From: a phage | Reading direction: 5' to 3' (one strand) | Sequence record: OZ346219.1 | Length of the DNA: 64,000 bases | Shown: positions 1 through 64,000 of the stretch, piece by piece | Numbering within the stretch: position 1 is the first letter of the stretch | Layout of the letters: the number at the start of each line of letters is the position of its first letter | Notes under the pieces: model-generated | Seen by the model: only the letters and a program-made list of their open reading frames with translations | Databases searched by the model: none | What the model was told of the DNA's origin: nothing | Program-made: the position numbers and the translations under genes

Positions 1-632
1 CCGCCTAGCTTAGAATGCTGTTTACTGTACCCTTTATTAATCTGCAACGGTTTCTTTTCTGGCATTATAAAGCCTTGTCCGGTCCATAAGCAAGTCTTTT
101 TCGGGTACATATCACGGGCGGCGATATACTCAGGAAAAGTAGGATGTTTATCATCTTCCGGCAAATAACCGCCATATTCCCACGGGTGGAACATGTAATC
201 AGGCTTACGCCACATGCTAGAGATAACGCTTACAGGATTCTCTATCATGTAGGGAACTCCTAGCCATTCACCCAAATAAGCGGTTATTTTAGCTGCCCTT
301 ACATCATGAACTTGAATCAATGGTCCTTGTTCTCGTTTCTTTCGTTCAAAGTGTGCAGCGCCACTAACAGCTAAATTGGTGCACGGTGGGAATGCAAAGA
401 TAATATCCGGTTTCCCCCATTCAAGGTCCATTGCTCTTTCCAGCCAGTTCAAATCAATCCAGGTGTTTACATAGGTAATGTTTGGATGTTCAAATCTGGT
501 ATTATACTTTTTGTATGTGCCGTGGTCGCCATCATCAGCATTAAAGCAGATCACCTTATGACCTGCTTTAGCCCATTCTAGCCCCATTATCCCCGATCCG
601 TCAAAGTTACAGAATATTAATTTTTGTTTCAT
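1..632 (-). CDS. putative DNA (cytosine-5)-methyltransferase-like protein, N-terminal part only (gene runs off the window start)
   Basis: Open minus-strand frame from ATG at 630-632 to position 1, over 200 codons with no stop; hand translation MKQKLIFCNFDGSG...FAFPPCTNLAVSG...MIENP shows FxGxG, PPC and ENV-like motifs; not in ORF track because truncated. Confidence 0.45.
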   Translation of the reverse strand, partial: MKQKLIFCNFDGSGIMGLEWAKAGHKVICFNADDGDHGTYKKYNTRFEHPNITYVNTWIDLNWLERAMDLEWGKPDIIFAFPPCTNLAVSGAAHFERKKREQGPLIQVHDVRAAKITAYLGEWLGVPYMIENPVSVISSMWRKPDYMFHPWEYGGYLPEDDKHPTFPEYIAARDMYPKKTCLWTGQGFIMPEKKPLQINKGYSKQHSKLG

Positions 633-874
633 ATACGCCCCTTTAATCCAACACAGATTTTAGAAGGTTCTTTGCCGTGCCACATTAAGTAAAGTCCGTT
701 AATGCGGCCTTGTTTTGTATATGATTCTTTTCTGATCTTCTTATAGTGTCGTGTTTCCTCAACTGATTGTTTAGAATACCAATCATAAAGGAAGAGGCAC
801 AAAGGCCAACCATTAGCGGCCTTTGTGCAGTTATTAAGAAATTCCTTATTGCGTTTAATTAATTTTCTTTTCAC
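629..874 (-). CDS. hypothetical protein (81 aa)
   Basis: ORF in the minus-strand small-gene array; abuts neighbours with 4-nt overlaps. Confidence 0.4.
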   Translation of the reverse strand: MKRKLIKRNKEFLNNCTKAANGWPLCLFLYDWYSKQSVEETRHYKKIRKESYTKQGRINGLYLMWHGKEPSKICVGLKGRI

Positions 875-1122
875 GCTGCCCCCATTGGTTTGATAGTAAC
901 AGAATCTAAAAGACCTTTGTTAGCCAGTTCGCGGCAAGTTTTCAGATCCGCAACTTCCCAGCCAGCCGCAATCAGGTTATCAATGAGGCTGTTAGCAACT
1001 TCTTCGCTCATGAAAGAGCACTGTTTGCCGATGGTGTAGCGTACACGCTGTAATTTCAGTTTACGGAAGCCTTTAACGTTCAGGTCTTTAGCGATTTTCT
1101 TTGCGGTTTCGATGTTAGCCAT
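871..1122 (-). CDS. hypothetical protein (83 aa)
   Basis: ORF directly downstream of promoter cassette 1163-1191; GGAG 8 nt before ATG. Confidence 0.45.
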   Translation of the reverse strand: MANIETAKKIAKDLNVKGFRKLKLQRVRYTIGKQCSFMSEEVANSLIDNLIAAGWEVADLKTCRELANKGLLDSVTIKPMGAA

Positions 1123-1162
1123 TGTTTGATTCTCCTAAGTGGTATCTCGTCTTGATGGTTGT

Positions 1163-1191
1163 ATTGTAGGGGAGTTATCCTCCCCTGTCAA
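1163..1191 (-). promoter_or_regulatory. early-type promoter cassette (sigma70-like) with spacer palindrome
   Basis: Minus strand TTGACA, 17-bp spacer GGGGAGGATAACTCCCC, TACAAT; A-rich upstream; conserved leader with GGAG. Confidence 0.6.
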
Positions 1192-1205
1192 CACTTTTTA
1201 TAAAA

Positions 1206-1373
1206 TTATTTGTTAATTTCCGGTGCGTTGCTCGGATAGTAACCTTCTTTAACACCCAGATATTTTGCAACCATCCCTACAATCTTCTGTGCTACTACAA
1301 TGTCAAATTTCAGATAATCTTCGCCGTGGGTTTCAATGATATATGCTTCACATGCTGCTTTAGTCTCGAACAT
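1206..1373 (-). CDS. small hypothetical protein (55 aa), duplicate copy 1
   Basis: Hand translation MFETKAACEAYIIETHGEDYLKFDIVVAQKIVGMVAKYLGVKEGYYPSNAPEINK; near-identical second copy at 4492-4659; promoter cassette upstream. Confidence 0.4.
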   Translation of the reverse strand: MFETKAACEAYIIETHGEDYLKFDIVVAQKIVGMVAKYLGVKEGYYPSNAPEINK

Positions 1374-1406
1374 TTTGATTCTCCTATTTCGTTTCGTTAT
1401 GTGTGT

Positions 1407-1435
1407 ATTATAGGGGATCTCCCGATCCCCGTCAA
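1407..1435 (-). promoter_or_regulatory. early-type promoter cassette with spacer palindrome
   Basis: TTGACG, 17-bp spacer GGGATCGGGAGATCCCC, TATAAT. Confidence 0.6.
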
Positions 1436-1449
1436 CAACTTTTTTAAAA

Positions 1450-1731
1450 TTATTCGTGATTAGTTTCGATGTTGTGCATTTTGCACCAGTTCAGCCAATC
1501 GCCCAGATCTTGATAGTTGATGCTTTTATCTGCTGCCATCGTTTTTGTCTTGATACCCATATGTGCGTTATGAGTAAGCATTTTTACAGTGAACTCGATT
1601 TTATCGCCTTTAGCTTTAACATCAACCAGTTTTGTCCACTGGCTACCAGCACCGCGAATGTTCATACCAACGATGTTTCCGATGTATGCTTCTTTGTTTT
1701 TCAGGATTTCGGTTGCTTTGATGAATTTCAT
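1450..1731 (-). CDS. hypothetical protein (93 aa)
   Basis: ORF downstream of promoter cassette 1765-1793 with conserved leader and GGAG. Confidence 0.45.
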   Translation of the reverse strand: MKFIKATEILKNKEAYIGNIVGMNIRGAGSQWTKLVDVKAKGDKIEFTVKMLTHNAHMGIKTKTMAADKSINYQDLGDWLNWCKMHNIETNHE

Positions 1732-1764
1732 TTTTGATTCTCCAGTTCGTTTCGGTATGGGTGT

Positions 1765-1793
1765 ATTATGCTATGTTCTTACTTTGGTGTCAA
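1765..1793 (-). promoter_or_regulatory. early-type promoter cassette
   Basis: TTGACA, 17 bp, CATAAT; same upstream A-tract and leader, no spacer palindrome. Confidence 0.5.
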
Positions 1794-1802
1794 CAACTTT
1801 TT

Positions 1803-2072
1803 TTAGATATTTTCAGAAATAAATTTTAAAACTTGACGTAAATGTTTCTCATCTTTGATAGTCGCCGGAAGTTCTTCTTTTACTTCCTGTGCAAGATAGA
1901 TATTTCCGTTCCAAGTGAAAGATCCGTCTTCGTTTACGCGATAGCTGAACATCCACTCGCAATCATTTTCGATTTCATATACACACAGAAGGGTGTAATC
2001 GTTAAAGCTATTGATTTCAAGGTCGAAGCCGTGACGTTTTGCAAAGTTGGTAGTGGTTTTAGTCAGCGCCAT
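1803..2072 (-). CDS. hypothetical protein (89 aa)
   Basis: ORF downstream of promoter cassette 2113-2141. Confidence 0.45.
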   Translation of the reverse strand: MALTKTTTNFAKRHGFDLEINSFNDYTLLCVYEIENDCEWMFSYRVNEDGSFTWNGNIYLAQEVKEELPATIKDEKHLRQVLKFISENI

Positions 2073-2112
2073 TGTTTGATTCTCCTAAGTGGTATCTCGT
2101 TTCGATGGGTGT

Positions 2113-2141
2113 ATTATGCTATAGGCGTGATCTGGTGTCAA
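2113..2141 (-). promoter_or_regulatory. early-type promoter cassette
   Basis: TTGACA, 17 bp, CATAAT; conserved leader. Confidence 0.5.
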
Positions 2142-2162
2142 CAACTTTTTTAATTTTTTGGA

Positions 2163-2190
2163 AATAAAAAAGCCGACACTAAGGTCGGCT
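2163..2190 (-). terminator. intrinsic terminator after ORF 2202-2507
   Basis: Minus-strand hairpin AGCCGACcttagtGTCGGCT followed by TTTTTTATTTC. Confidence 0.6.
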
Positions 2191-2201
2191 AATAAAATCA
2201 T

Positions 2202-2507
2202 TTAGACAAAATAATCATTCAGTGCAATCCGGTCGGCGTATGCTGGTGTTACGTCAATCGCAATCACTTTAACGCGTGCTTTCTTGCGACCTGGGTTTTC
2301 TCGTAACCAGTGCTCATGACCGTGAACATTTTTATACTTTGATGCTTCTTCAAATGTACGGATCGGACCTGGATAATCTGCGTAAAGGATCTCTAGGTCT
2401 TCGGTGATGTAAAAATATACATCATAATTACTGTTCTCTAGTTTAAGCAGAGACTTTCGGAACATTGGGAGATTTTCGCGGGTAAATTCAAAGATATTAT
2501 CTTTCAT
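2202..2507 (-). CDS. small protein, HxHW paralog family member A
   Basis: 101 aa; shares YFYITEDLEILYADY...HGHEHW...VIAIDV core with five neighbours. Confidence 0.5.
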   Translation of the reverse strand: MKDNIFEFTRENLPMFRKSLLKLENSNYDVYFYITEDLEILYADYPGPIRTFEEASKYKNVHGHEHWLRENPGRKKARVKVIAIDVTPAYADRIALNDYFV

Positions 2508-2560
2508 AGTATTATCCTCAATAGTTTGATGAAAAGGGGTGGGGCTTAACGCCCCGTATA

Positions 2561-2848
2561 TTAAAACAGTCCTTCCTGTACACCGTAGTAGAGTTCATCG
2601 CTGATAATTTCATTAATGCGACGGTGTGCATATTCCTGATTTGCGAAGTTATCAGCAAGTTCTACTTTAGTTTCTCCGTCATGAGTCCATTTAGTGATAA
2701 CTTTACCATCTGCAAATTTGAAGTTGAACTCTTTAGCTACTGCATCGCGTACCAGACGTGCGAACTTGTTATTACGGATTGCATTATCGGTTTCGTGTGC
2801 AGCGTGAGCGAATTTGTTAACTTTCAGAGTGATAGTAATGTATGCCAT
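2561..2848 (-). CDS. hypothetical protein (95 aa)
   Basis: ORF behind promoter cassette 2895-2923; shares an AKEFN-K segment with the ORF at 5855-6166. Confidence 0.45.
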   Translation of the reverse strand: MAYITITLKVNKFAHAAHETDNAIRNNKFARLVRDAVAKEFNFKFADGKVITKWTHDGETKVELADNFANQEYAHRRINEIISDELYYGVQEGLF

Positions 2849-2894
2849 AATTTGATTCTCCTAGTTAGAAAGTGTATCTCGTTTCGATGGGTGT

Positions 2895-2923
2895 ATTATG
2901 CTATACACCCGATCTTATGTCAA
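2895..2923 (-). promoter_or_regulatory. early-type promoter cassette
   Basis: TTGACA, 17 bp, CATAAT; conserved leader. Confidence 0.5.
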
Positions 2924-2929
2924 CACTTT

Positions 2930-3223
2930 TTATAAAATAATTTTTTGATATTTTTCTATGATGTTTGTGTAGGTCACGTCAACCGCTAGCACCGTTGCTT
3001 CGAATCCACCGTTTAGCCAATGGCTATGATCATGATCGTGAAAGAAACCAAGACCAGTACGAAGACCTTCTTTATATTCGGCGCGTACATTTAGATCATC
3101 ATCGATAAACAGATAAAACCATGAATTTTTACTAGGATTGATGATACAACCTTTCAGATTAGGGAGAATATCACGACTAAGAATAAACTTATCACCTACT
3201 TTGAACATAATATTAGTCCTCAT
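2930..3223 (-). CDS. small protein, HxHW paralog family member B
   Basis: 97 aa; FYLFIDDDL...HDHDHSHW...VLAVDV. Confidence 0.5.
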   Translation of the reverse strand: MRTNIMFKVGDKFILSRDILPNLKGCIINPSKNSWFYLFIDDDLNVRAEYKEGLRTGLGFFHDHDHSHWLNGGFEATVLAVDVTYTNIIEKYQKIIL

Positions 3224-3533
3224 TTATAAGGTCAAACCAATTGTTTTTCGCATAATGCTTAATGCGTGCTTGATCTGCTTCCGCTGGTGATAGATTCCAT
3301 GCAACCACTACAACTTCTGACGCATCGTCATCCGTTTCTGATACCCAATGATTGTGATTCATACAGTTATTTGCGATCGAGTGAGCAAATGATTTCATCA
3401 CTGGAGACGTATAATCATAGTAACGGATTTTCAGATTTTCATCAACGTACAAATAGATCGTATAAGGTTTATATTCAGTAACCAGTAACAGACAGTTACG
3501 CAATTCTGGGAAAATCTTTTTAGTTAATTTCAT
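3213..3533 (-). CDS. small protein, HxHW paralog family member C (divergent)
   Basis: Start trimmed to internal Met (MKLTKK); IYLYVDENL...NHNHW...VVVVAW. Confidence 0.4.
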   Translation of the reverse strand: MKLTKKIFPELRNCLLLVTEYKPYTIYLYVDENLKIRYYDYTSPVMKSFAHSIANNCMNHNHWVSETDDDASEVVVVAWNLSPAEADQARIKHYAKNNWFDLINED

Positions 3534-3534
3534 T

Positions 3535-3753
3535 TTATAATCCTCGGTCGCGGCTATAGTACACGGTACGCCATACAATTTCATGTTTCGTGTCGCTCCA
3601 GCACACGATCTCATTTACTCTTAAATCTTTGTTATCAACAAAAGATGAACATTGTGACGCTTCTTTCATCATTTTATCTGCTGTTTTCTCATCAAATACA
3701 GCACAGATTTCTTTATACACTCGATAATCTTTGAATTGACTCTGAATACCCAT
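3535..3753 (-). CDS. small hypothetical protein, paralog of 3713-3976
   Basis: FKDYRVYKEICAVFDEKTADKMMKEASQCSSF versus FKEYKAYQQILRVYAPEFAEKMMEDASKCPSF in the neighbour; start uncertain. Confidence 0.35.
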   Translation of the reverse strand: MGIQSQFKDYRVYKEICAVFDEKTADKMMKEASQCSSFVDNKDLRVNEIVCWSDTKHEIVWRTVYYSRDRGL

Positions 3754-3976
3754 AATTAACACCATTCCAACCAATTGTTTTTGAGAAAACGTTTATCCAC
3801 TGTTGAGTGTAACATGTTTCTTTCCATGATACAATACGAGTAGAATAATGGTTTTTGTTTCCAGAAAAGGACGGGCATTTTGATGCATCTTCCATCATCT
3901 TTTCGGCGAACTCTGGTGCGTATACTCGCAGGATCTGTTGATATGCTTTGTATTCTTTAAATTTGCTCATAATCAT
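3713..3976 (-). CDS. small hypothetical protein, paralog of 3535-3753
   Basis: 87-aa ORF; tandem paralog pair. Confidence 0.4.
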   Translation of the reverse strand: MIMSKFKEYKAYQQILRVYAPEFAEKMMEDASKCPSFSGNKNHYSTRIVSWKETCYTQQWINVFSKTIGWNGVNYGYSESIQRLSSV

Positions 3977-4235
3977 TCACTACCTTATCAGCTTCTTTTG
4001 TTGTTTTTACATCAACTGCGATAACTCGTAAAGGTTCGTCATGGTTCCACCAGTGGTCATGAATATCAGCTTGTGATTTATCACCAAAGGAATCACGAAT
4101 ATCATTTTTACATTTATAGCTAATGTGACCTTCATAGTCAACATAAAGGTAATTATCGAAAATCGGCGTTTTTAAGATCATACCGAAAAATCTTTCTTTG
4201 TGTGTCTTATCCAGCGTTGCAGTAATTCGCATCAT
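3957..4235 (-). CDS. small protein, HxHW paralog family member D
   Basis: 92 aa; YLYVDYEGHISY...DIHDHWW...VIAVDV; promoter cassette 4460-4488 upstream. Confidence 0.5.
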   Translation of the reverse strand: MMRITATLDKTHKERFFGMILKTPIFDNYLYVDYEGHISYKCKNDIRDSFGDKSQADIHDHWWNHDEPLRVIAVDVKTTKEADKVVNDYEQI

Positions 4236-4459
4236 AATATATTCCTCTTAGAAAGGGATGGTCATTTCTTGAGCTTGTACGTTCTCGTTAGGATTAAACT
4301 TCATCCAGCCGATATTGTCTACCAGCATATGCACATTTTTATCATATCCTACGTGGGTAGTCAATACTGTATGTGCTTTACCTTCAATGATGAGTTCCAT
4401 GTACTTCTGAACTTCGATAGCTTTCATTTTGATTCTCCGTTTGTTGTCTTGATGGGAGT

Positions 4460-4488
4460 ATCTTACTACTCCCTTTAATCATTGTCAA
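4460..4488 (-). promoter_or_regulatory. early-type promoter cassette with palindrome across the -10
   Basis: TTGACA, 17 bp, TAAGAT; palindrome GGGAGTAgtaagaTACTCCC places the -10 in the loop. Confidence 0.55.
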
Positions 4489-4491
4489 CTA

Positions 4492-4659
4492 TTATTTGTT
4501 AATTTCCGGTGCGTTGCTCGGATAGTAACCTTCTTTAACACCCAGATATTTTGCAACCATTCCGGTGATCTTCTGTGCTACTACGATATCGAATTTCAGG
4601 TAGTCTTCACCGTGGTTTGCTACAATGTATGCTTCGCATTCTGCTTTAGTCTGGAACAT
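4492..4659 (-). CDS. small hypothetical protein (55 aa), duplicate copy 2
   Basis: Same length and near-identical nucleotide sequence to 1206-1373; own promoter cassette 4692-4720. Confidence 0.4.
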   Translation of the reverse strand: MFQTKAECEAYIVANHGEDYLKFDIVVAQKITGMVAKYLGVKEGYYPSNAPEINK

Positions 4660-4691
4660 TTTTGATTCTCCTATCTCGTTGGTATGTGTGC

Positions 4692-4720
4692 ATTATAGGG
4701 GATCACCGATCCCCTGTCAA
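4692..4720 (-). promoter_or_regulatory. early-type promoter cassette with spacer palindrome
   Basis: TTGACA, spacer GGGGATCGGTGATCCCC, TATAAT. Confidence 0.6.
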
Positions 4721-4725
4721 CAACT

Positions 4726-5019
4726 TTATAATGCTTTATATGCGTATTTCATAAATTTGTCTGCCACTTCATTGGCATGTTCAGATTCTACGCCTGATTC
4801 TAGAACAATAGCTAGGTCGGTTTCGTCATTCCCGCCGTACCAATGATTTGATGTTCGATTTTTTTCAATTGGAAATTGGTCACTTTTATCTGTGCGACAA
4901 AATACATCTAAATGCTCGTCGATGTAAAAGATCCAATCTTCATAAAGAATAACGGTATTAGCCAGATTTTTATTGCCTTCAACGAAAGGTTCGGCTACAA
5001 ACAAATTAGTATGTTCCAT
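4726..5019 (-). CDS. small protein, HxHW paralog family member E (divergent)
   Basis: Start trimmed to Met20; IFYIDEHLDVF...TSNHW...AIVLESGVE. Confidence 0.4.
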   Translation of the reverse strand: MEHTNLFVAEPFVEGNKNLANTVILYEDWIFYIDEHLDVFCRTDKSDQFPIEKNRTSNHWYGGNDETDLAIVLESGVESEHANEVADKFMKYAYKAL

Positions 5020-5035
5020 AGTATTTTCCTCAAAA

Positions 5036-5227
5036 TTATACAGCTTCGTAAACTTCCCAATGTCCAACACCAGCACGCTTAACGAAAAGGTTTTCTTTTA
5101 TGTTATTCATAAACGTCTGGATGGATTTAATGCGGTTTGAAGGTTTCCATTCTTCGTTGGCATTGCGTCGATACATCATAACATTACCAGTTCGCTTATA
5201 TTCAGCAACCATTTTAAGACCACACAT
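5036..5227 (-). CDS. hypothetical protein (63 aa)
   Basis: ORF in minus-strand array. Confidence 0.35.
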   Translation of the reverse strand: MCGLKMVAEYKRTGNVMMYRRNANEEWKPSNRIKSIQTFMNNIKENLFVKRAGVGHWEVYEAV

Positions 5228-5283
5228 AATATTATCCTCAATTTGTGGGAGAGTATTACCCTCCCGATTATTGTTATACTACA

Positions 5284-5586
5284 TTACGCAAAATGGCGTG
5301 TCAATGCTTCTTTTGCTGTTCCGCTAAGATTCTCGATCTCTCCTGGCATAACCTCAACCGCAAGAACTTCTACAACATCCTCTGATCCTAACCAGTGAGT
5401 ATGACCTTTGTAGAACTTGATATCCCATTTATCGCTATCGCTAGCCCACCACACATCACCGTCGATAAAGTTGATGTAAAGCACACTACGACACATTGAA
5501 TTAATTACTTTCAATACTGCGCCTTTCATCTCTTCCACGGTATGGTCTTCCATTTTGAAGACCTCGCCTACCTTAACTTTTGCCAT
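5284..5586 (-). CDS. small protein, HxHW paralog family member F
   Basis: 100 aa; LYINFIDGDVWW...KGHTHW...VLAVEV. Confidence 0.5.
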   Translation of the reverse strand: MAKVKVGEVFKMEDHTVEEMKGAVLKVINSMCRSVLYINFIDGDVWWASDSDKWDIKFYKGHTHWLGSEDVVEVLAVEVMPGEIENLSGTAKEALTRHFA

Positions 5587-5603
5587 TTAGTCACCTCTCT
5601 TTA

Positions 5604-5783
5604 TTACATAACAATCACGCCAGCCGTTGAAAGTTGATGTTTCAACTGAGCATTTTCTGCTACCGTCAAATCAATGATTTCTTGTGACGCTGCAATCATA
5701 TAGCCATTGGTGATATTGTTTTGCATCAGTTCAATGGTTTCTTCGTTGTAGCGGATTTTAGCGATGATTTCGTTGAAGTTCAT
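5604..5783 (-). CDS. hypothetical protein (about 59 aa)
   Basis: Start trimmed to Met just downstream of promoter cassette 5818-5846 (ATG at 5781-5783 preceded by GGAGAATCAAT). Confidence 0.35.
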   Translation of the reverse strand: MNFNEIIAKIRYNEETIELMQNNITNGYMIAASQEIIDLTVAENAQLKHQLSTAGVIVM

Positions 5784-5817
5784 AATTGATTCTCCTAGTT
5801 CGTTTCGGTATGTGTGT

Positions 5818-5846
5818 AGTATAGGGGATCGGTGATCCCCTGTCAA
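5818..5846 (-). promoter_or_regulatory. early-type promoter cassette with spacer palindrome
   Basis: TTGACA, spacer GGGGATCACCGATCCCC, TATACT. Confidence 0.55.
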
Positions 5847-5854
5847 CAACTTTT

Positions 5855-6166
5855 TTAAAGTTTTTCCATGATAACGGTCATAATTACATCTTCTGCGCGA
5901 GCGGTCAGATTATCAGCGTCAGCATGTGGGCGGTTGGTTGTTACAGAGATAACACCGTTGCGCACTGGTTTGATGTTGATATCAAGATGATCCGCGAAAC
6001 GTTCGCCAGTTACAGAATGAATTTTGGTGTTAAATTCTTTTGCCAGTGCCTTGCGAACTTCACGAATCAGGGTAGCGTTTTTCAGTTGGTTCTCCGCGCT
6101 CATGGTCTTCTTGGTGTTCATGGTTCCGTCGAAGTCAATCATTGGCAGCGTTACGATGTATTTCAT
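5855..6166 (-). CDS. hypothetical protein (about 103 aa)
   Basis: Start trimmed to Met21 downstream of promoter cassette 6212-6240. Confidence 0.4.
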   Translation of the reverse strand: MKYIVTLPMIDFDGTMNTKKTMSAENQLKNATLIREVRKALAKEFNTKIHSVTGERFADHLDINIKPVRNGVISVTTNRPHADADNLTARAEDVIMTVIMEKL

Positions 6167-6211
6167 TTTTGATTCTCCGTTTAAGAAAGTGTGTTTCGTT
6201 TTGATGTGTGT

Positions 6212-6240
6212 AGTATAGGGGATCACCGATCCCCTGTCAA
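6212..6240 (-). promoter_or_regulatory. early-type promoter cassette with spacer palindrome
   Basis: TTGACA, spacer GGGGATCGGTGATCCCC, TATACT. Confidence 0.55.
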
Positions 6241-6252
6241 CAACTTTTTGAA

Positions 6253-6729
6253 TTATTTTTCTTGATGCTCGCGATCGTACTTTTCGAAATAAAATTCTAC
6301 TGGCTGGTCATGAATTGACAGTAAGCCAAAGCGTTTAGCCGCTCGCAATCCCATATTGCGCTGAATGTACTTCTGGAAGTTCTCGCGTATACACTTACGC
6401 CAGTATTCTAAGCCCATACAGCTTTTATAAAGATTGCATTGCACACACGCCGGATTCATGTTATCAAGTATATCATGTTCCGGTTTATGCATTCCTACAA
6501 CCTTATACTTCCACGATCCATCATCATTACGGGCAATTCGTCCATTTTCATCATAGACTACCTTTGAGCGTCGCAATACTGGTTTGATGTGGTCTGCGTG
6601 CCAGCGATCCCCTAGTTCCTCGCCACAATAGGCACAACGTCCACCATATTTCATTTTCAGGATCTGGCGTTGCTCTTTCTTTGACATTTTTTTAGGTTTA
6701 GGGGCTTTCGCCCCTTCATTATCACACAT
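6253..6729 (-). CDS. HNH-type endonuclease-like zinc-finger protein
   Basis: CAYCGEELGDRWHADHIKP (CxxC...HxDH) plus downstream CVQC; start may be the internal Met at 6687. Confidence 0.5.
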   Translation of the reverse strand: MCDNEGAKAPKPKKMSKKEQRQILKMKYGGRCAYCGEELGDRWHADHIKPVLRRSKVVYDENGRIARNDDGSWKYKVVGMHKPEHDILDNMNPACVQCNLYKSCMGLEYWRKCIRENFQKYIQRNMGLRAAKRFGLLSIHDQPVEFYFEKYDREHQEK

Positions 6730-8224
6730 CGAATACCTCTTTTACTGTATTTGCAGTGGTCTTGTCGTATCGAATACGTTTGATGATCGGGAGAAATAAA
6801 GAGAACTCCGGTTCATCTTCTTTACGTGATTTGCTGCGGATATACCCGTTGCATGTCATCTCAATGACTTTTCCAATCAGGTTATGACGGTCAGCCCATA
6901 ACATTTCTCGGTCGAGTTCATTTCGACGATCGAACGGAATTACACGTTCAGTACCATCATCACCTTTTTCGGTTGTAGTGTCGGTTAATCCCGATCCGGT
7001 GTTAGTCATCATTCGTCCGCACGCACTACGGACAGTAAAACCGCCTACCTTATTGGGGTCTTTACTATGCGGATATACATCAACAATTTCCGCGTCGAAG
7101 TCAATCACTTCTTTAAATTTAACCTGATCTTTACTACGGCGATCTTCAAATACACCATGTAAATTTTTAAGGATAATACCTTCTAAGCCCATGTTGACAT
7201 AACGATGATATACTTCGCGAGCTTCATCGATATTGTTAACTACAGTGTTTTCGATGATCTGAACACGAGGATCGTTAAGTTCTTCAACAATCTGTTTTAG
7301 TTCTTCGAATCGATCTTTATATTGCTTCGTTGCTTTCTCGTTTCCGTAATACACATCACGGTCGATAACATCCCAGACAGTGTAAACAATACATTGGGCT
7401 TCTTCTTTTGGAATAGTTCCTTTCAGTGATTTGTTGAGGATACCATTTCCGGTCTGACGATCTGCAACAACGGATTCTTTTACTGCTTCCGCTACTGGCG
7501 TTAATGGCATTTCCTCTTCTTCAAATATCCATGACAGAGTACCATCATAAACGCTTTCAACGAAGTTCTGCGCTGGTGTTTGCGAAAGGGTAGGCATATA
7601 TACCAATTCCCCATCTAGAACAATTCCACGGCCTCGTAGACGCTCTAAAACCGCAAACAAATCATCAAGCCCTTGATAGGTATTACCTGAGCGGGTATAG
7701 ATTGCTAATGTTTCCCCGTCAATATCAGCCATACCACGAGCGCCATCGCTTTTAAGTTGTGCATACGCCGGATACTTGATATTAGCAATAGTCTTATCAG
7801 AACATGACGATGCAAGGTGGCACGGTTGCTGAGGGATCAGTTTCTTCCATACCTTGTTTGCGGTGGTAGCGGAACAACCGCATTCCAGATCACGATTCAG
7901 GACCATCATTGCAACTTTAGCATCATCCTCTGACAAGCAAGTCAGAGTATCGGTAACTAGCTGTAATGCTGCATTACCAGTTACTTGACGCGTGGCAAGT
8001 TTATTTTTAAAGACCTGTAATGCACCGGATAAAGACAATACAGACGAATAGCGAGATGGTTTATCGTATTTCTTTACGCCAAACGTAACCTGTTTGCAAT
8101 ATGCCAGATAAAAGCATTCTTTCAGCGTTTCATTGCTTGCTGATTCTTTCAGAATCTTTTCTTTCAGCGATGTTTTGTCTGTTGCTGCAAGCTGATTAAT
8201 GATATTAAGAATTGACATTTTCAC
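6722..8224 (-). CDS. 30: ATP-dependent DNA ligase (T4 gp30-like)
   Basis: 500 aa; adenylation motif LKSDGARG; T4-like length and position. Confidence 0.9.
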   Translation of the reverse strand: MKMSILNIINQLAATDKTSLKEKILKESASNETLKECFYLAYCKQVTFGVKKYDKPSRYSSVLSLSGALQVFKNKLATRQVTGNAALQLVTDTLTCLSEDDAKVAMMVLNRDLECGCSATTANKVWKKLIPQQPCHLASSCSDKTIANIKYPAYAQLKSDGARGMADIDGETLAIYTRSGNTYQGLDDLFAVLERLRGRGIVLDGELVYMPTLSQTPAQNFVESVYDGTLSWIFEEEEMPLTPVAEAVKESVVADRQTGNGILNKSLKGTIPKEEAQCIVYTVWDVIDRDVYYGNEKATKQYKDRFEELKQIVEELNDPRVQIIENTVVNNIDEAREVYHRYVNMGLEGIILKNLHGVFEDRRSKDQVKFKEVIDFDAEIVDVYPHSKDPNKVGGFTVRSACGRMMTNTGSGLTDTTTEKGDDGTERVIPFDRRNELDREMLWADRHNLIGKVIEMTCNGYIRSKSRKEDEPEFSLFLPIIKRIRYDKTTANTVKEVFDV

Positions 8225-8684
8225 CTCGTTTTGTTAAACGTTCACGAATATCATTGAGGATACTACAAAATTCCGATTCAGTCAATATAGTCTTTAACGG
8301 ATCAGTTCCACCTATACTATGACGTAATTTCTTATTTCCGGTAGCGAGTAATGCTTTACAAAATTCTGGGTTATTCCGTGCCATCGTAACAAATGCCAGA
8401 TGCACCAGTCTGTAATAATGCTCACTCATTCGATGAATCGGGCGACCCTGAAAATATAACAGGTGATTCTCAATCTTTTCAGTTCTTCCGGTTCTTTTTG
8501 CTTTGCCACCGTGCATCAAAAAGATTTCTCTTTGTCTCTGAGGGTTCTTAAATCTTAGCCCCTGTAAAAATCCTTCTGTGCTGTTAATATCGCAACCAAA
8601 TAAACGGAATGGTCTTTTATTGAAATTACTCAATTCACCCGATGGATAAGGTCCACCCGCATAGATATCAATTTCAGAAGTCAT
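8205..8684 (-). CDS. NADAR/YbiA-like domain protein
   Basis: IDIYAGGPYPSGELSNF...STEGFLQGLRF...ALLATGNKKL resembles YbiA/NADAR signature (FY..G.FSNF...SEHYFQA.KF...LL.T). Confidence 0.5.
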   Translation of the reverse strand: MTSEIDIYAGGPYPSGELSNFNKRPFRLFGCDINSTEGFLQGLRFKNPQRQREIFLMHGGKAKRTGRTEKIENHLLYFQGRPIHRMSEHYYRLVHLAFVTMARNNPEFCKALLATGNKKLRHSIGGTDPLKTILTESEFCSILNDIRERLTKRGENVNS

Positions 8685-8859
8685 TGAAACTAATCTCGCT
8701 AATCAGAGAGAACGGATCATAATCGTCATTAGGAATATCGATAGTAATCGAATGAGGATTTACCCATACACCAAACTGGTCTTCTTCGGTGAATACTTCG
8801 GTATGGATTTCGTGGATGTTTACATTCATAGTTTTCATAATAAATTCCTTAATAATCAA
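8674..8859 (-). CDS. hypothetical protein (61 aa)
   Basis: ORF between NADAR-like gene and gene 31. Confidence 0.3.
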   Translation of the reverse strand: MIIKEFIMKTMNVNIHEIHTEVFTEEDQFGVWVNPHSITIDIPNDDYDPFSLISEISFNDF

Positions 8860-8919
8860 TAACTTACAAAATCATATAGCCAAAATATAGGCGGGATTAT
8901 TTCCCGCCGTTTAAAATCA

Positions 8920-9243
8920 TTAACCGTAAACTACCACAATATTCTGTTTGTGCGTTACAGTCCATTTCAGGTCGATCTCTTCTTCCTTCTTAACGCCGTT
9001 AATAACGTCTGGATGAGGAACTTTATTCATCTTGCCATGTGGCAGTAGAACAGTTTTACCCAGCAATTCTTTATCTACCGTCTCGCCAATATCAATAATC
9101 TTACCTACCAGCGGAATCTCGCCCATAGTGCGCTTTTGCTCAATAATGATCCCAATAGAGCTTTTTACTTCTGTCCCTGCGCTTTCTGCTTTAGCTTCAA
9201 TGATCACATAGTCACCAAGTGCTTTAGGAGTTTTAACGGTCAT
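8920..9243 (-). CDS. 31: co-chaperonin GroES-like (T4 gp31-like)
   Basis: 107 aa; GDYVII...NKVPHP resembles gp31/GroES; T4-like position before cd. Confidence 0.7.
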   Translation of the reverse strand: MTVKTPKALGDYVIIEAKAESAGTEVKSSIGIIIEQKRTMGEIPLVGKIIDIGETVDKELLGKTVLLPHGKMNKVPHPDVINGVKKEEEIDLKWTVTHKQNIVVVYG

Positions 9244-9284
9244 AATTTTATTACCTCTTCAAATCAATACAGTTTAATGATGAA

Positions 9285-9605
9285 TTATTTATAAATTTCG
9301 ACGATCTGCGCTGGAGTCAGCCCGTCTACATTAATCAGAGTATCAAGCCCAAAACTACGGAAACCTTCAACTGCAATTTCATATACTGGCAAAGATGTTT
9401 CTGATTCTTTACGCGGTTTTTCAACATTAGGAACTAACCACTTTTCGTATGTTTCAAACGGCATCAGTGCCGGATCTCGCGTGGCGATCATCTCACGGAC
9501 AGTACCATCTTTCTTAGTAAACTGCAAAGAGTGAGTACCGACCGAAAACATTTTCTTTAGTGCTTCACGAAGTGCGATATTATCAACTTGTTCAGTCATT
9601 ATCAA
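9285..9605 (-). CDS. hypothetical protein (106 aa)
   Basis: ORF between cd and gene 31. Confidence 0.4.
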   Translation of the reverse strand: MIMTEQVDNIALREALKKMFSVGTHSLQFTKKDGTVREMIATRDPALMPFETYEKWLVPNVEKPRKESETSLPVYEIAVEGFRSFGLDTLINVDGLTPAQIVEIYK

Positions 9606-10098
9606 TACCCTTCAAATCAGTCAATAATGCTTTTGGAATACGCGTGATCGTAATATCTGCATTATTCAGAATATCAGCCCAATCACGCCCACCATTTCGG
9701 TCATATGTGTCGCAATAGTATAGATGTTTGATTCCACTGTTTGCAATTGCTTTAGCGCAATCTGGACAAGGTGAAGCAGTGCACCACATACTAGCGCCTT
9801 CAATCGATACACCGCTACGGGCAGCAAACAAAATAGCATTTAATTCAGCGTGGATCTCGTTTTTATGTGACCATGCACTATGCTCTGGCCGTTTTTCTGG
9901 GATCATTTTGCCGTCATCATCCAGCCAACCGCTTTTATGTGCATGACAGCTACAATTTACTTGCCCTGCTGGAGTGCCGTTAAATCCAGTAGAAATGATT
10001 CGCCCGTCTTTTTCAATTAGTGCGCCTACCTTCCACGAAACACATTTAGAGTTCTTTGCGATTAGATAGGCGATCTGCATGTAAGTTTGTGACAACAT
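9592..10098 (-). CDS. cd: dCMP deaminase
   Basis: 168 aa; cytidine/dCMP deaminase zinc motifs HAELNAI and PCPDC. Confidence 0.9.
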   Translation of the reverse strand: MLSQTYMQIAYLIAKNSKCVSWKVGALIEKDGRIISTGFNGTPAGQVNCSCHAHKSGWLDDDGKMIPEKRPEHSAWSHKNEIHAELNAILFAARSGVSIEGASMWCTASPCPDCAKAIANSGIKHLYYCDTYDRNGGRDWADILNNADITITRIPKALLTDLKGIDND

Positions 10099-10119
10099 AA
10101 TATAATCCTCACATATTAA

Positions 10120-10323
10120 TTAACCGTATACGCGAAAGTATTCTACTGATCCGTCGCTATACTGTTTTACATTGAATGTATTCACGCCATGATCATTGCT
10201 CATAATGACATACACACTGCGACGCTCATCACTAAACGGGTTAACTGGTGCTGGTTCAATTTCAACATTAAAACCACGTTTAGCAAGTGCTTCGCCTAAT
10301 TTCTTGAGTTTATCGGTAAACAT
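10120..10323 (-). CDS. hypothetical protein (67 aa)
   Basis: ORF between pseT and cd. Confidence 0.35.
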   Translation of the reverse strand: MFTDKLKKLGEALAKRGFNVEIEPAPVNPFSDERRSVYVIMSNDHGVNTFNVKQYSDGSVEYFRVYG

Positions 10324-11222
10324 TAAAAGTCTCCGTAGTTAACCTGAAAACATTCTACACCAATTGAGCGATACATGTCAACCACTTGATCACGGTCATC
10401 TACCGCCAAAACAACATGATAACGCGGTGCAATTTCAGAGAAGAAGATCTCTTTCTTCACTTCATGATCAGGACGACGATCATTAGTTTCACGTTGAAAG
10501 TGATCACTCGGTTCAATACCCTGTTCACGCAACCATTGCAGAGTATCTTCTTCGCAAACATCCTCACGCCCTGAGCATGTAATGATACGATAACCATTAT
10601 CACGATACAGTTTAAGCATTTCGACCACTTGCGGACGAGGTTTATCTTCTTTGACCTTTGTCCAGTCAAACGGATGACGACCGCCCTTATCCGCTAATGT
10701 CCCATCAATATCAAAGATCACTGCCTTTGGCAGCATGGTATTCGGTTTGTATACTTCTTGACCCATATATTCCTGCATCAGATAAAATTGGTTGCGCAAA
10801 TGAGAAAGTGGAATTGCTTTCTCACCGCGATAGAAATTACGTTTCTTTAGTGTCTCAAATGATTCATTGAACACTTGTTCAGTATACACCGCGTTAAATT
10901 CTTTTGCAAGTTCTTTGTAGAATACACGATGTTTTTCTTTCAGGTTGGTATCAGAGATAATGATACTTAATCCGCGTGATAGAGTCTCACGAGCAATCAT
11001 TCTCTGAATAGACTCTACCAGCTTTTCTTTTTCCTTAGTATACTTGTATTTCAAATGTGAGTCAACACCAAACAACATAAGACGAAGATCATCACGATTC
11101 ACATTACGATAATTACTAAACCGTTTACATGTTTCCATCGCCCATGTAGTTTTACCGGACCCAGAACAACCAACGGTTAAAATCACTTCACATTTCGGCA
11201 TTATTTCTCCTTCGGTTTGCAC
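10323..11222 (-). CDS. pseT: polynucleotide 5'-kinase/3'-phosphatase
   Basis: 299 aa; N-terminal P-loop GCSGSGKTT and C-terminal HAD phosphatase motif VIFDIDGTLAD. Confidence 0.9.
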   Translation of the reverse strand: MQTEGEIMPKCEVILTVGCSGSGKTTWAMETCKRFSNYRNVNRDDLRLMLFGVDSHLKYKYTKEKEKLVESIQRMIARETLSRGLSIIISDTNLKEKHRVFYKELAKEFNAVYTEQVFNESFETLKKRNFYRGEKAIPLSHLRNQFYLMQEYMGQEVYKPNTMLPKAVIFDIDGTLADKGGRHPFDWTKVKEDKPRPQVVEMLKLYRDNGYRIITCSGREDVCEEDTLQWLREQGIEPSDHFQRETNDRRPDHEVKKEIFFSEIAPRYHVVLAVDDRDQVVDMYRSIGVECFQVNYGDF

Positions 11223-11533
11223 CGTTCCTCATTAAGTTCTTTTCGATAATAACACATGATCAACTTACTTTCAAGTGTATATCTCTTAATATCCGCAAGC
11301 CAGACTCTGAATTTTTGGGAGTCCTCCCACGACATAGAAACTCTAGGTTTACCGTCTATTGTATCCACTTTCAGGTCAATGTCAACTTTTTCTATTGGTG
11401 CTGGTAGTGGAGGATGTAATTTCGGTTCCTGTGAATAATGGTCCATTGTACACGAAGAAAGCGCAAATACAATAGGCAAAGCGAAGACATGGATTATGGA
11501 GGTCTGAAAATTCTTATGTGCTTTCTTAAACAT
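11201..11533 (-). CDS. putative o-spanin (outer-membrane lipoprotein)
   Basis: Start trimmed to Met41: MFKKAHKNFQTSIIHVFALPIVFALSSC (signal peptide with lipobox-like LSSC) followed by proline-rich PKLHPPLPAP; T4 pseT.2-like position. Confidence 0.5.
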   Translation of the reverse strand: MFKKAHKNFQTSIIHVFALPIVFALSSCTMDHYSQEPKLHPPLPAPIEKVDIDLKVDTIDGKPRVSMSWEDSQKFRVWLADIKRYTLESKLIMCYYRKELNEERCKPKEK

Positions 11534-11649
11534 CCAGTGTATCACGAAAATTGAAAACACCATCAGGATAATAATGCTTGCACCTATCCACAGATAATCA
11601 ACCAGATTAAAATTGCTTATCTGCTCTTGTGTAGGCAATATTTCTATGC

Positions 11650-11973
11650 TCATTTAGTAGCCTCCTTTAATTCTTCGGTAAACTCCTTAAATGAATCATT
11701 AAGCTGTTTCTCTACCAACTTTGGTTTTTGTGCTACTACATAGCCTCGTGTAGCGTCTTTCATTGCTTTGTTTTGTTCTTCCGCAAACTTAGTTCTTATT
11801 CCATACATCTCCTTTTGTAGTGAGTCTACGACCTTCATCTTTTCATCGGTCTTTTTCTTATACTCTGTAAATTCCTGATTCAGTCGATCTACCTCCTTTT
11901 TATTTTCCCACCACATATTACCACCTACCCCTAGCAACACAGAGATGATAACAATGTATATCAGCTTTGACAT
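11650..11973 (-). CDS. putative i-spanin (inner-membrane anchor plus coiled coil)
   Basis: Start trimmed to Met18: N-terminal TM segment LIYIVIISVLLGVGG then K/E-rich helical region; T4 pseT.3-like position. Confidence 0.5.
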   Translation of the reverse strand: MSKLIYIVIISVLLGVGGNMWWENKKEVDRLNQEFTEYKKKTDEKMKVVDSLQKEMYGIRTKFAEEQNKAMKDATRGYVVAQKPKLVEKQLNDSFKEFTEELKEATK

Positions 11974-11986
11974 ATTACCCCCAACG

Positions 11987-12011
11987 ACAAAAGGCGGGGA
12001 ACTAGCCCCGC
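11987..12011 (-). terminator. terminator-like hairpin after rnlA
   Basis: Minus-strand GCGGGGctagttCCCCGC followed by CTTTTG; intergenic if i-spanin starts at 11973. Confidence 0.4.
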
Positions 12012-12017
12012 TTATTA

Positions 12018-13187
12018 TTACCAATCAATCTTATCAGCCGGAATAAGTTTCTTATAATTCCGTAGATAGTAAGTTTTCATTGAATCCAGAATACGGTCAT
12101 AATCAAGACCATCAAATGCAATCATCAGACACATGAAAATATATGCTTGTGCATCACCATGTTTACGTGATTCGATAGTCGCATTTGATGCATATGTCTT
12201 TCTGTCTTCTCCCGCGTGTGCGTTATAAAATTCTGTTGCTGTCGTGAAGGCATTGCGAAGAATAGACCTGAATGCTTCCTCGAATAGCTCGATTCGTTCC
12301 AGTGCTTCCGGTTCGCCTTCATATGCAGCACGCAAATCATCGGTTTCGCTTTCTACGACATAGTAGATCAGGTTATTAGGAAACATCGATGTGTTTTTAA
12401 TGTTATGCACACCAATATACCATTCACTCTTCACTTTGAACATTTGACCGTCTTTAGTGCGTGCAACAATTCCTTCGATACCTTCTGCGGTCCGAACTTC
12501 ATCAAGAATATTGCTAAAACGCGCTGAATCAACCTGTAACGCATTTACCAGATGAGGACGTAGGATTGCGTCAGAAAATAGCATTTGATGCGGTACGTAC
12601 TCTCCTGTGACGTTATGGCGTACATTCAGAAGTGTTAGCGACGGTTCAGAATATTCTACAACAATTCGGTTGCTGGGCGCTGTATATTCAAAGTTGAAAG
12701 TATAATCAGACCCAATATCAGCAATCTTAGCGCGTAGATCCGCATACTTCTCTGAATACAGAAGACCGTTTGCTCTCTCTGCCTGGCTTGAGTACAAGGC
12801 CGCTTTAGACTTCAACTGAACATAGCCGTTATCAATGTAGGTGCTTACTAGACTACCGTCCATTTTGTCCATGACCATTTCCACATCTTCCGGCTTAAAG
12901 CGAGCGCGATCATTCTCACCCAAATTAAAAAACTTCTCCATAGGACGAGATGCAATGCGGACAGGTCGGTCTTTATCATCGATTTCAAACATGATCCCGC
13001 GACACTCTAACGCATCTGGTTTATTCCACATTTCCGGTTTGCTCAAGTACAGATAACTAAAAATGCGCATACGGGTTTGCATCGCCGTAATTTCATCTTT
13101 GTAATAGAACGTATCAGATCCGTCACATAGTGCCATCAGATTTTTGAACAATGCTAAAACTTTTTTGTTGTTTTCTTTTGTTGACAT
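12018..13187 (-). CDS. rnlA: RNA ligase 1
   Basis: 389 aa; T4 Rnl1-like length and position after denA. Confidence 0.8.
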   Translation of the reverse strand: MSTKENNKKVLALFKNLMALCDGSDTFYYKDEITAMQTRMRIFSYLYLSKPEMWNKPDALECRGIMFEIDDKDRPVRIASRPMEKFFNLGENDRARFKPEDVEMVMDKMDGSLVSTYIDNGYVQLKSKAALYSSQAERANGLLYSEKYADLRAKIADIGSDYTFNFEYTAPSNRIVVEYSEPSLTLLNVRHNVTGEYVPHQMLFSDAILRPHLVNALQVDSARFSNILDEVRTAEGIEGIVARTKDGQMFKVKSEWYIGVHNIKNTSMFPNNLIYYVVESETDDLRAAYEGEPEALERIELFEEAFRSILRNAFTTATEFYNAHAGEDRKTYASNATIESRKHGDAQAYIFMCLMIAFDGLDYDRILDSMKTYYLRNYKKLIPADKIDW

Positions 13188-13584
13188 AATTTGTGTTCCA
13201 TTCTGGTTTAAATTTGGTGATCAAAACAGGTTCTTCGATATCGGCAGTGCTTATAATATCCTTACCCGTTGGATTCTCAATATATAACTCAAAGCACTGG
13301 CGGTAATAGAATGTTACTGTCTTACCTTCCTCTAGCGCCTTATGAATATTCTTACTCTTGCGAGTATCCGCTGTTGGTGTTTGTCTGTTAATGCTAGTCC
13401 GGTAATAATTGATCCGCTTTCTGAGATTGACAGTCTGACCAATATATACCAGTTCATCATCAACAACAATAGCGTAAAGAACATTTAAACGGTTCTTCTG
13501 AGGCGGCAGAATCACATCACCATCTTTACACTCTAAACATGAATATTTAACGAATCCATAGTTTTCTATTAGCTCATTAATCAT
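13123..13584 (-). CDS. denA: endonuclease II (GIY-YIG family)
   Basis: VLYAIVVDDELVYIGQTVNLRKRINYYRTSINR closely matches the T4 DenA GIY-YIG core; 3' end overlaps rnlA start. Confidence 0.8.
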   Translation of the reverse strand: MINELIENYGFVKYSCLECKDGDVILPPQKNRLNVLYAIVVDDELVYIGQTVNLRKRINYYRTSINRQTPTADTRKSKNIHKALEEGKTVTFYYRQCFELYIENPTGKDIISTADIEEPVLITKFKPEWNTNYVNKRKQQKSFSIVQKSDGTM

Positions 13585-13634
13585 TATCCTTTCCTCACGT
13601 CACAACAAAGGCGGGATTTCTCCCGCCCGCCTTA

Positions 13635-14033
13635 TTAACTTTCCAGAATATCGCGAGCTTCGTTACGCTCCTTGATGATTTTCAGGACAAATTCCAGTTT
13701 TTCTTTGTTCAGCGTTCCATTTTCCATTGCTTCTTTGACGGTAAACACTCCGCCACCTTGCCCGTATACAGTGACAGTGATTTCACCTAACATCGTGGTA
13801 TGAAAACCGCCAATTTTCGGTGATTCGAAAGAAACAATTACCTCGCGAACAGTATTACCGTCGTTGATTTCTGAGAGGGTAATGTCGTTTTTGTAGGCGG
13901 TTGCTTTAACCATACGGATCAGCATAGTCTGATCTGGGGAGATGGTCATTTTGTCCATTGCATGTTGCAATGCAGCGTAACCGAAAACTTTAACGAAGTC
14001 CAGAACATCTTTGCGAGTTTGAAATTTAATCAT
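13635..14033 (-). CDS. hypothetical protein (132 aa)
   Basis: ORF behind promoter cassette 14067-14095. Confidence 0.45.
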   Translation of the reverse strand: MIKFQTRKDVLDFVKVFGYAALQHAMDKMTISPDQTMLIRMVKATAYKNDITLSEINDGNTVREVIVSFESPKIGGFHTTMLGEITVTVYGQGGGVFTVKEAMENGTLNKEKLEFVLKIIKERNEARDILES

Positions 14034-14066
14034 CTTGATACTCCTTAGTTGTTTTGGTATGGGAGT

Positions 14067-14095
14067 ATCTTACTACTCCCGTGATATGCTGTCAA
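14067..14095 (-). promoter_or_regulatory. early-type promoter cassette with palindrome across the -10
   Basis: TTGACA, 17 bp, TAAGAT; GGGAGTAgtaagaTACTCCC. Confidence 0.55.
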
Positions 14096-14104
14096 CTGCT
14101 TTTT

Positions 14105-14254
14105 TTATGCAACCGCAAACATCAACATTTGAACATTCTTGGCTGTCTGGCTTTCAAAGTTCTGACATTCTTTGATAATGTCCTCTACTTTCTCGCCGGA
14201 GATCTCCGCGTAAGTTTCGATTGCCATTTTCAGTACCGCGTCAAAGTTGTTCAT
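14105..14254 (-). CDS. small hypothetical protein (49 aa)
   Basis: Hand-called ORF (MNNFDAVLKMAIETYAEISGEK...) behind promoter cassette 14293-14321; below ORF-track size cutoff. Confidence 0.3.
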   Translation of the reverse strand: MNNFDAVLKMAIETYAEISGEKVEDIIKECQNFESQTAKNVQMLMFAVA

Positions 14255-14292
14255 TTGATTCTCCTTAAAGTGTATTTCGTTTCGATGGGGGT

Positions 14293-14321
14293 ATATTACT
14301 ACCCCCGTTTCATGCTGTCAA
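14293..14321 (-). promoter_or_regulatory. early-type promoter cassette with palindrome across the -10
   Basis: TTGACA, 17 bp, TAATAT; GGGGGTAgtaataTACCCCC. Confidence 0.55.
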
Positions 14322-14540
14322 CTACTTTTTAATGACAAGTTCGAATTTTGCTACCTTGCGTCCTCGTTTATTGAAAGCAACCCACGGACGGTTTTCAATG
14401 TAGAACAATTCTTCGCCAATAATGAATACTGGCTGATTGTAAAGGCGACCCATCAGGTCACGCTGGCGAATGGTAGTAGATTCGTATACTTCGCCTACTA
14501 CAAAGTGTTTGCTGATAGAGTCGGTGCAAGTAAATTTCAT
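14322..14540 (-). CDS. hypothetical protein (72 aa)
   Basis: ORF behind promoter cassette 14574-14602. Confidence 0.4.
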   Translation of the reverse strand: MKFTCTDSISKHFVVGEVYESTTIRQRDLMGRLYNQPVFIIGEELFYIENRPWVAFNKRGRKVAKFELVIKK

Positions 14541-14573
14541 TTTGATTCTCCTTTGTTTCGTTTCGATGGGAGT

Positions 14574-14602
14574 ATCTTACTACCCCCGTTATTCAGTGTC
14601 AA
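14574..14602 (-). promoter_or_regulatory. early-type promoter cassette
   Basis: TTGACA, 17 bp, TAAGAT; imperfect GGGGGTAGTAAGATACTCCC element. Confidence 0.5.
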
Positions 14603-14609
14603 CTACTTT

Positions 14610-14828
14610 TTACTTGTTGTATTCATTCCACCACTGGGTGAGCTTATCAATTATTTTTGTGTTTCTATCCAACTTCTCCCACCGTTTTCTAGGGTTTATC
14701 AACCGGAATAGGTAAGGTGTACTTGTTAAGTGAACTCGGTCAATGTAGTGATTGATATACTGCTTTTCAATTCTAAGTTTCATCTTTTTACGATGAAAAT
14801 ATGCAATGACTTGTTCTTCTGTTTCCAT
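14610..14828 (-). CDS. hypothetical protein (72 aa)
   Basis: ORF behind promoter cassette 14853-14881. Confidence 0.4.
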   Translation of the reverse strand: METEEQVIAYFHRKKMKLRIEKQYINHYIDRVHLTSTPYLFRLINPRKRWEKLDRNTKIIDKLTQWWNEYNK

Positions 14829-14852
14829 ATGTTCCTCCGTTTCGATGTGCGT

Positions 14853-14881
14853 ATTATGCTATGGCAAGATCAGATTGTCAA
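14853..14881 (-). promoter_or_regulatory. early-type promoter cassette
   Basis: TTGACA, 17 bp, CATAAT. Confidence 0.5.
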
Positions 14882-14889
14882 CACCCAAT

Positions 14890-14918
14890 AACAAAAAAGT
14901 CGCCACTATGGGCGACTT
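14890..14918 (-). terminator. intrinsic terminator after HAD-like gene
   Basis: Minus-strand AGTCGCCcatagtGGCGACT followed by TTTTTTG. Confidence 0.55.
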
Positions 14919-14928
14919 TGAACAAACA

Positions 14929-15405
14929 TTAATCATGACCGTGATTTGCAATATCCGCTCGCGTCTTATCTTTGTGATTTCCTACGTCAAAGACACGATA
15001 ACCATTTTCACGCAAAACTTTAATCACTTCTGGGTTATCCTCAAAGACTCCGACAACTTCATCTTTATCAAAGGATTTAATTACCTCTAATTTGATGTGA
15101 TAATCTTTACGGGAATCGGTACGGCCTCTCATAAAGATTTTATCAAAACACACCCCGTTAGAAATTAACCAATCAATTGTTTCCATGTAAGCATGTGAAC
15201 TTCGTCCGGTGAGGATGTAAATCAAATGCCCGTTGTCGGAAAGAGCATTGATAACACGGATTACATCGTAAATGGGGGAATCTCCCCCACATGCCTTGTT
15301 ATATTCGATCCATGACTCGACTTTATCAAGATTTTCGGTTGGCATCTTTGCTAGTCGATGCGTTGGATCTGTGATCGTAAAATCTAAATCGACAAAATAT
15401 ATCAT
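14929..15405 (-). CDS. HAD-superfamily phosphatase-like protein
   Basis: N-terminal FVDLDFTIT (DxDxT) motif; 158 aa; 4-nt overlap with nrdB stop. Confidence 0.55.
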   Translation of the reverse strand: MIYFVDLDFTITDPTHRLAKMPTENLDKVESWIEYNKACGGDSPIYDVIRVINALSDNGHLIYILTGRSSHAYMETIDWLISNGVCFDKIFMRGRTDSRKDYHIKLEVIKSFDKDEVVGVFEDNPEVIKVLRENGYRVFDVGNHKDKTRADIANHGHD

Positions 15406-16562
15406 AGATATTTCCCGAATCGGTTGTAGTCATCGTCTGTTAAATCGGTATTAACCTGAGATACCAGATACATAATCTCTACTTCCTGCGCCGCGTTTTG
15501 AACTTCGTCAGAGTTCAACCATTTACGCATCCACGGTAACGGATGACGACGAACACTAAACGGGCTTTTCAGTCCGGCAGCACGCATACGGGAATCTGCC
15601 AGGTATTCTACATAGGTTTTCAGAATTTCCGGTGACAGGTTAGGAATTGCCCCCATTGCGAATAGGTGGTCTACCCATTCTTTTTCTTGCTCGACAACAT
15701 CCAGAAAGATTTTCGTTGCTTCGTCTTCAAGTTCTTCCGCAATCTGTTTCCACTCATCACCATCAGCCCCCGTTTGCCATTGACGAATAATGTATTGTGT
15801 GCCTTTTAAGTGAAGTTGTTCATCACGCGCAATAAATTTCATGATCTTCGCGTTGCCTTCCAGTAAACCACGTTCGGCAAAGCTGAAAGTACATGCAAAG
15901 GACACATAAAAACGAATTGCTTCCAGTGCATTGACGCAGTGTGCACACAGATAAATCGAAGCCATCAGATCTCGTTTTGTATCTTCAAAAAATCTTCTTG
16001 CATCATCTAATGCTGTCTGGTCGTCTCGTTCTTCCCAATAGCGGAGATCTTCTTTTGCATTCTCATACTTACGAATCCAATAAAGAACATCATCATAATA
16101 TTTCCCGATAGATTCCGCTCGCTTCATGATAGCAGGGTTATCGATGATCTGGTCGAACTCACTAGCCGGATCAATGAAACAGTTACGCATAATGTGTGTA
16201 TAGCTTCGGCTATGAATCGTTTCGCTGAATGTCCATGTTTGCAACCATGTATCGAGAGTTGGATCAGATACAATTGGACCAAATGCTGCGGACGGTGCGC
16301 GACCTTGAATAGAATCAAGTAATGTCTGATACTTCAAGTTTTCAGTAAAGAAACGCTTTTCAACGTCACCCATATTAAGATATTGAATGCGGTCGGTTGC
16401 AAGTGAAATTTCTTCGGGGCGCCAGAAAAATGACAATTGCTTTTCGATCAGTTCTTCAAATACTTGATGACGCTGAATATCATAGCGAGCGATACCCAAC
16501 CCACTACCCAGAAACATTGGTTCGTTCATAATATCAACATGTTCGCGGTTAAATACGCTCAT
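15402..16562 (-). CDS. nrdB: ribonucleotide reductase class Ia small subunit
   Basis: 386 aa uninterrupted ORF of NrdB length; paired with nrdA. Confidence 0.9.
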   Translation of the reverse strand: MSVFNREHVDIMNEPMFLGSGLGIARYDIQRHQVFEELIEKQLSFFWRPEEISLATDRIQYLNMGDVEKRFFTENLKYQTLLDSIQGRAPSAAFGPIVSDPTLDTWLQTWTFSETIHSRSYTHIMRNCFIDPASEFDQIIDNPAIMKRAESIGKYYDDVLYWIRKYENAKEDLRYWEERDDQTALDDARRFFEDTKRDLMASIYLCAHCVNALEAIRFYVSFACTFSFAERGLLEGNAKIMKFIARDEQLHLKGTQYIIRQWQTGADGDEWKQIAEELEDEATKIFLDVVEQEKEWVDHLFAMGAIPNLSPEILKTYVEYLADSRMRAAGLKSPFSVRRHPLPWMRKWLNSDEVQNAAQEVEIMYLVSQVNTDLTDDDYNRFGKYL

Positions 16563-16577
16563 TAATTCACCTCACTA

Positions 16578-16745
16578 TCACTTTTTAACACAAAAGAACT
16601 TAGTATTTCTGTTAACTTCGATATCCTGCTGCAATTCCTGCACAGCTTCAAAACAATTTTGATGTGATGAAAACTCTACGCTGGTAACAGTTCCTTTATT
16701 ATATGATCCTACGCTAACGGAAAGCAATAACCATAATGTAGCCAT
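16578..16745 (-). CDS. small hydrophobic-N-terminus protein (55 aa), tandem paralog
   Basis: Hand translation MATLWLLLSVSVGSYNKGTVTSVEF...FFCVKK; start overlaps upstream stop as TAATG. Confidence 0.35.
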   Translation of the reverse strand: MATLWLLLSVSVGSYNKGTVTSVEFSSHQNCFEAVQELQQDIEVNRNTKFFCVKK

Positions 16746-16918
16746 TAGTTCACCTTTTGTTTTTCAACGCAATATAGATTCATAAAGCGTTTATTGTCTT
16801 CACGGATAATCTCGCGAGCTTTAACGCAATCCTGCTTTGTTGCAAACTCAATGCTTGACATATTTCCGTAATTATACATTGAATTGCTGATTGCAATCAA
16901 TAACCATACAGTAGCCAT
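16745..16918 (-). CDS. small hydrophobic-N-terminus protein (57 aa), tandem paralog
   Basis: Hand translation MATVWLLIAISNSMYNYGNMSSIEF...LYCVEK; TAATG overlaps both sides. Confidence 0.35.
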   Translation of the reverse strand: MATVWLLIAISNSMYNYGNMSSIEFATKQDCVKAREIIREDNKRFMNLYCVEKQKVN

Positions 16919-17085
16919 TATTCGACAACCTCAAAGCATTTATCATCAGGAAGAATAGCCCATTCTATGCCGTATTCATCCTCAACGTAGTAGCAAGTCC
17001 CGTCATGTCGAGCATCATATACATCACCAACAACAAAGCTATCAGCTAGCTCAAAATCTACAGCAACACATTTTAATTTGGTCAT
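16918..17085 (-). CDS. small hypothetical protein (55 aa)
   Basis: Hand translation MTKLKCVAVDFELADSFVVGDVYDARHDGTCYYVEDEYG...; behind promoter cassette 17118-17146. Confidence 0.35.
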   Translation of the reverse strand: MTKLKCVAVDFELADSFVVGDVYDARHDGTCYYVEDEYGIEWAILPDDKCFEVVE

Positions 17086-17117
17086 AATAAAATCCTCACT
17101 TGTTTTTTGATGGTTGT

Positions 17118-17146
17118 ATTATAGCGGGGATTTCTCCCCGCGTCAA
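17118..17146 (-). promoter_or_regulatory. early-type promoter cassette with spacer palindrome
   Basis: TTGACG, spacer CGGGGAGAAATCCCCGC, TATAAT; precedes the three-ORF small-gene operon. Confidence 0.55.
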
Positions 17147-17154
17147 CACTTATT

Positions 17155-19398
17155 TTACAGCTTGCAAGATGAGCACTCGCTAGCGTCTTCCGTACCATCT
17201 GCACCATCACGCACGTTAGCGTAATACAGTGTCTTGAGGCCGTAATATTGAGCAAACAACATATCATCTAAAACATCAGCAATATCGACTTTACCAGTCT
17301 TATAAGTGCTTGGATCGTAGGATGTGTTGGAACTAATCGCCTGATCTACAAACTTCTGCATGATCGCTGCCAGTGTCAGATAAGGCTTGTTACCTTTCTT
17401 GATCAGTGTCCAAAGCAGGTCAATAACATCAGCATTATTCTCTACGTTCGGAATGACCTGATTAAATTGCCCTTCTTTCGATCCTTTAACCGATACAATC
17501 CCGCGAGGCGGTTCAATACCGTTTGTGCTGTTAGATACCTGAGAAGACGACTCACACGGCATCAGCGCCGAAAGTGTACTGTTACGAATGCCATATTTTT
17601 TCAGGTCTTCGCGCAGTTCTTCCCAATCCATCTCATACACCGGATCAACCAGTTCATCTACTGTCTTTTTGTACCAGTCGATAGGCAGTTCACCGCGACC
17701 ATAGCGTGTTTCGTGCATCAGTTCGCAAGCACCCTTCTCTTTAGCCAGTCGCACACTAGCCTTAATCAGAGCATATTGCAAGCGTTCAAACGTTTTATGC
17801 GTAAACTCGTTAGCGTCTTCATATGTGAAGAAATTATCTGCTAGATATGATGCAAAGTTAGTAACACCAACACCCAGAGAGCGACGTTTTTTGGCTGTCA
17901 GAGCTTGTTCTACAGGATAATCCTGATAATCTAACAGGTTGTCAAGTGCACGCACCATAACCATAGCAATGCGTTCTACTTCTTCCATATTTTCGATATC
18001 GAAATTACCTAAAACATATGCTGCCAAAGTACATAGGCTAATTTCTGAATCATCACGACCCATCGGTTTAGTAGGCAGTGCAATTTCACAACACAGGTTA
18101 GATTGTTTAATCGGTGCTACATTACGAATAAACGCCCCGTGATTGTTCATGTTGTCTGTGAACGTTGGGTAGATTCGACCAGTGTTAAAACGTTCAATTG
18201 CCACCGCTAAAAACAGGTCTTCGGCTTTAACACGAGTTTTACGAACACTCGGATCTTTTTCCAGTTTTTCGTAAAGTTGGCGGAAACCTTCCTCATCTCG
18301 GAAGTATAGATCCCACAACAAGCCACCCGCAACATCTGGACTAAACAGAGTAATGTAATCCCGTTTAAGGAATCGCTCTACCATCAGGTTATTAATCTGT
18401 ACGCCGTAGTCAAGATGGCGAATGCGGTTATCTTCCACGCCCTTATTGTTCTTTAACACAATCAGACTTTCAAACTCTAAATGCCACATTGGGTAATAGA
18501 GTGTCGCTGCCCCGCCACGAATACCGCCTTGTGAGCATGACTTAACGGCAGTCTGAAAATGTTTCCAGAATGGGATAACGCCAGTATGACGAACTTCACC
18601 ATGCCCGATCTTAGATCCTTCCGCGCGAATCATGCCAGCGTTGATACCGATACCAGCACGCTTGCTAATATACTTAATGATTGCATTTGCGGTTTCATTA
18701 ATACCCTGCAATGAGTCATCACTTTCGATCACCACACACGAACTAAATTGGCGTGTTGGGGTACGCACACCTGCCATAATCGGAGTAGGCAGAGAGATTT
18801 GCTTATTCGCAACCGCATTATAAAAATCAATCACATGTTCAAGTCGATTTTCGGTCTCTTCTTGATGCAAGCACATACCGATCAGCATATACGCAAATTG
18901 CGGTGTTTCGATGATTTTCTTAGTGCTGCGATCCTGAACAAGATATTTCTCTTTTAACTGCATCGCACCAGCATAGGTCATTTTAAAATCAAGTTTATGG
19001 TCGATGAATTTCTCCAGATATTCCACTTCTTCACGGGAATACTTTTGCAGAATTTCGCGATCATATTTTCCGGTTGCAATATTACGCTCAATATGGCTGT
19101 AAAAATCAATCGGTTGGAATTGACCGTATACTGATTTGCGAAGCGCGAACATTGCAAGGTTACTTGCTACATATTGATAATCGGGTGTTTCTACAGTAAT
19201 GTTATCTGCTGCGACCTTAATCAATACTTTCTGGATATCGTTGGTAGACATACCTTCTGTCAGAAGTGGTTCAACCATATCAAACAATTCATATGGATCA
19301 ACGTTATGACCTTCGGCTGCCGCTTCCAGAATTTTCATTACTTTTTCTTTTTCAAAAGGAACAGTCAGACCGGAAGACTTAACAACATTTTTAATCAT
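17155..19398 (-). CDS. nrdA: ribonucleotide reductase class Ia large subunit
   Basis: 747 aa; ATP-cone N-terminus, C-terminal CSSCKL-type Cys pair. Confidence 0.95.
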   Translation of the reverse strand: MIKNVVKSSGLTVPFEKEKVMKILEAAAEGHNVDPYELFDMVEPLLTEGMSTNDIQKVLIKVAADNITVETPDYQYVASNLAMFALRKSVYGQFQPIDFYSHIERNIATGKYDREILQKYSREEVEYLEKFIDHKLDFKMTYAGAMQLKEKYLVQDRSTKKIIETPQFAYMLIGMCLHQEETENRLEHVIDFYNAVANKQISLPTPIMAGVRTPTRQFSSCVVIESDDSLQGINETANAIIKYISKRAGIGINAGMIRAEGSKIGHGEVRHTGVIPFWKHFQTAVKSCSQGGIRGGAATLYYPMWHLEFESLIVLKNNKGVEDNRIRHLDYGVQINNLMVERFLKRDYITLFSPDVAGGLLWDLYFRDEEGFRQLYEKLEKDPSVRKTRVKAEDLFLAVAIERFNTGRIYPTFTDNMNNHGAFIRNVAPIKQSNLCCEIALPTKPMGRDDSEISLCTLAAYVLGNFDIENMEEVERIAMVMVRALDNLLDYQDYPVEQALTAKKRRSLGVGVTNFASYLADNFFTYEDANEFTHKTFERLQYALIKASVRLAKEKGACELMHETRYGRGELPIDWYKKTVDELVDPVYEMDWEELREDLKKYGIRNSTLSALMPCESSSQVSNSTNGIEPPRGIVSVKGSKEGQFNQVIPNVENNADVIDLLWTLIKKGNKPYLTLAAIMQKFVDQAISSNTSYDPSTYKTGKVDIADVLDDMLFAQYYGLKTLYYANVRDGADGTEDASECSSCKL

Positions 19399-19445
19399 AT
19401 TACCTCACTTCATATTTTAGCAGGAACAAGTTTATCCTCCATATT

Positions 19446-19461
19446 GGGGGCTTTCGCCCCC
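19446..19461 (-). other. GNRA-tetraloop hairpin GGGGGC-GAAA-GCCCCC in the td-nrdA intergenic transcript (no U-tract)
   Basis: Perfect 6-bp GC stem with GAAA loop in mRNA sense; identical element at 31693-31708 (plus strand) and a 5-bp version at 6701-6714. Confidence 0.5.
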
Positions 19462-19466
19462 TTTGT

Positions 19467-20699
19467 TTATACTGCCATTTGAGCGGTGATTGCTGGATGG
19501 CTTTGATAGTTGTGAATTTTAAAGTCTTTCGGAGTCTTTGTCAATACCTCATCTAAAGATTTAAATTCCGGCAACTCAATCGTTGGTTTATCAAACGGAA
19601 CACGGCTTAACTGTTCCATAACTTGATCAAAATGGTTTTTGTAAATGTGAGTATCTCCACCAGAGAAAATCAGTTCTCCTACCTCAAGATCACACATTTT
19701 CGCTATGATGTGAGTTAACAGCGCATAGCTGGCGACGTTAAAGGGCAAGCCTAAAAAGCTGTCTACGCTTCTCTGAAACCACATACAAGACAGTTTACCT
19801 TCATTGACGTAGAATTGCACGAAAGGATGACATACACCCAATACAGCATTATGTGTTCCTTGTACGTTCCATGAGTCAATAATGATCCGGCGATCCGTTG
19901 GATTGTTTTTAATTTGTTCAATCACGTTTTGTAACTGGTCTTCCCAAATCTTCGGGCGATAGACATATTCTTCATCGTCTTTAGTGCTCGATGTGTCTAC
20001 GTCCATACTAGCAAAGATCGTGGTATCTGGTGCTAAAATATCCCCACCCAGATAATCACTATCAAGCAGATAACCGAAATAACCATCATCTACCCATTCC
20101 TGGAATCCCCACAAGCAATATGCATCATTAACAAAATTAGATTGAGTCTTCCAGTGGTCTGCTACTAAGAATAGATTATACTCAGAATCAAACTCTTCAT
20201 AACGCATACCACGCCAGATAGCACATAAACGGTCTTCTGTTTCATTGGTTGGCGTAAAGTCTTCTACCCACGGGTGCTTAAATGTATGTGCATATTTGCT
20301 CTTAACGCGCTTAATTTTGATTTCACCGTGTGGATGAATCGGTTTGCGTCGCCATGCCATACCATACATATTGCCGACATTATAACCATTGAATCGCAAA
20401 GGATTCTTTTCTTTCATATCAAGACAGTTGCCGCGCCAAATGTCGAAGGCTTCTTCGTCAAACTTACCGCGTGTAATTTCCTGTAAGCGACGGCGGTCAA
20501 GTGATCCCTCCATAAACCATAGCAATTCGCCAATTACAGAGGCTGTAGCCATCTTTTTAGTGGTTAGTAAGGGGAAACCCTTGCTTAAATCAATTCGCAT
20601 CTCTGCGCCGAATTTAGAGAGCGTACCTACCCCCGTGCGGTCTTCACGAGGCCAGCCATTATCAAGAACATCACGCAATAGTTTCAAATATTCTTTCAT
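19467..20699 (-). CDS. td: thymidylate synthase with a large internal insertion
   Basis: N-terminal DRTGVGTLS...GFPLLTTKK and C-terminal DSFLGLPFNVASYALLTHIIAKMCDLEVGELIFSGGDTHIYKNH match ThyA; 410 aa instead of about 265-290. Confidence 0.9.
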   Translation of the reverse strand: MKEYLKLLRDVLDNGWPREDRTGVGTLSKFGAEMRIDLSKGFPLLTTKKMATASVIGELLWFMEGSLDRRRLQEITRGKFDEEAFDIWRGNCLDMKEKNPLRFNGYNVGNMYGMAWRRKPIHPHGEIKIKRVKSKYAHTFKHPWVEDFTPTNETEDRLCAIWRGMRYEEFDSEYNLFLVADHWKTQSNFVNDAYCLWGFQEWVDDGYFGYLLDSDYLGGDILAPDTTIFASMDVDTSSTKDDEEYVYRPKIWEDQLQNVIEQIKNNPTDRRIIIDSWNVQGTHNAVLGVCHPFVQFYVNEGKLSCMWFQRSVDSFLGLPFNVASYALLTHIIAKMCDLEVGELIFSGGDTHIYKNHFDQVMEQLSRVPFDKPTIELPEFKSLDEVLTKTPKDFKIHNYQSHPAITAQMAV

Positions 20700-20940
20700 C
20701 CCACTTCACCTTTTTCTTATTGATTGCTTTCTTACGCAGTTTTGCTACTGTCTCGTCAATGTCTATAAAGATAACACCACGGTCGAATACAGTAGCAGGT
20801 CTTGAGATATCGCTATTTTCTTGCACAGGAAGCCATGATGCGCTCGCTTCATCATAGAGATATTGTAAACCGTAATAATCTACGGCTACTGCGTAGTTTT
20901 CACTGGTAGCTGACCATAATTGAATAATACCGACTTTCAT
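20671..20940 (-). CDS. hypothetical protein (about 89 aa)
   Basis: Start trimmed to Met10; 3' end overlaps td start by 29 nt. Confidence 0.4.
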   Translation of the reverse strand: MKVGIIQLWSATSENYAVAVDYYGLQYLYDEASASWLPVQENSDISRPATVFDRGVIFIDIDETVAKLRKKAINKKKVKWDERIFETIA

Positions 20941-21033
20941 TATTGCTCCCGTCCACAATGTAAACACCGACTACCAGCAAACATCAAAGATTCACCACAA
21001 TGTTTGCACTCATAATCTGTCAGAATTTTCATG

Positions 21034-21603
21034 TTACGCCTTCTTACGTTCTAAAATTTGTTCGCTGATCAGGTAATTATCAAGGAAGTGATTATGTTCT
21101 TCTTTGGTTACAAAGTCAAAATATAATTCCTGAATCATTTCCTTAGAGATACCAACATCATATTCAAATGGATCGTTGACCCCTGAACGTTGAACATACG
21201 TTAACACAATACGGTCCGCAAAGTCAACCGCTTTTTCAATCAGGGAAGGTCCGCCGATAACACTTACCAAACCTTGCGTTTTCTCCAGGACTTTTAACAG
21301 ATCCTTTAATTCAATTCCAGTATACACATTAGGCTGGTCGCCGTTTTTGGCTTTCGGTGTCGGCTTGCTGGCATCGGTACTAATAACCACATTAAGACGA
21401 CCTTCCAGTGCTTTAGGCAGACTTTCAAAGGTATTACGTCCCATTACAACAGCCGCAAGTTCAACATCTCCCATAGTGCGCATTTTAAAGTTTTCCATGT
21501 CCTTTTTGATTGGACGCCCCCACGGTAAACCGCCTTTAAAACCAAAAGCCCAATTTTCATCTGACATTTTAGTGTCACCAATCGCAAATACACATTGAAT
21601 CAT
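21034..21603 (-). CDS. frd: dihydrofolate reductase
   Basis: 189 aa; DHFR-like sequence; T4 position next to td. Confidence 0.85.
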   Translation of the reverse strand: MIQCVFAIGDTKMSDENWAFGFKGGLPWGRPIKKDMENFKMRTMGDVELAAVVMGRNTFESLPKALEGRLNVVISTDASKPTPKAKNGDQPNVYTGIELKDLLKVLEKTQGLVSVIGGPSLIEKAVDFADRIVLTYVQRSGVNDPFEYDVGISKEMIQELYFDFVTKEEHNHFLDNYLISEQILERKKA

Positions 21604-21618
21604 AATATAAATCTCCCA

Positions 21619-21948
21619 TCAAATCAGTTTGAAATAGTTTTCGTTTACATTTTCTTCTGTGATTGCTGTCTTAAATTCTTGACCGTTATCCGGTGTGATG
21701 AAATAACGGTCAGAATAATCACGAAAACGTTTTAAGTGAGATACCCCAACATTAACACCATTTTCCCAGAAACGAAAGGTAATCATTTTTGGTTCATATC
21801 GATAATCGCTGGTTAACACAGTACCATCCCCGCGACGGGCTTCATAAACCGTAATACATTCACGATTAGCGGCTTTAAGGCATTCTTCAATAGTGCCGCA
21901 CGAGATAATACTTACTTTTTCATCTACGATTTGTTCTACAGTCCACAT
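21619..21948 (-). CDS. hypothetical protein (about 110 aa)
   Basis: Start trimmed to Met12 downstream of promoter cassette 21980-22007. Confidence 0.4.
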   Translation of the reverse strand: MWTVEQIVDEKVSIISCGTIEECLKAANRECITVYEARRGDGTVLTSDYRYEPKMITFRFWENGVNVGVSHLKRFRDYSDRYFITPDNGQEFKTAITEENVNENYFKLI

Positions 21949-21979
21949 AATATAATACTCTCTTTGTTTCGATATGTGC

Positions 21980-22007
21980 ATTATACACTATTGCGTTACG
22001 CTGTCAA
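21980..22007 (-). promoter_or_regulatory. early-type promoter cassette
   Basis: TTGACA, 16 bp, TATAAT. Confidence 0.5.
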
Positions 22008-23180
22008 CTCTTTTTCAAAAGATTTTACAATATACATGATAGTGCTCAATTCAGACGGCGCTACTGTCTCTGTGTAGCCGTCCGGCATATCTTCTTTTGA
22101 GATATAGGAAGTTTTACCTTTCATAGCTTCCTTGATCTTGTTCTCTAATTCTAAGATCTTTTGACCATCTTGTAAAGTCAATTCATAAAAGATCTCGTGG
22201 TCGAACTGAGATTTACTGCTTTGTTGTTTTAGTCTTTTGGTGGTATTAGAATTTGTGACCCCAAATTTTACCCCGATTAATAAATGCTCTTTTATTAATT
22301 TTTGAATATACAGAGTTCCTTTTTTTAATGGATTGTACCCATATTTTGCACATTTAGGACATCGAGTTCCGTTCTGAAAATCAGTTATTCTAGGACTAAA
22401 TCCATGTCCATGATCACATAACAACTTTAATCTTGTATTCACACCTTTCCATTCATCTACAAAACCATTACATGTTATATTTTCTTCAACGAAAATTGGT
22501 TTAAGTCTTTCAAGATATTCTTCTTTTGAACGAGCATAGTTTTTTGCACACTTAAAACAACGTCTTCCCGCTTGAAAACTAGATATAATTGGATTAAATT
22601 CATGACCATACTCACACAATAAATTCATTTTTGTTTTGTTGCCGTTCCATTCACCAATAAATCCGTTAAAAATTATGTTCTCTTTTATGAAAATTGGTTT
22701 AAATCTTTCAAGATATTCTTCTTTTGATAAAGCATAATTATGTGCGCATTTAGGACATCGAGTCCCTCTCCGAAAATTTGTTATTGTCGGTGCAAATTCG
22801 TGTCCTTCACAACACACTAAATCTAACTTTGTGAATACACCTTTCCATTCATCTACAAAACCATTACATGTTATATTTTCTTCAACGAAAATTGGTTTAA
22901 GTCTTTCAAGATATTCTTCTTTTGATAAGGAATAATTATGTGCGCATCTAGGGCAACGTTTACCTTTTTGAAAATCTGATATTCTTGGTGTAAATTCATG
23001 TCCTTCACAACACACCAAACCCAATTTTGTTACGTTGCCTTTCCACTCACCAACAAATCCATTAAATACGATATTTTCTTTTTCGAAAATTGGTTTAAGT
23101 CTTTCGTAATATTCCGTAGGACTAATCGAGTTGTATTTTTTCTTAACCCATTCAATCTCATGAGCTTGACGTACTAACAT
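21996..23180 (-). CDS. tandem-repeat zinc-ribbon protein with T5orf172/GIY-YIG-like C-terminal domain
   Basis: Four repeats of about 62-66 aa (EEYLERLKPIF...NGFV.EWKG...CxxGHEF...RCPxCA) then GTLYIQKLIKEHLLIGVKFGVTNSNTTKRL; 85-bp exact DNA repeat at about 22438 and 22847. Confidence 0.6.
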   Translation of the reverse strand: MLVRQAHEIEWVKKKYNSISPTEYYERLKPIFEKENIVFNGFVGEWKGNVTKLGLVCCEGHEFTPRISDFQKGKRCPRCAHNYSLSKEEYLERLKPIFVEENITCNGFVDEWKGVFTKLDLVCCEGHEFAPTITNFRRGTRCPKCAHNYALSKEEYLERFKPIFIKENIIFNGFIGEWNGNKTKMNLLCEYGHEFNPIISSFQAGRRCFKCAKNYARSKEEYLERLKPIFVEENITCNGFVDEWKGVNTRLKLLCDHGHGFSPRITDFQNGTRCPKCAKYGYNPLKKGTLYIQKLIKEHLLIGVKFGVTNSNTTKRLKQQSSKSQFDHEIFYELTLQDGQKILELENKIKEAMKGKTSYISKEDMPDGYTETVAPSELSTIMYIVKSFEKELTA

Positions 23181-23209
23181 ATTTTATCCTCCGTTGTTTC
23201 GATGTGTGC

Positions 23210-23237
23210 ATTATACATTACAGCATCAGCATGTCAA
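23210..23237 (-). promoter_or_regulatory. early-type promoter cassette
   Basis: TTGACA, 16 bp, TATAAT; downstream of gene 32 terminator, upstream of zinc-ribbon repeat gene. Confidence 0.5.
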
Positions 23238-23262
23238 TACATTTTCATAAAATTTTAGGCAA

Positions 23263-23290
23263 TAAAAAAAGCCTCCCCGAAGGAAGGCTT
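23263..23290 (-). terminator. intrinsic terminator after gene 32
   Basis: Minus-strand AGCCTTCC-ttcg-GGGAGGCT (UUCG loop) followed by TTTTTTT. Confidence 0.65.
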
Positions 23291-23299
23291 TAAAATTCA

Positions 23300-24274
23300 T
23301 TACATCCCTAACAGAGCGTCAAGATCATCCAGATCAGAAGCGGAGGAAGTACCGCCACCCAGGTCCAGAGATGCCATCAGATCATCAGCGGAAGAATCTA
23401 ACGCCGTGCTAGCTGCGTTAATACCAACTACAGTGCTAGCTGCGGTAGTACCAGCGTCGAATGCATTCATCTGTGCGTCAAAATCATCAAGCTGGCTGTT
23501 AATCGCTGCCGCAGCACTGGAAGCCGCCGCACCAGCTACCATAGAAACGCCCATAGTTTTCTTAAATTTGGTTTCCAGTTCATCGAACGGTTTAAACTGG
23601 CTAGGCGCTACAATCTCACTCAGATCAACCATGTTTTCCATCAGATATTTCTGATATGCTTCGTCTTCAATTTTCGGAAGCTGTGATTGCTGCATGAAAC
23701 GAGAATCGTCATAGTTCTGGTGTTTATCAACCTTCTTAGCTTTCAGGAGGAAGTTAGCACCGGAGAACACACAAGTTACATCTACCGGAACTTCGCCCAT
23801 GTCGGTATTCACGTTCACCATTGCAACGATCTTATCATAAATTTTCTGACCGAAGCGGAATTTGAATACCTTACCTTCATTTTCTGGTGCTTGAGGATCT
23901 TTCAGTACCAGAATATTTGCGTAGTAAGAGGCTTTACGCTTAATCAGTTGCCATTCTGTTTTATCGGTATTGTACAGGTCTTTTTCGTTAATATATTTGC
24001 ACACAGGGCAAGAATCAAAATCACCGTGGGTGCTTGAGCAGTTTTCCCAATACCATTTACCATTAACTTTGAAGGAATGGTTTACCAGTTTCACAATCGG
24101 CAGACCGTCTTCTGTCTTAGACGGCAGGAAGCGAATCAGGGCTTCACCGTTACCTGCTGCATCAGTCTTAATCTTCCACTCTTTCGGATCTTCTTTGGAG
24201 AAACCGTTGCCACCTTTCAGTGCGGCCAGTTGAGCTTGCAGTTTGGAAGAATCTTGACGACGAAACATGTTCAT
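23300..24274 (-). CDS. 32: single-stranded DNA-binding protein
   Basis: Strong match to T4 gp32 ([11 protein letters not shown]..., zinc site [12 protein letters not shown], acidic C-terminus); start may be Met3. Confidence 0.95.
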
Positions 24275-24334
24275 AATTATACCTCTTTATACATTAACTA
24301 TTGATTAATTTACGTTTTATACTATATCAGATAC

Positions 24335-24931
24335 TTAATTGCTTGTCAATACTTTATCAATTATATCTAACAGTTTTGGCTTTCTATTTTCAAATTCTAA
24401 CATCTCTTCGGGAGAAATGTCAACTACTTCTGTTTTGTTGAAAAAGTTTGGGTCTATAGCATCAGCAACAAAGTTTCTCGCAAGTGCTGCCGCTTTCTCA
24501 TGGACATATATTCCCAAATATATCAACTTCTTTCTTTCGACCTGAATATTGGCAACATATTTACCATCTCGTTTATAAAGACTAACACCGATATATTCAG
24601 ACGATCGACCTTTCTGTTTACCCATATTTCTTGAGTTTTGTTGCTCGTTCGCATCTCTCAAGTTTTCAATCCGATTATCTGTTATAATTCGGTTAACATG
24701 GTCAACGTATTTTGGCATGTATCCATGATGCATAAAGAAAATTATTCTATGCTCTTTATGATGTTTACCATCGATACACACCAATCTGTATCCATGACTA
24801 GGATTAACTCCACCCGCTCTAGATCCGACTTTATGCTTTCGGTTTGTCGATATCTTGCGAATCAGCTTACCGTTATCATATTTAAAGAGTTCATGACAAC
24901 GAGCATACAATTCAGGATCATATGTTTTCAC
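24335..24931 (-). CDS. free-standing HNH homing endonuclease with AP2-like DNA-binding domain
   Basis: HRIIFFMHHGYMPKYVDHVNRIITDNRIENLR (HNH) followed by SEYIGVSLYKRDGKYVANIQ (AP2-like); inserted between genes 32 and 59. Confidence 0.75.
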   Translation of the reverse strand: MKTYDPELYARCHELFKYDNGKLIRKISTNRKHKVGSRAGGVNPSHGYRLVCIDGKHHKEHRIIFFMHHGYMPKYVDHVNRIITDNRIENLRDANEQQNSRNMGKQKGRSSEYIGVSLYKRDGKYVANIQVERKKLIYLGIYVHEKAAALARNFVADAIDPNFFNKTEVVDISPEEMLEFENRKPKLLDIIDKVLTSN

Positions 24932-25595
24932 CTTTTAACCTCGATATTTCTTTACACTCTTTAACTACTTTAACAAATAATGCTCTTGCTTTTGCGGCGT
25001 CAATAACAAGTAGTTTCTTGTACGCCTTCATTTTAACACTATAAGTTTGCCAAATCAAGTCTTTGGCTACCTTGTCGTGTTCGTCGATTATATTTAGAAA
25101 GCTATCTAACAACATAAACGACTCAAACGATATAATCCGATTTTGCAGTAGTTTAAAGATACCGCTAGTTTCGGTTGCGGGATTGTATGTAATTAGCTCT
25201 TTAAGAGTAACCCCGCGTTTCTCGGAGAAGTATACCAGACTTTTAATGTCATCGTCAAATCGTGTTGCTGCATCGGTTATCTTTCCTATGTATTCCATAT
25301 AAAAGCCGTATGCGTCAACATCAGTGATTTCACCTACCCATGCATCGGTATTAGCTACCAGATTGCTTAGGAATAGGAAGTATAATTCTCTTAGATTGTA
25401 CTTTTCCGCTAATTTCGCGAAATAATACTTATCTCTGCGTTTATTGAATGCGGCATCAGATAACCGCATCCTCCAATTGTATTTTACGCAATCATAACGC
25501 CCGTTCATATGAGCTTTCATCATGCAATATAACATATACACAGATTTAGCATTAATTCGCATATCTGGATCTGGAGGAAGACGGTTTCTGATCAT
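24918..25595 (-). CDS. 59: helicase loader (T4 gp59-like)
   Basis: KSVYMLYCMMKAHMNGRYDCVKYNWRMRLSDAAFNKRRDKYYF closely matches T4 gp59. Confidence 0.9.
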   Translation of the reverse strand: MIRNRLPPDPDMRINAKSVYMLYCMMKAHMNGRYDCVKYNWRMRLSDAAFNKRRDKYYFAKLAEKYNLRELYFLFLSNLVANTDAWVGEITDVDAYGFYMEYIGKITDAATRFDDDIKSLVYFSEKRGVTLKELITYNPATETSGIFKLLQNRIISFESFMLLDSFLNIIDEHDKVAKDLIWQTYSVKMKAYKKLLVIDAAKARALFVKVVKECKEISRLKGENI

Positions 25596-25604
25596 ACATA
25601 CCCC

Positions 25605-25874
25605 TTAAATATCGAGAGTGTTGGTCGGTTCGTCGATCACTCCCTTCCTGAGCGTTCTATTTACTATACATTCTTGTGTGATCTTGTCAATAATGGACAC
25701 CGGAATATATTTCTGATAGTGACAATATTCTATAGAGTTTTCCTCTACAAACTGAGTTGTCGCTTCAAGATAAGTCAATCCCTCTTCAACAACCAGTTTT
25801 TCGATTGCAAGACCGTTTGCTGTTTTATTCGCGGCTTTTACCGCATGTTCATTAAGCATTGAACACCCGATCAT
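25605..25874 (-). CDS. 33: late-transcription accessory protein (T4 gp33-like)
   Basis: GLTYLEATTQFVEENSI...PTNTLDI resembles T4 gp33; T4 position. Confidence 0.7.
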   Translation of the reverse strand: MIGCSMLNEHAVKAANKTANGLAIEKLVVEEGLTYLEATTQFVEENSIEYCHYQKYIPVSIIDKITQECIVNRTLRKGVIDEPTNTLDI

Positions 25875-26127
25875 AGAGTTCTACCGCTTCGTCGCGTTCT
25901 GCTTCGAAGGTTTCGCGCTGTTGCTGGTGATACAGTTTAAACAGAATGCCCCACATTTTACCATCTACGCCTAATTCTTCTTTAGCACGCTGTTTGATCT
26001 CTTTGATCTTATCGCCATATGCTTCTTGAATGGTTTTCTGATCGCTGGCTTCTTTAATCAGTTGCGCCAGGGTATTTCCGTGTACATTTTCATCGAATAC
26101 TACTTTTTCTTTTTTCTGTTCAGTCAT
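25852..26127 (-). CDS. dsbA: DsbA-like dsDNA-binding protein (by position and size)
   Basis: 91 aa; sits between 33 and rnh as in T4; no motif checked. Confidence 0.45.
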   Translation of the reverse strand: MTEQKKEKVVFDENVHGNTLAQLIKEASDQKTIQEAYGDKIKEIKQRAKEELGVDGKMWGILFKLYHQQQRETFEAERDEAVELYDRVFNA

Positions 26128-26132
26128 AATAT

Positions 26133-26729
26133 TTAACCCTCTTTCGTCATTAATTGAAAACCACGTTCAGCTTTTGAAATTTCGCTAGGACTTAAATCGT
26201 CACCAACATATTCTAGCATCATTTCTCGGATAATGTCAAGTGCTTTTTCATCACCTGATTTTAACTCGAACTCAAGTTCATAGTGAGCCTCTCCCATTCT
26301 TTCGCCGACTTTGCAATAATAGAAAGTGTCTTTGCACATTTCCACTATAGCACCCTCAAGGTCAAGTGTCAATGACTTGCGGTATGTCATTACTTGCAAT
26401 AAAGGAACGATAAGGTCGGAGTTTACGCCTAGACTATCAACATAATGATAGAAATCATCCATTGTTGAAAAAGTAATTTCTTCTCGGTTGAAGAGTCCAG
26501 ATTCACTATCACCTATTTTGACCATGATCAATGATCTATTAACGTCAAGTCGAGCATAAATTCCTTTTCGACGCAGTGCATGATCTTCGGTATCATAATA
26601 AAATTCGTGTTTTAGAGTGTTAGCACGATCTACTAGATTGTACCCGTCATACATTGCTACCCACAAATCACAGATTGTTTCGACGCCAATTTGTGAGTGT
26701 GCATAGTATTTTAATTCAAGTTCTTTCAT
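26133..26729 (-). CDS. CYTH-like (triphosphate tunnel metalloenzyme) domain protein
   Basis: N-terminal ELELKYY (ExExK) and C-terminal ELEFELK acidic motifs; 198 aa; no counterpart at this position in T4. Confidence 0.5.
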   Translation of the reverse strand: MKELELKYYAHSQIGVETICDLWVAMYDGYNLVDRANTLKHEFYYDTEDHALRRKGIYARLDVNRSLIMVKIGDSESGLFNREEITFSTMDDFYHYVDSLGVNSDLIVPLLQVMTYRKSLTLDLEGAIVEMCKDTFYYCKVGERMGEAHYELEFELKSGDEKALDIIREMMLEYVGDDLSPSEISKAERGFQLMTKEG

Positions 26730-26739
26730 ATATCAACCC

Positions 26740-27687
26740 TTAGAACTCACCAATTTTCTGCAACATTTTAACTAACGCATTTGTTACAAAATAGTTATAA
26801 ATTTTACCGCGTGGTGCTGGTTTAGATTTCTCCCATGCTAACAAAATTTCATATTCGATGTTATCAGGAATAAATTCAAAATCAATAAGTTCGCGGTTTT
26901 CGTCAAAGCGTCGTGCTTCTTCCTCTGTCATCAAAGACTTTGGATCTTCGGCATCGAAAATTTGCTCTAACCATTTGGTTGCAATTGGTTTAGCTCGTTC
27001 TCCTTCCAGTCGTGAGATAATGAAATCACTACGGCACTTGATCGAAGCTACACCGTCTTTTGCGTCACCCTTAACACATTTTACCATAAGGTCTTTGTAA
27101 GGGCTACCATATTTGCATTTCTTCCATGCTTTCTGTACTGGTGCCCACTGTTTCACATTTTTGTATTTGTGCAACTGTGTGTAGTCACCATCGCCGGAGT
27201 TGATTAGCACCTGGCGACCTTCTACAGAAAACTTTTTAGTTAACACAGCGATTATATCATCCGCTTCAACTTTGTCAACCTTAATAACGTGATAAGGCAT
27301 GTTCTCTTTAAACTCTTCGGTGATCTTATTGATCGCAGAAAAGATCATCTCCCAATCACGCGGATCTGCGTCTCGTTTTTCCTTACGGTTGCGTTTATAG
27401 TAAGGTGCGATATCACGTCGCCAGTAACCTTTGCTTGAATCAAAGGCAAGTACCGTAATTGGGTATTGCTCTTTGAATTTTGTCATATTATAACGCATGG
27501 TGTCAAGGATAAGATGACGGATCATGCCTTCATTAATAGGATCTTCCGGTTTAAAGGTATGTGAGATAGTAGCAATCATAAGCTGCGACATATCAATCAA
27601 ATGCACACCTTCCGGCAGTTTATCTTCTGGATCATCAAAGAAATCATTAAGTGTAGCGGTAGTTTTTGTAAACGGGTTATACGTCAT
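26740..27687 (-). CDS. rnh: RNase H / 5'-3' exonuclease
   Basis: 315 aa; matches T4 RNase H (GYWRRD, EADD, SGDGDYTQL, RGKIY). Confidence 0.9.
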   Translation of the reverse strand: MTYNPFTKTTATLNDFFDDPEDKLPEGVHLIDMSQLMIATISHTFKPEDPINEGMIRHLILDTMRYNMTKFKEQYPITVLAFDSSKGYWRRDIAPYYKRNRKEKRDADPRDWEMIFSAINKITEEFKENMPYHVIKVDKVEADDIIAVLTKKFSVEGRQVLINSGDGDYTQLHKYKNVKQWAPVQKAWKKCKYGSPYKDLMVKCVKGDAKDGVASIKCRSDFIISRLEGERAKPIATKWLEQIFDAEDPKSLMTEEEARRFDENRELIDFEFIPDNIEYEILLAWEKSKPAPRGKIYNYFVTNALVKMLQKIGEF

Positions 27688-27689
27688 AA

Positions 27690-27875
27690 TTAAGTTCTCT
27701 CCACTCTCACAACAACATATTCGCCAAACGAGTTAGATACTTCACGATCATACCCGTACTTCTCCATAACTCGCAGAATTGCATTGTTTAATTCAGCACG
27801 GAAATAATTATAATCCTTATCAGGGATTCTGTCAACTACCCATTTTGCACCTTCTGACAAATCAACTTTAACCAT
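27690..27875 (-). CDS. hypothetical protein (61 aa)
   Basis: ORF between rnh and the plus-strand gene 34. Confidence 0.35.
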   Translation of the reverse strand: MVKVDLSEGAKWVVDRIPDKDYNYFRAELNNAILRVMEKYGYDREVSNSFGEYVVVRVERT

Positions 27876-27913
27876 AATTTATCATCCTCTTTTGTTTCTA
27901 TCAAGCCTCATTT

Positions 27914-27921
27914 TATAAATA
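27914..27921 (+). promoter_or_regulatory. T4-type late promoter motif TATAAATA upstream of gene 34
   Basis: Exact TATAAATA about 29 nt before ATG at 27950; AAGGAG ribosome-binding site at 27936-27941. Confidence 0.6.
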
Positions 27922-27949
27922 TGAACATACTATAAAAGGAGACCCAATA

Positions 27950-30900
27950 ATGGCAGATTTTTCTCAACATTTCAAGGCCACATTTGGCTTTGACGCTGGT
28001 AATGAAAAGGTCGTCAATGTAGCATTGGCTGATAAGAATGTCAACACCGATGCGGTCAACGTTGAATTTTTCAATTACCATAATGGTATTACTCAGTATG
28101 ACACAACTCGCGGTTATGATCAATACGGAACTACAATCTATCAAAACCGTCCGTATTATGCAAAAGAAGATATCACAAAGCCAGCAGGAGATTTTGACCC
28201 GACTAAATGGCAAGCACTGCGCACGGACCCACGTTGGGATTATATTGCAGCAACTTCCGGTGATACTCCTTTACAGTCTGGCGATTATATCGCAGCAGAT
28301 GGTCAATTTGCAAACTTGACTTTCTCTATGCCAACTAAACCAGCAGAGGGAGACACTATAACAGTAAAAGATATCGGTGGCAAGTGTGGTGTTAACGAAT
28401 TATCGTTCTTGAGTACAGGACATGAGTTTTACCATAATGGTAATGTGTATAACAGAAAATGGTATTGCACTACCCCGTATGCAATGAACTATTTCATCTT
28501 TGTTCGGAATCGTTGGCATGTTTATCAGACAGGAACAGAGCCACGCGGTGTGTACGCACAGCCAGCGATTGATGCTATTCAAATGCAGAATGGTGATCAG
28601 GTATTTCGTCGTAGTTCGTTGGGTAATATTACCTTAGTGCTTCCTAAGTTTGCCAACAATGGCGACATGATCCAGACTACAGACCTTGACGGATTAACCG
28701 CAACCAACCACGTTACGGTTAAAGTTCATGAGCACGCAGAAGAACAATCAATTGGCACGTCCGGTCTAAAAGAGATTATCGGTAAGCGTAGCGGTCATGG
28801 TGTATTCATCTTTGACAAGACGGAAAACTTATGGCGTTTGTGGGATGGTGATCAGTCTGTTCGTCTTAAACCGATCATCAATGACACTCGCTTGCAACCT
28901 AATAGCTATGTTGCTGTATTTGGTGGTCGTGATGTTACTCTGACGCTGCCGACCAATGTCGAGCCGGGTGATCGTATTCAAGTTTCTATGCAGTATATGC
29001 ACGGAAACCAGACTTGCCGAATCATTACCTCAGAAGAGGATACAAAAATCCTTATGCAGAAAAACATGGTTCAGTTTCCTAAGCGTAGCGAGTACCCATT
29101 CAATGGGACCGATACATGGACTGGAGTGTCTGAATTGTCTTTCAACGCTGCAAATGATTATGTACCTTATCTGGAGTTCTCTTATTCAGAAGGTGATGAT
29201 GGTAAGAAATACTGGTTGGTGGCACATGCTCACCCGATTGTAGAACGAGTAGATCCGACTCGTAAAGATCGTGTTGGTGTAATTGCACTGGCTACCCAGA
29301 CTGAAACGAATAAAAACCATGAAGAGAATCCTAGCGACGAAGTTGCTGTAACACCAAAAATGCTGGCTAATAAAACAGCCAACGAAACTCGACGCGGTAT
29401 TGCTCGCATTGCGACTCAAGCGGAAACGCATCAAGATACTGGTTCCAACTTCCTGGATGATGTTATCGTTACACCCAAAAAGTTAAATGACTGTGTTGCT
29501 ACCGAAGCCCGTCGTGGTGTGATGGAAATTGCAACCCAGCACGAAACCAATGAAGGTTTAGACGATACCCGCGCTATTACTCCTAAGAAATTAGAAGAAC
29601 GTCGCGCTTCCGAAGATCTAGCTGGTATTGCTGAAATTGTTCAGGCTGGCGGTAGTGCTGCCGCTCGACGTGGCGAAGCTGGTACAGGGATCTATAACAT
29701 CAACGACCATGCTAAAATTGTTACGCCACAAAACATCAACGAAGTCAAGGCGACCGAAACTTCCCGTGGTGTTGGCTATCTGGCAACTGACGCGGAAGTG
29801 CAAGGGGCTACAGAATCAACCCCGCAAGATGCTTTACTAATCACGACTCGCACGCTAACGAAACGTACTGCTACCGAATCGCGCACTGGTATCGCTGAAA
29901 TTGCAACTCAGGAAGAAACAAACTTAGGTCAAAGTGATAACCATATCATCACGCCTAAAAAGCTGCATACTCGCCGCGCAACTGAAACTTTACATGGTTT
30001 AGCAGAAATTGCAACTCAACCGGAGTTTGACGCAGGTCGTGACGATTCTCGCATTTCTACCCCATTGAAGATTAAAACCTTCTTTGAGAATGCACAGCGT
30101 TTGAAAGTAGATCCGACTCAGGGGCTTAACCTTACTGGTGATTTGTGGCAAGGTATCATGATCAGCGGTCTGGATGCAACCGAAGACACAAAAGGTGTCG
30201 CTAAAGTTGCGACTACTCAGCTTACTGACGCTGGTCAAGATGATACTACAATCATCACGCCTAAAAAGCTGCAAGGCAAAAAGGCCACCGAAGGTAAAGA
30301 AGGTATTATCCGAGTTGGTACTCAAGCCGAAACCGTGGCTGGTATTATGGACAATGTAGCAATTTCTCCGAAGAACTTCAAATATGTTGTTCAGACAGAG
30401 GATACATGGAAAGCAACCGAAGCGCGTCGTGGATTCTTGAAAGTTGCTACTCAGGAAAACTGTTTTGTTGGTGATAATCTGCAAGGTTCTACTCAAGAAC
30501 TAGGAAACTACCAGCATGACGGAATTGCTGTTACCCCTAAAGGATTAAACTACGCACTTGCTAATTTCTTACCTAAGATGGCAACCGCTCAGAATAGTTT
30601 GAAATTGGGTAACGTAGAGGCCTCTAAATGGGCGCGTAGAGACATTGACCAGACCATTGAGAGCAATTACACGTTTAATAAAAACGTTAACGTGAAGGGC
30701 GATTTAGAGTGCTTAAAATCTGGTTCCTTTGAAACTCTGTCTGTGACTAAGAACTCGACCGATGTTCCGAGTAATGGTCATCTGGTGTTGGGTGAGCGTG
30801 GAGTTGACGGTCACACCGGAATTACTCTGCATGGCACAACCGCATCGGAAGGCATGAAAAACTCTTGGTCTATTATCGTTGGTGGTACTGGAACAGCGCA

Positions 30901-31690
30901 AGTTGTTGATAGTGATGCTATCGCTTTCGGTAAAATCAATGATGGTGGAGTCGTTGAGCATTACGCCTTTGCTATGAAACACAATGGCGACGCGACAGCA
31001 TATAGAGACTTTATTGCAGGTCGTAACCTGTATGCGAAACAAGGCGGTTTATACATTGTTGACCAGTCTAATCCGGCAATGACTCGTTCCCCAGATGGTA
31101 TGCTGAATATCGGTCACGGTGGAAGTGTTAACATCAAGGCAGGGCATCAAACGTTAACTACAGAGATCGCCGGACAGAAGTATCAGATCGTACACGCAGG
31201 AAACGCTGACGAAGTTCTTAACCGTCAGTTTGTTAAGAATGCTGGCGATACAATGGTCGGTAAGCTGACTATGGATAATGCGCCTATTGTTTCTGTTAAG
31301 CATGAAGCTAGCGCGGCAACCGCTCCGGCAATCGGTAACATCGGTTTCTGGAATATGCGAGTTACTACCCAGAACATCAAAGAAACTTATCCAGAGAAGA
31401 AAAACGGTACTCTGATGCAATGGGGTACTGACGCGGACGGGCTTACCCAGCTTTGGTCCCCTGATGGTACTCATAAACATTATATCCGTTCCGGTACTGG
31501 TGGTCAATGGACCGCATGGGGTGAAATTTACACCAAACAGAACAAGCCTACCGCTCAGGAAATCGGGGCAGTAGTTGCAGAAGGTGGTTTAATGAACTCT
31601 ATGACGGTTCGTGATTGGATCAAAGTTGGTAATGTTAAAATCATCGCCAATAATCTGACTCGTACCGTAGACTTTATCTGGGAAGACTAA
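27950..31690 (+). CDS. 34: long tail fibre proximal subunit
   Basis: 1246 aa; T4 gp34-like N-terminus and repeated ATExRRGIAxIATQ motifs. Confidence 0.9.
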   Translation: MADFSQHFKATFGFDAGNEKVVNVALADKNVNTDAVNVEFFNYHNGITQYDTTRGYDQYGTTIYQNRPYYAKEDITKPAGDFDPTKWQALRTDPRWDYIAATSGDTPLQSGDYIAADGQFANLTFSMPTKPAEGDTITVKDIGGKCGVNELSFLSTGHEFYHNGNVYNRKWYCTTPYAMNYFIFVRNRWHVYQTGTEPRGVYAQPAIDAIQMQNGDQVFRRSSLGNITLVLPKFANNGDMIQTTDLDGLTATNHVTVKVHEHAEEQSIGTSGLKEIIGKRSGHGVFIFDKTENLWRLWDGDQSVRLKPIINDTRLQPNSYVAVFGGRDVTLTLPTNVEPGDRIQVSMQYMHGNQTCRIITSEEDTKILMQKNMVQFPKRSEYPFNGTDTWTGVSELSFNAANDYVPYLEFSYSEGDDGKKYWLVAHAHPIVERVDPTRKDRVGVIALATQTETNKNHEENPSDEVAVTPKMLANKTANETRRGIARIATQAETHQDTGSNFLDDVIVTPKKLNDCVATEARRGVMEIATQHETNEGLDDTRAITPKKLEERRASEDLAGIAEIVQAGGSAAARRGEAGTGIYNINDHAKIVTPQNINEVKATETSRGVGYLATDAEVQGATESTPQDALLITTRTLTKRTATESRTGIAEIATQEETNLGQSDNHIITPKKLHTRRATETLHGLAEIATQPEFDAGRDDSRISTPLKIKTFFENAQRLKVDPTQGLNLTGDLWQGIMISGLDATEDTKGVAKVATTQLTDAGQDDTTIITPKKLQGKKATEGKEGIIRVGTQAETVAGIMDNVAISPKNFKYVVQTEDTWKATEARRGFLKVATQENCFVGDNLQGSTQELGNYQHDGIAVTPKGLNYALANFLPKMATAQNSLKLGNVEASKWARRDIDQTIESNYTFNKNVNVKGDLECLKSGSFETLSVTKNSTDVPSNGHLVLGERGVDGHTGITLHGTTASEGMKNSWSIIVGGTGTAQVVDSDAIAFGKINDGGVVEHYAFAMKHNGDATAYRDFIAGRNLYAKQGGLYIVDQSNPAMTRSPDGMLNIGHGGSVNIKAGHQTLTTEIAGQKYQIVHAGNADEVLNRQFVKNAGDTMVGKLTMDNAPIVSVKHEASAATAPAIGNIGFWNMRVTTQNIKETYPEKKNGTLMQWGTDADGLTQLWSPDGTHKHYIRSGTGGQWTAWGEIYTKQNKPTAQEIGAVVAEGGLMNSMTVRDWIKVGNVKIIANNLTRTVDFIWED

Positions 31691-31692
31691 TT

Positions 31693-31708
31693 AAAGGGGG
31701 CGAAAGCC
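31693..31708 (+). other. GNRA-tetraloop hairpin GGGGGC-GAAA-GCCCCC between genes 34 and 35
   Basis: Identical 16-mer to the minus-sense element at 19446-19461; no U-tract. Confidence 0.5.
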
Positions 31709-31723
31709 CCCTATGGGGTTATT

Positions 31724-32863
31724 ATGACACAAGATATAGAATTACGCAACACTGGAATTAGGTTTGCGCATTTCGACGAAGACTCTGCGACATTTACCAG
31801 CATTTCAGAAAATAACTCTGTGATGTATAAGCTGGAAGTGCGCGGATCTAATGCGGATTCTACCAAACCAGCAAGGATTAGATTTAATGGAGTGGAGATC
31901 GTTGGCACTGGCTATGAAAATGGCCTAAATTTTAAAGTTCTTACTCCAACTGGACAACTACACGAAGAAAAGGTATTCTATGGTCGCGGTGCTGTTTTGG
32001 CAATGCGTGATTATCTTTCTTTGCTGAAAGGTGATTATATCATTGCGATGGCAACTCATGGAGAATTGTTTGCAGATCCGATAAGTGATGTTGTATTTTC
32101 TAAGATGGGATCGGTATCATTCCCGAATCACATTTTGTTACAGCAAATGCCTCGTGTATCATATGCAGCAATTTATTCTACTAAAATGGGTAAAATTGTG
32201 TGCGAAGGGATGCAAGCAACTCACGGGGAAGGACAAGATTCATCTATACAAATTGAGAAAGTCTATGATACTATAGATGATCTTGCTATAACAGGAACAC
32301 CACAACGATTTTTAGATTATCCGGTTGAGTATGTTAGCGAAGATGCCGAACATTTCGAGCTAATACAATGGCCTCGTGATGAGACCAGCGCCCCACTTGA
32401 GGATTTTAACATAAAGACAGGTGACAAACTATCAATATCCTTTGAATTGTTCCGTGATAGTGCCGCAGCCGCAGCCAACGTAACAGCGCGTTTCTATCAC
32501 AACTACTTCACCGATGGACAATATCAAACTGGTGTTCGATACAATGCCAGCAAAAAAGACCAATGGGAAAAGTTTGAAGCCGTCTATACCGTACCGGAAG
32601 GAGTTGATAGTGTAGTAACTGGTTGTATCAGATATCCAACCAACTCCAATGAAGGTATTGTTAAAATTAGAAACATACTAATAACGCCGATCAGTGGAGT
32701 CGTCAAAACTACTGGTCCTACTTCATTTGGTGTTAATGGTGTTAGAACAACTCATATTCAGGATAACGGTGATTTTACTAACCCTGTAATGAGTCTTCTT
32801 AAACTACCCAGAGATAATAAACACATCACATCCAACAACTTTAAAGAGTTTGATGTTGATTAA
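31724..32863 (+). CDS. 35: long tail fibre hinge protein (gp35-like)
   Basis: 379 aa, T4 gp35 size and position. Confidence 0.6.
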   Translation: MTQDIELRNTGIRFAHFDEDSATFTSISENNSVMYKLEVRGSNADSTKPARIRFNGVEIVGTGYENGLNFKVLTPTGQLHEEKVFYGRGAVLAMRDYLSLLKGDYIIAMATHGELFADPISDVVFSKMGSVSFPNHILLQQMPRVSYAAIYSTKMGKIVCEGMQATHGEGQDSSIQIEKVYDTIDDLAITGTPQRFLDYPVEYVSEDAEHFELIQWPRDETSAPLEDFNIKTGDKLSISFELFRDSAAAAANVTARFYHNYFTDGQYQTGVRYNASKKDQWEKFEAVYTVPEGVDSVVTGCIRYPTNSNEGIVKIRNILITPISGVVKTTGPTSFGVNGVRTTHIQDNGDFTNPVMSLLKLPRDNKHITSNNFKEFDVD

Positions 32864-32874
32864 CATTTTTAACA

Positions 32875-32903
32875 AGCCGATCCATGTGGTCGGCTTTATT
32901 TTT
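32875..32903 (+). terminator. intrinsic terminator after gene 35
   Basis: Hairpin AGCCGATC-catgt-GGTCGGCT followed by TTTATTTTT. Confidence 0.6.
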
Positions 32904-33024
32904 ATACAGTTGGTTAAATTGTAACCAAAACGAAGAAAGATCTTTAGAATAATAGAAAATTTGTTTCGGTTAAAAATTAGTCAGTGCCTACGGCACGTCG
33001 CGAAGCGATATTTTGTTAACATTC

Positions 33025-33032
33025 TATAAATA
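33025..33032 (+). promoter_or_regulatory. T4-type late promoter motif TATAAATA upstream of gene 36
   Basis: Exact TATAAATA about 35 nt before ATG at 33067. Confidence 0.55.
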
Positions 33033-33066
33033 CTCGGAACTATAACTAATTTTTTGAGGTTACTTT

Positions 33067-34557
33067 ATGGCAGATTTGAAATATGGATCTACTGTAGGTG
33101 GATCTCCCATTTGGACGCAAGGAAATTTGACGATCCAGCCAGCGGGGGATCAGCTTTTCTACAAAGGTCATAAAATCTATACCGCTTTTGATAGACCTTC
33201 GGCTACCGATTTTGATGCTGTTAGTGCATCCGAAGGTGGCACATTTCAAAAGCAAGTTCATTTCGAGGAAGGTTTAAGCGTAGGTAGCGCATCGGCTGGA
33301 GAAACCAAAAAGAATGGTATCTTTAAAGGTCAGAGTGACGCTGCTAATTTTGACGGCGTAAGCTGGGGTTTGCATTCATGGAAGTCAATCGGCTTTGTTA
33401 ATGCCCGTGATGGCGTTATTATGGCGTATATTGACACCACAACGGGCGAATTTAAGTCTAAAGGGACTATCGAAGGGACAACCATTAAAGACACAGGTCA
33501 ACGCGTCTATAGCCCTGTTAATAAACCAACGAATAATGATTTGGATTTAGTTTCCCGTCGCGGTGATACTCTCACAGGAACATATAATTTAAACACTGTC
33601 ACTGTTAAACTATCGGTTGATTCGAAATTAATTGCAAGGGAACGTGATTTAATTAATTTTGATGCGACTAAGATCTATTATGGTAACGTTCTTGATACGT
33701 TGGTCTTCCGAAGTAAAGATGAGCCTACCATTTTTGTTAATGGCAAAGAAGGTCGTTTTTATCACACCAACAATAAACCAACTAAAGCCGATGTTGGGCT
33801 AGGCAATGTCACCAATGATGCACAGGTTAAACGTGCTGGTGATATTATGGAAGGTAACTTGCAAGCGCCTAGAATGTTGGCGACAAACGATCCTGCTGGT
33901 CCTAATGAATTGGTTCGTTTGAGCTACTTTGAGAGAAAATCAATGGTAGCAAATCCAACCATCATTGGAAACGTTGATTGGAACACTCTTATTAATCGCG
34001 GTATCTATCGTGTGGAAAATGCTGGATCAGGTACTAATAAACCGTCTGATAGCTATTATAACGGCGTTTTGATGGTATATCGCCCAGAAGATGCTGTTGG
34101 TACTCGTCGAATTGTTCAGGTGTATTATCCTGAATCTATTGACCATCCGATGTGCTGGCGTTCGTGTTCTAATGAATCATGGACTGCATGGAACTATGTA
34201 GATCACCGTAAATTAGCCGATATTCGCTATGTTAACGTCACTGGCGATACCATGACAGGACCGTTAACTGTTCCTGCTGCAAATGGCGTTAGAACAGCTA
34301 AAACTAACTATAACGGGGATAACTGTTATGCGGCGTTAAGCGGTGCTGATGGTACTGCTATGATTCACCGCATTAGTGATATTAAAGGGACCGAAAAGCT
34401 GGGGATCACCCACGACTCAAAGGTCGTGTTTTTCCGTTCTAGAAACAATACTCAAACCGTGGACCGCTATCAGCTTTATCATGAAGGTAATAAACCTACT
34501 CCGGCTGATGTTGGAGCGGTTCCACTTAATGCGGTGATTGATTTTGGTACTTTCTAA
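33067..34557 (+). CDS. 36: long tail fibre distal-proximal connector (gp36-like, extended)
   Basis: 496 aa; MADLKYG N-terminus and NKPT.ADVG motifs shared with gene 37. Confidence 0.6.
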   Translation: MADLKYGSTVGGSPIWTQGNLTIQPAGDQLFYKGHKIYTAFDRPSATDFDAVSASEGGTFQKQVHFEEGLSVGSASAGETKKNGIFKGQSDAANFDGVSWGLHSWKSIGFVNARDGVIMAYIDTTTGEFKSKGTIEGTTIKDTGQRVYSPVNKPTNNDLDLVSRRGDTLTGTYNLNTVTVKLSVDSKLIARERDLINFDATKIYYGNVLDTLVFRSKDEPTIFVNGKEGRFYHTNNKPTKADVGLGNVTNDAQVKRAGDIMEGNLQAPRMLATNDPAGPNELVRLSYFERKSMVANPTIIGNVDWNTLINRGIYRVENAGSGTNKPSDSYYNGVLMVYRPEDAVGTRRIVQVYYPESIDHPMCWRSCSNESWTAWNYVDHRKLADIRYVNVTGDTMTGPLTVPAANGVRTAKTNYNGDNCYAALSGADGTAMIHRISDIKGTEKLGITHDSKVVFFRSRNNTQTVDRYQLYHEGNKPTPADVGAVPLNAVIDFGTF

Positions 34558-34561
34558 TTTT

Positions 34562-34587
34562 AGCGGGGATTATCTCCCCGCTTTTCT
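34562..34587 (+). terminator. terminator-like hairpin after gene 36
   Basis: AGCGGGGAT-tatc-TCCCCGCT followed by TTTTCT; a CTAAATAA late-promoter-like motif follows. Confidence 0.45.
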
Positions 34588-34627
34588 AAATAATATTATT
34601 CTAACAACCGTTTAAGGATTTTATAAA

Positions 34628-37564
34628 ATGGCAGATTTAAACAGAATCCAATTTAAACGTACTAGCACGAAAGGTCGTAAACCTGATGCTACTACAATGA
34701 CGCAAGGTGAACTTGCTATCAACCTGCATGATTATTATTTGTTTACAAAAAATGACTCTGGTTCTATTATTAACTTAAGCTGTCCTCCGATCTATGACCG
34801 CGATGTTATCATGGCTGGTAAAGTAAAGGGAGATTATTACATTTTAGGTAAAACCGCCAATTATCTTGAAGATCAGACAGCGAGAGACCTTAACCGTTTT
34901 GGGGCATTCCGTACCAACGGTCTAGATGGATTTTTAGATTTGACCTTGCATGTTCCTCATTCTGGTGGCGTTCAACATGGTCGAGGATTTACTTTCAATT
35001 ATGGACACACAGGACCGCGCGTAGAAACTTATGGATATAATGCACAGGGACAAAAAGCATTTAGTTATAAAATGTATCACGAAGGTGATAAACCAACTCC
35101 AGGAGAATTGAACGTCTATAGCAAACAAGAAGTAGATAGAATGTTTGTTAAGAACGTTAAACTTTCTACAGGTTCTGGTGATATCGTTGAAGGTTATTTT
35201 AAATTAGCGACTGCGATGATTCCACAAGACGGTCGTAGTGTATTTTTTCGTATTCATGGTGGTAACGGATATAACGTTACTGCATACGATCAAGTTGATA
35301 TTGTAGAAATTGTTATTCGCAGTGGAAATAATCGTCCTAAAGGTGTTAACGTTATTGCATACCGCCGAAATACAAACAAAGCATTTGATGTTTTGGCTGT
35401 TAATACTTCTGGTGATAACTATGATATCTACGTGAAATATCAGCGTTGCACTGATAACGTTATTGTTGAATTTGGTAAAAGTGTTGATGTTAATCTGGTA
35501 GTTCATGACGTTCCAGACTTTGTTGTTGATCGTCCTGTTGGCGATAATGTTATTGGCGGTCGCGCGGTAACTCTTTTCAACACCGAAAACAAACGAGGTG
35601 TGTTGAGTTTTGACGATAACACACAAAATAGTTATGATATTGTTCACTTGAGTAATGATAAGGGTACTGGACGAAAATATATTCGTAAATTCCGTAGTAA
35701 CTATAATGAAACGATCTGGCATGAGACGGTTCAAGGTAACGTATATCGTTTAGCTACTGGAACTACCGACGCAAACGAAGTTCTCAAAATTACCGACCGC
35801 ACGTTGCAAACTGGCAATGCTGTTTTTGATGGTGGTAATAATAATGTTCGTTTACATCGTAAAACCGGAAAAAGTAACTATCTGGAATATTATGATGCCC
35901 GTAACGGAGCAAATAAACGTCAGGGATATATTGGCTATGGTGATGCCACAACTAACCAGTTGTCAATTATTAACGAACTCTCCGAAGGTAATAACTCGAT
36001 TTTCTTTAACGAGACAGGTCAAATTTCACTTAACGTAGGAAAGACAAAAATTGTTCATAGCAACGGACAATATATTTCTACTAACGCCGATAACTATCGT
36101 ATAATTTATGGTAATTATGGAACATTCTGGCGAAATGATAGCGTTAAACTTTATCTCATGTCCACTGCCGAAAATGATAAATGGGGTACTTGGAATAGCT
36201 ATCGACCATTCATTTACAACCTAACCAACGGCGATGTTCAATTGGGTGGTGATGCCAATACAACCGTATTGACCTTAGAAGCAGCAAGCAAAATCTCAAG
36301 ATTTGGTGGTTCTGTTTATAGCGGTGGCGATTTTTATAATAAAGGCCAGTATATCATAATGGAAGCTGGGCGCGCTGGATCTCGCGATTATATTCGATTT
36401 AATCATTGGGGTGATAGTAATAATGCCCGTGATAACGTTTTGTACATAGAAGATAGTCAAGGCCGACATTTTAGCACAGAACGTGCGATGGGTACTGGTG
36501 CTCTTAAAGCATACTTCTTAGGCGATCTTGAAGTCGGTGGTAAGTTTACTTGGGGTAAAAATACAGCTACATCTAGCTTTAATATTCGTGCATGGGGTAA
36601 TGATTCCCGTAAACAAGTATTAGAATGCGCGGATGAAAGTGGGTGGCATTGGTACACACAACGAACGGGCGGTCCTGATACTTCTGCAATTGATTTTGCC
36701 ATCAATGGTACTGTTAGGCCTCAAGCAATTCACACTGGCGGTAATATCACGCTTAACGGTGCTGATATTGAATTTAAACGAAGCGGTAACAAGCATTTAT
36801 GGTTTAGAGATCCGAACGGCTTAGAGTTGGGTCTGTTGTACTGCGATGATGCTGGTGTTATGCGTATTCGTGGGGAGAAATCGACCGAAGTATGGAAATT
36901 CTCAGCAAAACAGATTCATCTGGAAACTGGTACTGCCGGAAATGGTGTAGGCTTGCTTCGTGGTGCTGTAGGTGGTGGCGCATGGACTCAATGGCGAGAT
37001 CGTGGCACTGGCTTGCAGGTTGATTGTCAGCAATCTGAAAACTCAGCGCATAACGTATGGAGAGCTACGCATCAAGGAAAATACCACATCGCGGCAATGG
37101 GTGTACACGTTCCTGGTGGTACTATCGGAAATGCTATGGTGCGTATTCACGTACACGATGCAACTTTTGACTTTAGCGCAACTGGTGATTTCCAAGCAGG
37201 TCGTAACGGTAATTTTAACGATGTGTACATTCGTTCTGATGCTCGCCTGAAAATCAATAAGGAAGAGTATAAAGAGAATGCTACCGATAAAGTTAATCGC
37301 TTGACGGTATACACCTATGACAAGGTTAAATCTTTAACTGACCGTACTGTCATTGCTCATGAAGTTGGTATTATTGCTCAGGATCTTGAGAAAGAATTGC
37401 CAGAAGCAGTAAAAACCTCGAAGATCGGCGACGGTGATACACCAGAAGAGATCTTAACAATTTCTAACTCTGCTGTCAACGCTCTTTTAATTAAGGCGTT
37501 TCAGGAAATGAGTGAAGAACTTAAAGCCGTTAAAGCTGAACTAGCGGAACTTAAAAAGAATTAA
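34628..37564 (+). CDS. 37: long tail fibre distal subunit with C-terminal intramolecular chaperone (peptidase S74-like) domain
   Basis: 978 aa; C-terminal SDARLKINKEEYKENATDKVNRLTVYTYDKVK...AHEVGIIAQDLEKELPEAV is characteristic of self-cleaving tail-fibre chaperone domains. Confidence 0.8.
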   Translation: MADLNRIQFKRTSTKGRKPDATTMTQGELAINLHDYYLFTKNDSGSIINLSCPPIYDRDVIMAGKVKGDYYILGKTANYLEDQTARDLNRFGAFRTNGLDGFLDLTLHVPHSGGVQHGRGFTFNYGHTGPRVETYGYNAQGQKAFSYKMYHEGDKPTPGELNVYSKQEVDRMFVKNVKLSTGSGDIVEGYFKLATAMIPQDGRSVFFRIHGGNGYNVTAYDQVDIVEIVIRSGNNRPKGVNVIAYRRNTNKAFDVLAVNTSGDNYDIYVKYQRCTDNVIVEFGKSVDVNLVVHDVPDFVVDRPVGDNVIGGRAVTLFNTENKRGVLSFDDNTQNSYDIVHLSNDKGTGRKYIRKFRSNYNETIWHETVQGNVYRLATGTTDANEVLKITDRTLQTGNAVFDGGNNNVRLHRKTGKSNYLEYYDARNGANKRQGYIGYGDATTNQLSIINELSEGNNSIFFNETGQISLNVGKTKIVHSNGQYISTNADNYRIIYGNYGTFWRNDSVKLYLMSTAENDKWGTWNSYRPFIYNLTNGDVQLGGDANTTVLTLEAASKISRFGGSVYSGGDFYNKGQYIIMEAGRAGSRDYIRFNHWGDSNNARDNVLYIEDSQGRHFSTERAMGTGALKAYFLGDLEVGGKFTWGKNTATSSFNIRAWGNDSRKQVLECADESGWHWYTQRTGGPDTSAIDFAINGTVRPQAIHTGGNITLNGADIEFKRSGNKHLWFRDPNGLELGLLYCDDAGVMRIRGEKSTEVWKFSAKQIHLETGTAGNGVGLLRGAVGGGAWTQWRDRGTGLQVDCQQSENSAHNVWRATHQGKYHIAAMGVHVPGGTIGNAMVRIHVHDATFDFSATGDFQAGRNGNFNDVYIRSDARLKINKEEYKENATDKVNRLTVYTYDKVKSLTDRTVIAHEVGIIAQDLEKELPEAVKTSKIGDGDTPEEILTISNSAVNALLIKAFQEMSEELKAVKAELAELKKN

Positions 37565-37598
37565 GGAAACTCCCAGGGAAGGGAACTACTAAGGAGAA

Positions 37599-37844
37599 AT
37601 GGCTATGGTCTATAATATCGTCATTGGTGCTTTATCTAATTTCGGAATGAAATTATTGTCAAAGTTAATTAGTGAAAAGATGCTCACTAAAATTTTCTTC
37701 TATTGCGCTCGTCGTCTTGCGGCTTATACCAATACACCAATTGACGATCGTTTTGTGGAAGAACTTTATAAGGAGTTTAATAAAGACCAGTCAGAAGATA
37801 GTAACGAGCAAGATAAACCTAGTGATAGTCAACTACCTAAATAA
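37599..37844 (+). CDS. hypothetical small protein (81 aa) in the position of gene 38
   Basis: ORF between gene 37 and t; hydrophobic N-terminus, acidic C-terminus. Confidence 0.35.
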   Translation: MAMVYNIVIGALSNFGMKLLSKLISEKMLTKIFFYCARRLAAYTNTPIDDRFVEELYKEFNKDQSEDSNEQDKPSDSQLPK

Positions 37845-37877
37845 GAGTACACTGTCATAGTTATCTTAGGGCATTAT

Positions 37878-38534
37878 ATGCAAGTTTCTGAAAAAGGGAA
37901 AGACTTTGCTATCTCAAATGTCCTGCGCGCTATTTTCACAACTAAAAGCACGGAGTTGCTCGTACTTCGTGTTTTTGCTGCCGTCGTGTTGTCCATATTG
38001 GCATTTGTCGTTTATAGTAAAAACGAGTTATTTGCGCTTTATAAAGAGACTCGTTATGAGACTTATGCTCACATTCTCCAGGTAGAGAAAGACCGCAATT
38101 TTGATAATGCAGCACAGGAGCAGTTACAGATAGTTCATGTGTCGGCTGATGCCGATTTTTCTGCTGTTTTTAGTTTTCGTCCGAAAAACCTAAACTATTT
38201 TGTTGATTTGGTGGCATATGAAGGAAAGCTACCACACACAATCGATGAAAAAAATTTAGGCGGATTCCCTATCAATAAAACGAGTGAAGAATATCGTAGG
38301 CATCTTTTAGGTAAATCATATTTTACCGATAAAGATTTCCAGTATATTCCATCAAGAGAAAAGAAATTAGAGAATATCGATATAGGTTTCATGTATTCTT
38401 GTCCTATATTCAATCTCGATAATGTCTATTCTGGTAGTATCGCCATTTCATGGAAGAATAAACCGGATATTGACATTGAGAATTTAGATACTCTTTGCAA
38501 TCAATCTGCCAGAATCCTCGGAAGGATTAGATAA
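37878..38534 (+). CDS. t: holin
   Basis: 218 aa; FSFRPKNLNYFVDLVAYEGKLP and MYSCPIFNLDNVYSG match T4 holin T. Confidence 0.9.
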   Translation: MQVSEKGKDFAISNVLRAIFTTKSTELLVLRVFAAVVLSILAFVVYSKNELFALYKETRYETYAHILQVEKDRNFDNAAQEQLQIVHVSADADFSAVFSFRPKNLNYFVDLVAYEGKLPHTIDEKNLGGFPINKTSEEYRRHLLGKSYFTDKDFQYIPSREKKLENIDIGFMYSCPIFNLDNVYSGSIAISWKNKPDIDIENLDTLCNQSARILGRIR

Positions 38535-38540
38535 CTTAAA

Positions 38541-38570
38541 GGGGAAGCCTTTCGGCCTCCCCTTCTTTTT
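38541..38570 (+). terminator. intrinsic terminator after holin t (possibly bidirectional)
   Basis: GGGGAAGCC-tttc-GGCCTCCCC followed by TTCTTTTT; the convergent minus-strand gene ends at 38569. Confidence 0.6.
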
Positions 38571-38817
38571 ATTGGCGCATAGACGCGCCTGAATCGCATT
38601 TTGACGCTGTATGATGAAAACAGGTAGCGTACCAGTCATCGGCTTGTTTGTCTTCGTCAGAAAACGCGTAATTGCGTTGTATGCCGTTTTCTACTTTGAC
38701 CAGTGCAATAGCTGTTTCTGGAAGATCAATCAATCGAACAAAATCACCATCTTCCCACTCTACACGAGCAATATCATAGCCCATCTCAAAGTATACAATC
38801 GCTTGTTCTAATTTCAT
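38569..38817 (-). CDS. hypothetical protein (82 aa), possible DUF2829-like fold
   Basis: N-terminus MKLEQAIVYFEMGYDIARVEWEDG loosely follows the EAL..lK.G..v.R..W pattern; weak. Confidence 0.35.
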   Translation of the reverse strand: MKLEQAIVYFEMGYDIARVEWEDGDFVRLIDLPETAIALVKVENGIQRNYAFSDEDKQADDWYATCFHHTASKCDSGASMRQ

Positions 38818-39143
38818 TCTGGAAACTTCCCGTAAACATTCTCTGCCAGCTTACGTGCATCTTTTACAATATCTTTCATGTAATGACTATAATTTTTAGC
38901 TAGATCAATTATGCAATCAACAAAGAAGTAATAGCGTCGCAGTGCTACCAGCTCAACATCTTCAAGATGACCATTTTCTCCAATCGCTGAAATATGTTTA
39001 AATTCCTTTCGGATCGCGTCCATCGCTACATTAACTTCTTTTATAATATCTTTCGTATTATATGCACCTCGACTAATCAAAATTTTGGTTAGGTCTTCTG
39101 CTTTTTCGTGAAAGTTGTCAATTTCAAACTCGATCATAATCAC
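38814..39143 (-). CDS. hypothetical protein (109 aa), tandem paralog
   Basis: Shares C-terminal ...AENVYGKF with 39252-39584 (...TENIFGKF). Confidence 0.45.
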   Translation of the reverse strand: MIMIEFEIDNFHEKAEDLTKILISRGAYNTKDIIKEVNVAMDAIRKEFKHISAIGENGHLEDVELVALRRYYFFVDCIIDLAKNYSHYMKDIVKDARKLAENVYGKFPE

Positions 39144-39251
39144 CTCTCATAATTTCACGCTGTTGTTTCAACATTTTTTCGTGGTTTGCTAATTCTATAC
39201 CTTGTAATAGCATAACCAGTGCAATTTTCAATGATTCATCATCTTTCATAA

Positions 39252-39584
39252 TCAAAATTTACCGAAAATATTCTCTGTCATAATTCTTGCTTCGTCGATT
39301 ATTTTCGTCATGTTCATGGTGTAGTTATGATCATTTAGTGCCTTAATGACAACGAGCAAGGAATCTAAAAACACTCGATACCGGGTATATTCTACGCTAT
39401 TTGTGAATACCGATGTTTTCTCTACTTTATCGATCAGATAGCCTAAAGCCGATAGCGCCTCGTTTACTTCCCTTGTTACTTTATCGGCGCTAAACAACAC
39501 CGGATAAAGACGCGGTGTGATTAACCGCGCTGCCTCTTTCAATTCGGTCGCTTTCCATGATTCATATTTGTCATAGTTAAACAT
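39252..39584 (-). CDS. hypothetical protein (110 aa), tandem paralog
   Basis: Paralog of 38814-39143. Confidence 0.45.
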   Translation of the reverse strand: MFNYDKYESWKATELKEAARLITPRLYPVLFSADKVTREVNEALSALGYLIDKVEKTSVFTNSVEYTRYRVFLDSLLVVIKALNDHNYTMNMTKIIDEARIMTENIFGKF

Positions 39585-39596
39585 TGTATAATCTCC

Positions 39597-39929
39597 TTAC
39601 AGATGAAAACCTGTTACGATCACCGCATCGATCATACCGCTAGGAATAAACGGTTCGCCCTCTTTTATTTCAACTTTGAATTGATGCCATTTCGCTAATA
39701 CTTCTTCCGGTACACCCAGCGATTCGGCGTCTGCTTTAGTTTCATCCATAATCCAACTAGGCTGCATGAGAGCATAGTTTACATAGTCCATTTCTGGGGT
39801 CATGTCATCAATGTTAATATATTTGCAGTTGACGCGTTTCAGAATTTCAAATTCTTTATTGTCAACCTGTACCATGTATAATTCAGTAGTTTCTGGAATC
39901 AGTTCCCACACAATCAGTACATTTTTCAT
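39597..39929 (-). CDS. hypothetical protein (110 aa)
   Basis: ORF in minus-strand array. Confidence 0.4.
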   Translation of the reverse strand: MKNVLIVWELIPETTELYMVQVDNKEFEILKRVNCKYINIDDMTPEMDYVNYALMQPSWIMDETKADAESLGVPEEVLAKWHQFKVEIKEGEPFIPSGMIDAVIVTGFHL

Positions 39930-39937
39930 AGTTCACC

Positions 39938-40306
39938 TCACTTAACAAAGATTTTCTTTAATGCTTTCAGGATCGTTGCTTCCGGCGCTTCTTCCGGTGG
40001 AGGAAGCAATTCTACCACTTCCTCTTCCAACTCGATATAGTCTACCAGATATTCTACATAGAATGCAAGTGCTTCCATGAAATTAGATGCTACATCCGAT
40101 TCACCACACGCGCCCACATGCATTGTATAAACATCACTGCGATCAAGTTTGTGGATACTGCCTAGATAGTTTCGGTTATACCAGACTTCCCACACTTTCA
40201 ACTTTCCGGTTTTGGTTGCTGTTTTATAATCGGTTTCGTAATGATGCAATTGACGTTGCAAATCATTGATAATAACACATTTTTCGTAATTGCTTTGAAT
40301 TTCCAT
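39938..40306 (-). CDS. hypothetical protein (122 aa)
   Basis: ORF in minus-strand array. Confidence 0.4.
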   Translation of the reverse strand: MEIQSNYEKCVIINDLQRQLHHYETDYKTATKTGKLKVWEVWYNRNYLGSIHKLDRSDVYTMHVGACGESDVASNFMEALAFYVEYLVDYIELEEEVVELLPPPEEAPEATILKALKKIFVK

Positions 40307-40316
40307 GATGTAATCC

Positions 40317-40508
40317 TCACTTATCGTTAAGAAGTTCTAAAACTTTCTGTCGTACTTTGTCGATATTAGTTGATTCAAAAACTGTACGGTATCCCCAGCT
40401 TTGACCGTATGAGCGGTTGCAATCTCCATATCCCCATTGTTCAACCTGATAATATTCAAGGAATGGGTGCTGCCGAACTATGATACCATCTCTATTAAAA
40501 ATTACCAT
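40317..40508 (-). CDS. hypothetical protein (63 aa)
   Basis: ORF in minus-strand array. Confidence 0.3.
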   Translation of the reverse strand: MVIFNRDGIIVRQHPFLEYYQVEQWGYGDCNRSYGQSWGYRTVFESTNIDKVRQKVLELLNDK

Positions 40509-40530
40509 AATATGATCCTCAAGTCAAAAC

Positions 40531-40812
40531 TTATCTTCGGTTGTACTTCTGCCACTTTCGGTAATACTGCTTGTAAACCTGTCTTGCGTTTTCACCATCT
40601 TTACTATACATGTTATCTACCATCAAGTCAATAAGACCTTCCGGTGTCTGGTAGTTCCCCGCTCGGATAAGTTCTTTAATTAAAGTGTCCTGATGATCTT
40701 TGTATACCACGTTAATGATGGTCTTTTCTGCTTTCTTCGTCCCGATCATCCGGTGGTTAGCTTTCATCGCATCCCACCAATCTTTTGTGATCTTCATGTT
40801 ATTGAATTGCAT
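40531..40812 (-). CDS. hypothetical protein (93 aa)
   Basis: ORF in minus-strand array. Confidence 0.4.
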   Translation of the reverse strand: MQFNNMKITKDWWDAMKANHRMIGTKKAEKTIINVVYKDHQDTLIKELIRAGNYQTPEGLIDLMVDNMYSKDGENARQVYKQYYRKWQKYNRR

Positions 40813-40823
40813 AATTTAACCTC

Positions 40824-41582
40824 TTACTTGCAAACGTATTGATCTACATCAATTGCGCCACCGAATGTAGGATGACGTTTTTCAAATCGAATAGTTCCGT
40901 CGTTTGGTTCGAAAACGGAGTATTCATATAGATCTTTCTTACCAACATTCTTATAAAACCCGCCTTTAGTCATAACGGTTTCTTGTACGTTTGCTTTGTG
41001 TACGTTGTATTCATCAATGTATACAAAATCAACCATCTTCCCATTTTTAATGGTTACTTTAAGATCTCCTGGTTGATTTCCATATTTGGCATACAGTGGC
41101 GCTTCTTTAATTTTTGTGGAAATTCCATCTTTCATACTCCACTCATAACGAACGGTGCATTGATAGGTAAAAGTTTCGACCTTCGGTTCTTCTACCACTT
41201 TTGCTTCCTGTTTCGGTTGTTCTTCTTCAACCTTCGCAGAAGTCTCTGAATCGCTTTCTGACGCGGTTTCTTCTTTAGGTAATACATTCATCAAGTTTTG
41301 GATTTGAGCGTTGTATACAGCCTCCAGTGGCTGAATCTGCCCGATATTGATCATTGTGTCACGAACAGTTTTATTCCAGTTTCGTTGCTCTTGTTTCAGA
41401 GACGGATCAATCTTAACAGCCTTAACATACACCTCATGAAGTTTAGAGTCCAGTGCGGAGATAGACTCATTAGCACAAATAAACTTCTCTGATTTGGTAG
41501 TAGCTTTAGCGCAATCAAAGGACGCAGCGTTAGCACCGAAAGCAGTAGCAGAAAGAACGATAGCAGCGATAATGTTTTTCAT
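40824..41582 (-). CDS. secreted protein with LprI/DUF1311-like N-terminal domain
   Basis: Signal peptide MKNIIAAIVLSATAFGANA; then CAKATTKSEKFICANESISALDSKLHEVY...QRNWNKTVR; E/K-rich linker; C-terminal domain ends in Cys. Confidence 0.5.
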   Translation of the reverse strand: MKNIIAAIVLSATAFGANAASFDCAKATTKSEKFICANESISALDSKLHEVYVKAVKIDPSLKQEQRNWNKTVRDTMINIGQIQPLEAVYNAQIQNLMNVLPKEETASESDSETSAKVEEEQPKQEAKVVEEPKVETFTYQCTVRYEWSMKDGISTKIKEAPLYAKYGNQPGDLKVTIKNGKMVDFVYIDEYNVHKANVQETVMTKGGFYKNVGKKDLYEYSVFEPNDGTIRFEKRHPTFGGAIDVDQYVCK

Positions 41583-41616
41583 AATATATTCCTCAGTGTT
41601 TTGTCTTGATGGGAGT

Positions 41617-41645
41617 ATCTTACTACTCCCTTAATCCGGTGTCAA
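41617..41645 (-). promoter_or_regulatory. early-type promoter cassette with palindrome across the -10
   Basis: TTGACA, 17 bp, TAAGAT; GGGAGTAgtaagaTACTCCC, identical core to 4460 and 14067. Confidence 0.55.
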
Positions 41646-41652
41646 CTACTTT

Positions 41653-41808
41653 TTAAATTTCTTCTACAGTAAAGTCTTCAATGTTGTTGTGCTCGGAGAA
41701 CGTTGCCAGACCAGCATTCCATGCATCATCCTCAGAGAAGAATACACCGTAACGTTCATATCCTTTAGCGCCTTCAAATTTAACCATTAATTTGTGAGTA
41801 TGTTTCAT
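41653..41808 (-). CDS. small hypothetical protein (about 51 aa)
   Basis: Start trimmed to Met30 downstream of promoter cassette 41840-41868. Confidence 0.3.
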   Translation of the reverse strand: MKHTHKLMVKFEGAKGYERYGVFFSEDDAWNAGLATFSEHNNIEDFTVEEI

Positions 41809-41839
41809 TTTGATTCTCCTTCGTTGTCTTGATGAGTTT

Positions 41840-41868
41840 AGTATAGGGGATCGCCGATCCCCTGTCAA
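41840..41868 (-). promoter_or_regulatory. early-type promoter cassette with spacer palindrome
   Basis: TTGACA, spacer GGGGATCGGCGATCCCC, TATACT. Confidence 0.55.
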
Positions 41869-41882
41869 CCAGTTTTTAGAAA

Positions 41883-42143
41883 TTATTTTCGCCATTCACC
41901 TGAAACAATGAAGTTTGTAAAGTGATTGTGGTCCGTGATAATGTCATTAAGTACCATATGCGGATATGCTTTAGTGTAATCACGTTTACGATCAGTCATC
42001 CAACCAACGAAAGTCGGTGCAAAGTACGGCACACCGTCAGACGATGCCATATTAAACCCTTTGTCAGCCATAAATGCAGCCGCCCTAAGATTTTTAATTG
42101 AAGTAGTGCGACTAATTTCAAAAACTTTATCGGTAAAATTCAT
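41883..42143 (-). CDS. hypothetical protein (about 86 aa)
   Basis: Start trimmed to Met8. Confidence 0.35.
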   Translation of the reverse strand: MNFTDKVFEISRTTSIKNLRAAAFMADKGFNMASSDGVPYFAPTFVGWMTDRKRDYTKAYPHMVLNDIITDHNHFTNFIVSGEWRK

Positions 42144-42144
42144 T

Positions 42145-42354
42145 TTAAGCCCCCGCTCGTGCATTAATACGCATTTTCTGCATAGCCATGATCTGGCTTA
42201 CTGCTTCTTCTTTACGTTCTTGCGTGATAACGTGACCAGATTCCGCAAACTCTCCCGCAACTTCTTCTACAATCTCGCGAACTTGAGAACGTCCAAAGAT
42301 GCGGTTTCCTTCGTAGCTCATAAATTCAGTCACTACTTGCTCAATAGATTTCAT
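42145..42354 (-). CDS. hypothetical protein (69 aa)
   Basis: ORF behind promoter cassette 42387-42415. Confidence 0.35.
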   Translation of the reverse strand: MKSIEQVVTEFMSYEGNRIFGRSQVREIVEEVAGEFAESGHVITQERKEEAVSQIMAMQKMRINARAGA

Positions 42355-42386
42355 GTGATTCCCCTTCTTTCGTTTGGTATGGGAGT

Positions 42387-42415
42387 ATATTACTACTCCC
42401 GTTTCTTTACGTCAA
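42387..42415 (-). promoter_or_regulatory. early-type promoter cassette with palindrome across the -10
   Basis: TTGACG, 17 bp, TAATAT; GGGAGTAgtaataTACTCCC. Confidence 0.55.
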
Positions 42416-42422
42416 CTCGTTT

Positions 42423-42665
42423 TTAGAAATTTTTCGCTTCTTCTTCGGTCATCATAACCGCGCATTCGTGCATAACTTTGAAAACCGGATCAATCATGTC
42501 GAATGCTTCGCGGGACAGTTTACGAGAAGCGATTTTGATTGCTTCTACGTCTTCTACTACAGGAACAAAAACAGTTTTCAGTTCGTCGAGGACGGCAGCT
42601 TCTTTTTCATTCAGGAAGATCCCAGCGTCGTACAGTGCAACTTCGATAACATTAACTTTAACCAT
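42423..42665 (-). CDS. hypothetical protein (about 80 aa)
   Basis: Start trimmed to Met22 downstream of promoter cassette 42700-42728. Confidence 0.35.
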   Translation of the reverse strand: MVKVNVIEVALYDAGIFLNEKEAAVLDELKTVFVPVVEDVEAIKIASRKLSREAFDMIDPVFKVMHECAVMMTEEEAKNF

Positions 42666-42699
42666 TTTTATTTCCTCCAGTTCGTTTCGGTATGGGAGT

Positions 42700-42728
42700 A
42701 TAATACTACCGATGACCTTTGGCGTCAA
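42700..42728 (-). promoter_or_regulatory. early-type promoter cassette
   Basis: TTGACG, 17 bp, TATTAT. Confidence 0.45.
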
Positions 42729-42930
42729 CTAGTTTTTTGTTATTTTCGTGAAATTTTTTCGTCGCCTCATGTGCTTTTCGCTGGGCTTCTTGTTGTGCTT
42801 GCTGGCGTGCTGCCTCTTGCGATGCCATAACAGACGCATTTGCAGCAGTTACAGCCGCGACCATCGCTGCGGTATTAGCATTTACCGTACATGCACTAGC
42901 CAGCAAAGCAATCGCAATCATTTTCTTCAT
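42706..42930 (-). CDS. small secreted protein (74 aa)
   Basis: N-terminal signal peptide MKKMIAIALLASACTVNA; Q/A-rich helical remainder. Confidence 0.4.
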   Translation of the reverse strand: MKKMIAIALLASACTVNANTAAMVAAVTAANASVMASQEAARQQAQQEAQRKAHEATKKFHENNKKLVDAKGHR

Positions 42931-43097
42931 AGTTTCCCCTTTAGGTTATCTTCGACCTTCACCCATTCCGCGTATTCTTGCGCGGCTACTTTCGGATTTA
43001 GGCCATCTTCGTACATTGCATCAAGTAATTCTTTGTCGGTTGGCTTATACCCTAGATAAGCCTCCACCTGATTTTTCCAAATTTTATACCAGTTCAT
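42927..43097 (-). CDS. small hypothetical protein (about 56 aa)
   Basis: Start trimmed to Met24 to remove overlap with upstream ORF. Confidence 0.3.
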   Translation of the reverse strand: MNWYKIWKNQVEAYLGYKPTDKELLDAMYEDGLNPKVAAQEYAEWVKVEDNLKGKL

Positions 43098-43101
43098 ATT
43101 A

Positions 43102-43374
43102 TCACCAATCAAGAGCGCGTGTCCCTGCGTCTTCCCATGCTTGATCCATAACAGCCTTGAAAACATATTCTAGAGTATCATCTTTAGAGAATCCGAAGAC
43201 TTTAGACGGAATATCTTCGATTGCTACTCCCGCAACTTCTGCATTACGCGCTTGGCAATAATGCAACTCTAAGTTATCGAGATAGCGACCGCCTAATTTC
43301 TCCATATCATCCCAGCATTTCCAGTAACCTACTTTATCTGCAATTGCCAACACTTTGCTGTTTTCGTTGTTCAT
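43102..43374 (-). CDS. hypothetical protein (about 90 aa)
   Basis: Start trimmed to Met22 downstream of promoter cassette 43406-43434. Confidence 0.35.
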   Translation of the reverse strand: MNNENSKVLAIADKVGYWKCWDDMEKLGGRYLDNLELHYCQARNAEVAGVAIEDIPSKVFGFSKDDTLEYVFKAVMDQAWEDAGTRALDW

Positions 43375-43405
43375 CTTTGATTCTCCTTTTGTTTGGTATG
43401 GGTGT

Positions 43406-43434
43406 ATTATGCAATGTTGGATTCTGTAAGTCAA
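43406..43434 (-). promoter_or_regulatory. early-type promoter cassette
   Basis: TTGACT, 17 bp, CATAAT; directly downstream of terminator 43450-43476. Confidence 0.5.
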
Positions 43435-43449
43435 CAACTTTTTAAAATA

Positions 43450-43476
43450 AAAAAGCCGACCACACGGATCGGCTTA
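43450..43476 (-). terminator. intrinsic terminator after ORF 43485-43880
   Basis: Minus-strand hairpin AGCCGATCCGTGTGGTCGGCT followed by TTTTTTATTTT; same hairpin as the plus-strand terminator at 32875. Confidence 0.55.
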
Positions 43477-43484
43477 ATAATCAG

Positions 43485-43880
43485 TTACTTACTAAATTTC
43501 TTTTTGGCTTCGTCTACTGCATGAGATGCCAGCACCGCTGCCGCATGTGCACTTTTATCTGTGTTGCATAGAACACCCAGATAAACATCACGCCAAAGTT
43601 TAATCATCTCGTAGATCATATCAATATCATTTTCTTGTTTGTTGGCGATACTATTCGTCGTTATCTGGTAAGGCAACGGCTTGATCTGTACTGGTTCCGC
43701 CATCGGGCTAATCGGTTTAGGATCAGTCATAATAGGTGCTGTTGTTGGTGGTGTTTTCCATACGCCATTATTCCACGGTTTAATCGTTGTATCGTAAAGT
43801 TTATAAGGATTTTTGTCTGGGTCAACCATCCATGCATGATGAGTACCCAAACCATTTGAAGTAATGCGTCGTTCAGTCAT
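43485..43880 (-). CDS. hypothetical protein (131 aa)
   Basis: ORF downstream of gene 52. Confidence 0.4.
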   Translation of the reverse strand: MTERRITSNGLGTHHAWMVDPDKNPYKLYDTTIKPWNNGVWKTPPTTAPIMTDPKPISPMAEPVQIKPLPYQITTNSIANKQENDIDMIYEMIKLWRDVYLGVLCNTDKSAHAAAVLASHAVDEAKKKFSK

Positions 43881-44082
43881 ACTTTCCCTCCAAAAATTCT
43901 TTCATCAAATAGTCTATCGTTGCTCTGTGTTCTGGTGTGTTTGTTATCTCTGCTAACTTGTTCAGAGATTCAATAGTGATCCGGTTGGCTTCTTCCATAG
44001 TCTCAACGACCATCGGTACAATCTTTTTATTGTTGTACACGAAAGCCACATAACCGCCTTCTGGATATTCTTTCATAATCAA
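43873..44082 (-). CDS. hypothetical protein (69 aa)
   Basis: ORF overlapping gene 52 stop by 4 nt. Confidence 0.4.
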   Translation of the reverse strand: MIMKEYPEGGYVAFVYNNKKIVPMVVETMEEANRITIESLNKLAEITNTPEHRATIDYLMKEFLEGKYD

Positions 44083-45440
44083 CCCTTCTTAAGTTCTTTA
44101 AGATCTTTCTTATATTCCTTCATTGCGGTCGTCTTTGTCCAATACTCATATTCACTATGATGTTTATCGGCATCTTTGACCAGTCGATCATACTCTTCTT
44201 GAGTAACGCTATACAATGGCATAGAAACGAGCTTATCGGCATATGGGCGAAGTTTTTCATGTTCATTGATGGATTGCATTACCTCGGCCTTTTTCTTGCC
44301 CTGTAGCTCGATTTCGCCCTTAATTACGCGGTCTATAAATTCAGCTTTAGCCATTGCATAATTGTATGCTTCCAGTGTTTCCGCTTGCATCAATTCAATG
44401 CGTTTATCTACATAGCCTAATCGGATTTCGACGAATCGACGGATCAGATCGCTCGCTTTCTCGAATACTTCTACTAAACCACGTTCGTTAACTACTACGA
44501 TATTCTGGGCTACTAACTGCGTTAGTTTAAAATCCTTCATGATTTGCTCATGTCGAGCGGATTCATCTTCGCTTTTGAAATAATCGCGTTTCAGTGTTAC
44601 TTCAAATCTGAATCCGTCCTTAGAGCAACGGTCATTATACGATACAATCAGATCTTTTTCTTCCAGTGCATCCAGTACCGCTACATATTCTTCACGGTCG
44701 AACTTATAAGGAACTTCTGATATTGTCAGCTTAGTCTTGCCGTTTAGTTCATATGTACCCTCAAGAATCACACCATCGCGGTCATCACGAGGGATAACTT
44801 TACCCGTGAATTTCGGGAATTGAACACTAGGTTCTTTATCCAGTTTTCCGGCAAGTGCTAGCTCTGTGCATTCAATAAGGCTTTCCAGTGAATGCGGTAA
44901 AATGTCAGTTTTATACCCTGTAGCAATACCACTAATACCATTAGCCAATACCATTGGCACAACTGGCAAGTAGAACGCTGGCGGGATGTGTTCCAGATCT
45001 TCGTGCTTAGGTGCGCAATTCATATCTTTATAGATTTTAAAGAAGTTTTCATGCACACGAGCAAAGATATAACGTGCTGCACCTGCTTTCTGGACTAAAC
45101 GAGATCCGAAGTTACCTTGACCGTCAAGCAGTGGAGTATTATTGCTCCATGTATTCGCCATGAGTGATCCGGCTTCTACGGCATTAGTTTCCCCGTGGTG
45201 ATACCCCAACTCAGCAACACCAGATCCAATATCTGCCATCTTACGGAATTTCTTACGGTCGCCTTTACTCTTTTGAAGTGCGCACTCCATAACAAAGCGT
45301 TGTACTGGTTTAAGCCCATCTACCAATTGAGGAATCCCGCGTTCCTCGGCAGAATAGATCGCATATTCCTTAGCTTCATTATGTACAATGCTTTCAAGGC
45401 TGCGGTAAGTAACTGATTTATTCATCTTCACCTCATACAC
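44079..45440 (-). CDS. 52: DNA topoisomerase II medium subunit (GyrA-like)
   Basis: 453 aa; GyrA/ParC-like N-terminal region with active-site Tyr context; T4 position. Confidence 0.85.
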   Translation of the reverse strand: MYEVKMNKSVTYRSLESIVHNEAKEYAIYSAEERGIPQLVDGLKPVQRFVMECALQKSKGDRKKFRKMADIGSGVAELGYHHGETNAVEAGSLMANTWSNNTPLLDGQGNFGSRLVQKAGAARYIFARVHENFFKIYKDMNCAPKHEDLEHIPPAFYLPVVPMVLANGISGIATGYKTDILPHSLESLIECTELALAGKLDKEPSVQFPKFTGKVIPRDDRDGVILEGTYELNGKTKLTISEVPYKFDREEYVAVLDALEEKDLIVSYNDRCSKDGFRFEVTLKRDYFKSEDESARHEQIMKDFKLTQLVAQNIVVVNERGLVEVFEKASDLIRRFVEIRLGYVDKRIELMQAETLEAYNYAMAKAEFIDRVIKGEIELQGKKKAEVMQSINEHEKLRPYADKLVSMPLYSVTQEEYDRLVKDADKHHSEYEYWTKTTAMKEYKKDLKELKKG

Positions 45441-45795
45441 GCTTACAAATCACATTCTTTACTTTATCAGATTTATCCGCCCAATCCAATAGCCATTTTA
45501 ACGGAAGGATTGAAACAATAAACGGGGCAGCAATCAAAGCAAACATGATACACCTGATAATCAGGAAAACGCAAGTGACAAAACTAGCGATAGTGATCCC
45601 GACAAAACAAAATACCATAGAAAACAGAGTAATGATATAGAAAGGCCAGAATACCCACTCCCGCATCTTAACGCCTTTGTATTCTCTGAATTGCTTAAAA
45701 TCTACAAACAACTCTCGGATAGACGCGTACAGGACCGAAAAATCATCTTTCATTGCTCTGAATGAGCAATCTTCTATTTTAGAATGACCTAGCAT
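45433..45795 (-). CDS. integral membrane protein (120 aa)
   Basis: Two long hydrophobic segments (FWPFYIITLFSMVFCFVGITIASFVTCVFLII and FALIAAPFIVSILPL). Confidence 0.45.
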   Translation of the reverse strand: MLGHSKIEDCSFRAMKDDFSVLYASIRELFVDFKQFREYKGVKMREWVFWPFYIITLFSMVFCFVGITIASFVTCVFLIIRCIMFALIAAPFIVSILPLKWLLDWADKSDKVKNVICKRV

Positions 45796-45797
45796 TA

Positions 45798-46091
45798 TTA
45801 ACCGCCTTTCATCATTGATACTGGAATTGTTTTCTGATTTGTGTATAACTGGCCTACTTCAATTTTTTCTTGAATCACCACGACGTTACAATATCCACTG
45901 TCTTTAAGTTTTCTGATAATGTCTCGCTTTTGTTCGTCGGTGATAGGATTGACGGTTCTCACCAATTCACCGCAAATAATAGCACCATCTTTACAATTAC
46001 CAGTAACTTTCATGCTACGACCGTGAACAACAACCACATCACCGTAAATCACATTTTCGTCGTCGTATTTGGTAATAATCGTGACCGTCAT
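45798..46091 (-). CDS. hypothetical protein (97 aa)
   Basis: ORF between rIIB and gene 52. Confidence 0.4.
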   Translation of the reverse strand: MTVTIITKYDDENVIYGDVVVVHGRSMKVTGNCKDGAIICGELVRTVNPITDEQKRDIIRKLKDSGYCNVVVIQEKIEVGQLYTNQKTIPVSMMKGG

Positions 46092-46137
46092 AATGTTATT
46101 CCCTCTAAGAAAGGCCGCGCAAAGCGGCCTATGTTTA

Positions 46138-46470
46138 TTATTGTTCTACAGTATAGCCGTTGTTTTCAAGCCATGCAATAACAATCTTTTCGCCAATTTC
46201 ATCGAGCATTTCATCAGCGCCATATTCTTTAATGAAAGTCGATGGATCATTATTGCTTACTACGTGCTGGATCACAACATGTTCAGGAATTGCGTCTAGC
46301 AGTTCGCTATGATCATACTCATTAACGATATCTTCAACACTAACATTATTAACCAAATCAACATCATCCATAGTCACAGTAACGCGACCGGACGGACGCA
46401 ATGAATATTGGCTACTTTCAACTTCAACATGTGCACTTTCGCAAGTAACTTTCATATCAACCATAATCAA
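46138..46470 (-). CDS. hypothetical acidic protein (110 aa)
   Basis: ORF between rIIB and gene 52. Confidence 0.4.
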   Translation of the reverse strand: MIMVDMKVTCESAHVEVESSQYSLRPSGRVTVTMDDVDLVNNVSVEDIVNEYDHSELLDAIPEHVVIQHVVSNNDPSTFIKEYGADEMLDEIGEKIVIAWLENNGYTVEQ

Positions 46471-46478
46471 TTCCTCTG

Positions 46479-47480
46479 TTAGTAATGGCTAAAACCTTCG
46501 GTCACATCTTCAACCACATAGTAACGATGACAGCGCATTTTGGCATTCGCATAATCTTTCGGGATACTTACAACGTGACGCGGATCAACTTTGCATTTAA
46601 TGATTCGGCCTCGCCCACCGCCATAGTGCGGAATGTAGTGTTTCGCTGCAACGTGGAGGCCATTAGAGCAAGTGCGGTCATCATCTGGGTCCACGTCTTT
46701 ACGCTTCATTTTAACCGTGCGCCCTGGGCTATTATCAAACGTATGCGTAAAGAAATCTTTATAATCAACATCAACACGTTTCCATGCATAGAAACAACCG
46801 TCTTCCACGATCTCAATGTCGTTGTGCTCTAAGAAGTCAAACAGACGATCTACCGCCTTACGGCTAGGGTTTTTCTTGCACTTCTCAAAGAAGTTCAGAT
46901 AGTGCGTATATGGCTTATTCTCTTTAATCGACTCCACAACTCGACGAGTCAGATTATTATCAAGAACAATATTATGATAATACACAATACCATTTTCGAT
47001 ACGGAAAGCGCCGTGATAATATACTTCAACCGCTTTCTTAATGTCAATCAGCGTAATTGCTTTAATAAAATCATTCTTCTTAACTGCTTCCAGTGCTTCC
47101 TTAAAGTTAACATGTGATGGATCAGCAGTATAAACAATGTCACCACATGTAATAGTAATAAACTTAGTTGAGGCTATGGCTACGATTTTTGAGGAAGTAG
47201 TCACGGGCTTTTTTGCGCGTTCACCGCCTTTTCCTTTACTGGTTTTACGGCGTGCTTTACGTTTTTCTAGTGCCTTGCGACCTTCCGCTACTGCGTCTTT
47301 CTGAATCAGTAATACACGGGAGGCAGTGCGACGAGATACACCAAATGCTGCCGCAAGTGCTTCGCGGGTAGTAAACTTACCTTCTCCCCACTGTTTAGCC
47401 AGTTTGATTTGTTTCGCAGAATCCAGACATTGAACGTTACGGTCAGAGACGGTGATTTTTGCTTTAGTCATAGTATTCAT
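46479..47480 (-). CDS. rIIB: rIIB-like membrane-associated protein
   Basis: 333 aa; N-terminal helix-turn-helix-like segment; directly downstream of rIIA as in T4. Confidence 0.6.
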   Translation of the reverse strand: MNTMTKAKITVSDRNVQCLDSAKQIKLAKQWGEGKFTTREALAAAFGVSRRTASRVLLIQKDAVAEGRKALEKRKARRKTSKGKGGERAKKPVTTSSKIVAIASTKFITITCGDIVYTADPSHVNFKEALEAVKKNDFIKAITLIDIKKAVEVYYHGAFRIENGIVYYHNIVLDNNLTRRVVESIKENKPYTHYLNFFEKCKKNPSRKAVDRLFDFLEHNDIEIVEDGCFYAWKRVDVDYKDFFTHTFDNSPGRTVKMKRKDVDPDDDRTCSNGLHVAAKHYIPHYGGGRGRIIKCKVDPRHVVSIPKDYANAKMRCHRYYVVEDVTEGFSHY

Positions 47481-47532
47481 TCCTCTAATAGTGGGCGACT
47501 CTCGCCGCCCGATTCACATCATTATACCAGAA

Positions 47533-47664
47533 TTATTTTGCTTCTACAACCTTGCGGATTGTGCGGTCTGATACATTATAGATTCGTGCCAGTTCGCCTT
47601 TAGTCAAGCCGCGAGCGTATTGTTTACGGATGGTTTCTTTCTGGATAGCGGTCAGTTTAGTCAT
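47533..47664 (-). CDS. small helix-turn-helix protein (43 aa)
   Basis: Hand translation MTKLTAIQKETIRKQYARGLTKGELARIYNVSDRTIRKVVEAK; in the rIIA-rIIB gap. Confidence 0.3.
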   Translation of the reverse strand: MTKLTAIQKETIRKQYARGLTKGELARIYNVSDRTIRKVVEAK

Positions 47665-47675
47665 AATATCACCTC

Positions 47676-49784
47676 TTAAAATTTAACATTCTTAACCAGT
47701 TTCATAAAGTCTTGTGCGCGTTTGTCATTATGCAGAATACGATACCAGTTATCGACAATATCATACAGTAACGGGCTATTCTCTTTAAACTTCGCACAAA
47801 CTGCTTTAATTCGTTCGTTTGCTGCCGTGAATTTTTCATCACAGATCTTTTTAGTTTCTTCGTCCATAATCCAACGAGTACGAAGGAGTAACTTGGAAAC
47901 CTCTTTATTATAATGACGACCGTACAGTCTGTCAATAAATTCTGGAACACAGCGTTCTAGTTCATCGTCATGAAACAACATAGTGATCACACCCAGATAT
48001 TCGCCATACCCCAGATGATTGGTCTTAACCTTCTTAGCCAGACCAGCCAGCTTACCGCGAACAAATTCTAGCGCACATTCCAATTGTTCGTCAACGAGAT
48101 ATTTTTGTGTCTCATTACGGGTAATAATATACTTTGTTACCCCGAAGTAGTCAAGCGCCGTGTGTAATGTATTTTCATTATAGATCGATTGACGGCTACG
48201 GCTTTCGAATGCATCACCCACGCGGAACATGTGCAAGCCTGATAACTCGCGAATCTCTGCCGCTTTCATGTGATGGCTGGTTTTATGCCAACTGTCACCA
48301 ATCTTTTCCATGATATACACGTTAGGCAGCTTGGGAGTAGCTTCACGTTGTGTACGCTCGGTCTTTTCCGGTTTAACTGCTTTGGCACGCAGATCATCTG
48401 CCTCGGATACCTTAATCACGGTCATTTCAGATTCATCATAATACTGTTTGATGTACTCGAAAGTCTCCATATGTTTTTCGTTGCGCTGACGGAACACCAA
48501 TACCTTTTTATTGATTCCGTATTCCTGGACCATGCCGTTAAGAGTCAGTGCACGCAGTTTCGGTTTATCGGTATCATCAATAAGACACGTAATATCTTCT
48601 TTATGCATCCATACAAAATGCGTAATGTTGTATTGACTGCTAACGAAAGCAGGGCGCAATTTACTGATTGTGTGACGAGTACGATACAGAGTATACACCT
48701 GACCTTCTACGTCATTTGGCGAATCTTTACCCGCATTCACAAACTTATTATAGATTGCTACCGGATCATCCCACTGCCCGATCTTACCCATCTTGCTAAT
48801 AATATTGCGTTGAGTCGATGAATACTCGCTCATAAATTGCGCAAGTTTACGCTCTGTTTTAATGTTGGCGATCTTCTCTTTAACCTTTTCCAACATCATT
48901 TCATTGATTTCTGCAATGCGTTTTTCGATGTTCGCTTTAGTCTCAATTGACAAGTGAACTTCTTCACGCGATGGCATCAGGTCCAGATCACCCAACTCAA
49001 AATTAATGTAAATTGTCTGGTGCTGGCGGTTTACAGCTTCTAACCATGTTCCGCGAACATATTCATACGGGATCGGATACTGGATCTTACCCATGATTGC
49101 ATATACTACATAGGAATCGTTATCGCGCCCATTACACACATAATAATTATCAAAGCTAGGAAAATAATTAATTTCGATTGCGTTGATATTCGGTTTGTGT
49201 TCCCCAAAATGACGCAGTACAAATTGTGCTTCTCGATGCCATGTCTGAATGTCTTTTTCTTTCACCGGAATAGTGATTTTCAGACCATTGTCTTCATAGG
49301 TCGGTTCGTCGAAAATCTGCACCATTTTCGGCATAGAGTTTTGCACAAATGCAGTAAAGCCATAAGCGCGACCATTGTAGTAGTTTACGATTGTAAAGGT
49401 GTCAGTATAGCTATAAGCAGACTTCGCACCTAAACCAAAAGATCCGATATAATCATTAGTCTGGTCTTTTGTTGATTCAAAGTAAACCGTAAACAGTTGT
49501 TCTAATTCTTTCTTAGACGGAATACCCGTACCATAATCACGCACAGAAAAATACGGTTCGATTGCAGTCGGTAAATGAATATCAAACGGACGATCTAAGG
49601 TTCCGGCTTCTTTGTGAGTGTCGGTAGCATTGCACGAATACTCACGGACGCAAGCACGCTCACAATATTGATAAGTGTTCTTAGAAAGCACCATAAAAGC
49701 CTTGCTACTTGCTTTCAGTGAAAAATCAACCGCACCGCTCAAGTCACTGCCAAATACTTCTTCATTATCAATATGCATTTTCAT
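47676..49784 (-). CDS. rIIA: rIIA-like protein with GHKL-type ATPase-like N-terminus
   Basis: 702 aa; DYGTGIP and GSFGLGAKSAY motifs; between gene 39 and rIIB. Confidence 0.65.
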   Translation of the reverse strand: MKMHIDNEEVFGSDLSGAVDFSLKASSKAFMVLSKNTYQYCERACVREYSCNATDTHKEAGTLDRPFDIHLPTAIEPYFSVRDYGTGIPSKKELEQLFTVYFESTKDQTNDYIGSFGLGAKSAYSYTDTFTIVNYYNGRAYGFTAFVQNSMPKMVQIFDEPTYEDNGLKITIPVKEKDIQTWHREAQFVLRHFGEHKPNINAIEINYFPSFDNYYVCNGRDNDSYVVYAIMGKIQYPIPYEYVRGTWLEAVNRQHQTIYINFELGDLDLMPSREEVHLSIETKANIEKRIAEINEMMLEKVKEKIANIKTERKLAQFMSEYSSTQRNIISKMGKIGQWDDPVAIYNKFVNAGKDSPNDVEGQVYTLYRTRHTISKLRPAFVSSQYNITHFVWMHKEDITCLIDDTDKPKLRALTLNGMVQEYGINKKVLVFRQRNEKHMETFEYIKQYYDESEMTVIKVSEADDLRAKAVKPEKTERTQREATPKLPNVYIMEKIGDSWHKTSHHMKAAEIRELSGLHMFRVGDAFESRSRQSIYNENTLHTALDYFGVTKYIITRNETQKYLVDEQLECALEFVRGKLAGLAKKVKTNHLGYGEYLGVITMLFHDDELERCVPEFIDRLYGRHYNKEVSKLLLRTRWIMDEETKKICDEKFTAANERIKAVCAKFKENSPLLYDIVDNWYRILHNDKRAQDFMKLVKNVKF

Positions 49785-49798
49785 AATATAATCCTCAC

Positions 49799-50056
49799 TT
49801 AATTAAAATCTTCTTTGTCCATCTCTGCGTAAATTACATCCCACGCCCATAAATCAATAAACGCATTATATGTCACGGTGCAATCGTTGTCAATCACTTC
49901 TTTCGCATATTTCTTGATGTTTTCGTAGGAAACTTGCGGATCAATTTTGTGTTTACGAAGATGCGCATATTCATACCTCAAACACTCCATAAACAGGTCC
50001 ATCGATTTCTTTTCTCGATGACACTTGGCGATCAGAAAATCAAAACTTCGACTCAT
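49799..50056 (-). CDS. hypothetical protein (85 aa)
   Basis: ORF between gene 39 and rIIA. Confidence 0.4.
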   Translation of the reverse strand: MSRSFDFLIAKCHREKKSMDLFMECLRYEYAHLRKHKIDPQVSYENIKKYAKEVIDNDCTVTYNAFIDLWAWDVIYAEMDKEDFN

Positions 50057-50066
50057 TTTCTACTCC

Positions 50067-50261
50067 TTATACATTTTCAATCACCCATTGCAGATGGGCT
50101 TCTGCGTCAACCAGTTCAGCGCGGCTTTTCTCTAAGCACTTGCTGTATTCTTTACGTTCCCAATCAGCAATTTCGTTTTTCAGGACTTCTTCATAGTAAG
50201 CAATTACGCCTTTCAGGTCTGAAACTTTACGGCTTGCCAGTTCGATGTAATGGTTACGCAT
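50067..50261 (-). CDS. hypothetical protein (64 aa)
   Basis: ORF between gene 39 and rIIA. Confidence 0.35.
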   Translation of the reverse strand: MRNHYIELASRKVSDLKGVIAYYEEVLKNEIADWERKEYSKCLEKSRAELVDAEAHLQWVIENV

Positions 50262-50457
50262 TTTGATTCTCCTTTGTTACTAGATAACGAATTTGGTCTT
50301 GCATTGCAATCAGTTCCCAGCGTGCTACTTTCATCATGGAAACTGCCTCTTTGAACATAATATTAGCCTTTTCCTTCTCTCCTGTCAAGTAGATTTCTGC
50401 AATTTTTTCACAAAATTTTTGAGTTTCTTCATTCTTAAACGGTTTCATATAAGTCAA
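50254..50457 (-). CDS. hypothetical protein (67 aa)
   Basis: ORF behind promoter cassette 50479-50507. Confidence 0.35.
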   Translation of the reverse strand: MTYMKPFKNEETQKFCEKIAEIYLTGEKEKANIMFKEAVSMMKVARWELIAMQDQIRYLVTKENQNA

Positions 50458-50478
50458 CCTTTTGTTTTCGATGGGGAT

Positions 50479-50507
50479 ATTATTCTATATCCCCTATCTG
50501 GTGTCAA
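50479..50507 (-). promoter_or_regulatory. early-type promoter cassette with palindrome across the -10
   Basis: TTGACA, 17 bp, AATAAT; GGGGATATagaatAATATCCCC. Confidence 0.5.
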
Positions 50508-50514
50508 CAGATTT

Positions 50515-50895
50515 TTAATCTTTTTTCAGGGCATCCATTACTCGCTCTGCGATCAGTTCTCGTAAGCACTGATAGCCATGATATTTGATGGCAATGTCAC
50601 GCAGATCATTAACCAATTCCCGTACTTCATGGTCTTTCAAATCGTCTCTGTATTTCGATTTAACCGTGTCTTTAGGTGGATTGTGGATAACCTGAAAACC
50701 TTGTTCTGCAATCACTGCGGCTTCGCGCTGGCGTTCATGCTGTACTGTATTTTTGATCAGGTCTGCTTCCATGAACTTTGCCATACTCATCATCATGTTA
50801 TTCTTTTTGCTCATTATTAAATCCTCATAAAAGAAAAGGGAGACTCCCATTATAGAGAATCTCCCTTGTATGTCAAGTGTTATGATTGCATCCAA
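50515..50895 (-). CDS. hypothetical protein (126 aa)
   Basis: ORF overlapping gene 39 stop. Confidence 0.4.
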   Translation of the reverse strand: MDAIITLDIQGRFSIMGVSLFFYEDLIMSKKNNMMMSMAKFMEADLIKNTVQHERQREAAVIAEQGFQVIHNPPKDTVKSKYRDDLKDHEVRELVNDLRDIAIKYHGYQCLRELIAERVMDALKKD

Positions 50896-52703
50896 ATTTT
50901 GCGCTGATCTGCATCTTCACTATAGAGCAAATCGAATAGCTCTTTATAGTTTTCCGGTAACGTGATGATCTCCATTACAGGATCGTTGATCACGCGATGA
51001 TAGTCTGATTCTGTGAGCGATGCTAAACCTTTGATATATCGAATATTATAACCTTTGATATTATCTCGATCGTTCTCGAAATCTTCTAGGTCATAATACC
51101 ATCGAACATCATCACCTTTCTTTGGTTCAGCAATGATAATAGGTGTTTTGATAAACCGGATTCGTCCATCTTCGAACAATTCAGGCCAACGTGCAAAGAA
51201 AGAGATCAGACTAGGCTTAATAGACCCGATCCCGTCGGTATCAGCGTCTGTCATAATCGCAATATTTTTGTATTGCATAACTTCCAATGCATCAACACCA
51301 AATTGCAAACCAGTGATCGCCATGATGTTAAAAATTTCGGCGTTCTTAACGATCTTTGCCTCTGGTTGCTCCCACGTTGTAAGAGTTTTACCTCGCAACG
51401 GGAAACCGCCATGTAAATCTTGATCACGTACAGAGATCAGATAGTTGATTGCGGAATCACCTTCCGTCAAAAACAGGGTAGTTTCTGCGTCAGTTCCAAT
51501 AAGGTTAGCTTTAACGTGCTTTGCTACCTTAGCCCGTTTTGCTGCCTTTGCTGCCTTAGTCGCTGCCGCTTTATCTGCTGCCTCTTTGCGTGCCAGGACG
51601 ACAGCAATAATAGGCATGATAATGTTTTCTTTCTTCGCAATGACTTTAGCCAGTTTTTTAAAATCCAGATCAATGTGTCGCTTGATATCACCAGTTGGGT
51701 TAGTCAAGCGTTCTTTTGTCTGTGAATCAAAACGAAGGTTAGGCAATTCACGAACAATAAGAATACAGGTCAATCCAGATTTAACCGCAGCTTTAGTAAC
51801 ATCAACCTTATATTCTTTCTTGATTCGTTTTACAATCTCTTCACAAAGATCATCTGTCACATAATCAACGTGTGTTCCCCCGTTTTTGGTAAACAGACCG
51901 TTAGCAAAGGATACTGATTTAAAACCTTCTCCCTCGACCGCCGGAACTAGGGCAAGTGAAAAGTTTTTATCTTCAATGACAAACGGATCATCATTGTATA
52001 GTTTAGCATAATCCTTGAACTTACTAACAATACGTTTACCATTAAACTTAAACGTGATCTTAGGAAATATTACGCTCAATGATTGCAGACGATCATGAAC
52101 AATATCTAAAACAGAGTTGTCCATCATATAACCTTCGAAGTGGTCGAAGTCTGGGCAAAATGTAACCTTTGTTCCCTTCAATTTTGATGGTTTTGATGAC
52201 CATGTGATATTTTCAGCACCGTTTGTGCATTGAACGGTCATTTCTGTTTCGCCGTCACAGGTCACACCAGTAAACCAATCGCTAAAGAAATTTGATAACG
52301 ACGACCCAACACCGTTCATCCCTTGCGTTAATCGATTGGTATCATCAAAGTTAGACCCTGCTTTTGTTCGTGTCCATGCGGCTACAGGTTGCGGAATCTG
52401 CGTGCCCTCTGGGGTAGTAACCATATGTTGAGGAATACCGCGACCATTGTCTGTTACCGTAACAATATTGTTTTGGATATCGACGCTAATCACATTGGCA
52501 AATTCAAAATTAGTGCGGATCGCCTCGTCTACAGAGTTGTCGATGATCTCATCAATGATTTTCACCAGTCCAGGAACATATGAAATTTTTGTCCATTTAC
52601 CGAACAGGAAACGTTGATGTTCTTCGTAAGTTGTTGATCCTATATACATTCCTGCACGCTTAAGGACATGCTCACGATCAGATAAAATGCGAAACTCACT
52701 CAT
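50880..52703 (-). CDS. 39: DNA topoisomerase II large subunit (GyrB-like ATPase), uninterrupted
   Basis: 607 aa; N-terminal ILSDREHVLKRAGMYIGS, ATPase and TOPRIM regions in one ORF. Confidence 0.9.
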   Translation of the reverse strand: MSEFRILSDREHVLKRAGMYIGSTTYEEHQRFLFGKWTKISYVPGLVKIIDEIIDNSVDEAIRTNFEFANVISVDIQNNIVTVTDNGRGIPQHMVTTPEGTQIPQPVAAWTRTKAGSNFDDTNRLTQGMNGVGSSLSNFFSDWFTGVTCDGETEMTVQCTNGAENITWSSKPSKLKGTKVTFCPDFDHFEGYMMDNSVLDIVHDRLQSLSVIFPKITFKFNGKRIVSKFKDYAKLYNDDPFVIEDKNFSLALVPAVEGEGFKSVSFANGLFTKNGGTHVDYVTDDLCEEIVKRIKKEYKVDVTKAAVKSGLTCILIVRELPNLRFDSQTKERLTNPTGDIKRHIDLDFKKLAKVIAKKENIIMPIIAVVLARKEAADKAAATKAAKAAKRAKVAKHVKANLIGTDAETTLFLTEGDSAINYLISVRDQDLHGGFPLRGKTLTTWEQPEAKIVKNAEIFNIMAITGLQFGVDALEVMQYKNIAIMTDADTDGIGSIKPSLISFFARWPELFEDGRIRFIKTPIIIAEPKKGDDVRWYYDLEDFENDRDNIKGYNIRYIKGLASLTESDYHRVINDPVMEIITLPENYKELFDLLYSEDADQRKIWMQS

Positions 52704-52802
52704 TATTAAACCTCTTCATAACATAACCATAACTTACTGCAACCGCCACAAAGACGGCTGCAACAATCATATTAAAAATTGAGTGATTGTCAAGTATATG
52801 AC

Positions 52803-52976
52803 TCATGACACGCGCACATTTTTATCATAGTACCCGCCATTAATACCGCGCGGGGCAGTTAATCCCTGTTTGCATTCTTTACCACATTCAGGGCATTCTG
52901 CCTTTTCACGTTCGGAAATTTTGCGGATTTTCTGAAATTGACCGTGTTCTTCACAAGAATAATCATATAATGGCAT
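52803..52976 (-). CDS. small zinc-ribbon protein (about 57 aa)
   Basis: Start trimmed to MPLYDYSCEEHGQF...CPECG (two CxxC pairs). Confidence 0.4.
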   Translation of the reverse strand: MPLYDYSCEEHGQFQKIRKISEREKAECPECGKECKQGLTAPRGINGGYYDKNVRVS

Positions 52977-52977
52977 A

Positions 52978-53718
52978 TTATCCCCTTTGTTTCTTAACTG
53001 AATTTGGATCTGGATTTTCTGGCAAGTCTTCCAGACCCATAGCATAACGTTGTGCATAGATTAGCATAAGAATATCGCGAGCGCAATCATGAATTGCGTC
53101 ATGCGCGATAAATCCGTCTAGCGTACCCATTGGTAACGGGCATTCACACATACCACGATGCATCAATGTACGCTCAATGGCGGTGCGAACATCTCGGATA
53201 TTCCAGAATCGCACAGGTTCAAGGCTGAACGTCTCTCGTGTATTGTGTGCACGGCGGATCATATCAACTAGTAACGGAATATCAAACGCATTACCGCGTG
53301 ACCACATTACGGATTTAACCGGATCTACTCCTACGGCTTCACAGAATGCGTTAAAACGCGCTAAACCTTCTTTAGTTGATACTTCCGTACCATTTGTGAT
53401 TAATTGCTTTCTCATGCCTTCTGAGGTGGTATTCTTCCACCATTCAACCACACCATGATCAAACACCCTTACACCTTTCTGGGAAGGAATATCAAATTTT
53501 ACCAGAAAGGAATTGTCAACCAGTTCTTTAAATGTAGGTGGATTGTGCGGATCTTCTTTAAATCCGATTGCCGCCATATTGATAACCGCCCCATCAGGCG
53601 GATAACCTAAACTTTCAAAGTCAATCATTAAATCCACTGGAAGCATTTTAAATATCCTCCGCGATATGCCGGAACAACTCCAGATCGTTTTTATCCAGAA
53701 TGAAACCGCTACAATCAA
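52978..53718 (-). CDS. dexA: exonuclease A
   Basis: 246 aa; FWNIRDVRT and TLDGFIAHDAIHDCARDILMLIYAQRYAMGLED match T4 DexA. Confidence 0.8.
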   Translation of the reverse strand: MIVAVSFWIKTIWSCSGISRRIFKMLPVDLMIDFESLGYPPDGAVINMAAIGFKEDPHNPPTFKELVDNSFLVKFDIPSQKGVRVFDHGVVEWWKNTTSEGMRKQLITNGTEVSTKEGLARFNAFCEAVGVDPVKSVMWSRGNAFDIPLLVDMIRRAHNTRETFSLEPVRFWNIRDVRTAIERTLMHRGMCECPLPMGTLDGFIAHDAIHDCARDILMLIYAQRYAMGLEDLPENPDPNSVKKQRG

Positions 53719-53890
53719 TAATCCCGTTACCGTAATTATCGGTTAACAGTCGTTCCGTTGCCATGTATGCGCGTACTTTGTTGTTAAAATTCATTACATG
53801 TTGTGCATAGTCACAATGAATCTTTTGACGGTTCCACGCGACAATTGATTGTAGATGTATTACATTAGCCACATTATTAATAACAACCAT
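53648..53890 (-). CDS. hypothetical protein (80 aa)
   Basis: ORF between dda and dexA; overlaps dexA start. Confidence 0.3.
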   Translation of the reverse strand: MVVINNVANVIHLQSIVAWNRQKIHCDYAQHVMNFNNKVRAYMATERLLTDNYGNGIIDCSGFILDKNDLELFRHIAEDI

Positions 53891-54069
53891 ATCAAAACCC
53901 TCGCTTAGTGAAATGCTCGATCATTTTATTGATACATGCAGCTTCACTATCGCCGGACACGTTCCAGCCGTATAGACCCCATCTAAAGCACATGGTAACA
54001 GTTCCATTGTGACGGCTTACCGTCACATCATTAAATTCTGGGATACTTCGCATAATCATAATAATTTCC

Positions 54070-55461
54070 TCAAATATAGTCTACTCGATACCGCGCACGG
54101 GTAACACCCACATATAATAACTGCATTGCCAATTCAAAGTCAACATTGTCTGTACACATGCAAGGAGTATACAGGAACACGCGGTCTACGCTGATCCCTT
54201 GTGACTTATGAATAGTGCAAGCTGGTAATGCTTTTACATTTAAAAACATACGTTTCATCGTCCAGAAAGAGTCCCAATCTGGTTTAAATTTTGGATTCTC
54301 TTTCTTCATTTCGCGATAATGTCCGGCGACCGTATTCAGATAGATAGAGAAAATGTTCTTCTGACGTTGTTCTGTCAGAATGTTGATTTCTACCAAATCC
54401 GGTTTATCTGTAGTGATTCCGACTGCATCTAAACCGACTTTCTGATTTAGGATTTCTTTGTCTTCGTCATCATCGACGCTTTCCACTTTCAGAGTATAGC
54501 CTAAAACTGGTTGCGGATCTACCCCCGTGCAACGTAATGTAAATTCACGCGGTATAACCTCTTTAACTCGGATCATCTCGCCATTGTTAAAAATAACATT
54601 GGGAATCTTCTTTCCGCGTTCATCTCGCAGATATTCGATTAACGGTTCCTGAGTAACCAGAATTTCATCTACAATCACTGGTTCATCGGTGTTATAAACG
54701 CGCTTGCGCACAATTTCATTGAGTTTTTCGACGCTCTTGTTAGTGTAAGCCAGAATACGGTTTTCTAGAAGGTCTTCCGGCGTTTTAACTGTTTCGAAAT
54801 AATGCTTCATAAACTCCGGCAGAGTTGAGCTATGGAATACACCCTCGTTGCCGCACTGCTTTTCGAATACCCATTTACCATTACGGACAGCGGTCGCCAC
54901 ATCAATGATCGGTGCATTAGATCGTTTAATTTCTGTCAACTCCACGTTTTGAAAATTTTCGTCCGTGAAGAAAGGAGAAATTGACGTTGCACCGCTCGGA
55001 TCAACTGGTCGTAACTGGTGTGGATCGCCAACTGCAATAACAACAATTCGACCATTGATACTCTTCATGAGAATATCAAATAGTTTCTTATCGACCATAC
55101 TCGCTTCATCAACAATGATGATCTGAACATCATCTAGCTTAGGAGTATCTTTTTGCTCAAATACTTGAGTATCTTCATAGTTGGTCGGGTTAAGACGCAA
55201 TAAAGCATGTAAAGTAAATGCTTGACGACCTACCGCTTTACTCAAAACTTTTTTAGCCTGGTGGGTAGGCGTTGCCAAAACCACACCAGTTACACCACGG
55301 CGGACCATTTCCTGAACAATGAATTTCATCATTGCGGTTTTACCAGTACCCGCCGCACCACGGACAGTTGTATGCTTCTTTTGTTCAATGCGTTTCATTA
55401 GAACATCAAAAGCATGTTTTTGTCCGTCTGTCAACATATCGAAAGTTAATACTCTGCTCAT
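54070..55461 (-). CDS. dda: DNA helicase Dda (SF1)
   Basis: 463 aa; Walker A GAAGTGKT, Walker B IIVDEASM. Confidence 0.85.
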   Translation of the reverse strand: MSRVLTFDMLTDGQKHAFDVLMKRIEQKKHTTVRGAAGTGKTAMMKFIVQEMVRRGVTGVVLATPTHQAKKVLSKAVGRQAFTLHALLRLNPTNYEDTQVFEQKDTPKLDDVQIIIVDEASMVDKKLFDILMKSINGRIVVIAVGDPHQLRPVDPSGATSISPFFTDENFQNVELTEIKRSNAPIIDVATAVRNGKWVFEKQCGNEGVFHSSTLPEFMKHYFETVKTPEDLLENRILAYTNKSVEKLNEIVRKRVYNTDEPVIVDEILVTQEPLIEYLRDERGKKIPNVIFNNGEMIRVKEVIPREFTLRCTGVDPQPVLGYTLKVESVDDDEDKEILNQKVGLDAVGITTDKPDLVEINILTEQRQKNIFSIYLNTVAGHYREMKKENPKFKPDWDSFWTMKRMFLNVKALPACTIHKSQGISVDRVFLYTPCMCTDNVDFELAMQLLYVGVTRARYRVDYI

Positions 55462-55775
55462 TATCCTAAAATCCTCACCTTGCGAACACAGATAGTATTG
55501 AGTTCTCGCCGTACCCGTTCTTTTTCATATTCAGGAATTTTATATTCGATACCATCCCGAACAATTTCAGAAGACCGGATTATACCAAATTTTCGTTTAG
55601 GCACAACCTTGTATTTCGGTTCACCTGCCAATAGACTCTCACAATAATCTATCTGATCACACATTGACGCTAACGCAGCATCATGTGTTTCGCAAGTTAG
55701 GACGCGACCTTTCGCGTCCACTGAGTATTGAAAGAATCCGTCTTTATCACGATAACATACAGCAAATACATGCAT
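55461..55775 (-). CDS. hypothetical protein (104 aa)
   Basis: ORF upstream of dda. Confidence 0.35.
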   Translation of the reverse strand: MHVFAVCYRDKDGFFQYSVDAKGRVLTCETHDAALASMCDQIDYCESLLAGEPKYKVVPKRKFGIIRSSEIVRDGIEYKIPEYEKERVRRELNTICVRKVRILG

Positions 55776-56530
55776 TATAAACCTACCTTAGCTTTCATCA
55801 ATTCAATCCACGACGCATCAATCGGAAGCCCGTATTTCACGCGTTCTTTTTGTGCTGGCGTTAAGTTCTCATACTTAGAAAGAGATTCAATCAAAACGCT
55901 GGTATATTTTAGCACGATTTCGGTATTGTTTGCAATAGCCTTTAGTTTTTCCTCTTTCTTGTTGATTTCGCTAAGGGCTTGCTTGAGATCTGCAATTTTC
56001 TGATAACGTTCTTCCATACGGAAGAGAGTATTTTTAATCGCTCGCTCTGCTGCCTCTGCTTTCTCCGGTTCGTTGTGCTTTTTGTGGCGCTCGATTGCTA
56101 ATTTCTTTTCTTCGATTGCCATTTCCTGATTTTTGATGCGATTCTCGTTAAGTTCGATCCACTCGATGTACTTCGCACGTAGGGCAATTTCATCATCAGA
56201 AAGTTTACCGTTAGTTCCTAGTTCCTGGATCTCTTTAAGAGATTCGATAGTGTGATTGCCACGGAAAGAATTGTATTTCAGTTTAACCGGAATTACATTG
56301 CCATCAACATATCCCAGATTGCAATCAATGCGCTCTAAGGAGAGTCCGTCATCACCTTCACCGAAAGCCTCACCTGAATAGGCACAATGAGTCTGGCGGT
56401 AAATGTTACGAACAGTGACTAAGCTCATAGAGAAGTCTTTGTTGCGACGTGAAGCACCAGCCATGATAGAGTTCAGCCGGAAAACAACCAGCGCCAATTC
56501 TTCGTTAGATTTAAAAGCAAACAGTTTCAT
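55775..56530 (-). CDS. hypothetical protein with C-terminal coiled coil (251 aa)
   Basis: ORF behind promoter cassette 56560-56588; K/E-rich heptad-like C-terminal half. Confidence 0.4.
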   Translation of the reverse strand: MKLFAFKSNEELALVVFRLNSIMAGASRRNKDFSMSLVTVRNIYRQTHCAYSGEAFGEGDDGLSLERIDCNLGYVDGNVIPVKLKYNSFRGNHTIESLKEIQELGTNGKLSDDEIALRAKYIEWIELNENRIKNQEMAIEEKKLAIERHKKHNEPEKAEAAERAIKNTLFRMEERYQKIADLKQALSEINKKEEKLKAIANNTEIVLKYTSVLIESLSKYENLTPAQKERVKYGLPIDASWIELMKAKVGL

Positions 56531-56559
56531 AATTGATTCTCCTTAGTTGGCATGTGTGT

Positions 56560-56588
56560 ATTATTGTCTATCTGGTTTGTGCTGTCAA
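56560..56588 (-). promoter_or_regulatory. early-type promoter cassette
   Basis: TTGACA, 17 bp, AATAAT. Confidence 0.45.
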
Positions 56589-56591
56589 CAC

Positions 56592-57095
56592 TTAAATTAA
56601 AGAAAATTTGTAAATCTCTATCAGATCGCCATTACACGCGTAAACTTCCTCGATCTCATCAAGGATCATGGTCGTCCCTGTCTTGTATATGCACTCGCGC
56701 TCATCTGCCAACATAGCATACAAAGACAGTCGAGTAGTCGGATTGTCATACTCTTTAGACACCACTCGGTCAATAGCATGTTCGTAATAATTCATGCAAG
56801 GCTTGGTAGGTTTTATTGCAATAATCTTTCCTGTTGCATAAACATCGGTTGCAAAGTCCTCTGCTGTTGATTGCAGTGGCGTAAAGCTCATAGGACGCTC
56901 TACAACGAAAGAATCACCCACAATTAAGGTATCCAGCTTACGGCCTTCTCTTTTTCTCACACCGCGATACAAGGCTTCATGATGCACTAACCGCTCAGTC
57001 TTTTCAATCAATCCATTAAGGATCGACATATCGATATTTTCTTTAGAGTTCATCACTTCATCAATGATGTTAAGTTCTTCTGGTGTAAATTGCAT
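56592..57095 (-). CDS. putative mono-ADP-ribosyltransferase (ModA/ModB-like)
   Basis: Ordered R-S-E-like motifs (LYRGVR ... STAED ... ERE or EIEEV) with typical spacing; T4 mod genes lie between dda and 56. Confidence 0.35.
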   Translation of the reverse strand: MQFTPEELNIIDEVMNSKENIDMSILNGLIEKTERLVHHEALYRGVRKREGRKLDTLIVGDSFVVERPMSFTPLQSTAEDFATDVYATGKIIAIKPTKPCMNYYEHAIDRVVSKEYDNPTTRLSLYAMLADERECIYKTGTTMILDEIEEVYACNGDLIEIYKFSLI

Positions 57096-57100
57096 AATAA

Positions 57101-57128
57101 AAAAGCCTCCAATCTTTCGACGGGAGGC
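57101..57128 (-). terminator. terminator-like hairpin in the leader of 56592-57095
   Basis: Minus-strand GCCTCCCGTCGAAAGATTGGAGGC followed by TTTTTTATT then ATG; the GGAGG in the 3' stem is the only Shine-Dalgarno candidate. Confidence 0.5.
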
Positions 57129-57164
57129 ATAATAAAACCATTATAGAGTAGTGTCAACTAATTT

Positions 57165-57689
57165 TTAGTAGCCGCGTTCTTGACGGGCGAAGTTTTCAGC
57201 ATTTTTCAGATAGTACAGAATAAAGAGTTCTTGAGCGTCAATACCCAGCGGGATCATCTTTGACAGAATGAAGTGGATCGCGTCCACAAATTCAAATTTC
57301 ACTTCAAGCTGATCTTCCGGTGACAGTTCAGAGAATTTACGCGCTCGCGCTTCTCCGTGGTTCTTTTTCCACATTTTCCAGATTGCACTTGCATCTTTAC
57401 CATTGGACATTCCACCCAGCGATGTGTAAAGCTCTCGTGTTTCGTCTGCGATAGCGTCATCCATCCGTTGCATCCAATCCAGCATTTCACCGCAAGTCTC
57501 TAGCTTAGTTGGATTTGGGACCCAATCAAATTTTTCGGATAATGCAACCTGCAAACCAGTTTGCATTTCGAGCATCACCTGAAACGGATCTTTACCTTCT
57601 GCAATCGCGTGATGATATGCGGCGATAGCCGCGTTAATATCTTTTTCGTTAACCAGACCAGCACAAGAATTAAATTCTGACATATTCAC
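57165..57689 (-). CDS. 56: dCTP pyrophosphatase
   Basis: 174 aa; C-terminal SPEDQLEVKFEFVDAIHFIL...LYYLKNAENFARQERGY closely matches T4 gp56. Confidence 0.85.
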   Translation of the reverse strand: MNMSEFNSCAGLVNEKDINAAIAAYHHAIAEGKDPFQVMLEMQTGLQVALSEKFDWVPNPTKLETCGEMLDWMQRMDDAIADETRELYTSLGGMSNGKDASAIWKMWKKNHGEARARKFSELSPEDQLEVKFEFVDAIHFILSKMIPLGIDAQELFILYYLKNAENFARQERGY

Positions 57690-57697
57690 CTCATTAA

Positions 57698-58726
57698 TTA
57701 AAATTTACAATATTTCATAAACCGCATTTTAGCCATCAGACCTTGTACGGTGTTCTCTTTGATATATTCCATGATCTGGTCGCGTGTAGCGCCCTCGTCC
57801 TGAATCATGGCGTTAACGTCTTTAGAATGCCACGGGCAACGGTCCCACAAAACAATCTTTTCCCCTGCATTGATAAACTTTTCCAGTCGGTGCATTGTAT
57901 CGGCAGACCGTGGTTCCGCATCAAGTACAAACACTCGCTGATCAGGGAAAGGAATTTCATCTAATCCCAAAGTACCGCCAGTAATTGCACACCCGTTATC
58001 AATAAACAATGAATCGATCGGACCTTCTAAGAAATACACTGGTTTACTCGGATCGGCGCGTTCAAGACCATAGACCTTACTCGCTAACTCATGAGTTTTA
58101 ATCGTCATATATTTGGTCTTTCCGTAGTCCTTTCTCAATGCTCGCCCCTGAATGGATTCTATCTTGTTCTCGCGGTTAAAGATAGGAATCACTAAACGCG
58201 GTTCAGGTTGTGGATTCTTGAAAGTATCAGCCTTAATGTGATTTGCTACCTTTTGCCATTCTCTCGTGAAATACAGAAGATCCCATTTATCGTGGGGAAT
58301 GCAACGATCACTGACATACTTTATTATAGGATGATTAGCCGGAAGAGTATCTAATCTCTCGCAGAAAGGCAATGTTTGCACTTTCTTAATCTCCGGCTTT
58401 TCTACCTTTTTCAGTGGCTTGAACGTGGTGTTCTTGTGGTCTCCTTGTTCCTTCCGTCGTTCCATAAGCCATTCCCTGAATAGGTCTGGCTTATATTGTT
58501 TAAGAAATTCACCTAACGGCTGATTGTAGTTACAGTTGAAACACGATGCGCGTAACGAGTCTTTATAAGTGTAGATTCTGAAACGCGCCATTGTGCTATT
58601 CTTTTTGGAATCTCCGCAGATCGGACATGAGCATACCAATGTAAATGATTGAGTGTGTAGGCGTTTAAAGTTTCTCTCACCATATATCGCCTTCTCTGCA
58701 ATCTCACAATCTGCGTAGTATATCAT
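57698..58726 (-). CDS. 61: DNA primase
   Basis: 342 aa (same as T4 gp61); N-terminal zinc ribbon CSCPICGD...CFNC. Confidence 0.85.
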   Translation of the reverse strand: MIYYADCEIAEKAIYGERNFKRLHTQSFTLVCSCPICGDSKKNSTMARFRIYTYKDSLRASCFNCNYNQPLGEFLKQYKPDLFREWLMERRKEQGDHKNTTFKPLKKVEKPEIKKVQTLPFCERLDTLPANHPIIKYVSDRCIPHDKWDLLYFTREWQKVANHIKADTFKNPQPEPRLVIPIFNRENKIESIQGRALRKDYGKTKYMTIKTHELASKVYGLERADPSKPVYFLEGPIDSLFIDNGCAITGGTLGLDEIPFPDQRVFVLDAEPRSADTMHRLEKFINAGEKIVLWDRCPWHSKDVNAMIQDEGATRDQIMEYIKENTVQGLMAKMRFMKYCKF

Positions 58727-58730
58727 AATA

Positions 58731-59285
58731 TCACCTCTCTTTATATCGTGATGTTCTGGTCTGACTCTTCCATATTCTTCTTATGGTTATCGTGTGCACT
58801 CCGTATATTATAGCAAGTTCTTTTACAGACGCAACACCCTGTTTAGACCTGATCTCTTCTACTTGATGGTCAGTTAACTTTGCGTTTCCGTGTGTTTCTC
58901 CATAGTTTTTGTTCAATCCTTCTTCTTTAGCGTGTATAAGATTTTCTCTTTGTGTTGTCCACTCAAGGCCATACAGATCAAAATCCTTTTTATCACCAAA
59001 TTTGTGATTTACTACAGGGTAGTTGTTTGGATTTGGTATAAATGCTTCTGCTAATGCCCTATGAATATAAACGCCGACGGTCTTTGGCTTGCCCGACTTT
59101 GTTCTGTTGGCGTAATCTCTTATATTACAAGAGACATAACCTTTTGTTATTTTAGTTGATCTGACCTTGCCAGTGGCTTTATTTCTTAGTTTACCATAAG
59201 AACTAATTTCATATTCTGGATACGATACGCCCATATAAACAAGGTCTTTCCATTCTTCTGGATGTTCATCACAATACCGTTTCAT
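58731..59285 (-). CDS. free-standing HNH homing endonuclease
   Basis: YEISSYGKLRN (NUMOD4-like) then HNH-like core VGVYIHRALAEAF...NHKFGDKKDFDLYGLEWTTQRENL. Confidence 0.7.
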   Translation of the reverse strand: MKRYCDEHPEEWKDLVYMGVSYPEYEISSYGKLRNKATGKVRSTKITKGYVSCNIRDYANRTKSGKPKTVGVYIHRALAEAFIPNPNNYPVVNHKFGDKKDFDLYGLEWTTQRENLIHAKEEGLNKNYGETHGNAKLTDHQVEEIRSKQGVASVKELAIIYGVHTITIRRIWKSQTRTSRYKER

Positions 59286-59300
59286 GATGTTATTAACCTC

Positions 59301-59504
59301 TTATAGCTCAAATTTCATGAAAGTTCCTACACTTTCATTTTCATTCTCTCCGTTTTCATCTAAGCCAAATTTGTAGACACTACCATCTGGCGATGTGTAA
59401 GAGAATACACGAAAACGGCCTACCGAATCAAGTTCTGTAAATTCATATTCTTTTCCGGCTTCAAAAAGTGCATATGTGCTTTTAAGACATTTCATCGTAA
59501 TCAT
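59301..59504 (-). CDS. hypothetical protein (67 aa)
   Basis: ORF upstream of HNH gene. Confidence 0.35.
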   Translation of the reverse strand: MITMKCLKSTYALFEAGKEYEFTELDSVGRFRVFSYTSPDGSVYKFGLDENGENENESVGTFMKFEL

Positions 59505-59824
59505 TTAAGCGCCACCGACAACAGAATGAGAACTACACCAACATACATTGTGATCTCGGATAACTTTTCTGTTTTTGTTTTGTGTCCAGATAATCCGAAA
59601 ACAACAACACCGATAATAGCGGACAGCAAGCCAACGATAAACATGATGATACTAAGCACCGTCTTTCTCCTTTTTGCGTTTTTCTTTACCCGCTACACTA
59701 GGTCCACGATTGGTAATAGATCCGCTCGTTTCACCTGCTGCGATCTTCTCAGGATTGCCGCCAGCATCGCCAGCGGTCATATCTTCTTTGAGTTTATTTT
59801 CTTCAACAAACTGTTTAAAGCCAA

Positions 59825-60202
59825 TCATAGAATAATCTCTTTCAGTAAGTCAACAATCTGGTCTTTCGTCAGTTTATCCTGATTCTCTACAATCTTGATA
59901 ACACAAGCGTTAACATCTTTTCGAGTAACGCGGGAGATCGTTTTAATACGATGAAACGGTTCGTAGAAATATACTGCTTCATTATAGAGCGCAGCAATTT
60001 TTCGACGCATTTGATCTTTATCTGACAAGAAAACAAGTGCTGTTTTATGACCTTCTACACCCGCCACGTTATATAGTTCAGCAACACCCCAGCGACCTTC
60101 CGGTTCAATCATTCCGGCGTGTTTACCGTCGATAAAAATAAGAATATCTCCGTTGAATGCGGTTTTGAATGCTACATCTTCCGGCGTAATCATATTTTTC
60201 AT
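59825..60202 (-). CDS. hypothetical protein (125 aa)
   Basis: ORF between genes 41 and 61. Confidence 0.4.
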   Translation of the reverse strand: MKNMITPEDVAFKTAFNGDILIFIDGKHAGMIEPEGRWGVAELYNVAGVEGHKTALVFLSDKDQMRRKIAALYNEAVYFYEPFHRIKTISRVTRKDVNACVIKIVENQDKLTKDQIVDLLKEIIL

Positions 60203-60232
60203 AATATAGTCTCCTTAGAGTTTCATTATAGA

Positions 60233-60868
60233 TCAAGCGAATGTAGAAAGCAAATGTTTTGTTTCTTTCAGTTGTCGTTCAAGATCTTTGCGTTTCTCTT
60301 TAAGTTGCATTTTAGCATTATTTCGCTGTTTTTCAACATCTTTATCAATGCTCTTATTCCAGTTATCAATATCAGAATAAGTTGGCATACCCAATTCTAG
60401 ACCTAATGCGGTTGGATACAGGGTAACAGTCCATAAACCGCTAATCTTCTTAAATAGGTCTGGGTGTAGTGTACTATCTACATCTTCTGGTGTCAACTCT
60501 TTTTCTTCTTTCAGTGGTGGGATCTCGTCATATGGTTCCAGTGCATTTACTTTAATATCAGATACCTCATCAAAGAATCCGCGTACATCCGCAGGAAATA
60601 CACAAGCAATTTCCCAACCGTGATCACGCAGAGAAGTAATATTTTTCACTCCCCCACCATGTGTGATGATTGATGTGACATTGCCATCAAGGTCCACCGA
60701 ATTTACGAGAAATGGCTTATCGTCTGTCAGATCATTATAAAACTGTGCTTCGGCTGTAGTCATCTCCAGAAACAGATCTCGGATCGTACGACCATCAGGT
60801 GCGTTACCTTCCTTGAGAGTATAAAAGCGACTTACGATCCATTTTGGCGGTAAAGCATTAGCGATCAT
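60233..60868 (-). CDS. hypothetical protein (211 aa)
   Basis: ORF immediately downstream of gene 41. Confidence 0.4.
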   Translation of the reverse strand: MIANALPPKWIVSRFYTLKEGNAPDGRTIRDLFLEMTTAEAQFYNDLTDDKPFLVNSVDLDGNVTSIITHGGGVKNITSLRDHGWEIACVFPADVRGFFDEVSDIKVNALEPYDEIPPLKEEKELTPEDVDSTLHPDLFKKISGLWTVTLYPTALGLELGMPTYSDIDNWNKSIDKDVEKQRNNAKMQLKEKRKDLERQLKETKHLLSTFA

Positions 60869-60918
60869 GTTATATCTCCTATCAAATCATTCACCAGCGC
60901 CCCGCAGGGCGCATTTTA

Positions 60919-62331
60919 TTAGAAAGTCATGTTATTTGCTAGCTCGTCGAGTTTTTCTCGTTTCTCGGCTTGCTGTGCGCTTTGTGGTTTAACTTGTGCA
61001 TTCTCCTGATCTGCGATCTGGTTTGGTACTTCATACCAACGCTGATTGCCTTTTTTCACACCAACGTTAAACCGTGAATAATAGTTCTTATCACCGTAAC
61101 GAGACTTGATCTGCTTCATGAGTTGGACGCCCATTTTAGCCAGGTCTTCGGTTTCGATAACACCCAACATAAAGTCGGCAGTAGCCGGAAGACCTGCTGA
61201 TTCAGCGGTATCACTCATGTTAAGGTCGGAAGCATCCCAACCCGCGCGGGTAGTCTGTGCCGCAGTCCAACCAACAACATCCCACTTAACAAAAAATCCT
61301 CGCAGTTCTTCCGCAATCGCCTTAACTAGTGTGTAACTATTTTCAGAGTATACACGCAAGCGAGACGATGCGCAAATCCCCAGATAGTCAACAATCACAA
61401 CATCAGGTTTAAACTGTTTCTTGAGTCGCAATTCATTCATTAACGCCTCAAAGTGATTGGAGTTCGCGCCACCAGTCGGATACTGCTTGATCATCAATTT
61501 TCCAACCGGACGATCTCCGATCTTCTTATTCTTAACACGCTTCATACGTGCGGAATATTCCGCAAAAGAAACATTACCATTATCCAATTCATCTAATGTA
61601 ATGTCAAGCAAGTTTGCGTCGATACGTTTGGCTACGACATGCTCTGCCATCTCCATTGAGATATACAATACATCATAACCACATTCCATATAATCCGCAG
61701 CAAGAGAACATAATCCAAGCGATTTACCAACATTTACACCAGCAAGCAACACATTTAGCGTTTTTCTTTCCGCACCTCCTTTCGTGATTTTATTCAACAT
61801 CGGCAGCTTAAACGGGATCTTATTCGCCTTAGTCTGATATAGCAAGAATCGTTTTTCAAAGTCATTAAACCAGTCATGACCTACATCAGAATCAAACGTA
61901 ATGGATAGTGCTTCCTGCATGATCTCAGGAATAGCACCCTCACTCGGCAATTTCTTATTCTGTTTCTCTTTTGGTAGTTGTGCGTTCGCCTGAATCTCTA
62001 GCGCCCGTGACATTGCATTATACATGGCACGGTCACGAATAAATTTTTCGGTTTCCTTCATTAACCAATCAAGGTCTTCCGGTGTATTCTCCAGCGAATC
62101 GAGAAGAGTTTTCGCCCCTTCATATGTTGTCTGATTGCCTCTCTCCTTGTCTAAAGCAATCTGTAATGCTGTTGGCGTAGGAATATTGGAATATTCGTCT
62201 ACGTGCTTTTTAATCAGCTTATAAATCAGTTTTTCTTCGTCTTCGGTGAAGTAGTCCGCTTTAAGGTGAGGCCATACATTCGTAAAGAATGCGCCATTGT
62301 AAATCAACTGTGAAAAGATAGTTTTAATCAT
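60919..62331 (-). CDS. 41: replicative DNA helicase (DnaB-like)
   Basis: 470 aa; Walker A GVNVGKS; T4 gp41 size. Confidence 0.9.
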   Translation of the reverse strand: MIKTIFSQLIYNGAFFTNVWPHLKADYFTEDEEKLIYKLIKKHVDEYSNIPTPTALQIALDKERGNQTTYEGAKTLLDSLENTPEDLDWLMKETEKFIRDRAMYNAMSRALEIQANAQLPKEKQNKKLPSEGAIPEIMQEALSITFDSDVGHDWFNDFEKRFLLYQTKANKIPFKLPMLNKITKGGAERKTLNVLLAGVNVGKSLGLCSLAADYMECGYDVLYISMEMAEHVVAKRIDANLLDITLDELDNGNVSFAEYSARMKRVKNKKIGDRPVGKLMIKQYPTGGANSNHFEALMNELRLKKQFKPDVVIVDYLGICASSRLRVYSENSYTLVKAIAEELRGFFVKWDVVGWTAAQTTRAGWDASDLNMSDTAESAGLPATADFMLGVIETEDLAKMGVQLMKQIKSRYGDKNYYSRFNVGVKKGNQRWYEVPNQIADQENAQVKPQSAQQAEKREKLDELANNMTF

Positions 62332-62645
62332 ACATAGCCCCCAACTACACGCATAACAAAGGTCTTGAGTTTATACCAGAAAGTTTCTTTTTTCAACTTT
62401 TCTTCTGCTTCTTTGATCTGCGCGGTTAACGCCTTAATGACGTGTGGATATACCACATCACGATCTGACGGCGTGGAGTAGTCGACCACAATACCTTTAG
62501 TGTCTGGATCGTATTCAACATTATGAATATAGACAATATGATGTTCTCCCTCTTCATCAACAATTATCAATTCCTGAATAACTGTCTTCATTGCTTCTTG
62601 AATCAAGCCGTGTGCTTCTTCTAAACTTGTTGGCTTCTTATCCAT
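62328..62645 (-). CDS. gp40-like protein (by position)
   Basis: 105 aa between uvsX and 41 as T4 gene 40. Confidence 0.35.
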   Translation of the reverse strand: MDKKPTSLEEAHGLIQEAMKTVIQELIIVDEEGEHHIVYIHNVEYDPDTKGIVVDYSTPSDRDVVYPHVIKALTAQIKEAEEKLKKETFWYKLKTFVMRVVGGYV

Positions 62646-62700
62646 AATATAATCCTCTCTAGATATGAAAAAGGGGCACGTAGCCCCTTTACTACCATTG

Positions 62701-63771
62701 TTATGCTAACATATCTTCGATTTCTTTGTCAACTGATTCGTCGCTGATCACTTGCCCCAGCTTATAATGATCGTTGATCGCTTCGTTAAACTTATCGTTT
62801 GTCAGAAGTGGTTTCCAGAACTCAACGCTATTGGTTTCTTTAGCACGGAACTTGCGTTCTTCGGTTTCCATCTCTCCGGTCTCAGTATTCAGGATTGAAC
62901 GAGAATACCAGCCGTTTGACGGTTTCACTACCCAACCTAACTCTACAGCCAATTCCAGCAAGCCAGAATAAGGATCGATGCCACCGCTAAATGTTACGCT
63001 AATCGGGAACTTAGATTTTTCTTTAACGGTTCGTGATTTTTCCGCATTCAGGATAAAATCATAACCAGTAATTTCGGTTCCTTCTTTCTGCTGACGACGA
63101 CCAATAATGAAAACTTCATTGGCTGAATACATCGCGCCCGTACCGCCGGACATAACGGTCTTACTAAACATTTCTTGCGTTTCGTAAGTGTGGTTAATAG
63201 CGATGCACGGGATATCATTCATAGTCAGATACGGCGTAACCATACGGAACAAGCCTTTAAGTGCTTTAGCTCGCGTCATATCCTGTGCGGATTTCTCATT
63301 AATCGCGTCTTCAACTTCTTTTTTACTTGCTAAGTTACCGATTGAGTCAATAAAGATGATCACTTTATCTTCACGGGTAATTTGCTCAAGCTGGTTCATG
63401 ATTTCAAATTTAAGTTCTTCGATGTTCTTGATTGGAACATGCACCACGCGATCAGGATCTACACCCATAGATTCAAGATAAGCGGATGTAATACCGAACT
63501 CAGAATCAAAGAACAAACACGCCGCATCAGGATTCTGTTTCATGTATGCACTAACACAGGTTAATCCCATGTTTGATTTAAAGTGCTTAGACGGACCAGC
63601 AAAGAAAATCAGACCAGATTGAAAGCCTTTTTTAAGATCACCCGAAAACGCAATATTCAGCATCGGGATCTTAGTGCGAGTATTTGTTTTTTCGTTAAAG
63701 AAGCTGGATTTAGACAGTACCGCAGTAGTTTTCAGGGTAGAGTTCTTTTTCAGTTTTTCCAGTACAGACAT
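62701..63771 (-). CDS. uvsX: RecA-like recombinase
   Basis: 356 aa; TKIPMLNIAFSGDLKKGFQSGLIFFAGPSKHFKSN and DSEFGITSAYLESMGVDPDRV closely match T4 UvsX. Confidence 0.9.
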   Translation of the reverse strand: MSVLEKLKKNSTLKTTAVLSKSSFFNEKTNTRTKIPMLNIAFSGDLKKGFQSGLIFFAGPSKHFKSNMGLTCVSAYMKQNPDAACLFFDSEFGITSAYLESMGVDPDRVVHVPIKNIEELKFEIMNQLEQITREDKVIIFIDSIGNLASKKEVEDAINEKSAQDMTRAKALKGLFRMVTPYLTMNDIPCIAINHTYETQEMFSKTVMSGGTGAMYSANEVFIIGRRQQKEGTEITGYDFILNAEKSRTVKEKSKFPISVTFSGGIDPYSGLLELAVELGWVVKPSNGWYSRSILNTETGEMETEERKFRAKETNSVEFWKPLLTNDKFNEAINDHYKLGQVISDESVDKEIEDMLA

Positions 63772-63782
63772 TATTAATACCT

Positions 63783-63974
63783 CTATTCAGTTAATCCGTA
63801 ATACTTTAATTGCTTCATTGTTATTCGATCTTTGTAGTGCTCTTGAATTAACTTTTTCATCGCATCAACATCGATCGTCACAAATACTTCGTTGCTGTGA
63901 TTTCCGTGAACTTTCTTGAAATGCTCTATGCCTTCCTCACGTTCACGTTTAATCTTTTCAATGTCTCTCATCAT
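63783..63974 (-). CDS. hypothetical protein (63 aa)
   Basis: ORF upstream of uvsX. Confidence 0.3.
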   Translation of the reverse strand: MMRDIEKIKREREEGIEHFKKVHGNHSNEVFVTIDVDAMKKLIQEHYKDRITMKQLKYYGLTE

Positions 63975-64000
63975 ATATTTCTCACGTTGGCGGGTATCGT

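What the first reader, a model, noticed from the sequence alone, without database searches (positions are those of the whole stretch)
19946..20345. Thymidylate synthase carries a roughly 130-residue in-frame insertion
The td ORF is 410 aa against about 265-290 for ThyA enzymes. Both flanks align well to ThyA, but about 130 extra residues sit between the conserved GxMYGxxWRR segment and the DQLxxVIEQIKxNPxDRRIIIxSWN segment, the variable small-domain position. The insert is open in frame and lacks intein boundary residues, so it is either a novel inserted domain or an unusual in-frame intervening sequence. T4 td is instead interrupted by a group I intron elsewhere in the gene.
Basis: partly seen in the sequence, partly recalled or inferred. 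Interest (0 to 1): 0.6.

Follow-up and report, generated by a model that had tools for sequence, protein, structure and literature searches.

The report
Endonuclease relic inside phage thymidylate synthase
The thymidylate synthase of this RB49-like coliphage really carries a 136-residue extra domain, which is the trimmed and probably inactive remnant of a homing-endonuclease-like mobile module that, in many phages, sits in frame inside this enzyme without any intron or intein to remove it.

Summary
The window is a Krischvirus (RB49-like) genome. Its td ORF (19467-20699, minus strand, 410 aa) has one 136-residue block (Td 118-253, window 19941-20348) between the YGxxWR motif and the DQL helix, where E. 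coli ThyA has 10 residues. All TS catalytic residues are intact.

The block is neither an intron nor an intein. It is open in frame in every homologue, is under purifying selection (dN/dS about 0.13) and folds confidently (pLDDT 93) as a helical domain on a two-stranded beta stalk.

It is homologous to a large phage protein family labelled "HNH endonuclease" in PHROGs. That family is absent from Pfam, NCBIfam and the PDB. Its members occur as free-standing 175-250 aa genes in classic homing-endonuclease slots. They also occur as complete 245-285 aa in-frame inserts at the same TS loop in jumbo and other phages. Those long inserts travel between TS backbones with about 25-50 flanking codons, and one has near-identical insert-less alleles.

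The Krischvirus version has lost both terminal sub-domains and about two thirds of the family's conserved residues (LDKD is now LDSD). I read it as a fixed, degenerate, possibly co-opted relic. Nuclease activity of the family is untested.

The parts
19467..20699 (-). td gene, 410 codons plus stop: thymidylate synthase (ThyA type) carrying the insert
   Evidence: ORF list. Pfam PF00303 E=1e-84. 98.7-99.5% nucleotide identity to RB49 td. Catalytic residues R21, C290, H291, R310, S311, D313, N321, H351 and Y353 fall in columns that are invariant with E. coli ThyA.
20349..20699 (-). N-terminal TS part (Td 1-117), ending in GNMYGMAWR
   Evidence: Aligns to E. coli ThyA 1-99. The 27 residues next to the insert are up to 85% identical to other insert-bearing TS, against 42% for the best-matching insert-less TS.
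19941..20348 (-). The insert (Td 118-253, 136 aa): a degenerate homing-endonuclease-like module
   Evidence: tblastn of the full-length insert of the Klebsiella jumbo-phage TS hits this segment at E=2e-11, 34% identity over 123 aa. The reciprocal search gives E=5e-12 to 1e-11 to the jumbo-phage TS genes and 4e-6 to a free-standing Vibrio phage 'HNH endonuclease'. Foldseek against BFVD gives probability 1.00 to insert-bearing TS and to the 178-aa free-standing protein of Pseudomonas phage KIL3b. AF2 gives pLDDT 93.4. dN/dS is 0.10-0.17.
20310..20345 (-). Ascending stalk strand (Td 119-130, KPIHPHGEIKIK)
   Evidence: DSSP strand 119-130 in the full-length model and 3-13 in the insert-only model. 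The PxPHG motif is shared by most insert-bearing TS.
20088..20243 (-). Helical core (Td 153-204). It holds the family-invariant W162 and W183, plus F189, D192 and the TS-insert-specific motif LWGFQEWVD
   Evidence: Helices 153-170, 181-193 and 199-204. W45, W66 and F112 (insert numbering) are invariant in the 139-sequence family alignment.
20175..20186 (-). Four codons (SEYN, Td 172-175) that are absent in JSE, Phi1, G2248 and the P0002 lineage
   Evidence: Protein alignment of Krischvirus td alleles. They lie in the lowest-confidence loop of the model, where the ten-residue block averages pLDDT 73-74.
20007..20072 (-). Degenerate beta hairpin (Td 210-231). LDSD (20055-20066) replaces the family's near-invariant LDKD, and Y-S has become L-A
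   Evidence: Strands 210-213 and 228-231. Only 15 of the 46 positions conserved at 85% or more in free-standing members are kept here, against 23-33 in the inserts of about 195 aa or more.
19941..19967 (-). Descending stalk strand (Td 245-253, YVYRPKIWE), which pairs with 119-130
   Evidence: DSSP strand 245-253. The (Y/H)V(Y/V)RPxI motif is shared by insert-bearing TS.
19470..19940 (-). C-terminal TS part (Td 254-410), starting DQLQNVIEQIKNNPTDRRIII and including the active-site Cys290
   Evidence: Aligns to E. coli ThyA 110-264. The first ~47 residues are 85% identical to other insert-bearing TS but only about 51% to insert-less TS.

Best explanation
The segment is a translated, unspliced protein domain embedded in a surface loop of an otherwise complete thymidylate synthase. 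It descends from a phage homing-endonuclease-like module, recognisable by the pattern GVGYxG...WxxMxxRC...VxxxWxxFxNFxxD...LDKDxxxxxxxYSxxTCxF...N.

The full-length module occurs in two settings. It forms free-standing genes between conserved replication or packaging genes. It also forms a 245-285 aa in-frame insertion at exactly this TS loop in other phages, where it has spread between td backbones by gene conversion, taking about 25-50 flanking codons with it.

In the T4-like lineage that gave rise to Krischvirus, the element lost three things: its N-terminal beta sub-domain, its C-terminal NUMOD-like sub-domain, and most of its conserved polar residues. What remains is a compact helical core on a two-stranded beta stalk. 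It is fixed in the genus and kept folded by purifying selection.

Shown here: the insert is real; it is homologous to the module family; the short form is degenerate; it is under purifying selection; it folds confidently; and the long forms have mosaic flanks and presence/absence polymorphism.

Inferred: the family (or a partner enzyme) cuts insert-less td; the Krischvirus copy no longer cuts DNA; and the copy persists because exact in-frame loss is rare and the neighbouring TS sequence has co-adapted, or because it has taken on a new structural or binding role.
For: Reality and translation of the insert:
- One block of 136 aa.
- No Rfam intron match.
- dN/dS is 0.13 for the insert (dS 0.60) and 0.10 for the flanks against the P0002 lineage.
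- pLDDT is 93.4 alone and 94.8, with pTM 0.92, in context.

Homology to the module family:
- Long TS inserts hit PHROG 2081 at E=1.7e-33 over profile positions 14-216, and also phrog_953, 374, 3377 and 8790.
- tblastn of a long insert finds 1152 phage records, including the Krischvirus td itself at 2e-11.
- A profile search finds 507 proteins, mostly 175-250 aa with no Pfam domain.
- Foldseek against BFVD matches the same family.

Free-standing members sit in homing-endonuclease slots:
- Between primase and DNA polymerase.
- Between nrdA and nrdB.
- Between terminase and portal.

Mobility of the long forms:
- P0011 and P0012 are 88-98% identical to insert-less phage 121Q TS in residues 1-90 and 80% in residues 301-410, but at most 51% to any insert-less TS in the segments touching the insert.
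- P0021 switches donor at a different point.
- The backbones are E. coli-like, 121Q-like, P0069-like or T4-like, while the insert-proximal flanks always resemble other insert-bearing TS.
- P0024 has a 281-aa insert in a backbone that is 94-100% identical, segment by segment, to insert-less proteins from syntenic phage contigs.
- The same module sits in frame at a different TS loop in Tenacibaculum phage PTm5.

Degeneracy of the short form:
- 11-15 of 46 conserved positions are kept, against 23-33 in the longer inserts.
- Both terminal sub-domains are missing.
Against: - Nuclease activity has not been shown for any member of this family.
- One relative (P0219) carries a true NUMOD4+HNH_3 domain N-terminal to the module. 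The module could therefore be a DNA-binding domain, and its mobility could depend on another enzyme or on ordinary recombination.
- The insert diverges only a little faster than the TS core (50-56% against 59-62% identity to P0003-P0005), and dN/dS is as low as in the enzyme core. That is more constraint than a functionless relic needs.
- No insert-less Krischvirus allele exists, so nothing shows mobility within this genus.
- I had no model coordinates, so contacts between the insert and the TS core or dimer were not examined.
Confidence: 0.72

Rival explanations
1. Co-opted domain. The origin is the same, but the Krischvirus copy is now kept for a function of its own. Candidates are docking Td to DNA, to the phage dNTP-synthesising complex or the replisome, or modulating TS activity or stability. 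Its loss would then be deleterious.
For: The insert's dN/dS (0.10-0.17) is similar to that of the TS core. The same reduced architecture is kept across T4-like lineages whose TS are only 52-62% identical (P0003-P0006), so it is old. A motif found only in the TS-embedded forms (LWGFQEWVD) and the stalk motifs are conserved in both long and short forms. pTM 0.92 suggests a fixed orientation on the enzyme.
Against: No partner or ligand is known. The same constraint can come simply from the need to keep a folded, non-aggregating appendage inside an essential enzyme. In-frame trimming is still going on, as shown by the 4-codon indel. Other phage TS work with 5-37 unrelated residues at this loop.
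Confidence: 0.35
2. Still an active homing endonuclease. On this view the Krischvirus Td-insert fusion cuts insert-less td alleles of co-infecting T4-like phages.
For: The domain folds confidently and is conserved. Krischvirus td alleles are mosaic immediately downstream of the insert.
Against: The insert lacks the N-terminal and C-terminal sub-domains present in every free-standing and long form. Only 15 of 46 conserved family positions remain: LDKD is LDSD, Y-S is L-A, the R and C of WxxMxxRC are both E, and the downstream N is D. In sister lineages the motif is LSCDY, LTQKY or LSLVP, so it is not conserved. The insert is fixed in all 59 genomes.
Confidence: 0.05
3. Intein: the segment is removed after translation by protein splicing.
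For: It is an in-frame insertion of endonuclease ancestry within a conserved motif of an essential enzyme, which is the typical situation of an intein.
Against: No Hint or intein Pfam domain is found in the window protein or in nine relatives. No Cys, Ser or Thr occurs at either junction: upstream is WRRKPIHPHG, and downstream is KIWE followed by DQ. There is no His-Asn at the C-terminal end. The two ends are predicted to pair as a beta ribbon, not a Hint fold.
Confidence: 0.02
4. RNA-level intervening sequence: a group I or II intron, or translational bypass, that happens to be open in frame.
For: T4 td does contain a group I intron (from my own knowledge), and td is a hot spot for mobile elements.
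Against: No Rfam match better than E=0.24 in 19000-21200, and none to an intron family. Synonymous changes exceed non-synonymous changes several-fold. All length variants differ by multiples of three and stay open. Protein-level homology to a protein family runs through the whole segment.
Confidence: 0.02

Closest known systems
ShiLan domain in mycobacteriophage DNA methylase (Arsenault, Gosselin and Gogarten 2025, PMC11855218)
   Same: Both are insertion elements that stay open in frame with the host gene, have no detectable intein or intron features, are predicted to protrude from the host enzyme on a hairpin, are patchily distributed and are linked to an HNH-type endonuclease.
   Different: In ShiLan the endonuclease is read in a different frame from the host gene. 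Here the endonuclease-like module is read in the host's own frame and becomes part of the enzyme. The host gene here is the essential nucleotide-synthesis enzyme td, not a dispensable methylase. The Krischvirus copy is a decayed, fixed relic.
Inteins carrying homing-endonuclease domains (for example PI-SceI type)
   Same: An in-frame element of endonuclease ancestry in a conserved region of an essential enzyme, with degeneration to smaller forms over time (from my own knowledge).
   Different: There is no Hint splicing domain and there are no splice-junction nucleophiles. The domain must stay in the mature protein.
Free-standing phage homing endonucleases and intron-encoded I-TevI in T4 td; mobE between nrdA and nrdB (PMC2988022, PMC2790892)
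   Same: They target conserved nucleotide-metabolism genes and spread by gene conversion with co-conversion of flanking sequence. Free-standing relatives of this module occupy the same kind of slot, including nrdA|X|nrdB.
   Different: Those elements are separate genes or lie in a self-splicing intron, so they never become part of the host protein. The catalytic families differ (GIY-YIG, canonical HNH). The T4 td intron lies elsewhere in the gene (from my own knowledge).
Lineage-specific TS inserts: the L. casei 50-residue small-domain insert and the eukaryotic inserts
   Same: Surface-loop length variation that leaves the TS fold and catalysis intact. The Krischvirus site coincides with eukaryotic insert 1 (from my own knowledge, plus the alignment).
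   Different: Those inserts are 8-50 residues and have no known mobile-element ancestry. This one is 136 residues (245-285 in relatives) and is homologous to an independent protein family. The L. casei site is the one used by the Tenacibaculum phage PTm5 insert, not by RB49.
Beta-beta-alpha-metal (His-Me finger) nucleases: HNH, PacI, T4 endonuclease VII / DHHRN family (PMC6083498)

Membership tests
Thymidylate synthase, ThyA type (PF00303) | Profile match above the curated cut-off across the whole fold | tested here: met
   284.3 bits against a cut-off of 24.3, in two stretches either side of the insert. PDB phmmer gives E=1e-68 to E. coli ThyA.
Thymidylate synthase, ThyA type (PF00303) | Catalytic Cys and the substrate-binding Arg/Ser/Asp/Asn/His/Tyr residues are present | tested here: met
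   R21, R270, R271, C290, H291, R310, S311, D313, N321, H351 and Y353 are in columns invariant with E. coli ThyA.
Intein | Hint splicing domain | tested here: not met
   No Hint or intein family in Pfam scans of the whole protein, of the insert alone at E up to 10, or of nine long relatives.
Intein | Cys/Ser at the first intein residue, His-Asn at the last, Cys/Ser/Thr at +1 | tested here: not met
   The sequence reads ...AWR|RKPIHPHG... and ...RPKIWE|DQLQ. No Cys, Ser or Thr lies at or near either junction, and the +1 residue is Asp.
Group I / group II intron | Match to a ribozyme covariance model | tested here: not met
   Rfam scan with permissive filters over 19000-21200, both strands: the best hit has E=0.24, to an unrelated snoRNA model.
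Group I / group II intron | No protein-coding constraint continuous with the exons | tested here: not met
   The insert has dN/dS 0.10-0.17, and its frame is continuous with both flanks in all homologues.
Phage homing-endonuclease-like module (PHROG 2081/953/374/3377; no Pfam entry) | Significant sequence or profile similarity to family members | tested here: met
   The direct PHROG hit of the window insert is weak (E=0.5), but it is linked through the long TS inserts. Long inserts to PHROG 2081: 1.7e-33. Long insert to Krischvirus td: 2e-11. Window insert to a free-standing Vibrio phage protein: 4e-6. Foldseek gives probability 1.00 to the KIL3b 178-aa protein.
Phage homing-endonuclease-like module (PHROG 2081/953/374/3377; no Pfam entry) | Complete architecture: N-terminal beta sub-domain with GVGYxG, helical core, LDKD hairpin and a C-terminal tail | tested here: not met
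   The window insert keeps only the helical core and a degenerate hairpin. It retains 15 of 46 conserved positions.
HNH / His-Me finger nuclease | Match to HNH sequence models; His general base and Asn/His metal ligand | tested here: not met
   0 of 111 free-standing members hit an HNH Pfam model. hhalign against an HNH_3 domain gives probability 0.2%. The family has D-K-D...N and the window has D-S-D...D.
HNH / His-Me finger nuclease | Beta-beta-alpha-metal fold | tested here: inconclusive
Active homing element | Presence/absence polymorphism between otherwise similar host genes | tested here: met
   Met for relatives. P0024 compared with P0039, P0048 and P0030 gives 94-100% identity per segment on syntenic phage contigs. 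Jumbo phages occur with the insert (KP13-7, UE-S1, ph0011) and without it (121Q, RaK2, PBECO4). Not met within Krischvirus, where all 59 genomes carry it.
Active homing element | Co-conversion of flanking host sequence (mosaic flanks centred on the element) | tested here: met
   Shown for the long forms by sliding-window and per-segment identities.
Active homing element | Site-specific cleavage of the empty allele by the encoded protein | not testable with these tools
   This needs a biochemical assay or phage crosses.

The most novel reading that the evidence does not exclude
This module family may be a distinct kind of homing element. It would propagate as an unspliced, in-frame domain insertion, so that the host enzyme fused to the nuclease (a TS dimer displaying two modules) is itself the endonuclease that cuts empty td alleles at the YGxQWR/DQL loop. 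On this reading the Krischvirus domain is a domesticated descendant that now does something for the phage's thymidylate synthase.
Probability: 0.3. Interest if true: 0.8.

Novelty: new variant of a known kind. Interest (0 to 1): 0.62.

Why it matters
Homing endonucleases are thought to survive inside essential genes only by hiding in self-splicing introns or inteins, or by sitting between genes. Here a homing-endonuclease-like module is simply left in the protein, in a permissive loop of an essential enzyme. A graded series from complete (245-285 aa) to stump (127-140 aa) shows how such an element decays when frameshifts and stop codons are forbidden.

If the long forms are active, they are a third way for a homing element to live in a coding sequence. 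They would also be a natural example of a tolerated large domain insertion in thymidylate synthase, a classic drug target and model enzyme.

On the practical side, the 'HNH endonuclease' label on this large phage family (more than 1100 phage records) is unsupported by direct tests, and the family has no Pfam entry or solved structure. RB49-type Td is an easy experimental system, because it can be tested by complementation of E. coli thyA.

Tried and rejected
- The word-indexed protein search with the insert alone returned nothing. That reflects a limit of the index, because the full protein and a profile both worked.
- Pfam and NCBIfam gave nothing on the insert or on free-standing relatives.
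- The family profile A2 searched against PDB sequences was swamped by TS, because its rows included TS flanks. The clean free-standing profile A4 gave zero hits.
- Foldseek against the PDB gave only noise. The afdb50 library was unavailable.
- hhalign of the family against the true HNH_3 domain of P0219 found no similarity.
- The intein and intron readings were rejected (see rival explanations).
- A ShiLan-like hidden endonuclease in another frame was considered and rejected. No alternative-frame ORF of 40 aa or more lies within the insert; only a 41-aa ORF and a 70-aa ORF overlap its upstream edge.
- The 'bacterial' TS with an insert (P0022, binned in a Culicoidibacterales MAG) lies on a phage-like contig with Rnl1, Rnl2, DHFR and many small ORFs, so there is no evidence of the insert in a cellular thyA.
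- P0236 (782 aa) from the exhaustive search is a low-complexity repeat artefact. P0237 (1083 aa), with the same 13-stretch match pattern, is presumed to be one too but was not retrieved.
- Literature searches for the RB49 td insert, or for in-frame endonuclease insertions in TS, found no description.
Full report
WHAT IS THERE. The window is a Krischvirus genome, that is, an RB49-like T4-type coliphage. The td ORF is 99.5% identical in nucleotides to one RB49 record and 98.7% to the reference. The gene order is nrdA, td, a 98-aa ORF, frd.

The td ORF (19467-20699, minus strand) encodes 410 aa and is a ThyA-type thymidylate synthase (PF00303, 284 bits, matched in two pieces). Against solved structures, Td 1-82 aligns to E. 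coli ThyA 1-82 and Td 254-410 to ThyA 110-264. T4 Td (1tis) aligns through residue 116 on the N side and from residue 120 on the C side. In the multiple alignment the gap opens after W116-R117 and closes at D254-Q255.

So 136 residues (Td 118-253, window 19941-20348) occupy a loop that has 10 residues in E. coli and about 5 in T4. All TS catalytic residues are in columns invariant with E. coli ThyA.

One correction concerns the site. This is the loop after YGxxWR, the position of eukaryotic insert 1. It is not the L. casei small-domain insert, which precedes GxxYG. I rely on my own knowledge for both of those positions.

NOT AN INTRON, NOT AN INTEIN.
- A permissive Rfam scan of 19000-21200 finds no intron model.
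- Pfam finds no Hint or intein domain in this protein, in the insert alone or in nine relatives.
- Neither junction has the required nucleophile: upstream is WR|RKPIHPHG and downstream is KIWE|DQ.
- Codon-level comparison of eight other td alleles (Krischvirus isolates and near relatives) with the window gives dN/dS of 0.10-0.17 for the insert in the informative comparisons. Against the P0002 lineage, dN is 0.080 and dS 0.60-0.76. The flanks give 0.08-0.10.
- All 59 Krischvirus td genes in the phage collection carry the block in frame.
- AlphaFold2 folds the insert alone at mean pLDDT 93.4 (pTM 0.85) and the whole protein at 94.8 (pTM 0.92).
- In the model, residues 119-130 and 245-253 form a two-stranded stalk. 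Helices 153-170, 181-193 and 199-204 and a small hairpin (210-213 and 228-231) form the head.

The segment is therefore translated and retained.

WHAT THE INSERT IS RELATED TO. A search with the whole protein revealed many long TS proteins. They are 401-418 aa, 469-476 aa and 505-613 aa, all with extra sequence at this same loop. An exhaustive phmmer search of the insert against 1.84 billion representatives found thirteen hits. The genuine ones among those examined are TS proteins (mostly 448-525 aa) with the match in the middle.

The 245-aa inserts hit PHROG families annotated 'HNH endonuclease': phrog_2081 at E=1.7e-33 over profile positions 14-216, and also phrog_953, 374, 3377 and 8790. 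tblastn of one long insert against 50,697 phage records found 1152 records. Most of these are free-standing ORFs of about 175-250 aa in Vibrio, Pseudomonas, Bacillus, Acinetobacter and other phages. The same search hit the Krischvirus td directly at E=2e-11 (34% identity over 123 aa).

The reciprocal search with the window insert gave 5e-12 to 1e-11 to the jumbo-phage TS genes and 4e-6 to a free-standing Vibrio phage protein. A profile search retrieved 507 proteins, almost all without any Pfam domain. Foldseek against predicted viral structures matched insert-bearing TS and the free-standing 178-aa protein of Pseudomonas phage KIL3b at probability 1.00. It also matched many phage proteins labelled homing endonuclease or DNA-binding protein.

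Free-standing members sit where homing endonuclease genes typically sit:
- between primase and DNA polymerase;
- between nrdA and nrdB;
- between terminase and portal.

THE KRISCHVIRUS COPY IS A STUMP. Aligned to long inserts and free-standing proteins, the window insert lacks two parts. One is the N-terminal beta sub-domain (G.Y.V...V.F..TG...VKD...GVGYxG). The other is the C-terminal NUMOD-like part.

In free-standing members, 46 positions are conserved at 85% or more. The inserts of about 195 aa or more keep 23-33 of them. These usually include L-D-K-D, Y-S, C-x-F and N-K. The window keeps 15, nearly all hydrophobic core residues. LDKD has become LDSD, and in sister lineages LSCDY, LTQKY or LSLVP. 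Y-S has become L-A, the R and C of WxxMxxRC are both E, and the downstream N is D.

Intermediate sizes exist (145, 194 and 198 aa), and independent decays are visible (P0010, P0013, P0242). A 4-codon indel segregates inside the insert within Krischvirus. Because long inserts are colinear with the free-standing proteins, the short forms are the derived state.

THE LONG FORMS HAVE MOVED. Four observations support this.
- Among about 350-kb jumbo phages, most TS genes lack the insert (121Q, PBECO4, RaK2, K64-1). KP13-7, phiKp_21, UE-S1 and ph0011 have it.
- P0011 and P0012 are 88-98% identical to 121Q TS over residues 1-90 and 80% over residues 301-410. In the segments abutting the insert they are at most 51% identical to any insert-less TS. 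P0021 changes donor at a different residue and becomes Krischvirus-like up to the insert.
- Across sixteen insert-bearing TS, the 27 residues before and 47 residues after the insert resemble other insert-bearing TS (57-85% in all but P0024). They resemble insert-less TS less well (35-55%). The distal parts match E. coli-like, 121Q-like, P0069-like or T4-like backbones.
- P0024 is the exception that completes the picture. It has a 281-aa insert in a backbone that is 94-100% identical, segment by segment, to insert-less proteins on syntenic phage contigs. The junction is clean...GVQWRDWRGVDQL... becomes ...GVGWRTWE[insert]FYTDQL....

A further independent case is Tenacibaculum phage PTm5. There a canonical copy of the module (IWHKMMNRCYN...YGGKGV...LDKDYY...YSKETCIW) sits in frame at the other variable TS site, between IWRDW and GAMYGVQW.

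Mosaic flanks centred on the element, together with presence/absence polymorphism, are the signatures of homing by gene conversion. The cutting step itself was not tested.

IS THE MODULE A NUCLEASE? This is open.

For:
- Free-standing members occupy homing-endonuclease slots.
- The architecture, module followed by a NUMOD- or AP2-like tail, resembles catalytic-then-binding homing endonucleases.
- The family has invariant polar residues D-K-D, Y and N on a strand-loop-strand element.
- The best solved-structure match is the HNH enzyme PacI.
- The D-K...N spacing resembles D40-H41...N62 of endonuclease VII. The residues are from PMC6083498; the comparison is my inference.

Against:
- No Pfam HNH model matches any of 111 members.
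- hhalign against a real HNH_3 domain is negative.
- P0219 has a genuine NUMOD4+HNH_3 domain in front of the module, as if the module were its DNA-binding part.

The PHROG label 'HNH endonuclease' should therefore be treated as unverified.

MOST LIKELY MECHANISM. An element of this family entered a td gene in frame at the loop between two of the most conserved TS motifs. That site is both a good homing target and a surface loop where a domain on a stalk does not disturb the enzyme. The insert-proximal TS sequence then travelled and co-evolved with it: GNMYG instead of G(P/R)VYG, and LG(V/M/I)CHP instead of ALPPCH.

In the T4-like lineage leading to Krischvirus the element became fixed and lost its terminal sub-domains and polar motif. 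It now persists as a folded appendage. Stop codons and frameshifts are lethal in td, so decay can proceed only by in-frame trimming, which explains the size series.

The remaining constraint could be mere foldability or a new role. The evidence on constraint is dN/dS equal to that of the core, age, and a motif specific to the TS-embedded forms. I cannot decide between the two and give co-option about one chance in three.

COMPARISON AND NOVELTY. The closest published analogue I found is the ShiLan domain (PMC11855218). It too is an unspliced in-frame insertion in a phage methylase, but its HNH endonuclease is read out of frame. Inteins share the logic but have a splicing domain that is absent here. 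T4's I-TevI/td intron and mobE share the targets and the co-conversion but stay outside the protein.

I found no paper describing the RB49 Td insert or in-frame endonuclease-like modules in TS. The 410-aa td has been in GenBank since the RB49 genome was deposited.

I class the finding as a new variant of a known kind. It belongs among homing-endonuclease-derived elements. The Krischvirus feature itself is a decayed member, and the wider family is the more interesting lead.

Noticed in passing
window 21996-23180 (minus strand): A 394-aa ORF between the gene 32 region and frd. It has four tandem ~65-aa CapR-homology / treble-clef zinc-ribbon repeats (PF21817, E=1.5e-20, 4 stretches) and a weak MUG113/T5orf172-like C-terminus. 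The orthologue is 340 aa in one relative and 405 aa in another (L004 and L005), so the repeat number varies. It looks like another homing-endonuclease-like gene.
   Followed up: partly
window 19644-19928 (Td aa ~258-352) compared with L007, L012, L004: Krischvirus td alleles are mosaic. JSE, KFS-EC and the P0002 lineage carry a divergent patch covering the active-site core directly downstream of the insert. Flank dS is 0.45-0.49 with about 47 amino-acid changes, while the insert itself differs by dS 0.05-0.11. This is recombination within td next to the insert; the cause is not established.
   Followed up: partly
window 20175-20186: Four codons (SEYN) are present here and in RB49-like isolates but absent in JSE, Phi1, G2248 and P0002. 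This is an in-frame indel in the least confident loop of the insert.
   Followed up: yes
L013 (Escherichia phage 121Q td, 301-1227); P0027, P0034: The same TS loop holds an unrelated ~37-aa segment in 121Q-like jumbo phages and 20-25 aa in other phage TS. The loop is a general hot spot for length variation.
   Followed up: no
L016:1108-2691 (Tenacibaculum phage PTm5): A 527-aa TS-family protein with a canonical copy of the same module in frame at a different site, between IWRDW and GAMYGVQW, which is the L. casei small-domain position. This is an independent in-frame invasion.
   Followed up: partly
L021:1560-3218 compared with L024:5001-5831: A TS with a 281-aa insert (P0024) and insert-less TS (P0039 and others) lie on syntenic phage contigs. 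Protein identity is 94-100% per segment, and td nucleotide identity is 82-97% near the junction, against about 70% in the neighbouring genes.
   Followed up: yes
P0219 (300 aa), P0122 (484 aa): P0219 combines a genuine NUMOD4+HNH_3 nuclease domain with the module at its C-terminus. P0122 contains two tandem copies of the module. Both bear on whether the module is catalytic or DNA-binding.
   Followed up: partly
window 20671-20699: The td start codon overlaps the end of the upstream 98-aa ORF (20671-20967) by 29 nt. The same arrangement is annotated in JSE, Phi1 and other Krischvirus genomes.
   Followed up: no
L003 (Pseudomonas phage KIL1): The free-standing module gene lies between a terminase large-subunit gene and a portal gene that are both annotated as joined from two pieces. 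Both neighbours may therefore carry intervening sequences.
   Followed up: no

Follow-up and report, generated by a model that had tools for sequence, protein, structure and literature searches.

A gene at positions 21996..23180 (minus strand) in the DNA of an RB49-like Krischvirus (Straboviridae) coliphage is carried in a variable slot of Krischvirus genomes and probably specifies a free-standing endonuclease that belongs to the T5orf172 branch of the GIY-YIG superfamily and cuts DNA in a sequence-directed manner. The probability of this reading, which rests on sequence comparison and predicted structure, is put at roughly 60%. The whole stretch of DNA that was analysed, 64 kb in length, is hereafter called the window. 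Published work regards the T5orf172 class as putative homing endonucleases, and the whole architecture described below has already been published (PMC10448857). Selfish phage genes of this kind, which cut DNA, have been described before, and the window gene is an ordinary member of their class that reveals no new kind of system. Our analysis adds a series of alleles with two to six modules, a one-unit indel of 198 nt, a variably filled slot, promoter borders and an HNH-AP2 neighbour.

The reading frame and the two parts of its product

The coding sequence is complete (ATG at 23180-23178, TAA at 21998-21996), specifies 394 aa and matches PHROG 681 'endonuclease' at E 5e-91; it is annotated here as a putative T5orf172-family site-specific (homing-type) endonuclease. 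A Shine-Dalgarno motif read from the sequence, GGAGG (23188..23192, minus strand), lies 7 nt upstream of the ATG. Further upstream, at 23210..23237 (minus strand), stands a perfect sigma-70 promoter (TTGACA, 16 nt, TATAAT; 12/12), and the GEC-3S record annotates a promoter at the equivalent site. Early transcription would start from this consensus promoter of the gene's own. The GC content of the gene is 32.7%, compared with 40.4% for the window. A pseudogene or chance reading frame was ruled out by the intact frame, the Shine-Dalgarno motif, the consensus promoter and the presence of homologs in 702 phage records. Scanning the protein against NCBIfam gave nothing meaningful, a sequence-profile search of PDB chains returned only chance-level matches besides weak DUF4379 proteins, and no paralogs of the gene were found elsewhere in the 64-kb window.

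The protein begins with a leader of 22 aa (MLVRQAHEIEW...; 23115..23180, minus strand) that is kept among same-slot alleles of related phages, and DNA homology to GEC-3S picks up again within this region, at 23154. The leader is followed by four tandem units of exactly 66 aa (198 nt) each, in register over aa 23-286; the initial annotation, which gave four repeats of 62-66 aa at about residues 23-290, was close. All four units lie on the minus strand, namely, module 1 (aa 23-88, 22917..23114), module 2 (aa 89-154, 22719..22916), module 3 (aa 155-220, 22521..22718) and module 4 (aa 221-286, 22323..22520). Tandem Repeats Finder reported a period of 198 with 3.4 copies and 75% matches, and a separate DNA repeat search recovered four copies in exact 198-nt register. 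Unit-to-unit identity within the gene is 55-73% for amino acids and 69-79% for nucleotides. The four Cys/His zinc-ribbon-like sites proposed at the outset were recovered as the pattern C-x3-H-x14-C-x2-C in 4/4 units, giving two predicted ligand pairs per module (C57, H61, C76 and C79; C123, H127, C142 and C145; C189, H193, C208 and C211; C255, H259, C274 and C277).

Four stretches of the protein matched the Pfam CapR homology domain PF21817 (E 1.5e-20, 73.6 bits; curated cut-off 24.2 bits), and DUF4379 (PF14311), a 'probable treble clef zinc finger', was matched at E 1.3e-8 and 35.3 bits (cut-off 24.5). The initial annotation had held that its interpretation would suffer if the repeats were a common annotated fold and the C-terminus were not nuclease-like; the repeat family is indeed common and annotated, with 38,558 matching cluster representatives, and the nuclease-like character of the C-terminus is supported by the results given below. 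A comparison of 55 units showed three Cys without exception and the His in most; in 27 full-length homologs, 7 of the 12 Cys ligands never vary and another three hardly do. Variation among closely related units falls mostly at unit positions 34-52, around the zinc knuckles and a short helix, with positions 3, 11, 16 and 28 also more variable and the scaffold residues fixed.

An exact repeat of 89 nt occupies 22441..22529 and 22837..22925, with an offset of 396 nt, or two units. It codes for SKEEYLERLKPIFVEENITCNGFVDEWKGV, the N-terminal halves of units 4 and 2, respectively; the C-terminal halves of these units share only 64% nucleotide identity. An exact repeat of this length within 1.2 kb is far above chance expectation. 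This repeat had been described as 85 bp long (about 22438-22528 and 22847-22927); it is real, although the length fell short and the start of the second copy was misplaced by about 10 nt.

The AlphaFold model of module 1 consists of a helix, a beta-hairpin and the knuckles. The whole protein was modelled with a pLDDT of 89 and a pTM of 0.36, which indicates well-folded domains with no fixed mutual arrangement. The four Cys3His modules of the CapR/DUF4379 type would therefore be independently folded, like beads on a string, and may jointly bind an extended DNA site, because the conserved cysteines of CapR are required for DNA binding (PMC8096241).

The C-terminal domain (aa 287-394, about 108 aa; 21999..22322, minus strand) is the best-conserved part of the protein and is predicted to be a GIY-YIG-like nuclease of the T5orf172/MUG113 type. 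The motif on which the initial annotation based this assignment is present at aa 288-317, and the assignment stands. The domain itself gets marginal Pfam scores that narrowly miss the cut-offs (MUG113, 21.7 bits against 22.3; T5orf172, 16.4 against 20), but homologs that score above them align with it at E 3e-23 to 4e-16. MUG113 was matched by 9 and T5orf172 by 8 of 23 diverse homologs, and the best structural match of the predicted model, an alpha/beta fold, is to GIY-YIG nucleases. Eight residues (Y291, K305, G307, R316, E346, G368, T370 and E371) are invariant in 23/23 of these homologs, down to 28% identity. Among them, Y291 (first strand), R316 (helix 1) and E346 form the putative catalytic Tyr/Arg/Glu core, the roles being given by motif order, not superposition. 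This tethered domain probably cuts near the bound site, since ICP1 Odn, a T5orf172 nuclease that cleaves DNA, is inactivated by mutation of its Glu (E180A; PMC8263062).

Module number and shuffling among alleles

By position, the window gene corresponds to RB49 ORF240 (NP_891811.1), annotated 'endonuclease'. Genes with the same annotation stand in the same slot, from the ORF239 homolog to gene 32, in Phi1 (ORF240), GEC-3S (BN201_0241), Delraymugoa and JEP8. The C-terminal ~75 aa are highly conserved between the window protein and these five endonucleases, whose arrays differ from that of the window in number (about 4 to 6 units) and sequence. The leader is common to the window, GEC-3S, JEP8 and Delraymugoa, whereas the N-terminus of RB49 differs, as does its unit type ('C-x2-HHGEY').

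Alleles in this slot carry 2, 3, 4, 5 or 6 units on a conserved nuclease domain. They are deeply diverged, with 82-85% nucleotide identity in the nuclease domain and arrays that can barely be aligned, and between alleles the units form shuffled mosaics. The exact window allele is absent among database proteins, the best matches being P0002 (3 units; 95% identity over 79% of the length) and then JEP8 (6 units; 68%). The metagenomic contig k99_430, with 3 units, is about 98% identical to the window allele (the ~990 nt that align contain 25 mismatches, most of them close to either end) and differs from it by an exact in-frame indel of 198 nt, that is, one unit. The junction lies within GTGTGTTGTGAAGGACAYGAATTT, a segment common to units 1 and 2. 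Recombinational change in module number and order is seen in these natural alleles, as had been suggested for repeat number from the window sequence alone. The 198-nt repeats and the constant gene ends would serve as recombination substrates, thereby altering the number and order of modules and presumably the specificity of the enzyme.

Allele diversity also bears on the best-surviving alternative, namely, that the gene is a domesticated, phage-beneficial nuclease directed against competitor DNA (co-infecting phages, satellites and host elements) instead of a selfish homing gene. The diverse arrays would then record an arms race, as in the case of ICP1 Odn and of the Odn-like nucleases encoded by coliphages Inny, Muut and Mt1B1_P17. 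We regard this as possible although unlikely. Widely different arrays on a constant nuclease domain, in one slot of close relatives, reproduce the Odn-like pattern (PMC10448857, PMC8263062), and the clustering of variation around the zinc knuckles and short helix of a fixed scaffold points in the same direction. Moreover, the alleles show no near-identity of a recent invader, in contrast to an HNH-AP2 gene nearby, which is 98.5-99.8% identical in 10 of the 12 records that carry it; their divergence is at least as well explained by a gene that has long been resident and is diversifying as by one that is actively invading. However, borrowing from host elements is key evidence for Odn, and a search of 5,426 complete E. 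coli genomes at blastn sensitivity gave no match to the array DNA and hence no indication that the binding domain came from a host-resident element; plasmid matches to the array were only distant zinc-ribbon proteins from other genera. The gene is also missing from about half of the genus (nuclease-domain DNA occurs in only 29 of 59 Krischvirus records), and a PADLOC scan of the protein found no match.

A more far-reaching proposal, which we consider quite unlikely, is that the 66-aa modules constitute a natural modular, recombination-programmable DNA-recognition array, in which unit changes retarget a constant nuclease. Each unit could read a few base pairs through variable residues around the zinc knuckles and the short helix. 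If true, the array would be a natural analogue of engineered zinc-finger and TALE nucleases, and the allele series of 2-6 units would provide a way to derive the recognition code.

The slot beside gene 32 and the possible spread of the gene

The slot lies between a small frd-adjacent ORF and gene 32. Gene 32 (23300..24274, minus strand; Pfam gp32, E 1e-51), which encodes the ssDNA-binding protein, is the upstream neighbour in transcription order, and the downstream neighbour is the conserved small ORF (21619..21948, minus strand; 109 aa, no Pfam family), a homolog of RB49 ORF239. The initial annotation remarked that T4 has no such gene between frd and 32; T4 indeed carries no T5orf172 genes (PMC10448857), but it is the wrong comparator, and the RB49-like Krischvirus relatives carry the gene. 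PHB13 has nothing in the slot, G5211 an unrelated ORF of 109 aa and FL37 both this ORF and the endonuclease gene; in RB49, Phi1, GEC-3S and others, the endonuclease gene occupies it. Presence and absence are thus polymorphic among close relatives at a fixed intergenic site beside a conserved gene. A second endonuclease gene, the HNH-AP2 gene mentioned above (HNH_3+AP2), flanks gene 32 on its far side, so that gene 32 has an endonuclease gene on each side, the two belonging to different families, which agrees with the 'HEG island' idea.

Compared with the PHB13 sequence, the insertion comprises 21991-23180 and is bordered by duplicated 12/12 promoters. The second of these (21980..22007, minus strand) serves the downstream small ORF, and its -35 TTGACA is built from the last codons (L-T) of the endonuclease gene. 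Both belong to a direct repeat of 64 nt, a duplicated promoter/leader, with copies at 21964..22027 and 23194..23257 (78% identical) that bound the inserted gene at its two ends; the empty site of PHB13 has a single copy. An intrinsic terminator stem-loop after gene 32 (23268..23291, minus strand) forms a PeSL-type composite with the promoter at 23210..23237 (PMC2839356). The upstream border thus contains stem-loop and promoter, and the downstream border contains promoter and leader repeat, with no stem-loop.

Slot polymorphism, promoter-bounded insertion, low GC and the place beside essential gene 32, with the second endonuclease gene beyond it, are mobility signatures that count for the homing-type reading; the sub-cut-off Pfam scores of the window's own C-terminal domain and the deep divergence of the alleles count against it. 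In a mixed infection, the enzyme would cut related genomes in which the gene is absent or present as a sensitive allele, and their recombinational repair would then bring in a copy of the gene along with the markers close to it (gene 32, frd). Also against this reading, flank polymorphisms (gene 32 3' end, promoter region and ORF239 5' end) did not separate carriers from non-carriers in nine loci, so that no candidate target or immunity site was found there.

The promoter repeats offer a nuclease-independent route for gene gain and loss through PeSL recombination (PMC2839356). On this basis, the gene might be a passive passenger of a PeSL-type promoter cassette, moved by homologous recombination between the flanking promoter/terminator motifs, its nuclease being irrelevant to its spread. 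The exact bounding of the insertion by the two promoters and the 64-nt repeat, the single copy at the empty site and the unrelated ORF held in the same slot by other relatives all agree with this, and PeSL shuffling has been described in this very phage group, in phi1 and RB49 (PMC2839356, PMC4122927). We nevertheless judge it distinctly improbable: an intact nuclease core kept across distant phage families is left unexplained, and such shuffling is compatible with, and does not exclude, a homing-type endonuclease.

Comparison with known systems

Repeated CapR/DUF723/DUF4379 modules in T5orf172 homing-endonuclease genes, and recombination of the repeats, were described by Barth, Dunham and Seed 2023 (PMC10448857), with ICP1 gp165, gp174 and others and a six-repeat gene of Vibrio phage Helene as examples. 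Like the window gene, these genes combine an N-terminal zinc-module array with a C-terminal T5orf172 domain, contain repeats at the nucleotide level whose recombination deletes units in frame, and adjoin essential genes. A tblastn search connects the window protein to ICP1 ORF165. The window gene differs in its setting in Straboviridae/Krischvirus (the text of PMC10448857 has 0 mentions of 'RB49' or 'Straboviridae'), and the series of alleles with 2 to 6 units in a single slot and the cassette bounded by promoters go beyond that description. The class, with its bead-on-a-string zinc modules, was described recently and is almost wholly uncharacterised. A single slot in well-sampled and easily grown coliphages, with a conserved nuclease and arrays of 2-6 modules, is a clean natural experiment; the allele pair differing by one module makes it testable how module number and order relate to DNA specificity and whether such genes home.

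ICP1 Odn (Gp88), whose nuclease domain is likewise of the T5orf172 type and has catalytic Arg and Glu, provides experimental proof that such a domain, tethered through a separate binding domain, cleaves DNA, and is the only member of the family for which this activity has been demonstrated (PMC8263062). The binding domain of Odn is a RepA_N domain acquired from its satellite target, whereas in the window protein an array of zinc modules takes its place, with no host-element origin detected. I-TevI and the Seg proteins of T4 likewise tether a catalytic domain of GIY-YIG fold to a separate DNA-binding region, but in reversed order, the nuclease being N-terminal there and C-terminal in the window protein. 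The DNA-binding region of I-TevI includes a small zinc finger, and these enzymes lead a selfish lifestyle, free-standing or intron-borne, in T4-type phages.

PLE CapR, the namesake of PF21817, contains a homologous zinc module, for which CxxC...CxC was reported instead of the C-x3-H...C-x2-C of the window units, and is a stand-alone, satellite-encoded transcriptional repressor (PMC8096241). That the window protein is a similar DNA-binding regulator with a dead nuclease domain, as its sub-threshold T5orf172/MUG113 scores might suggest, is highly improbable, given that CapR lacks a T5orf172 domain entirely and that the C-terminal domain of the window protein is its best-conserved part, with invariant Tyr/Arg/Glu and a predicted GIY-YIG fold.

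A shorter homolog with zinc modules and a T5orf172-like domain is ORF141 of phage T5 (T5.141, YP_006969.1), which shares 31% identity with aa 151-391 of the window protein (E 3e-22). In contrast to the window gene, it has 250 aa and fewer modules and is located among tail genes. The annotation of T5 ORF141 cites similarity to RB49 ORF239C.

Repeat units and the C-terminal domain

The minus-strand ORF at 21996..23180 (394 aa; ribosome-binding site GGAGG, 7 nt 5' of the ATG) is best read as encoding a sequence-directed endonuclease from the T5orf172 class of homing endonucleases. Tandem Repeats Finder detected a 198-nt period with 3.4 copies in this gene, and a repeat search recovered four 198-nt copies in exact register. 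The four corresponding units occupy aa 23-286, are exactly 66 aa each, share 55-73% amino acid and 69-79% nucleotide identity, and all carry C-x3-H-x14-C-x2-C. Units 2 and 4 share an exact 89-nt DNA repeat (22441-22529 = 22837-22925), which codes for the N-terminal half of each, whereas the C-terminal halves are only 64% identical, a mosaic that looks like partial gene conversion. Four tandem repeats and an exact DNA repeat had been described in the initial annotation; both were confirmed, with the coordinates of the DNA repeat slightly shifted.

The repeats were matched by PF21817, the Pfam CapR homology domain (E 1.5e-20, in four stretches), and by DUF4379 (E 1.3e-8; described as 'probable treble clef zinc finger'), and the whole protein was matched by PHROG 681 'endonuclease' (5e-91). 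The C-terminal 114 aa alone gave marginal matches, since the scores for MUG113 (21.7 bits, cut-off 22.3) and T5orf172 (16.4 bits, cut-off 20) both fell below the cut-offs. This domain was nevertheless placed in the T5orf172/MUG113 family because it aligned to homologs above these cut-offs (E 3e-23 to 4e-16), diverse homologs matched MUG113 (9/23) or T5orf172 (8/23), and Y291, K305, G307, R316, E346, G368, T370 and E371 were invariant in 23 homologs with identity down to 28%. The zinc-ribbon repeats and T5orf172/GIY-YIG-like C-terminus originally proposed were read correctly. An AlphaFold model with 27 homologs as input (mean pLDDT 89, pTM 0.36) predicted well-folded domains without a fixed mutual arrangement, a 'beads on a string' pattern, and in each modelled unit a 14-residue helix leads into a beta-hairpin, followed by a short strand and a short helix ahead of the CxxC knuckle. 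The architecture is established by these analyses, as are the predicted fold and the conservation of catalytic-type residues.

The 66-aa zinc module is part of a very large family. A single-unit profile matched 38,558 cluster representatives (50%-identity clusters, E 1e-3 or better), including 16,232 at E 1e-10 or better, with up to 16 tandem units per protein and lengths above 1,600 aa (P0090-P0227); in the long arrays sampled, strong Pfam matches were confined to DUF4379 and CapR, with a few weaker ones to unrelated families. Relatives of the whole protein were found by tblastn in 702 phage records, including phages of Escherichia, Vibrio (ICP1 ORF165), Salmonella, Klebsiella, Campylobacter ('Hef-like homing endonuclease'), Aeromonas, Lactococcus and Bacillus, and T5 ORF141. 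CapR was defined by Netter et al., who found that its conserved cysteines are required for DNA binding and noted that putative homing endonucleases of the T5orf172 type in ICP1 are homologous to it in their N-terminal parts, as is T5 Orf141 (PMC8096241). The ICP1 T5orf172 protein Odn cleaves DNA in vitro, and this activity is abolished by E180A (Barth et al., PMC8263062). Barth, Dunham and Seed likened the multiple CapR/DUF723/DUF4379 zinc modules of T5orf172 homing-endonuclease genes to 'beads on a string', with recombination between degenerate repeats producing in-frame deletions and domains also being swapped; such genes prefer sites adjoining essential genes and are lacking in T4 (PMC10448857). 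Together with the CapR and Odn papers, that account means that the architecture and the idea of repeat recombination are already published, and the window gene is a fresh member of a known, recently described kind. The Krischvirus slot is absent from PMC10448857, where 'RB49' and 'Straboviridae' each occur 0 times.

A variable slot beside gene 32

The phage is an RB49-like Krischvirus (Straboviridae), in which a small conserved homolog of RB49 ORF239 (21619-21948) and gene 32 (23300-24274) flank the gene. This slot holds an 'endonuclease' of 485 aa in RB49, 460 aa in Phi1, 392 aa in GEC-3S and 542 aa in Delraymugoa, and is empty in PHB13, thereby constituting a presence/absence polymorphism at one site; of the 59 Krischvirus records having gene 32, only 29 contain nuclease-domain DNA. 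An unrelated 109-aa ORF without a Pfam family occupies the slot alone in G5211 (L004 1905-2234) and MIZ phages, and stands beside an endonuclease allele in FL37 (L007 1905-2234).

Comparison with the empty site places the insertion at 21991-23180, as a promoter-bounded cassette. It is flanked by a 64-nt direct repeat of 78% identity (21964-22027 and 23194-23257), a duplicated early-promoter/leader sequence containing two sigma-70 promoters, each 12/12. The perfect consensus promoter upstream of the gene (23237-23210) lies directly 3' of the gene 32 terminator (23291-23268), and the downstream promoter takes its -35 box from the last codons of the endonuclease gene. PeSL promoter/terminator cassettes are known from phi1 and RB49 (PMC2839356); the slot flanks resemble this arrangement, although the downstream copy here lacks the stem-loop. 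The GC content of the gene (32.7%, against 40.4% in the window and 44.9% in gene 32) is consistent with an accessory gene moving horizontally or evolving fast.

Allele series and unit recombination

Same-slot database homologs share the N-terminal leader MLVRQAHEIEW and a nearly invariant C-terminal ~75 aa, and carry two (P0007), three (P0002, P0005, P0006), four (P0004, as in the window), five (P0003) or six units (JEP8 and Delraymugoa). Unit number changes through recombination. The three-unit gene on metagenomic contig k99_430, which has the gene order of the window, matches the window gene at ~98% identity (over ~990 aligned nt there are 25 mismatches, mostly near the two ends) apart from one exact, in-frame 198-nt indel. 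The indel junction, which falls within GTGTGTTGTGAAGGACAYGAATTT, a segment common to units 1 and 2, is direct evidence of unequal recombination between units. The nrdA product of this contig has an intein-splicing Pfam match (L008 4210-4600); nothing suggests an intein in the window nrdA (17155-19398, 747 aa), which is as long as that of RB49.

Alleles also differ by shuffling of units: window unit 1 equals JEP8 unit 1, for instance, while the zinc-knuckle half of window unit 2 has its nearest counterpart in JEP8 unit 6. In a set of 28 closely related units, scaffold residues were fixed; variation lay mostly around the zinc knuckles and short helix (unit positions 34-52), and positions 3, 11, 16 and 28 also varied. 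Compared with RB49, Phi1 and GEC-3S, flank DNA shows ~95% homology throughout and nuclease-domain DNA 82-85%; homology stops at ~22355-22371 and restarts at the start codon. This natural series of two to six units in tractable coliphages, which includes two alleles set apart by exactly one unit, could serve to test how the modules recognise DNA and whether genes of this type home.

Proposed homing and its alternatives

On the T5orf172-class endonuclease reading, the gene would be switched on early, and its product would bind zinc, recognise and bind extended DNA through the zinc-module array and cleave a target with the GIY-YIG-like domain; the gene would home. A second endonuclease gene, a minus-strand 198-aa ORF at 24335-24931 (HNH_3 E 2e-11, AP2 E 7e-5), sits as an insertion between genes 32 and 59, with a 14-nt overlap into the 3' end of gene 59. 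Because it lies on the opposite side from the T5orf172-type gene, gene 32 has an endonuclease gene on either side, each from a different family. The HNH-AP2 gene is lacking in RB49, Phi1, GEC-3S, Delraymugoa, G5211, PHB13 and FL37. It occurs in 12 Krischvirus records, with nucleotide identity of 98.5-99.8% in 10 and ~84% in the other two, and looks like a homing gene spreading recently. The homing reading of the T5orf172-type gene is tempered because its slot alleles are deeply diverged, unlike the near-identical HNH-AP2 gene, and because none of the flank polymorphisms in nine loci tracks its carriage.

The chief alternative is a targeting nuclease of the Odn kind, domesticated and driven by an arms race, which fits a constant nuclease with variable arrays but lacks key support, since the array DNA was unmatched in 5,426 E. 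coli genomes. A passenger moved purely by PeSL, or a regulator with a dead nuclease, is less likely.

Elsewhere in the window, the minus-strand thymidylate synthase ORF (19467-20699) encodes 410 aa, which is long for a ThyA, with an apparent ~120-aa insertion in mid-protein. A td gene of equal length is annotated in RB49 and relatives, so the long td characterises the genus rather than this window alone.

Follow-up and report, generated by a model that had tools for sequence, protein, structure and literature searches.

The gene between rnh and dsbA

What does a Krischvirus (RB49-like) phage encode between rnh and dsbA, and what might the product do? In the window (the whole 64,000-nucleotide stretch of record OZ346219.1 that was analysed) this slot is filled by a 198-codon ORF (Table 1), which had been predicted from the letters alone to begin with MKELELKYY and to specify a CYTH-like protein at a position where T4 has no gene. 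The ORF was found on the minus strand with the predicted start, in which the motif reads E3-x-E5-x-K7, and the neighbours on both sides, dsbA and rnh as predicted, lie on the same strand. The slot is indeed empty in T4, where dsbA and rnh are adjacent with a gap of 8 nt. The gene is the orthologue (98.5% identical) of RB49ORF244c and matches phrog_14893 (E 2.8e-132), a PHROG labelled 'unknown function'. The CYTH identification of RB49ORF244c is not new: the gene carries the note "similar to ygiF" in GenBank AY343333 and was listed as CYTH by Nolan et al. (2006), and the domain call dates from 2003-2006.

Table 1. Location of the features discussed in the text (window coordinates)
Feature	Position	Strand	Basis
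CYTH/triphosphate-tunnel metalloenzyme gene, 198 aa	26133..26729	(-)	ORF, Pfam, PHROG, AF2, Foldseek
ExExK motif (E3, E5, K7), strand β1	26709..26723	(-)	translation, family conservation
K40, clade-specific lysine, strand β2	26610..26612	(-)	column tabulation
β3 motif Y58-A-R60-L-D62	26544..26558	(-)	MAFFT, HHalign 99.8%, 146-relative column tabulation, translation
M69-V-K71, strand β4	26517..26525	(-)	alignment, translation
β8 motif E151-L-E153-F-E155-L-K157	26259..26279	(-)	alignment, translation
Variable cassette, codons 10-149	26283..26702	(-)	allele comparison on near-identical backbones
Conserved 3' module, codons 150-198 + stop (β8, helix, plug helix)	26133..26282	(-)	nucleotide identity
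rnh, T4-type RNase H / 5'-3' exonuclease, upstream neighbour	26740..27687	(-)	Pfam RNaseH_C + 5_3_exonuc_N
dsbA, late-transcription dsDNA-binding protein, downstream neighbour	25852..26127	(-)	Pfam Phage_DsbA, E 5.4e-22
σ70-type promoter match TTGACA-17-TATAAT (perfect), upstream of rnh	27807..27835	(-)	consensus scan

The start codon of the CYTH gene follows the rnh stop after 10 nt, and only 5 nt separate its own stop from the dsbA start. Shine-Dalgarno-like sequences are present for both starts: AAGGG (26737-26741) overlaps the rnh stop codon, and GAGGG (26137-26141), belonging to dsbA, is located within the 3' end of the CYTH gene. The gene was found in 59 of 59 Krischvirus-type records and has a dN/dS of about 0.3. 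Because of this distribution, the low dN/dS and the tight packing with Shine-Dalgarno-like sites, the ORF is a real gene and not a chance reading frame. No overlapping ORF of 40 aa or more was detected on the opposite strand. Relatives with as little as 34% identity carry the gene in this slot too, its divergence is approximately twice that of the neighbouring genes, and its GC content (37.5%, window 40.4%) gives no signature of foreign base composition. It is accessory, not essential, since in the viable isolate vB_EcoM_G2494 it is broken into CDSs of 66 and 130 aa and since it is missing from T4. Matches obtained by tblastn at E below 1e-5 were confined to Krischvirus-type phages, a scan of IMG/VR added three loci only, which are Krischvirus-like, and BFVD neighbours outside the family were at most 16% identical. 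Aeh1ORF004c, the CYTH triphosphatases of jumbo phages and the capping RNA triphosphatases of mimivirus and poxviruses are likewise virus-encoded tunnel enzymes, but they are found at different genomic positions, and the capping enzymes are multidomain proteins.

The perfect σ70-type match upstream of rnh keeps 27-28 of its 29 bases in RB49, Skers, Phi1 and L006, and is a candidate early promoter of an rnh-CYTH-dsbA unit. Another σ70-like site (26210-26239) lies inside the 3' part of the CYTH gene. These promoter assignments are consensus matches only.

Fold and active site

The original prediction had named a profile search and a structure prediction as its checks, and both supported CYTH identity. 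The protein matched Pfam CYTH (PF01928) with 27.2 bits (gathering score 23.2, E 3.9e-6), although distant members of the clade score at or under this threshold. HHalign comparison of the clade with 28 generic CYTH proteins gave 99.8% probability (E 5.6e-29). The AF2 model of the 198-aa protein (pLDDT 90.9, pTM 0.84) has eight long strands and one short strand, and the predicted barrel is the eight-stranded antiparallel tunnel of solved enzymes. When the model was compared with the PDB by Foldseek, the N-terminal tunnel domain of YgiF (5a60/5a61) was the top match (5a60, E 8e-13, TMq 0.78), followed by bh2851, AtTTM3, ThTPase and SaTTM. The 44 PDB matches at E<1e-3 were nearly all CYTH/TTM proteins, together with a few Mediator-complex chains. 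YgiF was also the sole PDB sequence match (24% identity), and its tunnel domain and the phage protein are of the same size, about 200 aa. By sequence and by model, the ORF product is a CYTH/triphosphate-tunnel enzyme. YgiF is a CYTH-CHAD inorganic triphosphatase, whereas CHAD is absent from the phage protein; no Pfam domain other than CYTH was detected in it, and it ends after the plug helix. NCBIfam gave no match.

Conservation of the active site was assessed by tabulating, column by column, 146 generic CYTH representatives and a clade set of seven sequences. The ExExK motif is invariant in the family and present in 137-138 of the 146 relatives, the remainder being gaps. Its first two residues, E3 and E5, correspond to E4 and E6 of YgiF, which are ligands of metal 2 (Martinez 2015). 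The ELEFELK motif was present as predicted, but it is not C-terminal: it constitutes residues 151-157 in strand β8 and is followed by 41 further residues, which make up one helix and the SKAERG 'plug' helix at the C-terminus. Within it, E153 aligns with YgiF E160, a metal-1 ligand, and E155 with YgiF E162, a metal-2 ligand (Martinez 2015, Vogt 2021). In strand β4, K71 corresponds to YgiF K69. The roles of E4, E6, K69, E160 and E162 in YgiF were established by structures and mutagenesis (Martinez 2015), and YgiF and the phage protein share most of the basic tunnel residues as well. Altogether, E3, E5, K7, R60, K71, R82, E84, R117, E153, E155 and K186 are invariant in the clade and occur in 137-146 of the 146 relatives. 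Among the basic residues of the tunnel R189 is also conserved, the exception being the second arginine of β3, which is an aspartate here. These observations suggest that the phage protein is probably active as an enzyme.

The lost arginine would also fit a non-catalytic protein whose tunnel sequesters a phosphorylated ligand, and 'sponge' proteins are a strategy known from phages. However, the four metal-binding glutamates and the catalytic arginine and lysine are invariant across sequences that are only 31-58% identical, and such invariance is the pattern expected under selection for catalysis. We consider sequestration very unlikely.

Automatic annotation in the GenBank records of PHB13, AV108 and KMB43 names the protein an adenylate cyclase, that is, a class IV (CyaB-type) enzyme which would make cAMP and manipulate CRP regulation in the host. 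Class IV adenylyl cyclases (CyaB; Yersinia pestis AC-IV, 2fjt, 3n0y) belong to the same superfamily and have the same fold, and CyaB structures were among the Foldseek matches, but only at ranks 27-37 and with a lower TMq (0.47-0.48). They are characterized by HFxxxxExExK, by ExA in β8 and by a small residue in place of the first β3 arginine. The phage protein has only M-K ahead of ExExK, where HF is said to be required four residues upstream, and its β8 reads ExE (E153-F-E155). It also keeps the first β3 arginine (R60) in the favoured alignment register; the alternative register discussed below places a tyrosine there, and tyrosine is not small either. Nor does YgiF, the nearest relative, act as a cyclase. 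With both the HF and the ExA signatures missing the cyclase reading was rejected, and we regard it as extremely improbable. Published sequence signatures contradict this label of several records, and its further spread should be avoided.

Since HFxxxxExExK is missing and the ExE of β8 is intact, the protein is better read as a hydrolase than as a cyclase, and from the conserved residues a two-metal phosphohydrolase is the most likely activity. In the mechanism that we infer, the triphosphate part of the substrate would enter the eight-stranded barrel and be gripped by K7, R60, K71, R82, R117, K186 and R189 together with the clade-specific K40. Metal 1 would link the phosphates to E153, and metal 2, held by E3, E5 and E155, would activate a water molecule, whereupon the terminal phosphate would be cleaved off. 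The enzyme would be expressed from the rnh-CYTH-dsbA transcription unit, its gene having been retained in the rnh/dsbA slot throughout one branch of the T4-like phages.

The position of the gene, translationally packed right behind rnh, raises the question of an RNA 5'-triphosphatase acting on the pppRNA primers that are the substrates of RNase H, or altering the stability of mRNA by acting on its 5' ends. Cet1-type and viral capping triphosphatases do share the tunnel fold, but the matches to Cet1, mimivirus and vaccinia enzymes (E 1e-4 to 4e-3, TMq 0.40-0.57) were much weaker than the matches to CYTH enzymes of small molecules. Moreover, adjacency in T4-type genomes is weak evidence of function, and T4 handles its primers without such an enzyme. 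An RNA 5'-triphosphatase appears quite unlikely.

The tunnel wall and the substrate

A phosphohydrolase of this fold could act on inorganic tripolyphosphate or on an organic triphosphate, and the residues of strand β3 bear on the choice. Both MAFFT and HHalign aligned R60 with the catalytic first β3 arginine and put D62 in the place of the second one. The seven clade sequences all read [Y/S/V/I]-x-R-x-[D/N] in β3, in contrast to small-x-R-x-R in at least 142 of the 146 generic relatives. Small-x-R-x-R is also the motif of tripolyphosphatases of the YgiF (G-x-R-x-R), NeuTTM and CthTTM type; of the two arginines common to these enzymes the phage protein has one. Three neighbouring wall positions also differ. 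Column 40 is lysine in all seven clade sequences and neither lysine nor arginine in any of the 146 relatives, leucine being commonest (80/146). M69 stands where 130 of the 146 have a conserved threonine, and YgiF has Leu and Thr at the positions of K40 and M69. At column 58 an aromatic residue occurs in two of the 146 relatives; apart from the phage protein it is found only in enzymes of the thiamine-triphosphatase type. In the wider clade this position varies (S in P0030, V in P0044, I in P0045). The β3-β4 hairpin is two residues shorter than in YgiF. From the strand register of the model, K40 is predicted to be adjacent to D62.

The ungapped HMMER alignment gave another register, with Y58 under the catalytic arginine. 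It was set aside in favour of the MAFFT and HHalign alignments and an argument from hairpin pairing in the model; if it were correct, activity could be weak or different. In either register the phage protein has a single β3 arginine. On the favoured alignment, one wall of the tunnel appears to have been remodelled by the changes Arg->Asp (62), Leu->Lys (40), Thr->Met (69) and small->Tyr (58), which seem not to have been reported previously.

A parallel to Y58 is seen in the mammalian 25-kDa thiamine triphosphatase (3bhd, 5a64), which has the same tunnel fold (E approximately 1e-7) and, as the phage protein appears to do, keeps the ExE motif and hydrolase chemistry. Its W53, like Y58, is an aromatic residue two positions before the first β3 arginine, and makes a stacking contact with the organic moiety of the substrate (Martinez 2015, Vogt 2021). 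Of the W/Y-x-R-x-R motif of these enzymes the phage protein shows Y58 and the first arginine; the second one (R57) is aspartate in the phage protein, Y58 varies in the clade, and identity is 15-18%. Nothing points to a relevance of thiamine triphosphate in infection.

Plain PPPi is a serious candidate substrate because YgiF, the closest solved relative, is a fairly specific inorganic tripolyphosphatase. NeuTTM is also a specific PPPase, the CYTH superfamily may have started out with PPPase activity, and two GenBank records already carry the tripolyphosphatase label. A tripolyphosphatase or short-chain polyphosphatase of this kind could clear PPPi or polyphosphate fragments in the infected cell, or free phosphate for DNA synthesis. 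Against it, the exchange of the second β3 arginine for Asp or Asn, accompanied by the three neighbouring changes, takes positive charge from a tunnel whose ligand would be a highly charged anion, and CHAD, the polyphosphate-binding domain, is absent. In addition, pyrophosphatase accounts for nearly all PPPase activity in E. coli, and knocking out ygiF was without effect, so that the gain for a phage is not obvious. We hold this reading possible, though on balance doubtful. The remodelled wall is the reason why, between bare tripolyphosphate and an organic (nucleotide-like) triphosphate, we think the latter more likely to be the preferred substrate. Taken as a whole, there is a good probability that the gene encodes a stand-alone two-metal CYTH phosphohydrolase, accessory and produced from the rnh-CYTH-dsbA unit, whose remodelled wall favours an organic substrate. 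Phage CYTH and MazG enzymes have been suggested to degrade nucleotides (Iyer et al. 2021). A functional study was not found in the literature on phage CYTH or triphosphate tunnel metalloenzyme proteins.

Exclusion of canonical dCTP in connection with DNA modification was also considered. The Krischviruses SAP (modified cytosine) and TB34 (canonical cytosine) are 99.96% identical and show the same identity and score against the window protein. They appear to share the CYTH allele, therefore the gene does not explain the difference in cytosine modification, and this candidate was rejected.

Allele exchange and a possible role in counter-defence

Comparison of alleles on near-identical backbones divided the gene into two parts. 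The variable cassette exists in at least four deep allele classes, of which the three that differ most are about 40% identical to each other, on backbones that are 95-99% identical. Relative to Skers, for example, codons 16-149 are at 40-60% nucleotide identity with saturated pS, whereas the flanking genes are 96-99% identical; for the allele of P0042 the rnh of the backbone is 99.7% identical. The 3' module, in contrast, is 98-100% identical to Skers and Phi1 at the nucleotide level, third positions included, and C-terminal identity across the allele classes is 88-100%. Thus, the 3' module behaves like backbone DNA. Positive selection was not detected in the cassette, where dN/dS is 0.3-0.4 and not above 1. 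Such deep cassette alleles on near-identical backbones seem not to have been reported before. They mark the CYTH gene as a hotspot of local allele exchange within a highly conserved replication/late-transcription block, a pattern often met in host-interaction genes.

An action on nucleotide pools or on nucleotide-based immune signals of the host had been suggested in the original prediction. Turnover of this kind of alleles could reflect an arms race in which the enzyme counters host defence by dephosphorylating a nucleotide-derived immune molecule or a toxic nucleotide. A fast-diverging protein with a conserved catalytic core, deep alleles recombined onto nearly identical backbones, an accessory and lineage-specific gene and an altered tunnel wall would all be consistent with such a role. 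On the other hand, the dN/dS of 0.3 signifies purifying and not positive selection, and recombination with diverged relatives explains the deep alleles without an arms race. The PADLOC scan returned no family at E up to 1, no anti-defence family match was obtained, and no connection between CYTH and anti-defence was found in the literature, where a PIWI paper ties CYTH solely to Mediator. We therefore regard a counter-defence function as unlikely. Its more specific form is, in our view, similarly improbable: the RB49ORF244c family would be a new specificity class whose wall, formed by Y58, D62, K40 and M69, recognises a nucleotide-derived molecule that the host makes upon infection and removes its terminal phosphate, the alleles being the product of an immunity arms race. 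Candidate targets would include a chain-terminating NTP analogue, the alarmones pppApp or pppGpp, and a linear oligonucleotide signal with a 5'-triphosphate. The known phage enzymes that degrade signals have other folds.

The protein is an accessory enzyme of a well-known superfamily, the nature of its domain has been on public record for some 20 years, and its recognition here is not a discovery. What the coordinated change of four wall residues, virtually missing from the 146 nearest relatives, adds is the prediction of a substrate other than tripolyphosphate. Should PPPi or ordinary NTPs nevertheless prove to be the substrate, the gene would belong to metabolic housekeeping; if the substrate is an immune or stress nucleotide, the enzyme would bring a new fold to the counter-defence repertoire of phages.

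CYTH assignment and fold

The profile search bore out the original prediction that the ORF encodes a CYTH protein: it scored 27.2 bits against Pfam CYTH, over the gathering score of 23.2, and E. coli YgiF was the only PDB sequence match. AlphaFold2 modelling from 16 family members gave a confident structure (pLDDT 90.9, pTM 0.84) with eight long strands, whose best Foldseek match was YgiF (E 8e-13, TMq 0.78, 24% identity), in agreement with the expected eight-strand tunnel. YgiF was followed by bh2851, plant TTM3/HpAC1, thiamine triphosphatase and SaTTM. Class IV cyclases and Cet1-type RNA triphosphatases appeared at lower ranks; RNA 5'-triphosphate ends are in our estimate a quite improbable substrate. 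The ELEFELK segment, which had been placed at the protein end, occupies residues 151-157; in the model a helix and then the terminal SKAERG helix come after it.

Residues E3, E5, K7, R60, D62, K71, R82, E84, R117, D134, E151, E153, E155, K157, K186 and R189 are invariant in the family (49-95% identity). The YgiF counterparts of invariant phage residues are E4 and E6 (metal 2), K69, E160 (metal 1) and E162 (metal 2), whose roles Martinez et al. (2015) determined structurally and by mutagenesis. The protein is probably a two-metal triphosphate-tunnel phosphohydrolase, which would remove the terminal phosphate from a triphosphate-bearing small molecule. That a protein with these residues is a non-catalytic binder appears very unlikely.

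The CYTH assignment is correct and already public, since the GenBank entry of RB49ORF244c, the orthologue of the ORF (98.5% identity), bears a "similar to ... ygiF" note, and Nolan et al. (2006) listed it as a Pfam CYTH match (E = 0.0026). Phage records mostly label the gene hypothetical, with "inorganic triphosphatase" in two and "adenylate cyclase" in four; its family is PHROG 14893, function unknown. No experimental work on this family or on any phage CYTH protein was found in the literature, and the product is an uncharacterised member of a known superfamily. As far as our searches show, the novel elements are a remodelled beta3/beta2/beta4 wall and a recombining allele cassette, both computational observations.

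Gene neighbourhood and distribution

An ORF scan of the window together with gene calls confirmed the 198-aa ORF, beginning MKELELKYY, between dsbA and rnh; the scan found no opposite-strand ORFs of at least 40 aa overlapping it. Its start lies 10 nt past the rnh stop and is preceded by AAGGG, and dsbA starts 5 nt past its end, with GAGGG for dsbA within the last CYTH codons. T4 indeed has no gene in this position, its dsbA and rnh being 8 nt apart.

Features of the CYTH region
Feature	Coordinates	Strand	Remarks
394-aa ORF	21996-23180	minus	four tandem ~55-aa repeats, then distinct C-terminal domain
gp32	23300-24274	minus	T4-type
HNH-AP2 homing endonuclease	24335-24931	minus	between gp32 and gp59; 14-nt overlap with gp59 end
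gp59	24918-25595	minus	T4-type
gp33	25605-25874	minus	T4-type
Strong sigma70-type match	25663-25690	minus	inside coding sequence
dsbA	25852-26127	minus	T4-type
CYTH ORF	26133-26729	minus	between dsbA and rnh
CYTH 3' module	26133-26282	minus	codons 150-198
TTGACA-18-TAGAAT, promoter-like	26239-26210	minus	in conserved CYTH 3' module, upstream of dsbA
CYTH cassette	26283-26702	minus	codons 10-149
Strong sigma70-type match	26344-26372	minus	inside coding sequence
rnh	26740-27687	minus	T4-type
Strong sigma70-type match	27251-27278	minus	inside coding sequence
61-aa ORF	27690-27875	minus	conserved, phrog_3594 (unknown function); between gp34 and rnh
Perfect TTGACA-17-TATAAT, promoter-like	27835-27807	minus	upstream of rnh, within 61-aa ORF
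gp34	beyond 61-aa ORF	plus	

Between 25500 and 28000 there are 17 sigma70-type promoter-like sites, against 7.2 +/- 2.5 in shuffles; nearly all are on the minus strand, and two are perfect (12/12). Strong matches inside coding sequence include those in the table. The sites within the 61-aa ORF and the 3' module are both conserved in RB49, Skers, Phi1 and phage locus L006, the latter site in all allele types. The only terminator-like site of the region is on the plus strand, inside rnh. We infer that rnh, the CYTH gene and dsbA may be co-transcribed, probably early.

The HNH-AP2 endonuclease gene is present in the window and in Skers and absent from RB49 and Phi1. Mobile endonucleases seem to have targeted the gp32/gp59 intergenic site repeatedly, since T4 has SegG, an unrelated GIY-YIG endonuclease, in the same slot. 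T4 lacks a counterpart of the 61-aa ORF between rnh and gp34. Each repeat of the 394-aa ORF carries a CCEGHEF...RCPxCA zinc-ribbon-like pattern; its position is that of RB49ORF239c and Phi1 ORF240, and the Skers counterpart is annotated 'GIY-YIG nuclease family'.

Over the 2.3 kb surrounding the CYTH gene, 59 phage records of the Krischvirus (RB49-like) type show 90-99% identity to the window. Matches to the protein in tblastn came from Krischvirus-type genomes only, IMG/VR added three similar loci, and everything outside the family in the viral structure library had at most 16% identity. The family is small and restricted to T4-like phages. Every member with readable context lies in the rnh / dsbA-gp33 slot. 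The gene is old in the lineage, kept in place, and evolving at about twice the rate of its neighbours, since the same slot is occupied in the loci of family proteins P0043 (48% identical), P0044 (40%) and P0045 (34%), whose dsbA and gp33 share 69-81% identity with the window copies.

Tunnel wall and candidate substrates

Three motifs tell CYTH subgroups apart (Vogt et al. 2021). HFxxxxExExK is required in class IV cyclases, whose beta8 carries ExA where hydrolases have an intact ExE; in beta3, generic triphosphatases have small-x-R-x-R, thiamine triphosphatases W/Y-x-R-x-R and cyclases small-x-[V/C/L]-x-R. The phage protein has M-K alone upstream of ExExK, thus no HF motif, and its beta8 E153-F-E155 is intact and hydrolase-like. 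Both features speak against a cyclase, which we consider extremely unlikely.

In the ungapped HMMER pairwise alignment Y58 fell under the YgiF catalytic Arg-56. MAFFT (with 24 generic relatives) and HHalign (99.8% probability) made the beta3-beta4 hairpin of the phage protein two residues shorter; R60 then becomes the catalytic first Arg, D62 stands in place of the second, and Y58 takes the "W/Y/small" position. Because beta3 spans 57-62 and beta4 67-76 in the model, K71 pairs with Y58; in the generic RIRxxGxxxxTLK (turn +5/+6) the partner of the conserved Lys is the residue two positions ahead of the first Arg. This strand-pairing geometry would favour the MAFFT/HHalign register over that of HMMER. 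Under both, the clade (the phage family of RB49ORF244c) has a single beta3 arginine.

The 146 nearest CYTH representatives were placed with 7 clade members in one profile alignment. The source of the representatives was an exhaustive search of 1.84 billion proteins, which yielded only 6 matches below 1e-10. The profile was itself built from the MAFFT alignment, so the column counts carry over its register.

Residues at tunnel-wall columns
Column (window residue)	Generic relatives	Clade
40 (K)	L 80/146, K/R 0/146	K 7/7
58 (Y)	A/S/G/T 130/146, aromatic 2/146	Y, S, V or I
60 (R, first Arg)	R 144/146	R 7/7
62 (D)	R 142/146	D or N 7/7
69 (M)	T 130/146	M, L or T

Strand register puts positions 40, 58, 60, 62, 69 and 71 on three neighbouring strands, all facing into the tunnel, and K40 across from D62. 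The clade thus appears to have rebuilt one substrate-binding wall while retaining its metal sites and the catalytic Arg and Lys. Because of this rebuilt wall we predict, tentatively, a substrate that is not bare tripolyphosphate and that probably has an organic moiety. An ordinary or modified nucleotide triphosphate, in a housekeeping role, is tentatively proposed, with inorganic PPPi or short polyP only slightly less probable; an immune or stress nucleotide, implying counter-defence, is unlikely. These substrate estimates are rough alternatives within the hydrolase reading, with cyclase and binder as the remainder, and were not adjusted to total one.

A 2026 study (PMC13390438) reports 99.96% identity between the Krischvirus phages SAP and TB34, of which one has fully modified and the other canonical cytosines; known hydroxymethylase and glucosyltransferase genes are absent from the genus. 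The CYTH gene was rejected as the cause of this difference, because SAP and TB34 each match the window protein at equal identity and score and so appear to carry the same allele.

Allele cassette

At the DNA level, rnh, dsbA, gp33, gp59 and gp32 are 96-99% identical between the window and Skers. CYTH codons 150-198 are 98-100% identical, third positions included, whereas codons 16-149 are only 40-60% identical, with saturated synonymous divergence. The P0042 allele has 58% overall identity, and the RNase H of its backbone 99.7%. When the full-length family sequences that had been collected (180 aa or longer) were clustered together with the window protein, at least four deep classes (RB49/Phi1, P0035, Skers and P0042) emerged on 95-99% identical backbones. 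The central regions of RB49/Phi1, Skers and P0042 share 39-44% amino acid identity with one another, which makes them as divergent as the copy from a phage of another genus-level group (42%). The P0035 class is intermediate: it shares 59-62% with alleles of the RB49/Phi1 group and 39-47% with those of the Skers and P0042 classes. The C-terminal 49 residues are 88-100% identical between classes.

These patterns fit recombination with diverged alleles that replaced the central 140 codons, rather than hypermutation in place. The cassette dN/dS of 0.3-0.4 indicates purifying selection.

The annotation of phage vB_EcoM_G2494 (L014, MK327935.1, 601-1196) splits the CYTH gene into CDSs of 66 and 130 aa, as a 1-nt frameshift would do; a 130-aa truncated form is in protein databases (P0034; BFVD A0A482GBZ4). 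The split gene could be a natural pseudogene or a sequencing error. If it is not an error, the CYTH gene would be dispensable for laboratory growth, the isolate being viable.
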